From positions 1 through 64,000 of the forward strand of contig NW_027271602.1 of assembly GCF_040938485.1 (NCBI RefSeq): a DNA stretch of 64,000 nucleotides, in the 5' to 3' direction. Below, one piece after another: positions 1 to 64,000 of the stretch (the first letter of the stretch is position 1; every line of letters starts with the position of its first letter). The DNA is from Diadema antillarum. Lineage: Eukaryota. The notes beneath the pieces are model-generated. The model made no database searches, was not told where the DNA came from, and saw nothing but the letters and a program-made list of their open reading frames with translations. The position numbers and the translations under genes are program-made.

Positions 1-932
1 GGATTTGACACTGAAGCATTATTGCATAAAAATCAACAAAAGATGGAAATTTCAAGATGTTCAAACTGTACAGCAAGATGTGAGGGTGTTGGCATCCTCA
101 ACTCACTCATTTCTCATTTGCCTATTCATATTGACTGTTCAATTAGAAAAATGTCACAACTTCTAATTTTTCTAATTTTTATCTGAGTTTGATCACATTT
201 TTCACAGTTGACCTTGTAAAATGCCTCTCTCTTTTTTCATACTAACTTTTCACTAGTCTGAAATTCCCCTTTTAAGCTCTAAAAATGACACTGAAAAATA
301 TGATCAAATACTTGTACATGTAAAAATATGTGCTTCTTCCTTATATTCATGATAATCACAAATTGAATCATACTCCTCATGAGCACAGGGGCGTGTTGAA
401 GCAAAATTTATTCTCTCCATCATACCTCGTAAACAGTACGTGGCCTGAAGGTACAACATAGGCAGTGCAATCCTTTTAGAATGAAAGCAGAATAGGCAAG
501 CAGTGGGCCACCAATCACTCACTAGCTAACAAACAGTTTGCAACATCATGTGTGATGGATCACAAATAAATGTGCATTTGAGAAACCACTGTATGCTTGG
601 CTATTATTGTTGTTTCCCTCTGTGAAAATAATCAATATGCACAGACAGACAAACAGAAAATACACGTGTACACATTTGAGACACAAACAAGCATGCAAAC
701 AACTTTGTTAAAAAACGACTTTGAGTTACATCAAAATCCCCTAAATGAAATGTCTTCATCCAACTCTTTGTGACATTAGGAAAGAGGCAAAATGATTCAG
801 TTGATGGGGTGCAAAACAAACATTCATTGAGGAGCAGGAGTGGCTGTTGAAAAGTGTACTATGGGCTTGCAGTGTGCATATGTAACTGCAAACTCCAAAA
901 TGATTTTTATTATTTGTAGGTGCTAACACTAA

Positions 933-1484
933 AGCCCTTTTTACACTTGTATTTCTTAACCCCGGACTTTCTCTGACCCAGGACTATCGTTAGTCCCGTT
1001 CCAATTTTTTCAGCTTTTTACACTCGCCAATTAGTCCCGTACTAAGCTCTTGTCCGGGGCTAAGGAGAAAATTGACCTTTTTACACTCGTATTTCTTAGT
1101 CCGGTACTTTCCAAACTACATGAATATTCATGATTACGCTGTGTACTGTACATGTACACGCACGCACTGGCAGCACTTGATTACCTCGTTTCTGATTGGT
1201 CAGTGAGGGTCGGACTTCGTCTCCGTCGCTTAGCCCAGGATTATTTTTTCGTTCTGTTTACACTCACTTGCTTGGCACCGCAATTGCGGTGCTAACCCTG
1301 CTATTTTGCAGTGCCAGATAGTACGGGATTATCGGTGGGGCTAGCCCACTTTGGCAAAAACGAGTGTAAACAGAAAGTGGGCTAAGGATAGTCCCGTACC
1401 AATGGTGGGGCTAAGCCCCCCCCCCCCCCTTAGCCCCACCGTTGGTAGGGGACTAAGCAAAAATTTACAAATGTAAAAAGCCCT
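933..1484. mobile_element. Non-autonomous PIF/Harbinger-like MITE
   Basis: TAA flanks on both sides (930-932, 1485-1487); termini AGCCCTTTTTACA...TGTAAAAAGCCCT; repeated TTTACACTC subterminal motifs; internal hairpin around a poly-C run. Confidence 0.75.
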
Positions 1485-2654
1485 TAAGTGTATCTGACTG
1501 GAGTGGTAGACATTTTTATATGAAAACAACATAATTGTGTTGTCAAAGTCACCTGATATACTTGTTGACTTACCTGATAAGCAGCAAGATTCTTATCCAA
1601 ATATACTGTACATTGATTATTTTGTTGTGAGAACATAAGAACTTCAGCTTTAGCTCATTAAAACCAGAGTTATTATGTATTCAATTAATGCATATCACTT
1701 TTTTTGTTCTTTCTTTATTCATATTTTCAATTTGATTTCTATTGATCTTACTCTAATAGATTTAGTTATGTATTCATATATTGATTTATTTTGATGATAT
1801 TGATCAATTATTCATTTATCTAAATATGTATCTGTTGATGACTACTTCAACATGGAATAGGTTTTCTTATCCTTTCTTTTTTCTCTCACAGAGCTTATTA
1901 CACCAGCCATTGGTGTGCTGTAATTATTCATGTGCTATACCTGTCGATGTATACACATGAGAGTATTTGAATTTTGCGACCAGCTCTGCGCTTCACGGTA
2001 GAATCGTTGGGGCACATGCACTTTCTGAAAGGGTTGTGTGAATAGATGAACAAAACAAACCAAGTGAACGAATAATCCCTTCCAGAAATATCCAGGGTTT
2101 ATTCAATCTATCCAGTTTAGTGAGACATTCTTCCTCATCCTGGTAGTGATTGTACTGAGCAATCACATGGAGGGACTCTGCTACAAAATCCACAGTGACA
2201 ATTATGTGGAAGAGAAAACAAACACAAAAGAGGTGACTACATATCTACTTGGCTGTGTGCATGTTGTCCATTATGGTGCTGTTCGCACAGCAAATTTTGG
2301 TAGTCTCTAATTTTAGACTCTCGTGAATGTGTTAGTGCTTTAGACAAGACTTTAGGCTGTGATGTATGCTTTTTACTGTTTTGCAGGCCAGAGAAGGGTT
2401 GTTGCATGCATTTTACCCAGTTAATGATGGTGTGGAAATATCTGACTAGGAAGTATCTGTCACATTACGCACGAGGCACTGGTACTCATGAAATTTGAGT
2501 AATTTCTGTGTTCTGAGCATGATCTGATGATTACATTCGGTACAGGATTGTAAACTACCGGCTTTCCGTGGGTGCGTTCGCTCATTTTCATCAATTCTCT
2601 TTTCTCCCCACCCCCACCATCACCACCTAACAACTCCCCCACCCTGGAAAGTAG

Positions 2655-2727
2655 AGACATCCTCCGACAACTGACGGTCCAGCATGATTCAGCCCTCTCT
2701 CCGAGGCACTCCATCTTCCTGTTTACA
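2655..2727. promoter_or_regulatory. Candidate cis-regulatory module, copy 1 (AGACATCCTC / ATGATTCAGC / ATCTTCCTGTTTACA)
   Basis: Three blocks shared with 5094-5162; they match an ARE-like RTGAYnnnGC and a FOX:ETS composite (GTAAACAGGAA on the reverse strand). Confidence 0.45.
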
Positions 2728-5093
2728 GCAGGCTGCAGAAAGTCTGGTCTATTTAAAGCTCCGTTGCTGAGTAATTGTACTATATTGAATAGTGGAGTAT
2801 GTACAGTGCACATCCCTTGATGCCCTATTTTTCCCCCCTCTTCGATCATTTTCCACAGCGTGTATCTACATACCATGTATGTTTCCTTCTTTGCAAAAAT
2901 TTGAGGATGAAGACAACCTTTGTATATGCTCCTAAACAATGAAATACCATTTTTCTCAAACAGATAGTAGCATGATAGGATGATAATGCATGCAACAGAC
3001 TTTTGATATTCATTGTTTGTGCATGCCTATTTGTAGTTATACACCACATGTAGGAATATATTTTCCCATATGGAATGATATTAGCATAACAGAGCATCTT
3101 GGGTGTATATAACTATAGAACCATTGACAATCTTCCAAATATCACACACACTGAGGCTTTGCCAACCTGTTATATCACCCCATTCCAATGGATATACAAG
3201 TATGTTCATATATGTGCCTGTAGAACAACAGTTGTTGTTCTCACAAAGCAAAAAATGGCCAATACTTGCCAAACATAGCAACAGTGAATGTTTGCTAGCC
3301 AGATTCCAAGAATTTAAGATGCATAGAGTGTAAACAGTTGTACCAGATTGCTTGTCATGAGGTCCTTAGGGGAAAATATCCCAGATGTGAATATACGAAC
3401 TGAAAACTGGCCCTAATCGTCAGCCTCAAGTGAGATATTTGGTACTCACTGCAATCACGTACCCATTGGTCAAGCAATGGGAAACATTAGGTATGGTTGT
3501 TTGCACTTAGGTATTTAAAGAACCAGGTACAGATTGTAACAATCACCAGAAATATCCCCTTCACTTTTGCCTTGACATAGAAGGAAAAAAAATACAGTAT
3601 TCGTGGTAGTTTGTGAAAAATAAATTTCATCACTATCCTCCCTGTGCTTTGTTCACCAATTGACATGCGCACTGGGCTACTTCGCTGATTTGCATAGATA
3701 TCTGGAAAATAACTGTCAATAAAAAAAATTAATAAAAATTACCCATTTCCCCAAATCCCCTTGTCCTTATTGTGTTAAGTACTATTGCCTTCCTGTTGGA
3801 CTGATCCACATTGCTACACCTGATTGAGCTAACTTTATGACCAGGTCAAGTTTGGATGGATTTCTGAATGCTGATGAATAAGTTTGACAAGTTAAGCTTA
3901 GTGTCTTGGTATGTGAAGGGTTGTGGACAAACTTTTGTCAATTGTAATCTTATAATATACATGCATAAAAAAAAAAGTACATCATATATTAAAAGACACT
4001 GATGTCATACTCTGTTATGAAAGGATTTTTCTGAAAGCAAGTTTGGGTATAGTGATGTCACTTTCATGTAGAGCATTCACACAGTCGGGAATGTATGTTG
4101 GACTTTGTGCCCTTGATCAGTTTCCTATGGAGACTTTCTAATTAGATGAATTTCTGTTGTCAGTATTTTACTGGACATTTCATGCCGCTATAGGGCTGGT
4201 TTCATTGACAAATTCTTTCATTGACAAAATCGTACAGCAACTTGAATTTTACGGGCCTAGCAGTGTCTTTGTAATGTTGCTAAAACAGGTGGGCTCTTCT
4301 TACTGGCAGTATACCTGTATGCATGTGTATGTTACATAATTTATGTTATCAAAATCTTCGCTTTTATCAAAATTTGCTATTGACCTTCAGGATTGAATCC
4401 TCATGACACTGGAGGTGGCTATGTGTTAAGGAATAGCCATAGAACATCACAGAGTACAATGTATGGGTGCACTCAGTGGATCCATCTGTTGTTACATATG
4501 TCCTATGTGAAACTACTAGTGAAAAAGGGCACTGTTTGATGAGAGGTTGTTGTTGGTTTTTTTTTTTTTATTTCTACTTCCATTCAACCTAGCAAGTAGG
4601 GTCATTCAGGTAATTCTACTTCATACCAGAATTAGCAGAAACAGACAAACCCATACATGGTAGTCAGTCAGGGGTTACAGCCAAGCATCAACAGACAGCT
4701 GATGTGTAGGCACATTTGTATGCTGCAGAATTGCAATTTCCATCCAAGACGCTGTGCTCTCGCAAGGTTTTTTTATGGTGTTTTGTGAGTGTGGCGAATA
4801 ATTTTTTCAGCAGGACAACCCCGCCCATTATTTGGAGGGTGGGGTATGCCTGCCATCTCTTCTTCCCCCTCTCTGACACATTCTCTTTTTGACGTTATGT
4901 TCCTGTTCCGGCTCTCTCCTGAGCTATTTCTGTTCCTTGGTTCCTTTCCAGTTACCTCTTCCCTCTCTCCCTCCCTGTCGCTCCCTCTCTCTCTCTCTCT
5001 CTCACTTACTCTGTCTGTCTGTCTGTCTCTCTCTCTGTCGTTGATTCTGTCTATCTTCCCGGCCGGCCGCTGCCAATGTGAGTGGAGAAGTGC

Positions 5094-5162
5094 AGACATC
5101 CTCAGACGATGCAGGAATGATTCAGCCTGCACTAGTTGAGGGACGGGATCTTCCTGTTTACA
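5094..5162. promoter_or_regulatory. Candidate cis-regulatory module, copy 2, within a CpG-enriched patch containing a CCAAT box
   Basis: Same three blocks in the same order; spacers are diverged. Confidence 0.45.
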
Positions 5163-6318
5163 CCAGTCGGTCTGCGACCATTCTCACGTTTCCCTCCGCT
5201 CTCTGCCGAAGAGTCAGTACTGGCGGTGATTTCCAGCAGAAGTTCCGCTGACCTTTTCTCGCTTTTTTACGCTCGGAGTCCAAATGTTGAGCTCCCCTCC
5301 CCCTGACATGCCGCATACACCTCACATGCATACATATGCCTAATATGATCTTGCTTCGATATCTGAAGCCTCAATGGTATATGAGTAGTAGGGATTTTGA
5401 TTATGTGCGTGTTGTTCTATTCAGTGAATTGTACTTCCATCGTGTCTACATATTTGTTTGAATAATAAAGGAGAATGGAAGGGATTTCAGATCATACAAA
5501 TTTTTACGTAATGGCCCATATCGAATCACTAATATGACTTCAAAGTCCCTGATAACGTTCGACATGTTATGCCGGCAAGAGATTGTTTACTATTTTTTGT
5601 TTGTTTGTTTGTTTTACTCATGATGGTATCCATTGGCTAACTAACAATGAGCCTGAGCAATATGATTCATCTGCTCATTTGTGTGTGACCTAACTCTTCC
5701 TCTCTTCAGATGAGGCTCTCTGGCCTACAAAACGAGTCAATGGGATTGCAAACATGGGATTAGGAATGAGAGAAAGTAGAGGGCTGAAAGGAGATGATGA
5801 GGAAGAACTCATTGATCTGTTAAAGACAATGACAATATTTTCAGCAGCACATAAAAGGAGTCTCTTAATCACGTAACCTTGTTGTTCAGAGTCTATGAGT
5901 GACAGTAAATCCTGGCTTAACCCAGATATGTCCTTCATTGATGTTGCCCTGGAATTAAGAGCAAAGACCTGGGTTATCATGAGAAGTTGTCACAGGAATG
6001 CAGAATGTGGAACAGTCAAGGGCCAAAACAAAACTAGCCCCCTATCAATCGTCACAGTTCACAGCTATAAATTTTACCTAAATTATTTTGTTATTGTTGT
6101 TCTTAATTTGTAGGGATTCATTTCTTCAAACGCTCCCTCCCCCTTTCTTGCCTGAAATTTTTTGCTCTATTAACATTCCAACTATATTTTAAAACTTTTT
6201 AGGACTAATTCTTCTTGATTCATCTCTGTTCTTTTCATAGTTGATGGTTCTGAAAGGTTATGTGGAAGGTAATGACCAAGGGAAGCAGGCAAGGGGGTAG
6301 ATCTGTTGGTTGGGTCTA

Positions 6319-6485
6319 GGGCAATTATCCCCTGGGCAAGTACTCCAGACCCTTCCCCTGACCCTAACCCTAATCCTGATCCTGAACCTAATCCTAACCC
6401 TAATCCTAATCTTGATTCTAGCCTTAGCACTAACCAGTATTTAGCGGGGAGGTAATTGTCCTCCGGGGGTAATTGCTCTGATCAC
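6319..6485. repeat. Short interspersed repeat carrying degenerate telomere-like (CCCTAA/TCCTAA)n
   Basis: CCCTAA units at 6362, 6368 and 6398, flanked by GGCAATTATCCCC / GGGGGTAATTGCTC; a related reverse-orientation remnant lies near 52923-53007. Confidence 0.55.
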
Positions 6486-9400
6486 TCCTCTACTGCTGCT
6501 GGTTGCAGGTGATCGAGAGCTTGAGGATGAGGACGGGAGGCATGTCCAGCTGATAAGTGAAAGCTGGAAATAGGCTATGAAGGAACGGATTCGGTGGGTT
6601 TACTCTCCACGAGCATCATCATCCGCTATGTGGTGTGGGAAGCAGTGTTGAGTGTTTATGAGGAACGTTTTGTTAGTTTTGTCTTCAGAGGAGATGAGAG
6701 GATGAATGTCACTGTTTGCCTGCTGCGTGATGGTTGTTTTGTTTTGTTTCTCTTTTTTAGCTCTTTCCATGACAAGGCCGAGGAAAAGTTCATTTGTCCT
6801 CCATGTTGTGTTTTGACGACTCAGTATCATGTCATTGAACTCCTCCTTTACCCAAACCTCAAGGCCCCTTGTCTGTGAGGGCGGTGTTGTTATTGGGTGG
6901 TGTGTTTTGTTTTGTTTTGTTTTCTTGTATTGCGAAATAGAGGAGGAGCATATTGCCTGGCTGTCAGCGTTTTCTGCAAACAAGCTTTCCATCCAAGTAT
7001 GGAAAGTTGTGGGAAACAAGCTAGTTTTGAGCCGTGGAAAATCAATCTGTGTGTTAAAATGCTTGTCAAAGAGCGAAAATGCTGCTACTGGCTAATGGCA
7101 ACACAACAAATTGTTTAAATATAGAGCAGTATGTATTGGTCTCTTTGATTCAAGTTAAGAGTTAATAATAACAACAGCTACAGGGTGTATACCAGACATG
7201 ATTTTGCTGGGAGAAAAAAAGAAGGATTATGAAACTTTGATTTGTTGCTGTTATTGTTATTCTAAGCGAAAAGAACGCATTTCATAACCATATCCACTGG
7301 TAAACAAACAGGATCCATGTTATTGTGAGGAAGGGTGCAAAGGGTGGCTAGGGAGCATTGTTTTTTGGGGGATGGGTTTTATATTAGATATAATAAATTT
7401 CCATTTTTAGCTCACCTAAAGTGGACAACTGGAGTTGAGGGGGGGGGGGATCCATATGCAGACCTAAGTTTCCAATGTTCTCAGGTAAGAGTGTGCAAGA
7501 ATGCATGGAAGGTAAAATTGCTATACTCAGGTGAGCGCGTGACCCGCGATCTCCTCTTGTTGGTAATTTGCTATACTATTGAATTTATTTGCTATATTGA
7601 AAAATGAAATGTATGTCTCAATTGCTGCCTTTATAAAAGGAACTATTGTATTATGTTGAATAGTAATTGATGTTTCTGGTATTATATGAATGGAAGTGAG
7701 TGAATATTATTCTGAATAAAAAAGTAGTCCATACATAACCAGGGAGAGACATACATTGCATTATCAATCATTCAGAGAATGAAGTATGGCCATCTCCTGT
7801 AGAAGTTATGTTGTGTTTCTCACCAAAACTAAACTGAAGATTTTAGAGATGTATGAATGAGCACCATGGGTGGAGGAAAAGAAAATTTGAGTTGAAAATT
7901 GCTGTGGAAATTTCTAGAAACTCCCTCAATCCAGCTGTAATATCAGAGATATTATGAAAGCAAAGTATTCTGATAAACAGCCATCAACAAACATGCACAC
8001 TGCTCTGGGTTTCACTTCTCCAACAGCTTATTTTCTGCATTGTAAGCCACATTTCTTTTCTGGATGCATTTATCCACACCTATAGTCCCACATGGACACA
8101 AATGCAAAAATATACATTTGTGAGGAATGAACAAAAAAAAAAAATGTCATGTTGATGATCACAGTGGGTAATGTACTGTGTTGTTTGTGCAGCTGTAGTG
8201 AACAACATCTGATGTCAAGTAGGATTTTCTTTTTTGTTGCATTTTTTTCCTCTTCCAAAATGCATCTGTCTGAAAATATTGTCAATATAATTGTCAGAGG
8301 CATAAATGCATGAGTTCTATGAATCCTGTACTAACAGTCAGTCCTTTTACTTCTAAAGAAAATTTATGTTTTCCTACCATTCCTAAACATGTGTTGAAGA
8401 TTTTTTTTTTTTTTTTTTTTTGTAATGGAATTTAGGTAAGTCAGCATCGTCCTAAAAGACATCTGAAGATGTGTTGACCTGTGAGGTCCAGATTGAATTA
8501 GATGGTTCACCATTGTATCACATAATGATTTGGATTATGTAATCTGAATTAATTTTGGAGGAAGGAGATGTGGACATATCCTATCATATATTCAAGTAAT
8601 TCATGATGATCAAAACATAATATAATCAAACATTCATGCAGTTACAGAACATATACACACTCCTGTAAATATTCGAGCTTGTGTAAGTTTTGAAAAAAAA
8701 AGAAGAGAAGTGGACCTGTTTTGCAAGCTGGACAAACCCAGGCATTTACAGTGCATAATTACAGTTGTACTAAATATCTGTGATCCCTCCTCATCTGTGG
8801 CAGTTTCCACCGTCACAGAAATATCATTCCAGTTTCATGAATAATTTCCAGCCCTCAGAAGGCACGTCTCAGACGTTGCGTGTGAAATTTGCTTTTTGTG
8901 CTGATGCAAACCCGGTCGTGCCATTTCAGGCGGCCGGAAAGAGAGAAAAAGACGTCAGTAACACTTCGCCCCCATCCATGGCGAGCTTTAACCCCCTGTT
9001 TATGATATATGAAACAGATTTTGTCTCTCCCAATATGCATGCATTATCTGTAGGTTTCAAAACCTCCAAGATGTGTTGGTAGATATATCCCTAGGCATGG
9101 GAATGTTTACAGAATCTCATTTGGGCATTGACAGTGATATGCTTTATGGAGCTCGGTCCCAGTGATTTGTCATTGATTGATTATATGGACAATGATTTTG
9201 ATATTTGAAAATGTCTGATTCTATGACAATGTTCTGATGTATAGGTATGTACAATGTAATCTTCTGTCCTGGAGTTTAGTCCAGCAAAGAATCCAAAAGA
9301 TGTCTCTGTCATAGTAGAGGCTATCTTCTGGAATGGAAAAACAAACAAACAAACCAATGTACAACCGTGGTTTATCTCCTCTACTACATTGTATGCATGG

Positions 9401-10572
9401 TGTTAACCAACAGTGAACTATTTGTGAGTGTTGCTATACATGAATCAATGAGGAATAGCAAACAAGGCTTTGCACTTATATTTTTTTTGTGTGTATGTGT
9501 TTGTGTGTTTTGTTTGTTGTTGTCAGTTGTTACAAACATTTGATGCCTTTTTCATCCAGAAAAGAAACAATTGTACAATCCGATGATATTAAGCATAGTC
9601 TGTCATTGGTACAATGAGCCCAAAGTGGAATCCGTCAGGTGGGCGACATTGGTGAGCCTGATCACTGAGACATCAGTTTGAGAGTGGATTCTTTGCCTTT
9701 CCATCCCTCCTGCTAGTTCAGGTCCTGTCACTTTTTCCCCTAGTCGGTTTCGTCGTTGTAAGCAAGATGCTCCTATTTATCAACAACAAACATCCAGACA
9801 TACCAAGATCAAAGTCTCAAATTTGACATGGTGGTAGTCTACTTCTTCACACTTTGTGCTCATTTTCCTGTTGGTCAGTGGTGTTGGTCAGTCTCATTTG
9901 TACTGCAAACTCATCACCTGTCTCCAAGTATGAGATATGCTTTACCTAAGCAGTCATCTGATCATTATATGCTTTGTATTTCCTATCCATGTCATCTTTG
10001 CAATGCTTTGGACTGCACAACTTTGAGTCTCCTCCCCATAGACTAGGCAGGTCCCCACTACAGTAGGGGGAAGTGAACTTACCCTCCGGATGACCTTTGC
10101 ACTCGACTTTCCCAAGTTCATCTGGGGAGATTGGCTGTAAGTGAGCAAGAATTCAGTCACAGTGGTATGTTTTTTAGGGCAGTGGAAGTAGAGGAAACAA
10201 AGAAAACAATAACAGAAAAGTAGAAAGGAAAACACAGCGACATGCCAGTGTAGGAAAATGCCAGAGAAGTGACTGTCCTGAGAAAATAGGAAGCAAACCG
10301 CTCGGAATGTGAGGGGTCGGTCGGAGGGAGAGAAGATGAGAGTCGGCAGACCAGACGTTTCACTGCCAGGTTTGTGGGGCACTTTGCGTGCAGGCCTGTG
10401 ATGGCACTTGCACCAGGCATGTTTGCATGCCCTGAGCAGTGACATCGTCCGTCAGACCTATTGGTGTTGGCATGAAAACGGGAATCGAGCATATGTCAAT
10501 ACGTGCTCTTGTTCTAGTGATTGTCCATATAGCCGAACACATCTACCCAAATGCTGCCCAATAAGAGTATCT

Positions 10573-10924
10573 TTGAGATATGAGTTTTCTTCCATTTGTC
10601 TCCCTCTACAAATGAAATTTGTAAGATCGCAACTGCTGATCTGTAAATTTAACAAACATGATGGAAAAAAAGGAACTGCGGGACTCGAACCTGTCATCTG
10701 CTGCTGAATTTCGGAGCTTGGGTATTTGTTCCAAGTTCATTGTGTCACTGCCAGCAACCAGGGATGACCTGGTGGTAGTGTCGCTGCTCAGAAAGTGGTA
10801 GCTGACAGGTTTGAGTCGTGTGGTTCCTTTTTTCCACATGTTTGTTAAAATCATAGATCAGCAGTTGCAATCTTACATATTTCATTTGTAGAGGGAGATA
10901 AATTGAAGAAAACTCACATCTCAA
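10573..10924. mobile_element. Foldback/MITE-like element with ~120 bp inverted arms
   Basis: 10573-10696 is the reverse complement of about 10803-10924 (TACAAATGAAA..GCAACTGCTGATCT / AGATCAGCAGTTGC..TTTCATTTGTA); no clear TSD. Confidence 0.7.
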
Positions 10925-13502
10925 CCTTCACCCCTCTGCTTGCTTTCAAGAGTATGTTTGTTAATGTTACGGATTATAGTAGTATGCACAGAGTACTGAA
11001 TAGTGTGACACTATGGTGGCTCTGACTTTTCAGCTTGGATTCCAGCATCCCTTTACTATTTAAGTTGTGTGCTGTCAAATAAAAGGTCATCGAAGATCTT
11101 TTAAAATCTACTGTATTTCCATGCTGTGTTCTTGTTTACCTCAATCATAGAATATAATCAATCAAACAGAATGTTTCATCAAAATCAGACGTAATATAAG
11201 ATAGGACACATGGTTACATTGCTATGCAAAGAGAACATTCATATGGAGTCATGTCTCAGTAATGGAGCATGAAAACACACATTTGCAGTAAATGACACCC
11301 TGAGAAAAGAACAAATCAAGAAGAAAAAGAGACTCCATGCAACTCATTTTCACAGTACAAATTTATTGTGACCAAATCTGCAGCTGCAGTGTTCCATGAA
11401 TGTACCTTTCAAAGCTATAATGAAATGCATTGGAAAGCCTTATGCCAGTCATCAAAATAAAATGAGACTGACAGAGAGAAAGAGATGGAGGAGGAGAGAG
11501 AAAGTGCATAACTGTAGGAAAAGTTGTCTTTAAAATGCTGAGGTGAATCATAGCATTGCTGTTTATAAATGTACACATTAATGTGTGAGGTTACACCATA
11601 CCACTCGATCCAGGGACTGGTCTGCATCTATGAGACACCAAGCGGCTTGCATTCAACATGGTGTAAATGTACAGGTTTTTGTGATTGAGTACAGCTGTCT
11701 CTGTGCTAACAACCATTTGACATAAATTATAGATTCTAAGCTGCATTCCATGTATGTACGTCACTACATGTCACTTTTACCTTTTTATGTGTATTTTGTC
11801 TGTTTAGATTGTCTAGTTTTTGTATTTTAGTAATGTAATAAATGTAAATGTACCCATAGCTCTCATGATCAACCTAAAGAAGACAATGGGTCTACATTAA
11901 TCCACTCATATTGAAATCAATGTTTCAATGTTGAGTCATAAACGGCTTTTGTACATTTTTTTTTCTGTATTGTTTTTGTGTTATGTATGATTCTTGCATT
12001 CTTTGTGTGTTTGTGTATGTGTGTGTGTTTTAATCAGATGTGGAAATGAAATGATATGAAATCCCTGCAGTGGTAGTGGCAACAAAATGTTTTTGTATTC
12101 TTCAACTAACATACAAATTTGGTTGCATTCTTAGAGAGCTAGTGCTTATTTTCATTTCTTGCATTAGGGCAGGTATTTCCTGTTTTGGCAGGGTGTGGTC
12201 CTGGTTGTCTAATCAAGACGCTTCCAGTTCCTTTATTTTATTTCCATGCAGAGATATCGCTAAACAGCAAGAACACAAACAAACAAATTATACAGGGAAA
12301 CAGCAGAAATGTGAGACGTGAACTGAGCTTATACAAATGTCATGCAGCATGAAAGGAAAAAACAGTTTCACTGAATGAGTAAGTGGTTGTCTGTAATTAC
12401 ACAGGAAAATCCACTGGGGCTCATGTAGTGTACACCAGGAATAATGTATCATATAAAGCATCACGGTATGTGCAGTATCAAAATGTGTGCGTGTCGTGAA
12501 GAAGAAAAGTAACTCTTCATACCTAATGAGTGAATATTCTCCTGGATTTAACCAATTATGAAATTGGATCCTTTTGCAATGATGGAGGAAGTGAATTCTG
12601 TAGAGATGGGCCGATGTATCAAATTGATATATAGATGAGATTAGATGAGACATACTAGAAAGGGAATTGTTTTGAGTTTCGAGCTTTGTATTTGTATGTG
12701 ACAATTAAAGGTCAATATTATTGTCCGATGCAGAGGAAGCGAATATGAAAAACAATGATGCATTAAAGAGGCAATTTGAAGTCTACACACATGTACACAA
12801 GCGCGCACACACACACACACACAAACACTGTTTAAAAAATGCAAACAATCATGAGGGTTAAGGAAGGAGGTAAGAAGTCAAATTTTCAACATCTACAAAT
12901 GGCACACTTTTGGAGGCAATGCAGCTGGGAGTGCCATTCCACACCATCTTTTATTTGGCTTTAATTAAAGAAAGTGAAATCAGATGGATGGGATGATGAC
13001 GGCTTTACAAAATGCCCTTGTTGACATGAAATCACAAGAAAAACTTTCAGTTTCTGATTATCAAACCTAGTATTGCACCTTTAAAACTTGCGTAAATACA
13101 GTTTGATGATATTCAAATGGTAGAAACGGAAGTTAAACATGAGATCTTGTGTCTTCTTAGTGTAAATATGTTTGTATCATAGTTTTAAATGAAGGTTTTC
13201 TGTATGTCTAGTGTGTGTTTGCAAATGCCATACTTGTCCCAGTATGTGGATTTTTAAAGGGAACAATATAATGGAGATCTAAAGAGAATTTAACATATTT
13301 TCATTTTTCTACCATAATGAAAGAGCACTTGACTTACTTCTTTCAGAATGCAGGGGGTACGATCATACTCTTTTTCTACATATGTCATTTGGTATGATAA
13401 AAAGTCAAGGAATGCATGTTTTTCATTAAAAATGAAATTGTGTGGAAGTCTGTATTTTCTTTATATTGTTGCCCTACTATGACATCACAAATCCTTGTCT
13501 TC

Positions 13503-13565
13503 TGGTATGGTATGATATGGTATGGTTTATTAAATGAAATGTTCTCGCAGCCAAAAGGCTGAATT
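13503..13565 (-). mobile_element. 3' end of an L2/CR1-type LINE or SINE
   Basis: On the minus strand: CAGCC-tttt-GGCTG stem-loop, AATAAA, then a (CCATA)n microsatellite tail. Confidence 0.5.
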
Positions 13566-14249
13566 GCAACATTTGTTCACACAATACCTAGTTGATTAAA
13601 AAAGAAAGTATTTACAATTTTCAAATCATTCATCAATATTTAAAAAATAACAATTGACATCATTTACAACATTATTCATTATAAAATTTTTTACATTCAC
13701 TACATTCAACAGACTGTACGTGACGAATAAACATAAAATGAATAAAAGGGACCCATGCGGTTACTTTCTTTTCTTACTTTGTATTCACATCTTTCCCCTC
13801 CCTCTCTCTCACAAACACACGCGCACGCACAAACACAGGTACACTCACATACACATACACACAATCATCTCTTCATCACATCCAATAAGTGACTCTCACA
13901 CACATAAACACATACAGACACTACAAATTCTCATTCTCCCACCACACGGCATTACTGATTATAACTGTACATTCGTCACACTTAAACTGCATTTTGATCA
14001 CATAATGTTTACAAACAGTCAAATGTACAATGTAGTGAATGTTTACAAATATTGATGGGAGTATAACAAAATTATAGATTCTGTATCATAAGATAATCTG
14101 ATGTGGTGTGATATAATAAAATATGCCTAATATACTCTCATAATATATCTCCGGGAATTAAAAACAGCGTCAAATGAACAAGTTCAAATTATCAACAGTT
14201 ACCAGTGGAAAAAAAAAAAAAAATGGGTGTGCAAATCTGTTTAAAGGTT

Positions 14250-14735
14250 GTATGTTTTCCAAGTAAAGTAATATTCGTAGGATATTACTAAGCAAAAAGA
14301 AAATTGTGGCTGCCGGGGTAAGTGAAAAGGAAGAGAAGAAAACATTACCAATAAAAATGTATACATATATTATAAAATTACAAAAATAGTTATGTATTGG
14401 TCATTCTCAACATAACAAAAATATTGCACTGCTGTAAATCTTCCGAGTATTCTCTATCAAAGAGTCTCACAATGTTACAGGCGGTACAGAAAGAGAGGAG
14501 GGGAGAGGGGTGGGAAAGCAAGAAAGAGAGATGGGGAGAGAAATAAAGAGAAAGAGGAAGAGACAGAGTTGTGTGTTTTCCAAGTAAACTGATATTCGTA
14601 GAATATTGCTATTAAAAAATTGTGGCTGCCAGGGGAAGTAAAAAAGAGGAAAAAAAACATTTTCAGTTAAAAATGTATACATTTATTGTAATATTACAAA
14701 AATAGTTATATATTATATATCAATCATTCTCAACA
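14250..14735 (+). repeat. Diverged direct duplication of about 160 bp (14250-14412 and 14571-14735)
   Basis: Shared GTTTTCCAAGTAAA, TTGTGGCTGCC, AAAAATGTATACAT, ATTACAAAAATAGTTAT and TCATTCTCAACAT blocks. Confidence 0.7.
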
Positions 14736-15115
14736 TCTTATCCAGCGATGACAGCACAGGGATTTAACCAAAACTTTAAGAGTTTATAACTTTTGAACAA
14801 GTTGTTTGATTTTCCTCCACTACTGCATATTACCAATATTTCATCATTCACTGAATCCATGTTTTGAGGTGAATTCTAAGGGACCATTTTAGTCCATTAA
14901 AAAACAAAAATGACCATTTACACAAAGTACACATGTGCAGCGACAGTTCCTTCAAACTCCACGTCAATATGTCATGAATGAATTAATCTTTGTTAACAGG
15001 GTATAACAAAACAACAAAACAAAGGTGTATCTCCCACTTGCTGGAATGGACATTCCACCAGGGGAGTCCCATACCCTTCGTAGTCTCTTAAAAGGCAAAT
15101 GCCCACACTGGCTGC

Positions 15116-15200
15116 ATATCGTCGGGTGCCCGTGCATTGGCCGCTAACGCAATACAAATTGTATTGCGTTAGCGGCCAATGCACGGGCACCCGACGATAT
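15116..15200. repeat. Perfect 85 bp palindrome (42 bp arms, 1 nt loop)
   Basis: ATATCGTCGGGTGCCCGTGCATTGGCCGCTAACGCAATACAA-A-TTGTATTGCGTTAGCGGCCAATGCACGGGCACCCGACGATAT. Confidence 0.95.
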
Positions 15201-16950
15201 CAACTTTCCCATGTTTGAAACACGCTTCAATACCCACTATCAAAATGCGTTTGCCAAGCGACTTTTAGATTCCGCTTCTCGAGTTGTTGCATTTATCAAC
15301 TCTGTTGCGCGTCGATTGGGAGACCTTGTCACTGCACAGCTTCATTGCACAGTTTGACCCGAGGAGCAGAGATGTCTAGTTGGCAGTGGTTGGCGTGGGC
15401 AGGTCTAAGCTATAACTTTAAGCACGTTTCAAAACAACTTTGCATTTATCAACTGTACAGAAATGCATTTCTGGCTCGAACGTGTTTGCAATTTCACATT
15501 TTCAGTGTTTAAAAAAACGCAGTTCTGTTCCCGTAGTCAGAACAGCTCTGCGTGTATATCAACTGGCCCAAAACTCCCTGAAAATGTTTGGAAACCTCAA
15601 TTCTGTGCCAGAAGTGAGTTGATGAACACTCCCATGTTTATCCTGCCTATAGTGAGTTTTGTTTGCCTCTAGGCAAGGATCTTATGGTTTTCTGGTGTAA
15701 ACTCTACATGAGTTTTCTTATTCTGTAGCTTCTAGTACAAAGTTCTAGGGGTATTTGATGTCACTGTCTTACCTTGCTTCAAGTTATATGCACTTATTTT
15801 TTCTTATTTATTTCTGCTAGTTCATTCATTTTCTAGGTACATATGGTTAGTCGAACAAAAATGTTTTAATTGTTCTTCCAACTAAGGTCATGGAAGAAAA
15901 GATTGCTTCCAGGGATGCCAAATATGTCACGGGCTTGTCAGGCTTAGAAATTATGCTACCTAATTATGTGATGTCAGGTCGCGAGAAGACTCTATGAAAA
16001 TCAGAAATTTATGGCTTTCTCCCTTTGCAGTTGATTAAGAGATGTCCTTCAGTTTGAATTTCCTTTTAAGATGTATTGTTTTTAGAGTTTACTTTTTATT
16101 TGCGGTAAGATTGTCTACTCGAGGACCTCCCCCTAATTTAGAATAATTAAAACAATGTTTTATGTGACTATCTCGACAAACACATATATAAATCATGACA
16201 GTGTCAGAAGAGCAAATTGGAAGTATAAGATTGATGACATCTGAAATATGAGTGTTCTCTAGCTGTGTTTTGAACGTTTTTCTTCAACTGTGTTTGCGAC
16301 GTGTTCTCCGAAAATGTGTATGAGTTTGTTCTGTTATTCACCCCCACGTGAATACTAGAAGATTCAATTGTGGTTATCCTCATCACGGCAAGTAATTAAC
16401 TTTCCTGTTATCACTTCATATGAGATGGCTTGTTTTCAAATGCTCCCAAATTTGACTGTTTCAAAAATATTTGTCTGCACCTATAACTGGATCAAGGACT
16501 GCCACTTGGTTCAAGGATTTTATTTTCTTTCCAGAAGGATCATGCCATCAGCTCTTGACTCAAGTCTTCTTTTTTTTCTTCTTTTTTTTAGGTGTCATCT
16601 ATTAATGGCAATATTTTTTTTCTCCAGCATTATAGAGGGTCCAGGTTTAATGAGATTCTTTTCACTCACCCCACCCAACAAAATGGGTGTGACACTTTTG
16701 GATGTAGTGAGGATGCATTTCAAAATTGCACCACAATTGATAAAGCTTGAGTCTGTAATTCCACTCGTAATCCTGTGGTACTGAGTTTGAATTACCATGA
16801 CATGAAATATGAACAAAATGATGCAAGGATTTCTGTGTGTAGCTGACAGTTCGCTCAGTGGCTTTTCTTCAAACACACTTGTGTGCTTGCACTTTTAATT
16901 TCAAATTGTTAACAACAAATGTTCCAATCGGTCCTTGCTGTTGTAAGTAA

Positions 16951-17119
16951 TACTGTAAAACGAAGAATGGTCACATGCAATTTAATTTCGCGAATTTCGC
17001 GAGAGCCAAGTTCCACGGAATTCAAATGCACACTAAAGATCTTGTCTACACTATATGCGTTGAATGTCAGAGGAGCCTCGCGAAAATTTCATGCCGCGAA
17101 AATATCATGTTTTACAGTA
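16951..17119. mobile_element. TA-flanked MITE, TACTGTAAAAC family A
   Basis: TACTGTAAAAC...GTTTTACAGTA; CGCGAAAAT subterminal motifs; related copy at 49605-49775. Confidence 0.75.
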
Positions 17120-17881
17120 ACCATGATTAAATTGCCAGAGCTGAGAACATGGCAACTGTTGTGATCATGAAAGTGGAGGTTGTGTAGCTCTAATCAAGAA
17201 GCAAGCATAAGAGATAACACCATCAAAGGATGCAGACCCAAAGAACTTTGTTCCTCTCCCCTCCTCCATTCCACACAGAACCTGAGCCAGTGTGACTTTA
17301 CCTCCCTCTGCTCCTGAATTGAACATCATAATTTCAAAATCAATATTCTGAGTTCAGATGCCGATATGTGATGACTTTACCCCGATCTGCCAAAATAATG
17401 CATGCATTTATATACAACACATAGAATTTCAGAGGATGTACAAACTTCATGTGCAAATAAAATGAAATGAAATATTAATTCTTAGGAGCTAAAGTGGATT
17501 CAAGATACACATGATTTCTTGTTATTTTGCATTATAATGGTTTAAAGATGTGAGCGCAGATGTTTTGCTTTGGCGAACTCACATTACCTTGTTATTCGTC
17601 TAGGATGACCGGAAATCAATATATTGCTTCTGTTTATATCAGTAAGCCAAATCAAGTGAGAAAACAACACTTCCATGATATTGTGATGGCGATGTGCATA
17701 CATGCAAAAGTGTGTGGAGATATGCACATGCAAGGAAATTTTCTTAATGCTCAAAATTGTATGAAGTGTACTCATAATTGATGAAAAGGTCATTTTCAGC
17801 ATTTAAAATGTTGATGAGCATGTGTGCATGCATCCTACAGTGCGTGTGTACAATGATGGGACAGTATGTAGACCTATGGCC

Positions 17882-18273
17882 TTAAAGGGACTGTACAGTA
17901 CTGGTTGAGGTAGGGATTAATGCTTTGAACATTCCTATGTGAGATAATGAAAAGCCTCTTATGAAATATGAAAGAGCATGTAATTTTAAGATAGATTCAA
18001 CGTTTATTTGATGAAAATTGGTTTTCAAATGGCTGAGATATCCCAAAAAGTGCTAATGATGAAAGGCGACATGCCACAACTTTATTAGGATCTCTTTGTT
18101 TCACCTTGTTTTTGGATATCTCAGCCATTTCAAAACTGATTTTCATTGAATAAACTTTTGATACCCCTTAGAACTGCATGCTCTTTGATATCTCATAGAG
18201 TGGTTTTCTGAATATCTCGCAAAATGTTAAAAGCTAAATCTACACCTCGACCAGAACTGTACACACCCTTCAA
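17882..18273. mobile_element. Kolobok-like non-autonomous DNA transposon, copy 1
   Basis: TTAA|AGGG...CCCT|TCAA (degenerate TTAA TSD); internal inverted symmetry; close copy at 22353-22743. Confidence 0.7.
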
Positions 18274-18923
18274 GTTTATTTACACTGAATTCAAGGGAGT
18301 TATGACAATTGTATAATGAAGATATGATTGATAATGTGATTTCTAGAGGACATGGTTTTAGTGATCACGATGACAAGTTGAGGATTTGTTTTCCTGACCA
18401 AGGTCAAGCAAGCCTGAACATTTTATGATGATGAGATATTTCAATATAAAGATAATATACTCACAAAATTCATACAGAAATAAATAGATACAGAAAATTC
18501 TGATGAAAACAAGAGCTGTGCTGCTGACATTGCAGATCATGTAAATAATGAATGTTTCAATTAAACTCTTTAATAAAATGGTTTTGTTGACTACCAGCTG
18601 TCTTTATTTTTAGTTGGATGATTTCAGTAGTATTTGTGGAAGTAAAAGTAATTTACACGTATCAGACATGACTCGTGCAACCTGTGTAAATTCTTATAGA
18701 AGTTTACAGATCAGATCAAAATTAAATGATATATCATGGAACACAAAAGAAGATGGCAGTGACACACCATTTACAGATTTCTCATTCCTATTCTCTTGTG
18801 CACAAAGATGTGGGCAGTCTTGGTCATGTTAAGAATCATGAGCTTTTAGAGGATTTTTTTTTTGACACCGTGGAAGACGGTGATGCATAACATTACTTCT
18901 GCATGTGAGTGTCTTTAGTCTCA

Positions 18924-19120
18924 TACTGTAAAAGTGGAAATTTTCGCGGTGTTGAAATTTTCGCGCATTTCGCGCAACCAGAAACTAGCGCAAAAATAAA
19001 AGCATGCAGATATTTTTGCTTGCCATATTTTCCTGTGCGTGATGTCTTGATTCCGCGGAATTAAAAACACGCGAAACTATTCTGTCCCGGCCAAGCGCGA
19101 AAATATGCACTTTTACAGTA
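18924..19120. mobile_element. TA-flanked MITE, TACTGTAAAAGTG family B
   Basis: TACTGTAAAAGTG...CACTTTTACAGTA; inverted copy at 63337-63554. Confidence 0.8.
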
Positions 19121-19295
19121 GTCCAATGATGCACCCATGAATTTATTTGACTGTTTTTACTGACACATCTCTACTATGACAGATGACCTCTCGTTCAACT
19201 GATATGATGACAGTGGGGTCAAATGAGGCACAGTTGTATCACAAATTATGCACTCTCTTCCCCTGTTTTTGTCCCCCTTTTCATCTTGTCTGCAG

Positions 19296-43609
<24,314 letters not shown>

Positions 43610-46600
43610 GATTGGTCACTACCGCTGCTACCCAACACGCAGTCATGCATCACCATGGCATATAGTTGTCCCAAATCTCTGCTCCTCCTTCATCTATTTA
43701 AAACTTGCTGCTGCCTCTCCGCCTTCGAGGGGAACAAGCTGTAGCAGTGTCCTCAAAACTCCACTGTTGATTGATTGTAGTCAGCAGGTTTCGATGAAGC
43801 CATCTGCGACGCGCATGCACTGTGTTTGCTGCTGGATTAAAGCTGACAGAAAGTTTGTGAAAATGCTCACATGTTTTGAATCCTGCTCAAGAAATCGTTT
43901 GCAGACGGGAATCCAGATACCTACTGAGCATTCTTTTTTTTTTCCCCAACCTGAAATTTTTGCCTTTCCACATGACTCTGCTGTTGATGGCATGCAAGTT
44001 TAGCAGACATACGGCGACACTGTCACTCACCCACTCATGGAGTCGTGTCTGCCAATGCCAAATGAAACTCAAAGAAGAGCAGGGGAACGCCCCTGCCCTG
44101 AGACGTTGCCGTGGGGAACGAGAAATCCAGACTGTGGGGATCCCAGCAGTTTAACAGCATCTCCCTCCTATTTATTGGCCACACCCACCTCGCTCTCGGA
44201 TGGTCCCGGCGTCGGGAGCTTTCTCCCCATCCTCACTTTTGACCCAGCACAGATTACGAGCATTCATTGCCTCCAAGCAAAAAAAAAAAGAAAAAAAAAA
44301 GAAAAAAAATTGTTCGTGCATCATCTTGTCTCGTCATTGCCACATTGACTCTTGTCTGGGAGAACGCAGAACGTGATTTTGATCATTCAGAGAAAGAGGG
44401 AAAAAAATCCAAGATGAAGAGGAAAAACACACAGGAAGCTGGGACTGGACGAGCAACAAAGTTGCAGGAAATAGAAAATGTGTTTGCGCCTTTTTGACTG
44501 CCAAAATAAAACAACAACAAAAAACAAGTACCAAACATCGTTTGACAGTATGTATGTGGAAAGCACAAGTAATGGTCGACGTTATTAACCAGGTATAACT
44601 GGAGAGTAACTGGCATAGGGGAGCTAAGAAACTCACAAGTTCACATGTTGACATTTGGCTTCAAGGAAGAGTGTTGACTTTCAGTGACCCGTGAATTTCA
44701 ACGAATCTGTTTCTTGGTTTTTAGTCATTTGTACAAAGGAATATTGATTAAGAAAAATGTAGCCTGGAATAAACTAATACATACATGTATGTACATGAAG
44801 ATGTTACTAAGTTAACATTTAAAAACAGATGGAAAAGTAACTGCAAACAAAGAAATATATAAATGAGATCAATTATATTAAAAGATGTAATAGGTGTATT
44901 CGTTTTGTGATATGTACAGTATATGTGAAAAAAAAAAAAAAATTATGGGTTTTGAACTTGCACAAGGATATTGGTCAATTGCACTGTAGTGAGAATTGAA
45001 AGCTGCTGAAACTTTGTGGACCAACATCCCAACCACCAACAAATTTACCTGTAAGGCTTGTTTGTGATAATTTATTGAAACTTGAGTCTCTTATTTTTTC
45101 TTTAAACACTTCTTACTTTCTTGTTTCCCGCTTTCTCTCTTCCCAAGTTCACTCTCTTTGTGTTCCCTAGTTGTATCCATCAGTTCCTATTAGTCTGGTG
45201 TGAGGGTGTGAAGTGAGGAAGGAAAAATTAAAAGATAAAGTCACTGCAAAAACTTCTTCAATAGATATTTCGATATTTCATCTTTTCAATGTTGACACAG
45301 AATGTCACAAAAAACCTGTATAGAATGACCAGTTCTACTGTGGTCAAGCAACATTTAGGACACTTCCGCAATTCTGAAAACTAGACCACACCTAACTACA
45401 TGATCACACCAGAGTCTAAAAGCTTGATCAGTAAGATTGCTATTCATTGCAGCTAGTTGTAAGTGAAATGGCTCACCCATCCACACACAAAATTCATGGA
45501 CGGGCATAGTACCATGTTTTTTGTTTTCATTGCGCATCAATACATCTTTGTACAGGAACACTGACTTTTATACTTATGTTGTGCCTGCATAAGAATGAAA
45601 TCTGGAGCAATGTATTTACATAGGGTGAAAATGTGACGCAAGTTATATTTATTTAATCTCTATCGAGCAAATGGATCCCTTTGCAAGTGTTGCACGATCT
45701 GATCATGGTTGTGGAGTACAATGGTATGACATGCATTAATGGTCAAAGTTTACAAGACCTATCATCCTGTTTGTTGGTTTGTTTGGGTTTTTTTTTTTTC
45801 AGAGAATCCCTTATGTCTGTGGCCCGTAACTTCACAAGGAGGAAAATTAATTTTTGATAAGCTAATTATAAAATGAGAGGAACCCAACCTCTCTAGAATG
45901 ACAGGATGCTTTGCTGGCTAGTTTAGTGAATGTGAGGGTGATTTGGCTCTTCACCTGAATGATGGATGCATTGCCAACAAGTGTCTGTTCAATTGTGTCA
46001 TTCTGAAATTGCACTGAGTAGTGCTGGGATATTTGGGTGGCATGGAGCAGTTTTGTATGTCACAAAATCTCATCCTATGAATACATTGATGATAATGTGG
46101 AAGCGGTCAGGCATGTTGCTTCGAAGCTGTGCATCATATATCTCAGCTGGTGTATCCAGTGCAGAAGGGTTTGAATGGCTTTGAGCATAGTGTTTGAACA
46201 GGAAGACCATGTGCTCTATACAAGGGTTTGTGATGAGCACGGTATCCTATGGATCTTAACTAATCTGCATGCATTTGTTTGGACATATGCATGAACCACT
46301 CTTCTCTGTTCTTTTTACAGTCTCTGCGGGAAGGACAAAAAAAACAAAGCATATTTGAGATCATGTTATCAGTTGCACTTGTTGGCTTTTTGTCCTTTCT
46401 TTATGTTCAAAGGGGCATTCAACCTTTCTTTATGTTTAAACGTGCAGTCGACCTGCTATAATCTAGACAGAGAATGAAATGTTTGTATCATTACTAATAG
46501 CAACAGTTAATATTGATCATTGGATTATCCTGGTTTCTTTCACATTTTACAGCATTTTTGACGGCTAAGACATCTATTGATGACACTTTATTATGCAGAG

Positions 46601-49020
46601 TTAATCATCATCTTACACAAAATTGTTGGTTAATGCAGCTTTATGATTTATAAATTTCATGGCCAACCATCAATCCAGTCCCTCATTTTGTCCTTGTATG
46701 GCTCCTACACTCATTGGTGTTCTGAAATCTTCCAGAAAGAGAAACAGATGTGTGATTTCAGATGTCAGCTGATGAAGACAAAAACTTCAAGGGCGGGACT
46801 TCAAGTGATTTACAGTGCTGCAGGTGAACCCCATGATATTGAGGAACTTGGGGCAGCTGAATTTTCCTTGTCTTGACAAACACCCATATCTTGCAACATA
46901 ATTGTACACATGAAGAATTAGAGACTGCTACAAGTCCAACCCACTTCACAAATGAGAAATATCATCTTGTTAACATACTTTGGTGTCAAATCAATGGAAT
47001 GCCAAATTTTATACCAATTTTGTAGATATGTGTATTTCATAACTAGTAATTTCAATTCTCTGACTTTATATGGTTGATAAGATTGTATCTTATTCGCTTT
47101 ATGAAGGACAGGCAATACACCATATCAAGTGAAAACTGATTTTTTTTTTTTCCTTCCCGTTATATGTGAGTCACCTATTCGACAATCCTAACTGAAGAGT
47201 TCGTCGTCCTAAAATCTTGTGTGATGATGACTGGGAGGTAGCTATACCTCAACCTACTGAGTGAAATTTGCCCTCTCGAACAGTACACAGCTAGTGTCTA
47301 TAACTCATAACCTCTTGTGTGAGTGGTGAGCATGCAACATGCACCAAACATATGCAAAGTGCACAAGATGCCCAGCTGTTTAAAGATGCATGTTACACAA
47401 TTTGTGGCTGCAAAATCTGTTTGCAAAAAGTGAATTTTGCTGTATCAGTATTCAATATCATGGGATTCACGTGTAGGTATATGACCATTTCGTAGCATTG
47501 ATTAAATTCACTGAATACCTTTTGGAATGGCTTAGATTAGAAGCACCTTAGAATGGGGAGCAGAATCCCCCTCCCTTTCTCCAAAACACAAATCAAAAGA
47601 AATGAGAGAGAATTTAAAGTGAGGGAGAAAATACTGCATGAGGAATATGTTACACTGACATGCTTGGTTGAAGCAAGTTCCCCACTGTCGAACTCGTTTC
47701 ATACCTGCCAATTGTTCCCATGTCATAGGAACATTCCTGTTAGTATAGAAGAAGCTTCACTTAAACCTTACGTTCCTATTTTTGTCAATACCTGCTAATA
47801 GTAATGTATGGAAGATTGGTGAAATTTTCTATTTGTTCATTATTTTCTCCCTGTTATTCTTATACATACTAAATTTTAGGGTTGGCAGGTTTGTTTTTTT
47901 ATCTTGGCCTCATCACGACTACTTTTGGTATGCTAAGTCTCAATCTTGCAGACTCTGTGCTGGGAATTTTGACGGATTAACAATGCCGTGCTTATGTTCT
48001 TTCTGAATTCTGCGCACCTCTGACGTGAATGTGAGAAAATTTCTGCCCTTGAGAACGACTTGTTGATCAACTGAAGAAGTATGACCAGTGTAATCTGTCC
48101 TTGAATTTAAACTCCAGTAATGCTTCCCTTGATGCCATCGAGTGTGTGCACCCTCTGTGCAACATGTACTTACAGATGTCACTCTGAGCCACGTGTGTGG
48201 TATCTTTGCATAGCATACATGGCACGTGGGAATGTTTCATGTTTAGTTCTGCTGGGGGGAAAAAAATCTTATGTGGCCTGGAAATGTTTGCCAAAGTGAC
48301 ATTTCCACACAAGGTCCCAATTGAAAATGTTGATGATGATGTGTTTTTTTTTTCCTCTCTCTCTTCTTCTTTCTAACATCTCATATGTCATGTCAATACA
48401 GCACTCCTCCATGTGATGATAAAATCATTCAAGATGATTACCCATCGCATTGTTGATGTTGGTTTTACAAGTTACAAGCAACTGCTGAAAGTGTATTTGT
48501 ATATCAATCGCCAAATCACCAAATCAGACATTGAAATAGCTGAGTTGGACTAAAATATTGTACAGTTGAACTATTTTGGGATCTGTCTGTCTGTTCTCTT
48601 TTTCCCCCTGATATATGAAACTGAGTTAAACCGTTTTTACTTCCTCTTATTTTTTCCCTGTCCTGTATGTAACATTTGTCATAACCAAGACACAACTCTG
48701 GGGATCTGAAAAGCTCCCTCATGTGACAGAATTTTGACAGCTTTTGTTTTTGTAATATTCGATTTGTGTTGTTTATTTGTAACATAAAGACAGAGCAAAA
48801 ATGTTTTTTCAGGTTATTCTGCAGAAGAAGAAGAAAAAAAAAAGGCATGCATAGCTACGAAAAAAAAAAGCACTGTACAGGTATGAGAGAGATGTATAAA
48901 TATAAATAAAAAGAGAAGGAAAAAGTTATGTAATATTGTGCTCCTGTGGCTCCTGGTATATCTCGGATGTGTATATTGTGCATCTTATAATGTTCAATAA
49001 AAATTGAATGAACCGAATCG
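43610..49020 (+). other. Putative long Akt 3' UTR with alternative polyadenylation signals
   Basis: AATAAA at 44505, 44768, 48905 and 48996; the last is followed by a GT/T-rich tract. No recognisable transposon was seen in this span, unlike the flanks. The end point is inferred. Confidence 0.45.
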
Positions 49021-49604
49021 ACCCAGAGTATGCAGTGTTTTATTGTATGCATCTCTGTCCACTTGTTGGTGTCAATGAATCATGCTTTGATGATATTGCA
49101 GATTTTTAATTAACACTTCTAGACAAGGAAGTCTGGCATTTAATGCAAACAAAAAGGGGGGGGGGATTGGCTATGCTGGGGCTACTGATATATTAACTCA
49201 TTATTTCCAGCAACAGACTTTCTTGCGTATTGCAATTAAAGAAGTTGTAGAGGAATTATAATGATAATCTGCATAGTTCTTGTGTTGACTTATCTTGGAT
49301 AGAATTTTTTAAAAAGCCATGATAGTAGTCTCGCTGTTTGGTAAAATTTAATTGTGTGATAACCGACAAAAAATTCCCACAATAGATGTATTTATAAACA
49401 ATATGAGCAACGTACAGTATATTAAGTATATAAAAATGTATATAGGGCCTATGCATGTATGTATGTTTATACTGTGTATACACATACGTTGTACATACAT
49501 TCCTACATAAGTTTATCATAATCATATTACACAAATAGCAAGCATCCGGAAAGCTAAGCTTATCCGAGCCCTTCCTGCCCCGTGTAAGCAAATCGGATCT
49601 CGTT

Positions 49605-49775
49605 TATTGTAAAACAAAAACATTTTGCGTACATTAATTTTTCGTGAATTTCGAGAGCTAAGATACACGAAATTAAAATGCATGCAATATTTCTTGTATA
49701 CAATATGCACTGAATGCCAGTGATCATGACAATTCGTGAAAGTTTCATGCTGCGAATATTTCTGGTTTTACAGGA
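49605..49775. mobile_element. TA-flanked MITE family A, degenerate copy
   Basis: TATTGTAAAAC...GTTTTACAGGA; collinear with 16951-17119. Confidence 0.6.
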
Positions 49776-49924
49776 TGCCAACGTCTACAAAAATCCCGTG
49801 GGATCTTACCGGGGAGGTGTTATAGACAGAGTAAAAACTTTTGCTCTCCTTCGATCCGATGTCATGCTTTACACCGCCGAGAAGTTACGCACATAAATCC
49901 CGGTGGTATGTTAAGTGGTAGTTG

Positions 49925-50115
49925 TACAGTGCACTGCCGTTATAAAGAACACGGTTATAACGAAATTCCGGTTACAAAGAAGTAAAAATTCAAGCCGCAG
50001 CATTGTCCACTCTGTGTGATTTGAATGTTTGTTCGGTTATAACGAAATTTCGATGTAACGAAAGAAAACTGCCGGTCCCGTCGCGAGGACTTCGTTATAA
50101 CGGGAGTCCACTGTA
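49925..50115. mobile_element. Tc1/mariner (pogo/Tigger-like) MITE
   Basis: TA|CAGTG...CACTG|TA with repeated GTTATAACG motifs. Confidence 0.8.
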
Positions 50116-53100
50116 GTGTTCAATTCAAAATGTTTATAGTTACGTTGAAATACAGCTTGTTACTTAGTGAAATATGCAATCTTTTCCAAGTCGCCAAATT
50201 CGTCTTGTAACATGTTTCAAAGCATATAGAGGAATGCTAAACATCCCATTTTGATGCTTCAGAACTTAAACATGTGTTTGCATGAACTGCGAGGGTACGT
50301 AGAGAGCTCCCACTCCTTGAATAACGCCTCCCAGATCTTACAACGAACTTTGAGGGGATTTCAGAATCGTGTCGGAAGTGGTTTGATTGATAAGAACAGG
50401 CTATCTAGAGTTGCATTTTTTTTTTTTTTTTGGGGGGGGGCTGTTTATCGGATAGTTTATGCTTATATTCTACGTACATAGATACCTGTACAATGTAGCT
50501 GTAGCGTTAGCTGTAGTTGAATAATTGTTGTATTCTTCGGGGTCGGGTTAACTCGGCCCACGGGACATCTCGTCCCACCCGTTGAGGGTGGGCCGAGTTG
50601 TCCCACCCGTTGGTATCGATAGTGATCGTGAGCGCTTGTCTGTGTTTGAGTTTATTTCGTCTTTATGACGTCTTTTCTAACCGTAACTTTTATGGAATTG
50701 TGCTCATTGGTTTCTGTAAAGAATATTTGCCAACTTTTGGGGGATACAACGACGTAAAAATGAAATTTCAGACGTTTTTATCGCGGTTCGCGATCCCCAT
50801 AGGTTCACGTTCATTTCGCGCGGTGGGCTAACTCGGCCCAGCTAAGTTTTAGCTGTTGTTTTGTCAGTAAATCTCCGTAAAACTATCGATTTTATCATGT
50901 ATGAAGGTGTATTCAGGGTTCCTTCAATTAATTTCATCTTCGAGGGAATTTAATTTTGCACATGTTTGGTGAAATGTTGGATATTTGTTCGCATGATTTC
51001 ATCTTTGCCGTGTCCGCACCGCACTGGTCTCGCCACTGCACAGCTCGCTCACACACACAGGGGCAGAGCTGAGCTGGCAGCGCCATGCCCACTCGGGGAG
51101 GCGGGGCGGCGGGGCGCGGCGCGTGGGGCGCGAGCGGCAGAGGGAGCAGCCGGCCACTCCGTACCCGTATTAGTAGAAAAGAAATCAAATTATTTCTATC
51201 ATTCGATGTGAACTACATGAAGGTCATTATATGCATTTGATTTTAACTGTTAAATGTTTTGTTGTTGCTGTTGTTGTTGCTGATTTTATGTATAGATCTG
51301 CGTTCTACTCAAAAGTTATTTCTGTCCAATAAATGTTACCTTTTTTCTTAATAAAAACAAACAAGCAAAAGTCAAAGGGGTGAGTCTGTTTATGGGCATT
51401 ACCGTGGTAATTAATAAATTGTTTGATATCCAGTGGTCAGTTATTTGACCTGTAGATATGGATGGTTTGGTTGAGTGGTTGATATCATGAAACCGGTAAT
51501 GAAATGTAGTGCTAGCTAGATTGGCCTTGTTTATGATTGTAGGGCCTACCTTTTGTGTGTACTTTCAAAAATAAAAAGGAATTGTTTTTGTTTTGATGAC
51601 ATTGCCATTTTTGCCATGGGAATCCTTACCCTAATTCAAGAGAAAAATCCTCTGCCACCTGTACCTGCACGATAATAGCCAACCGTCAAGTTCTTTTTCT
51701 TTTTCTTCTTTGTAATTTTCTTTTTATATATGTACTGTATATACAGTGTATATCTCTCTCTCCCTCTAATGTATACTGTGATGATCTATTGAACCAAACT
51801 TGGACTTCATATCTTAATCTTTTCCATGCCTTAGCCCTATTACATGTATTAATCTTTTACATTTTTATTTATTTGTACAAAACAAGGCTGATTATAAAAT
51901 TCTCAAATCCTTGCTTGTCCTGCACTCATACTGTTGAATTCATGCACATTTTTTTTTTCTTTTTAACAAGCAGCAAAGATGAATAGCTTCTCAAATGGTC
52001 TTCCTTCTCAAGCACGGTACTCAAAGTGTTACCTAATTTGCAGTCATGCAGGGTCACAAAAGAAACATTACAACATGCACTGGTAGGCATTGGTAAGGTC
52101 ATGCATATAAGCTCTCATCTTCCTTCACAAAAGAATCTGTTGTTTTGTGGCCATTGCATCCTTTCGACTGTTGCCCTGCCTGCCCTTGATAACAATGTAC
52201 CGGTACTGCTCTTTCCAAGACTGCAAGATCACAGCAAATTTCGAATAATATTAATGTGAGCATGTAAAGTATGTTTTGTTTTGTTTTGTTTTGTCATTTT
52301 ACATCTATTACTTTATTATTTCCTTTCTATTTTTTTTTTCTTGAATAACAGAACATTCTCATTTGACTTGAAATAATACTTTCATTTTCAATTATCACAT
52401 TACCAAGTATCATCTGTGTACAAAGCTTTCTTTCCACAACTGCTTTGTAAAGTTCTGTATTTTTTTATGATTCTTCGTCTGGCTCTATAGATCGCCTACT
52501 GCCAATATTTCTGCTTCCTTTCCCCGTCTCTCTTTCACTCTTCCATCAACCCATTCTTTTCTTATGCGTGATGAATGTGTTTGTCAAGTGTCAAATGAGA
52601 TTTGATTTGAAACACTGCATACTTCATGTGAATTGCACACCAGTATTTTTTTTACCGAATTCATATTTACATAGAACAACTAGTGTGTGCATATCTACAC
52701 TGATGTTCAATGTAGACAAATTTGATATCTTTAATTTTAAAAAAAAGTCTCAAGTAGCGCTGTACTATGGATTAAAAACATATGTGACAAAAACATCATT
52801 TTTTTTAGAGTCATCACACTTCATCATCAGTGAATAGTGTGCATTCATAAAATGTGAATTTAATTCCACCACATTTTATAGTGTGTTATAACGGTAATAC
52901 AACATTTGTTCCTGTGACCTTGTAACAATTGCTCTGGTGTATTATTTTCTCCAAGGACTTGGGATCAAGGTTAGGATTGTGATAGGAGTAGGGTTAGAGT
53001 AATGCTCCTTTGTAGAATTTATGTTTGGTTTAGCATGCAGAATTTCAAGTGAACAATGTTTGCAGGAGCAAATGTCATGGAACCATTACGACACTGACTT

Positions 53101-54329
53101 CAGTCCTACTTCAGTTGATAGGCCTACTTCAGTCGATAGTTTGCTTTCTTCTAGATTTTCACCTCTTGACCTACCTGTAAAACATACATGTAGTTTACCA
53201 GATAGTTGCCAATTGATGAACTCTGCCCCAGGAGAGGTGCATCGCAGGAAATGAGATTGTTTTACGTATGTCAATCCACATACACGTCATGAAATGTTGC
53301 ATTATTGTAACACTCATTTCGGTGTCCAACATTATGCTCAGTCACTCCGCAAAACCAGACAATGTCCTCTCAAAACTGAATATTCACTACAGCTGTAGGG
53401 GCTGAAGAAAGCAGATCTGTTCTCAGTCAGTTCCAGTGGTAGACTCTTTTTAATTCTACCCACTTACTCTTTCCAGAGTAGTTAATTTACATATTAAAAT
53501 CATAAGATAGACAAATCAACCAAAACGAAAGGAGGAAAGTAGTTTCACCCGAGGACCGAAGGAACCGATGGAAAATAAAGGTAGGGCCTATAGGTGATCA
53601 CAAGGTGAAGTTGAACATGAATGGAAACAGATCAAAAGAGTTTGAGGACGTAGGTGTGGAGGTGAGTGGAGAAAATTAGGTTGTGTGGAAAACTAAATGT
53701 GGATAATTCATTAGGGGTATGTCTGAAAAGTAAACTACAAATATGGAAAGCTACACAAAACAACAAACCAAAGCTACACAAATTTAGTTTCTGGTCACAT
53801 TAATGCTATGACATCATTGTTAGGTGTTTTGTTGATATTTTTTGTATCTATTGGTTTTCCACTGATTGCAATACAGTATAAGACAAATAACCATAAATCT
53901 TAATGATTATAAATAGTCAAAATAAGAATTACAGTAAAGATAAAAAAAAAGAGCAGCTTACAAGATTGAGGCATGGCCACGGAGACTTTGCAAAACATAT
54001 AAGGGACTGAAAGGATATCCAAAACACACCAGAGACAGCCCCACAAACCAACATGAACTTACTCCATAGCTACACCGTACAGAAGCCAGATCCCATTTAT
54101 TATGAAGTTGGAGGTACCGGTACCGGGTACACATCGGTGTTTTGTTGATTTTTGCTCTATGAATTTGCACATTAGTCTTGCATGCTTCAAGTCATAAACA
54201 TAATTTACATAAACTTAACATATCTAAATTAACTAATAGGACCAATATCCAACATGTCAGAAGGATGCATATCACCTTCCATGTACCCGAAACAATTTAC
54301 GCCAAAAAAAAAAAATTAAAAAAATACAT

Positions 54330-55235
54330 TGTGTATTATGTTCACCATGGGCCTAATTATTGGAATGAACTTCCCAATATGCTGCACCGCACTACCTTCT
54401 TTCAAACATACTCTTAGGCTGCGTTCACATAGGAGTATACTATTTGGGTACACTTATAGCTTGAATCGAACGACAGGATTTCCTAACACCGGTTCACATA
54501 AGAGGACACTATTCGAAAATGCCATAGTGGGAATCGTGCTTGTTCGATTTTCTTGCAGCGTATACCATTTCTCGTTTATGAAATGATAACGATTTTGGTC
54601 TCGATTTGCCCTTTAGCAAAAATAAGCATGTAGACTGACATTCTGATGCAGTTTAGAAATTTTTAATAAGATTGCTGGGATGGTTGTGTACGAGGAAGAA
54701 ATCCGGATGGTGCAGGTGATGGTGTACTGGGTCGACTTGACGGCGCATAGCGAATAGCGAATAGTGAATACCGTATACCGAATACTTCTATGTGAACGCA
54801 GCCTTAAGTATTCGTTATTCGCTATTCGGGCACCGAGTACACCATAACCCGCACCGTCAACTCACCATCCCATGCAGTGAGGATTTCTTCCTCCTACATC
54901 CCAGCAAATCTTATTAACAATTTCTAAACTGCATCAGAATGTCAGTCTACATGCTTTTTTTTACTAAAGGGCAAATCCAGACCAAAAGTGTCATTATTTC
55001 ATAAACGAGAGACGGTATACGCTGCAAGAAAATCGAACAAGCTCGATTCCCACTTTGCTATACTTTTCGCAGCTATTCGGTACTTTCGAATAGTGCCCTC
55101 CTATGTGAACCCGTGTGAGGAAATCCCATCGTTCGATTCAGGCTATTCGCGTGCCCTCGAAAAACGAGCCCGAATACCCGAATAGTATACTTCTATGTGA
55201 ACGCAGCCTTAAAGCAACATCTTATTAGCAGCTAC
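54330..55235 (+). mobile_element. Possible LINE ORF2 C-terminal remnant split by a Harbinger insertion (54330-54416 and 55209-55235)
   Basis: HGPNYWNELP, then FKHTL / KQHLISSY, resembles the WNxLP..FKxxLK end of L2/CR1 ORF2 but needs frameshifts; AATAAA(TTGAAA)n tail at 55648-55669. Confidence 0.4.
54417..55208. mobile_element. PIF/Harbinger MITE as an inverted dimer
   Basis: TIR GGCTGCGTTCACATAG at 54417; reverse copies end at 54803 and 55208; TTA at 54414-54416, 54804-54806 and 55209-55211; right half is the reverse complement of the left half. Confidence 0.8.
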
Positions 55236-55260
55236 GGCACGCAAGTGCATCACCGGGTAC

Positions 55261-55593
55261 CTGGTAGCAAACTTGTTGCTTTTTTTCCTTGTCTATTCTT
55301 CTACTCCGGAGGGATCCTAACCAGGAATGCAGGTATTGATCAGCCTGCCTGTTATTCCACAAGTCCTTCATTATTGTACCTGATTTCAGAATTCTTGTAC
55401 GTGGCAGCTTGCTGGTTACCATGGTCACACAGTCTGGTTCTAAGTAGGAGCCCTGCTGGAATGTGACTCCTGATGAGCTTATTCTCCATGTATAAGTTGC
55501 AGCTGAACAAACTTGCTGGTATGTATAGGCCCCATCGTATTTCTAGTACCATAGCCCAGTTCTAAACTCACCTTTGACAGTGTTTGACTTCAT
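55261..55593 (-). CDS. Candidate spliced cargo ORF inside the MULE (exons 55593-55572 and 55502-55261), unknown protein
   Basis: AGCATGA start; AAAG|gtgagt donor; 69 nt intron; ttcag acceptor; 88 open codons; CAG|gtaccc donor. No family recognised. Confidence 0.28.
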
Positions 55594-56130
55594 GCTGAGA
55601 CAGACTGCTGTACATTATTTTATTTTGTCTGTACTATTTTCATGAGAAATAAATTGAAATTGAAATTGAGAGTAACAGGAATGGAAGAGACCAACTAAAA
55701 TGTAAAAACCCAACTCACTATGACTACAAATGAAAATAAACTGGACGAAGGTGTCAACAAGCTGAGGTGAGAACTTATTTCTTCTTTTTCTATGTCACTG
55801 TCGAACATCCCAATGTAGTGGCCGACTGTACAAGGGAAGTTAAGTTCGGACTACCGAACTTAATATGGAATGTTATTAACAACAGTATTTCTGTTAGCGA
55901 TTATAGTACATTGAATAAATATCACTTTGAAAACAGACTTCACCATAGTACTAGTAAATCATTTCACTTTTCAGACACAAAAAGGTGACATTGTCACAAA
56001 TTAAAACTCATATTATTTCACAAATGTTACATATTCGTAAATTAAGGAGCAGTGTCCCAACATAACGAATAGTGTCATCCGAGTCACGTGATAATTGCCA
56101 ACAATACAGCATGCATCCAAATCGTTATTT

Positions 56131-56161
<31 letters not shown>

Positions 56162-57519
56162 TGTGTGTGTGTTTTTTTTTCTTCTTTTTTTTAATTCAGT
56201 ATCAATCATTAATAACGTTGATGCTGGGGGATCTAAAGACAGAAAAACAGCAAAATGACAACTGCAAACTGCATGAGGTTGGAATACATATTATTGAGTC
56301 ATCCCGGAAAAAAAATATCAGAAAAAGATAAAAGACCATAAAAAAAAAACAGAAAAAACAGAGTCAAGCAACCCCCTACTGTATATGCCCAGCCTTTAGC
56401 AGAAACCCTTAACCTTGCCCTTTACCTTGGCATTGGCTGGCGGTAGCATGCACACCAGCTCAGCCCAATACACGCGACGTTGCAGCAAAACACAGTTGAG
56501 TTGAAACAAGTTGCTCCCTCTCTAGCTCTCAGCTCAAAGTTCAAGACAATCGATAGGACAATGCCAACTGACTAAGCTGCATAGAATTTACTCACACGAG
56601 AAAATTGGGAAGTGCAGCAAATGACGCCTTTTCCTCCAATTTCAACCACCGCCCGTATCCGTAGCGACGTTTACGGAGTGGCTGGCTGCTCCCTCTGTGC
56701 CGTTCGCGCGGGTGCCCCGCGCCGCCGCCCCGTGCCTTGCCGAGAGTGGGCATGGGCATGGCGCTGCTCAGCTCTCTCTCTGCCACTGTGATGTGTGAGC
56801 GAGCTGCTGGTGGCGAGACCGGTGCGGTGCGGATACGGCAAAGATGAAAACATGCGAACAAATATCCAACATTTCCCCAAACATGTGCAAAATTAAATTC
56901 CCTCGAAGATGAAATTAGTTGAAGAAACCCTGAATACACCTTCATACATGATAAAATTGATAGTTTTACGGAGATTTACTGACAAAACAACAGCTAAAAC
57001 TTAGCTGGGCCGAGTTAGCCCACCGCGCGAAATGAACGTGAACCTATGAGGATCGCGAACCGCGATAAAAACGTCTGAAATTTCATTTTTACGTCGTTGT
57101 ATCCCCCAAAAGTTGGCAAATACTCTTTACAGAAACCACTGAGCACAATTCTATAAAATTTACGGTTAAAAAAGACGTCACAAAGACAAAATAACCTCAA
57201 ACACAAACAAGCGCTCACGATCACTATCGATACCAACGGGTGGGACAACTCGGCCCACCCTCGACGGGTGGGACGAGTTGTCCCGTGGGCCGAGTTAGCC
57301 CGGATCCTATTCTTCGTATTAACCTCTTTCCTAGGAGACTCTTTAAAGGGACTGGGGAGGAGTGTTGGAACCCAAAATGCAAAAGTGCTATTTCATGACG
57401 TGAAACAGGCAAAAACAAGGACCAATGTCTATGAAAGGACTAAGCAATGAAAAAGAATCGATGAAAAATACGGCATTATGAAGATATCTATGATTTTTTG
57501 AAGAGCGTTTAACGCTTGT

Positions 57520-57871
57520 CAAAATCACGGGGGGTCGGCTTAGAGGCTCTCCGTTCAAGTGTTGTTTTTGCCTCCCTCTTTTGTCCGATTTTGGCACAGC
57601 GTTAATGTATTGCCTTCTCCTCGGCGAAAAGCAAGCCCAAGATATCGCCCCTATTGCGAGGCGAAACCCGGGTGCCTGTTCACTGGCTAGCGAGCGTTAT
57701 CGGTGCATTTCCCGGGATCCGCCCGGCAGCTTGTAGCTGGCACGGGTCCGCTTGAACCCTGATCTGCTAGCTGGCTGCGTATAAATACCATCCACACTAA
57801 CAATGGAGCCGCAGGTGGAGAGCGAGAGATCTGTCTCCAAGAAGAGGAAGACCATGAAAACCAGTGACAGA
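57520..57871 (+). promoter_or_regulatory. CpG-rich patch with TATA-like box and candidate first exon (MEPQVESERSVSKKRKTMKTSDR)
   Basis: TATAAATA at 57780-57787; ACAATGG at 57803; KKRK basic motif; GA|gtatgg donor after 57871. Confidence 0.35.
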
Positions 57872-58057
57872 GTATGGAGATGGTGACAGAAAAATAAAAT
57901 GTAGAGTCCCAATTCCCCTCAAGACACTAGAAGATAAGGGGCTGAACGACAGAGATGTCATTTCACTTCGGCTGGATCGGTAATAAATTTGTGAAACTCG
58001 GAAGACCTCATAGAACTAGTCATACTAGTTCAGTGTGAGTAGGACCTAGGTCTATAA

Positions 58058-59816
58058 GGCCAAGTAAAAAAAGAAAGTAGTTTCTCGTCCGGGTTTTTTG
58101 AGCAAGGCGATGAGGGAGGTCCTTACTATTTGATATCTTACTATTTTTTCAAGGATCGTCAAAATGAAAGTAATATGTGTTTCTCGTCCGGTAATTCTGA
58201 GAAAGGTAACGAGAGGGGGCATTACAATTTTCTATATTCAATTTATGAAATGAAATATCACTCTGGTAGCTGTGTTATGAGACCAGGTCCCAAGTGTACG
58301 TCTTGCCTGCACTCTGTGCATTTTCAAACAAATAGATATATGTGCCATGCTTGAAATGAAACTTCATGCATGCAAAAATACATTTGCTTTTTCTTTCCAT
58401 AACAGATGTCAAGGGAAAATGACCATCTTAATAAAAAATAATACTGGTATTTAGTGTTGTAATGGCTTTTCTGATACCAGTGTACTTGCAATTCTGATGT
58501 ATTGTGCTGTTAATTGAAACAGGTATAAAACATGTCTTTCAACAAATGTACGACTGAAATAAATTCCATGATATTCAAAACACTGCTTTATTTATTGGTG
58601 TTTGTGACTTTTTGTGTCCACACAGCTGGTATGTATGCTGCAGTTCTTCACAGTACAATTGTAGCACATTCAACTGGAAACTGGCTTGTACAATTGCAGA
58701 TGGATGTCAAAATGATACTGATATGGCATTCTAGCATTAAACGTTTAAAGATGTTTCTTCATGTTCTAAAAAGACATTTGATAATCACTCATTATTTGGA
58801 TGATGAATGATTGTATAACAGTACACACTACAGATGATACCACTCACGGCTGTGTCCGTGAATTTACATCGTGAAGAAAAGTATCCCGCTGAAATACGAG
58901 ACAAACCAGAATCCGTGGAAAAGTTATTTTTTTTGTAGATACACCCATTTAATAATTCTACATTTGCTGGAAAAGCTCATTCATTTTCTCTTCAAAATAG
59001 AATGAATCGCCGTGACAGACCAGGGGATGGGGACCCTGGACAGCTACAAAACACGTACACTTCTTTGCCGATATACGGTGCGGCACGGCCACTGCACTGG
59101 CACCAGGGAGGTGTGGACCTCCCTGCTGGCACCGTACCTTCCGACACTGCACACACATGTACATAGTCACAATGACATGAAAATGTATACAAACTCGATA
59201 CCGTACAATCCTCACAAGCATTTGTACAGTACAATTCATCCGCTTAAAATATCAGAAACGGGGAAAAATACGAACAACGCGCGAAATATGCGTGGAATAT
59301 CAGCGATTGTTCGCAAAAATGTTGCCGCTATAGCGTTCACGACGTACCGAGTGCGCTGTACATCACAGCCCAGTAGGCCGGCCCGCCGCGCCGCCCATCC
59401 AACTACAGTGCAGTTCGACTGCTTTGTGGGTCATTCCTTCTTGCCGATCGGCCGAGCTCGCAGTGTGAAATGCATGCGTTATTACATACGCACTACACAC
59501 AGAAGCTACAGCTGTACTACAGTCTACAGCTATTAGTAGAGGACGCAAGGCGTAAAAAATTAGAAATGAGACGTCACGATTGGTAGGTGAATTGTCGATC
59601 TCTTTTTTTTCGGCGGCCGAAAAAATAGTAAATATCAAAAAAAGTCGATGCGGCAACTGAAAATCGATGCGGGCGGGGAGCGGGCTGGGACGAAAATTAT
59701 GAATTTCTTGGTATTTTCAGCGCCATTTTGAAAATAGTAAATAGTAAAAAAATCGATGCGGCGGCCAAAATCGATGCGCGCGAGGACGAGAAACTGGTTT
59801 CTTTTTTTACTTGGCC
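58058..59816. mobile_element. Non-autonomous PIF/Harbinger element, 1759 bp
   Basis: TAA|GGCCAAGTAAAAAAAGAAA..TTTCTCGTCC ... GGACGAGAAA..TTTCTTTTTTTACTTGGCC|TAA; AAAATCGATGCG subterminal repeats on the right. Confidence 0.85.
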
Positions 59817-60134
59817 TAACAACTGTTACAGTGTTTAGTGTTGTTAGTGTAACATTAATTGATAGAGATGTCACTTAGAGGATCTACACACACTATTGGC
59901 CTACTATTTAGTAATACTGATAGTAGGCCTAGATTAGTAATTTTGTTAGGTGTCCTATGCCACACCCTAACATTTTTCTATTAAACTAAAAGATATAGAC
60001 TTGTCTACTTTAGGCCTATCAGAGTTTGCCTGAGATTTTTAATACTCACATATGTGGAGAAAGGCTACATGCAGATTCACTAAAAGGTGTATTCAGAATG
60101 CGATTGAGGTATGGTAGGTATCTTAGACCTATGT

Positions 60135-60790
60135 ATTTTGAGACCCATAATTTAATGACATGAAAGTAGAATAGGGCAACATAATCCAGAATACGGTAAA
60201 ATAGGAATTCGCGTATTATCTACATGCAAAACACTTTATTAGCGTGCCATTTCTTAATGTGAACAGCGATTTATGTGTAGAAAGCATAGAGAAGCACATT
60301 TCAAAAAGGAGAAATGTTGAGCTAAATTTGGGATGTCATTCATAGGCAAAAAAAATTCCAGTTATGGTAACTATACACAGCCCAGTCGCTGTACGTACGT
60401 AGCGACAGGATTCGCACAGTGTACTTACAGCGTGTGGTCGGGCTACAGCTATAATGGCAGAGAAAAAGGGCCTCGGACTAGGAGTGGTAGACGCTGTAAG
60501 TACGGTACGCTGTGCGAATCCTGTCGCTATGTACCTACGTACAGCAACTGGGCTGTGTATAGTTACCATAAGTTAACATGGAAATTTTTTTGCCTATGAA
60601 TGACATCCCAAATTTGGCTCAACATTTCTCCTTTTTGAAATGTGCTTCTCTATTACACATAAATCGCTGTTCACAGTAAGAAATGGCACGCTATTTGTGT
60701 TTTGCATGTAAATACGCGAATTCCTATTTTACCGTATTCTGGATTATGTTGCCCTATTCTACCTTCATGTCAAATTATGTGTCTCAAAAT
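60135..60790. mobile_element. Foldback element, ~290 bp inverted arms with ~60 bp spacer
   Basis: 60135-60430 is the reverse complement of about 60495-60790; TSD not resolved. Confidence 0.8.
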
Positions 60791-61281
60791 GTCGAAATAA
60801 GAAAGTTACGACACTCATCAGAACTGACGTTTGTTACAAATTGGCGATAGGCGAGAAATCCAATTTTACGAACACCGAATGAATGAAAGTGTCAGCGAAT
60901 CTGGTAACTCTCGGTTTTTACAAAATACTTTGTGGAGACTCAACTGTGTATATGTTGTCATCACAGCTATGATCGGACCAAAAACGTGAATTCACATGTT
61001 TGGTAAGGTACCAGTACCTTGTTATTGTCTCCGGTACACATGGCATTGCAAAAATGTTGATTGAAGTGTATCTATTGTGCGTACATACATAAGTGGCTAA
61101 TGGCGTATATGCATTGTAGCGCAGTTCACTCGGTCTCTATAGTGTAGTGGTTAATGGTGTATGCTTTGTAGCACAGTAGGTGCTAATTGTTGAGAAAGGT
61201 CTGTCAGATATTATTGTGGGTATCTTTTGTAGAGCAACAGCCAGCATCGCATTCAAGGACCATCCTGACTAGGCAGCTCAG

Positions 61282-61607
61282 TGAAGCCAGTGACAGCCCC
61301 TCTGGTCAGTTGAGACCAGCCCTCCCAGCTACCCAGCTTGATGAAGCCAGTGAAATTCCCTCTCGTCAGTTTTGACCAGCTACCCAGCTCGGTGAAGCCA
61401 GTGACATCCCCTCTCATCAATTGAGACCAGCCCTCCTAGCTAACCAGCTTGATGAAGCCAGTGACATTCCCTCTCGTCAGTTTCGACCAGCTAGCCTATA
61501 CCCGGCTTGGTGAAGCCAGTGATGTCCCCTCTCATCAGTCGAGACCAGCCCTCCCAGCTTGATGAAGCCAGTGACATCCCCTCTTGCCCATTGAGACCAG
61601 CCCTTCC
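61282..61607 (+). repeat. Minisatellite of six 45-60 bp units (TGAAGCCAGTGAC...GACCAGC), coding-like
   Basis: The first units are 60, 51 and 60 bp; they translate as EASDIPS(H/R)Q(L/F)RPA..TQL(D/G) with an internal TGA. Confidence 0.8.
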
Positions 61608-62048
61608 GTTGGTACAAAAGGTTTGTACAAACTAACTTTAATTACCTGGTACTATTTTAATACACCTAGATCCAACAACTGTTTTGAACCTGCAAATGAA
61701 AGTTAATGTTGATATTTAGTACACAAAACATCAATAAATTGAATAGATAACTCTGTGTTCTCAAACGATGCTGTTCTTATTCTTGCTGTAATTTACCTTA
61801 TAACATTTTTTTTTAAAACCCAAAGCTGTGGTAGTGGTTAATAAGATTATGGTTGTCTTGATCATTACTTTTAGGGTTACAAGTTACATAGTTTGTACAT
61901 TGCAGCCACATATAGGCCTACTATATGATTGTATGTGGAATTATACAGACCCCCAAATCCCTTGCATGTGGCTGGATTGAAAGACATCATAGGCCCGATA
62001 TGAGGTTGTATACACAACATATAAATAAATAGGGCCTACTTTGTAGAT

Positions 62049-62815
62049 GGGTAATTCCATGAAGTTGGGGCAGTGTCCATGTATGTAGCATCGTGATATT
62101 GACAAAATACATGTCAGCATAACTCGATATCAATTATGCTATACATTTATTGTTTGTAGGCTTTACATTTGCATTGAGGCCACACATTTTCCTGGAAATT
62201 TTGTGCCATTCAGACTCAATTTTAATGAAGTTATTAAACAATATGTAACACTGTGTCCTGGAGCATCGTGACGTGTCCACGTAGCATCGTGATATTTTAA
62301 AATTTGGTCCAAAGAGACAAATTATGGCAATGAGCTTGACCAAAATTTGATGCAATATGCATATTTACAAGGTATGAATAAGATAGCTAAATATCTCAAA
62401 TTTCCTGTACACAGTTTCAATTTTAAAAGAAAATTACAAAATGTATCACGATGCTATGCGGTGTCCTTTTTTGTGTAAAACTGTGGAAAGGAGAGTTAAG
62501 ATATTTAGCTATCTGACTAATCTAGTAATTATGCATATTATATCAAATTTTGGTCAAGCTAATTGCCTTAATTTGTCTTTTAGGACCAAATGTTTACTAT
62601 CACGATGCTACATGGACACGTCACGATGCTACAGGACACCATTACATATCGTTTTAATAATTTCATCAAAATTGAGTCGGAATGGCACAAAATTTCCAGG
62701 AAAATGTATGGTCTCAATACAACTGCAAAGCCTATAAACAATACATGTATAGCATAATTAGTATTGAGTTATGCTAAAATGTCACACTTCGTGCCCCAAC
62801 TTCACAGAATTACCC
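62049..62815. mobile_element. Long-TIR non-autonomous element with 4 bp TSD (Sola2-like)
   Basis: AGAT|GGGTAATTC..GAAGTTGGGGCA ... TGCCCCAACTTC..GAATTACCC|AGAT; ~300 bp inverted arms with GTAGCATCGTGA repeats. Confidence 0.7.
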
Positions 62816-63136
62816 AGATGCACAATGAGAGGCTGAGGTCATCCCGACGTCATGTGCAGTGTCAACTCATCAAAAATTTGGCTAGGGTCTCTGTAGGTCT
62901 TATTTTCCTTTTTGCTATTTAAGTTCTACAGTAGACAGTCTATTTCTAACATATTTCATGGAGTTTTCTCTGTTGCATGTATGTGAGCACTACAAGATAA
63001 AGCTACCTGGTAGACTCTACACTGAAATACATGGGATAGCAAGTTCTGTGACTAAATTTACAGATTGGTGAAGAACTAACGGGACTATCCTAATTGTAAG
63101 TCCGTGTTAATGCCTTTCATTGTGTCTGATATACAG

Positions 63137-64000
63137 ATGAACTCCAGTCCAGATGCCCCTGTGAAATGGAAAAAGGACAAGTTCATGAATGCCGTTGCCT
63201 TCTCCAATTAGTTGTGGAGGAAAATGCTACTCTGAGGAAAGGACTTGGGTCAAATTGAAGTGGATCAAAACCTGGTGAGAGTGCTGACAGATATTGATTT
63301 TATCAGAGCCTGGGCAGATGTAAGGAGATAACAGGTTACTGTAAAAGTGGATATTTTAGCGCGACTAATTTTTTGCGGTCGGCGGGGTAAGAAGAGCTTC
63401 GCATGTTTATAGTTCCGCGGAATCAAGACATCAACTACTTGAACAAATGGCGAGCAAAAATATTTGCATGCTTTTATTTTCGCGCTAGTTTCGGCTTACG
63501 CGAAATGCGTGAAAATTTCAACCAACACCGCAAGAAATTTCCACTTTTACAGTAGATGATGAAGACGTCCCTTTGGCATGCATATTAGGGAATTTTTATG
63601 TAATTATCATAAATAAAATGAGCTATTTTCATTGGACTTTCAGCATATAACATAATTGCTTTCATCAGTACTAAACTTGTCATTGCTTGAATGATAGTCT
63701 TTAAAGAGAATATTTACTATGTGTATTACTGAATAGTTAATTGAGTCTATATGAGTAGTAAAATAATTTTTCATTGTAAATGTGTAGTAGTTACTTTATT
63801 ACCAACATTCAGTCATTAGATGAGAGATCAATAGAATGTGCTTGTTGGCCTCTATTGCAGTGGAACAGCTAGCATCACATCCAAGTGCCATCACAGATAT
63901 CCAGGTTGTTGAAGCCAGTGACACCCCCTCTCGACAAATAAGACTGCCTCTTCTAGGCTATGCAGCTCGGTGAGACCTGTGACATCCATCTCGCCAGTGG
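63137..64000 (+). pseudogene. Candidate decayed exons (63137-63274 and 63861 to window end) of an unknown gene
   Basis: Phase-1 compatible AG/GT sites; exon 1 reads DELQSRCPCEMEKGQVHECRCLLQLVVEENATLRKGLGSN*SGSKP with one TGA; exon 2 is paralogous to 61233 onward. Confidence 0.35.
63337..63554. mobile_element. TA-flanked MITE family B, inverted relative to 18924-19120
   Basis: TACTGTAAAAGTGG...CCACTTTTACAGTA. Confidence 0.8.

What the first reader, a model, noticed from the sequence alone, without database searches (positions are those of the whole stretch)
50540..57307. 6.8 kb Mutator-like element with ~630 bp TIRs, exact 9 bp TSD and no transposase: a possible animal Pack-MULE
Seen: two ~630 bp CpG-rich blocks in inverted orientation (about 9 mismatches in one ~120 bp stretch compared by eye). 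They are bracketed by identical TATTCTTCG 9-mers, with G...C ends. The 5.5 kb between them has no long ORF and reads like AT-rich intron/exon-type DNA with nested elements. Established: 9 bp TSDs plus long TIRs are hallmarks of the Mutator/MuDR superfamily, and non-autonomous MULEs carrying captured gene fragments (Pack-MULEs) are well known in plants. Inference: this is a single mobilised unit carrying foreign cargo, inserted about 1.5 kb past the putative Akt 3' end. I do not know of a well-described echinoderm equivalent, but I cannot search the literature.
Basis: partly seen in the sequence, partly recalled or inferred. Interest (0 to 1): 0.82.

Follow-up and report, generated by a model that had tools for sequence, protein, structure and literature searches.

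The report
Non-autonomous long-TIR transposon, cargo unproven
This is a real 6.8-kb "jumping gene" copy in a sea-urchin genome that has lost, or never had, its own enzyme; it is most likely of the Mutator type, it shows no sign of carrying pieces of host genes, and elements like it are already known in animals.

Summary
Window 50540-57307 is bounded by ~630-bp inverted repeats. The outer 484 bp are 96% identical and the inner GC-rich 132 bp are 74% identical. An exact 9-bp direct repeat, TATTCTTCG, abuts both ends (chance about 2e-4). Each terminus is a stable fold-back hairpin built from a 16-17-nt unit found only in the two arms. No Pfam domain, Rfam family, tRNA or credible exon lies inside, so the copy is non-autonomous.

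Mutator membership is plausible (9-bp TSD, long TIRs, subterminal repeats) but unproven. No transposase link could be tested. Scan notes report young AcademH elements with 9-bp TSDs in this same genome (Diadema antillarum), though with TAG...CTA ends that this copy lacks.

The Pack-MULE reading is not supported. No coding signal was found, and no parental copy lies in the 64-kb window. One new clue: the interior is strongly CpG-depleted (o/e 0.37-0.53), like resident host DNA. The TIRs and a nested Harbinger-like MITE are not (about 1.2). So interior and TIRs probably have different histories.

Animal MULE derivatives carrying host fragments (Aedes) and 370 animal Pack-TIRs are already published. 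This is an ordinary new member of a known kind.

The parts
50531..50539 (.). Left target-site duplication, TATTCTTCG
   Evidence: Exact 9-mer abutting the left terminus; identical to 57308-57316
50540..51168 (+). Left terminal inverted repeat (~629 bp), CpG o/e 1.20
50540..50608 (+). Left terminal fold-back hairpin. It is built from the 16-17-nt unit GGGNTAACTCGGCCCA(C): two direct copies (50545, 50562) and one inverted copy (50588-50604). A further direct copy lies at 50825-50840.
   Evidence: repeat families D1, I1, I2; dG -24.7 kcal/mol, z -4.65, 0/200 shuffles as stable; the 12-mer core occurs 6 times in the window, all in the two arms, against 0.1 expected.
51037..51168 (+). Inner GC-rich (about 60% GC), more diverged part of the left TIR; a candidate inward-facing promoter-like region (inference only)
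   Evidence: 73.8% identity, 15 gap columns
51169..54413 (.). Interior segment A: AT-rich, CpG-depleted (o/e 0.37, TpG+CpA o/e 1.35), with no coding signal
54414..55211 (.). Nested fold-back MITE with TIR GGCTGCGTTCACATAG, flanked by TTA on both sides (Harbinger/PIF-type 3-bp TSD). CpG o/e is 1.22. A third copy of the terminus lies at 54788-54803.
55212..56666 (.). Interior segment B: CpG-depleted (o/e 0.53), with a (TG)20 microsatellite at 56133-56172 and no coding signal
56596..56759 (-). Candidate relic first exon reading inward from the right TIR. An ATG in a GCC-ATG-CC context opens a 54-codon frame that ends at a GTGAGT splice donor. No homologue was found, so its status is unproven.
   Evidence: no hit
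56667..57307 (-). Right terminal inverted repeat (~641 bp), CpG o/e 1.18, with a terminal fold-back hairpin at 57227-57307
   Evidence: dG -26.3 kcal/mol, z -4.86.
57308..57316 (.). Right target-site duplication, TATTCTTCG

Best explanation
This is one copy of a non-autonomous cut-and-paste DNA transposon with ~630-bp terminal inverted repeats, most likely of the Mutator superfamily (MuDR/Rehavkus-type).

Shown: the two arms, the exact 9-bp target-site duplication, the fold-back termini made of a repeated 16-17-nt unit, and the absence of any transposase or other recognisable coding sequence.

Inferred mechanism: a transposase made elsewhere in the genome binds the repeated subterminal units in both arms and pairs the ends. 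It excises the whole 6.77-kb unit and inserts it at a target cut with a 9-bp stagger. Repair of that stagger gives the TATTCTTCG duplication.

The 4.7 kb of interior outside the nested MITE is passive, non-coding DNA. Its CpG depletion marks it as long-methylated, host-type sequence with a different history from the CpG-rich TIRs. It is probably filler acquired between the TIRs, either by gap repair at some locus or by capture before transposition. It is not a set of captured exons.

The insertion lies about 6.9 kb downstream of the stop codon of an Akt-like kinase gene, about 1.5 kb beyond that gene's likely poly(A) signals.
For: TIRs and TSD.

Motif: the 12-mer core is confined to the arms, 6 matches against 0.1 expected. 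The unit structure is, and the hairpins have z -4.65 and -4.86.

No coding content: no Pfam domain at E<=0.001 in 78 stop-free pieces, no Rfam family or tRNA, ORF lengths as expected by chance, no exon or coding signal above controls.

CpG mosaic: TIRs 1.20/1.18 and MITE 1.22, against interior 0.37/0.53 and window background 0.51. TpG+CpA is in excess only in the interior.

Published MULE criteria: 8-11 bp TSD and TIRs of hundreds of bp (PMC6446971). Animal MULEs have 8-9 bp TSDs, TIRs >100 bp, subterminal repeats, fold-back-type TIRs and non-autonomous derivatives with heterogeneous interiors (PMC5225508).

Unverified scan notes report MULE-type transposase genes in the same genome.
Against: No other copy of the TIR could be found, so family membership, copy number and the autonomous partner are untested. 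The failed searches were made; the tools do not include this genome.

AcademH (9-10 bp TSD, from my own recollection of Kojima 2020, Mob DNA 11:15, which is not held) is reported as young and abundant in this genome by scan notes. Merlin also makes 8-9 bp TSDs.

The first 10 nt of the two termini differ at 2 sites plus 1 indel. That is less conserved than the next 480 bp, which is odd for a recently mobile copy.

The CpG contrast could instead reflect a protected promoter-like TIR next to a transcribed, methylated element body.
Confidence: 0.6

Rival explanations
1. A non-autonomous derivative of an AcademH transposon. It would be mobilised in trans by the 18-20-kb transposase-plus-RecQ-helicase elements that the scan notes describe as young in this genome, and which also make 9-bp TSDs and can have long TIRs.
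For: Scan notes, unverified here: AcademH copies with 9-bp TSDs, ~950-bp TIRs and 'cargo-carrying' transposase-less relatives with fold-back termini in the same genome. The TSD here is 9 bp and the termini are fold-backs.
Against: The notes describe AcademH ends as TAG...CTA. This element ends GGGTC.../...GGATCC. No RecQ, helicase or Academ relic was found in any stop-free piece. AcademH terminal signatures could not be checked in the literature because the paper is not held.
Confidence: 0.13
2. A true Pack-MULE: the interior contains fragments of one or more host genes (exons plus introns). These were captured by a MULE and then transposed as a unit, and may be expressed as chimeric transcripts from the TIR.
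For: The interior has the CpG-depleted, TpG/CpA-enriched signature of long-methylated gene-body-type DNA, unlike the TIRs. A candidate ATG-to-GTGAGT first exon sits at the inner edge of the right TIR. Four stop-free runs >=100 aa were observed against a shuffle mean of 1.24; 3% of shuffles do as well.
Against: No Pfam domain in any piece >=40 aa. Exon candidates are no denser than on the Akt antisense control. The best coding score, 0.022, lies inside the control range, whose maximum is 0.131. No parental copy lies within the 64-kb window, although most single-copy animal Pack-TIRs have one within 15 kb (PMC8277862). Typical captured pieces are ~220-300 bp, not 4.7 kb (PMC8277862).
Confidence: 0.12
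3. A member of another or an undescribed superfamily that makes 8-9 bp TSDs (for example Merlin), with the long TIRs being a family peculiarity.
For: The TSD length is compatible. GG-type termini are not diagnostic. No transposase link has been established.
Against: By my own recollection, TIRs of hundreds of bp with subterminal repeat units are typical of MULEs and unusual for Merlin. Published animal MULE architecture matches well (PMC5225508).
Confidence: 0.1
4. Not a single transposon. Instead, two independent insertions or an inverted segmental duplication flank resident DNA, and the 9-mer match is coincidental.
For: The interior's composition is indistinguishable from the resident DNA of the window.
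Against: An exact 9/9 direct repeat abuts both outer ends, with chance about 2e-4. The inner ends of the blocks carry no terminal motif and no TSD of their own. The arms differ by 4-26%, so they are not an assembly duplication.
Confidence: 0.03

Closest known systems
Non-autonomous derivatives of Aedes aegypti Muta families (animal MULEs; Liu & Wessler 2017, PMC5225508)
   Same: 8-9 bp TSD, TIRs >100 bp, short subterminal repeat units, fold-back-type TIR structure, no transposase, and a heterogeneous non-family interior between conserved TIRs.
   Different: The TIRs here are much longer (~630 bp against ~145-150 bp). There are only 3-4 copies of the unit per arm, against 9 tandem copies. The interior is far larger (5.5 kb). 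No autonomous partner or sibling copies are known yet.
Plant Pack-MULEs and animal Pack-TIRs (Tan et al. 2021, PMC8277862)
   Same: TIR pair plus TSD enclosing non-transposase DNA. The interior's composition differs from that of the TIRs.
   Different: No parental gene or locus was identified and no exon signal was found.
Rehavkus group of MuDR (Repbase; summarised in PMC6446971)
   Same: 9-bp TSD; TIRs up to hundreds of bp; animal hosts. An unverified scan note reports a PHD-FLYWCH-MULE transposase in this genome.
   Different: Rehavkus is defined by its PHD-finger transposase and a minisatellite before the 3' TIR. Neither is present in this copy.
AcademH transposons (Kojima 2020, recalled from memory; scan notes)
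   Same: 9-bp TSD, long TIRs, presence in this genome, and transposase-less relatives.
   Different: The reported TAG...CTA ends are not present here, and there is no helicase or transposase relic.

Membership tests
Mutator superfamily (MULE), non-autonomous member | Target-site duplication of 8-11 bp (typically 9) | tested here: met
   Exact 9-bp TATTCTTCG on both sides, not extendable. Criterion from PMC6446971 and PMC5225508.
Mutator superfamily (MULE), non-autonomous member | Long terminal inverted repeats (>100 bp) | tested here: met
   ~630-bp arms: 96% identity over the outer 484-493 bp, 74% over the inner 132 bp.
Mutator superfamily (MULE), non-autonomous member | Subterminal short repeats (putative transposase-binding sites) within the TIRs | tested here: met
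   A 16-17-nt unit occurs 3-4 times per arm and nowhere else in 64 kb. This is typical of MULEs but not exclusive to them.
Mutator superfamily (MULE), non-autonomous member | Shares its termini with an autonomous element encoding a MULE DDE transposase (PF10551-type) | not testable with these tools
   The host genome is not searchable here. Probes of the protein and DNA collections found nothing.
Mutator superfamily (MULE), non-autonomous member | Terminal 11 nt match a classified MuDR family (the Repbase rule for non-autonomous elements, PMC4455052) | not testable with these tools
   No Repbase or Dfam library is available.
Pack-MULE / Pack-TIR | The interior derives from a non-TE parental locus or host gene found elsewhere in the genome without flanking TIRs | tested here: inconclusive
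   No parental copy in the 64-kb window, and the rest of the genome could not be tested. CpG depletion suggests host-type DNA.
Pack-MULE / Pack-TIR | The interior contains fragments of host protein-coding genes | tested here: not met
   No Pfam hit in 78 pieces. No exon enrichment. Coding score within the control range. ORF lengths as expected by chance. Short or fast-evolving exons could be missed.
Pack-MULE / Pack-TIR | Sibling elements with the same TIRs but different interiors | not testable with these tools
   No other copy is accessible.
AcademH (non-autonomous) | 9-10 bp TSD | tested here: met
   9 bp. The criterion comes from my own recollection of Kojima 2020 and from scan notes.
AcademH (non-autonomous) | TAG...CTA termini, as described for the Diadema copies in unverified scan notes | tested here: not met
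   The ends are GGGTC... and ...GGATCC.
Rehavkus | PHD-finger MULE transposase and a minisatellite before the 3' TIR | tested here: not met
   No PHD or MULE domain. No minisatellite next to either TIR. A missing transposase is expected in a non-autonomous copy, so this does not exclude trans-mobilisation by a Rehavkus-type enzyme.

The most novel reading that the evidence does not exclude
An echinoderm MULE has captured several kilobases of host gene-body-type DNA, an order of magnitude more than typical Pack-MULE or Pack-TIR cargo, and has moved it as a unit. That would make it a large-cargo Pack-MULE in a deuterostome invertebrate, whose CpG mosaic records the separate origins of TIRs and cargo.
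Probability: 0.15. Interest if true: 0.45.

Novelty: new member of a known kind. Interest (0 to 1): 0.22.

Why it matters
As it stands this is routine repeat annotation: one more non-autonomous long-TIR DNA transposon, downstream of an Akt-like gene, in a TE-rich sea-urchin genome.

It has modest value in three ways.

- It supplies precise ends, a TSD and candidate transposase-binding units. These could seed a family consensus and help find an active Mutator-type element in Diadema.
- The CpG-mosaic argument is a cheap, alignment-free way to flag transposons whose interior has a different history from their ends, in genomes with mosaic methylation.
- If genome-wide searches showed a TIR-free parental locus, it would be an unusually large animal Pack-TIR.

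Tried and rejected
1. Using spurious ORFs inside the TIR as protein probes for other copies. The 81-aa piece had no candidates. The 127-aa piece, which spans the inner right TIR and the candidate exon, gave 16 candidates with none significant.

2. Exact 18-mer of the terminus in public DNA collections. Viral contigs gave 0 and prokaryotic genomes gave 0. Metagenomes gave 2 hits; both are 18-21-nt chance matches in 58-64% GC contigs with no extension.

3. Rfam and tRNA scans of 49.5-58.5 kb found nothing.

4. A search for a parental or related sequence in the rest of the window at relaxed BLASTN settings found nothing except microsatellite matches.

5. The search of earlier findings by sequence with the TIR came back blank.

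6. The AcademH paper could not be read; it is not held.

7. I rejected dating the insertion from arm divergence, because TIR arms need not be identical at the time of insertion.

8. I deliberately did not run the single exhaustive protein search or the third word search. No interior piece scored above the non-coding controls. One piece would cover only about 2% of the six-frame space, and the operators flagged the cost.
Full report
**Observation**

The feature is real and sits at the stated coordinates. The repeat finder reports inverted arms 50544-51036 and 56810-57302: 493 nt, 96% complementary. A gapped alignment and BLASTN extend the homology inward to 51168 and 56667, so each arm is about 630 bp. 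By segment, the outer 484 bp are 96.1% identical (19 mismatches, 13 of them transitions). The inner GC-rich 132 bp are only 73.8% identical, with 15 gap columns.

The 9-mer TATTCTTCG abuts both ends exactly, at 50531-50539 and 57308-57316. It cannot be extended on either side. Allowing +-3 bp of slop at each boundary, the chance of such a match is about 2e-4.

The ends read GGGTCGGGTTAACTCGG... on the left and, reverse-complemented, GGATCCGGGCTAACTCGG... on the right. The first ten bases nonetheless differ at two sites plus one indel, so they are less conserved than the following 480 bp.

**Fine structure of the ends**

A 12-mer core, TAACTCGGCCCA, occurs six times in the 64-kb window. All six are inside the two arms, against 0.1 expected by chance. 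The core is part of a 16-17-nt unit, GGGNTAACTCGGCCCA(C). Each arm has two tandem direct copies of this unit at the tip, one inverted copy about 45 bp in, and another direct copy about 285 bp in.

As a result, the outer ~65 nt of each arm fold into a stable hairpin. The free energies are -24.7 and -26.3 kcal/mol, with z -4.65 and -4.86, and none of 200 shuffles was as stable in either arm. Repeated subterminal units and fold-back-type TIRs are what Liu & Wessler describe for animal MULEs in Aedes aegypti (PMC5225508). I take the units to be the transposase-binding sites; that is an inference.

**Content**

I scanned 78 stop-free pieces of at least 40 aa from all six frames against Pfam. The best E-value was 0.0014, for an unrelated membrane family, which is chance level for 78 queries. 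There was no MULE, SWIM, FLYWCH, PHD, helicase or any other transposon-related domain. There is no Rfam family and no tRNA.

The longest stop-free runs (128 aa, twice) are reached by 20% of local dinucleotide shuffles. Four runs of at least 100 aa, against a shuffle mean of 1.24, is only mildly unusual: 3% of shuffles do as well.

A crude splice-site-bounded exon scan recovered real Akt exons. In the interior it found candidates at the same density as on the Akt antisense strand: 10 in 11.3 kb against 12 in 14 kb. On an amino-acid-composition coding score, the best interior piece reached 0.022. The antisense control maximum was 0.131, and real Akt exons mostly scored 0.06-0.15.

The copy is therefore non-autonomous and shows no detectable coding cargo.

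One item deserves mention. Reading inward from the right TIR on the minus strand, an ATG at 56759 opens a 54-codon frame. The frame ends at a canonical GTGAGT donor; the last exon base is 56596. It found no homologue, so it remains only a candidate relic first exon.

**Nested element**

A ~0.8-kb fold-back MITE lies at 54414-55211. Its terminal sequence GGCTGCGTTCACATAG is flanked by TTA on both sides, which is a Harbinger/PIF-type 3-bp duplication. A third copy of the terminus lies near its centre.

**Composition: the one new clue**

| Region | CpG o/e | TpG+CpA o/e |
|---|---|---|
| Left and right TIR | 1.20 and 1.18 | about 1.0 |
| Nested MITE | 1.22 | about 1.0 |
| Interior segment A | 0.37 | 1.33-1.35 |
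| Interior segment B | 0.53 | 1.33-1.35 |
| Window background | 0.51 | |
| Akt gene body | 0.51 | |

In animals with mosaic methylation, CpG depletion with an excess of the decay products marks long-term germline methylation, typically of gene bodies. That is established knowledge and was not tested here.

If the element moved as a unit, the TIRs have been at this locus exactly as long as the interior. The interior's depletion therefore cannot have arisen in place. The interior and the TIRs have different histories. This favours host-type filler DNA placed between the TIRs, by gap repair or by capture, as discussed for animal Pack-TIRs (PMC8277862).

The rival reading is that the TIRs act as protected, promoter-like CpG islands next to a transcribed and methylated element body. 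Neither reading shows that gene fragments were captured.

**Context**

An Akt-like AGC kinase lies on the plus strand. Four stop-free pieces of at least 75 aa in the window match the Pfam protein kinase domain (best E 4.6e-18), and exons carrying Akt-typical motifs run from about 32.8 to 43.6 kb. The gene ends with FEKFSY...LQK and a stop at about 43609.

The insertion is therefore 6.9 kb past the stop codon. AATAAA signals at 48905 and 48996 coincide with the end of the CpG-depleted block at about 49 kb.

The right flank holds other apparently young repeats, listed under items noticed in passing.

**Which superfamily?**

Published criteria for MULEs are 8-11 bp TSDs and TIRs commonly hundreds of bp long (PMC6446971). 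Animal MULEs show 8-9 bp TSDs, TIRs >100 bp and subterminal repeats (PMC5225508). All of these are met here.

The scan's own unverified notes say this genome is Diadema antillarum. They also say it holds young 18-20-kb AcademH elements with 9-bp TSDs, some with ~950-bp TIRs, TAG...CTA ends and transposase-less relatives. So '9-bp TSD plus long TIRs' is not diagnostic of Mutator in this genome.

The present ends are not TAG...CTA, which counts against AcademH. The notes also list MULE-type genes in this genome, including a PHD-FLYWCH-MULE transposase.

My estimates are: Mutator including Rehavkus-type about 0.6, AcademH about 0.13, another or an unknown superfamily about 0.1. The remainder covers the interior-related and artefact rivals.

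**Novelty**

- 370 Pack-TIRs were catalogued in 100 animal genomes, with mechanisms proposed (PMC8277862).
- MULEs have been found in echinoderm genomes (PMC6446971).

This is a new member of a known kind. Only the size of the interior (5.5 kb against a median of ~220-300 bp) would be unusual, and only if it proved to be captured host DNA.

**What could not be done**

No second copy was found, and no empty site or parental locus could be sought. I left the exhaustive protein search unused. No interior piece rose above the non-coding controls, and a single piece would test only a tiny fraction of the interior.

**Verdict**

This is a real, ordinary, non-autonomous long-TIR DNA transposon copy. 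It is probably Mutator-type. The Pack-MULE reading is unsupported, apart from a compositional hint that the interior is host-like DNA.

Noticed in passing
window 54414-55211: A ~0.8-kb fold-back MITE lies nested in the element. It has the terminus GGCTGCGTTCACATAG, TTA on both sides (Harbinger/PIF-type TSD), arms up to 92% complementary, an extra internal copy of the right terminus at 54782-54807, and CpG o/e 1.22.
   Followed up: partly
window 60156-60772: A ~620-bp near-perfect palindrome or fold-back element in the right flank, with arms 95-98% complementary in several blocks. It looks like a young MITE or fold-back insertion.
   Followed up: no
window 58057-59817: A 34-nt inverted repeat pair (94% complementary) brackets ~1.76 kb, so this may be another TIR element. 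Direct repeats of a 60-nt unit with 99-bp spacing lie just inside its left end (58080-58238).
   Followed up: no
window 61269-61611: A tandem array with a ~55-60-bp unit (111-bp higher-order unit), six or more copies at 74-90% identity.
   Followed up: no
window 32800-43609 (+ strand): An Akt/PKB-like AGC kinase gene. Its exons carry [28 protein letters not shown]...[22 protein letters not shown] and a C-terminal FEKFSY motif. The stop codon is at ~43607-43609.
   Followed up: partly
window 1-64000: CpG o/e is mosaic. Resident DNA sits at 0.2-0.6, while islands near 1.0-1.25 fall at 32-33 kb, 49-51 kb, 57-58 kb and 59-61 kb. Those I examined (the TIRs, the nested MITE and the repeats at 58-61 kb) coincide with apparently young repeats. 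The CpG-depleted block ends at ~49 kb, next to the AATAAA signals at 48905 and 48996.
   Followed up: partly
window 56596-56759 (- strand): An ATG in a GC-rich context at the inner edge of the right TIR opens a 54-codon frame that ends at a GTGAGT donor. The equivalent left-arm frame starts with a similar peptide but has no donor. This could be a relic first exon or a chance feature.
   Followed up: partly
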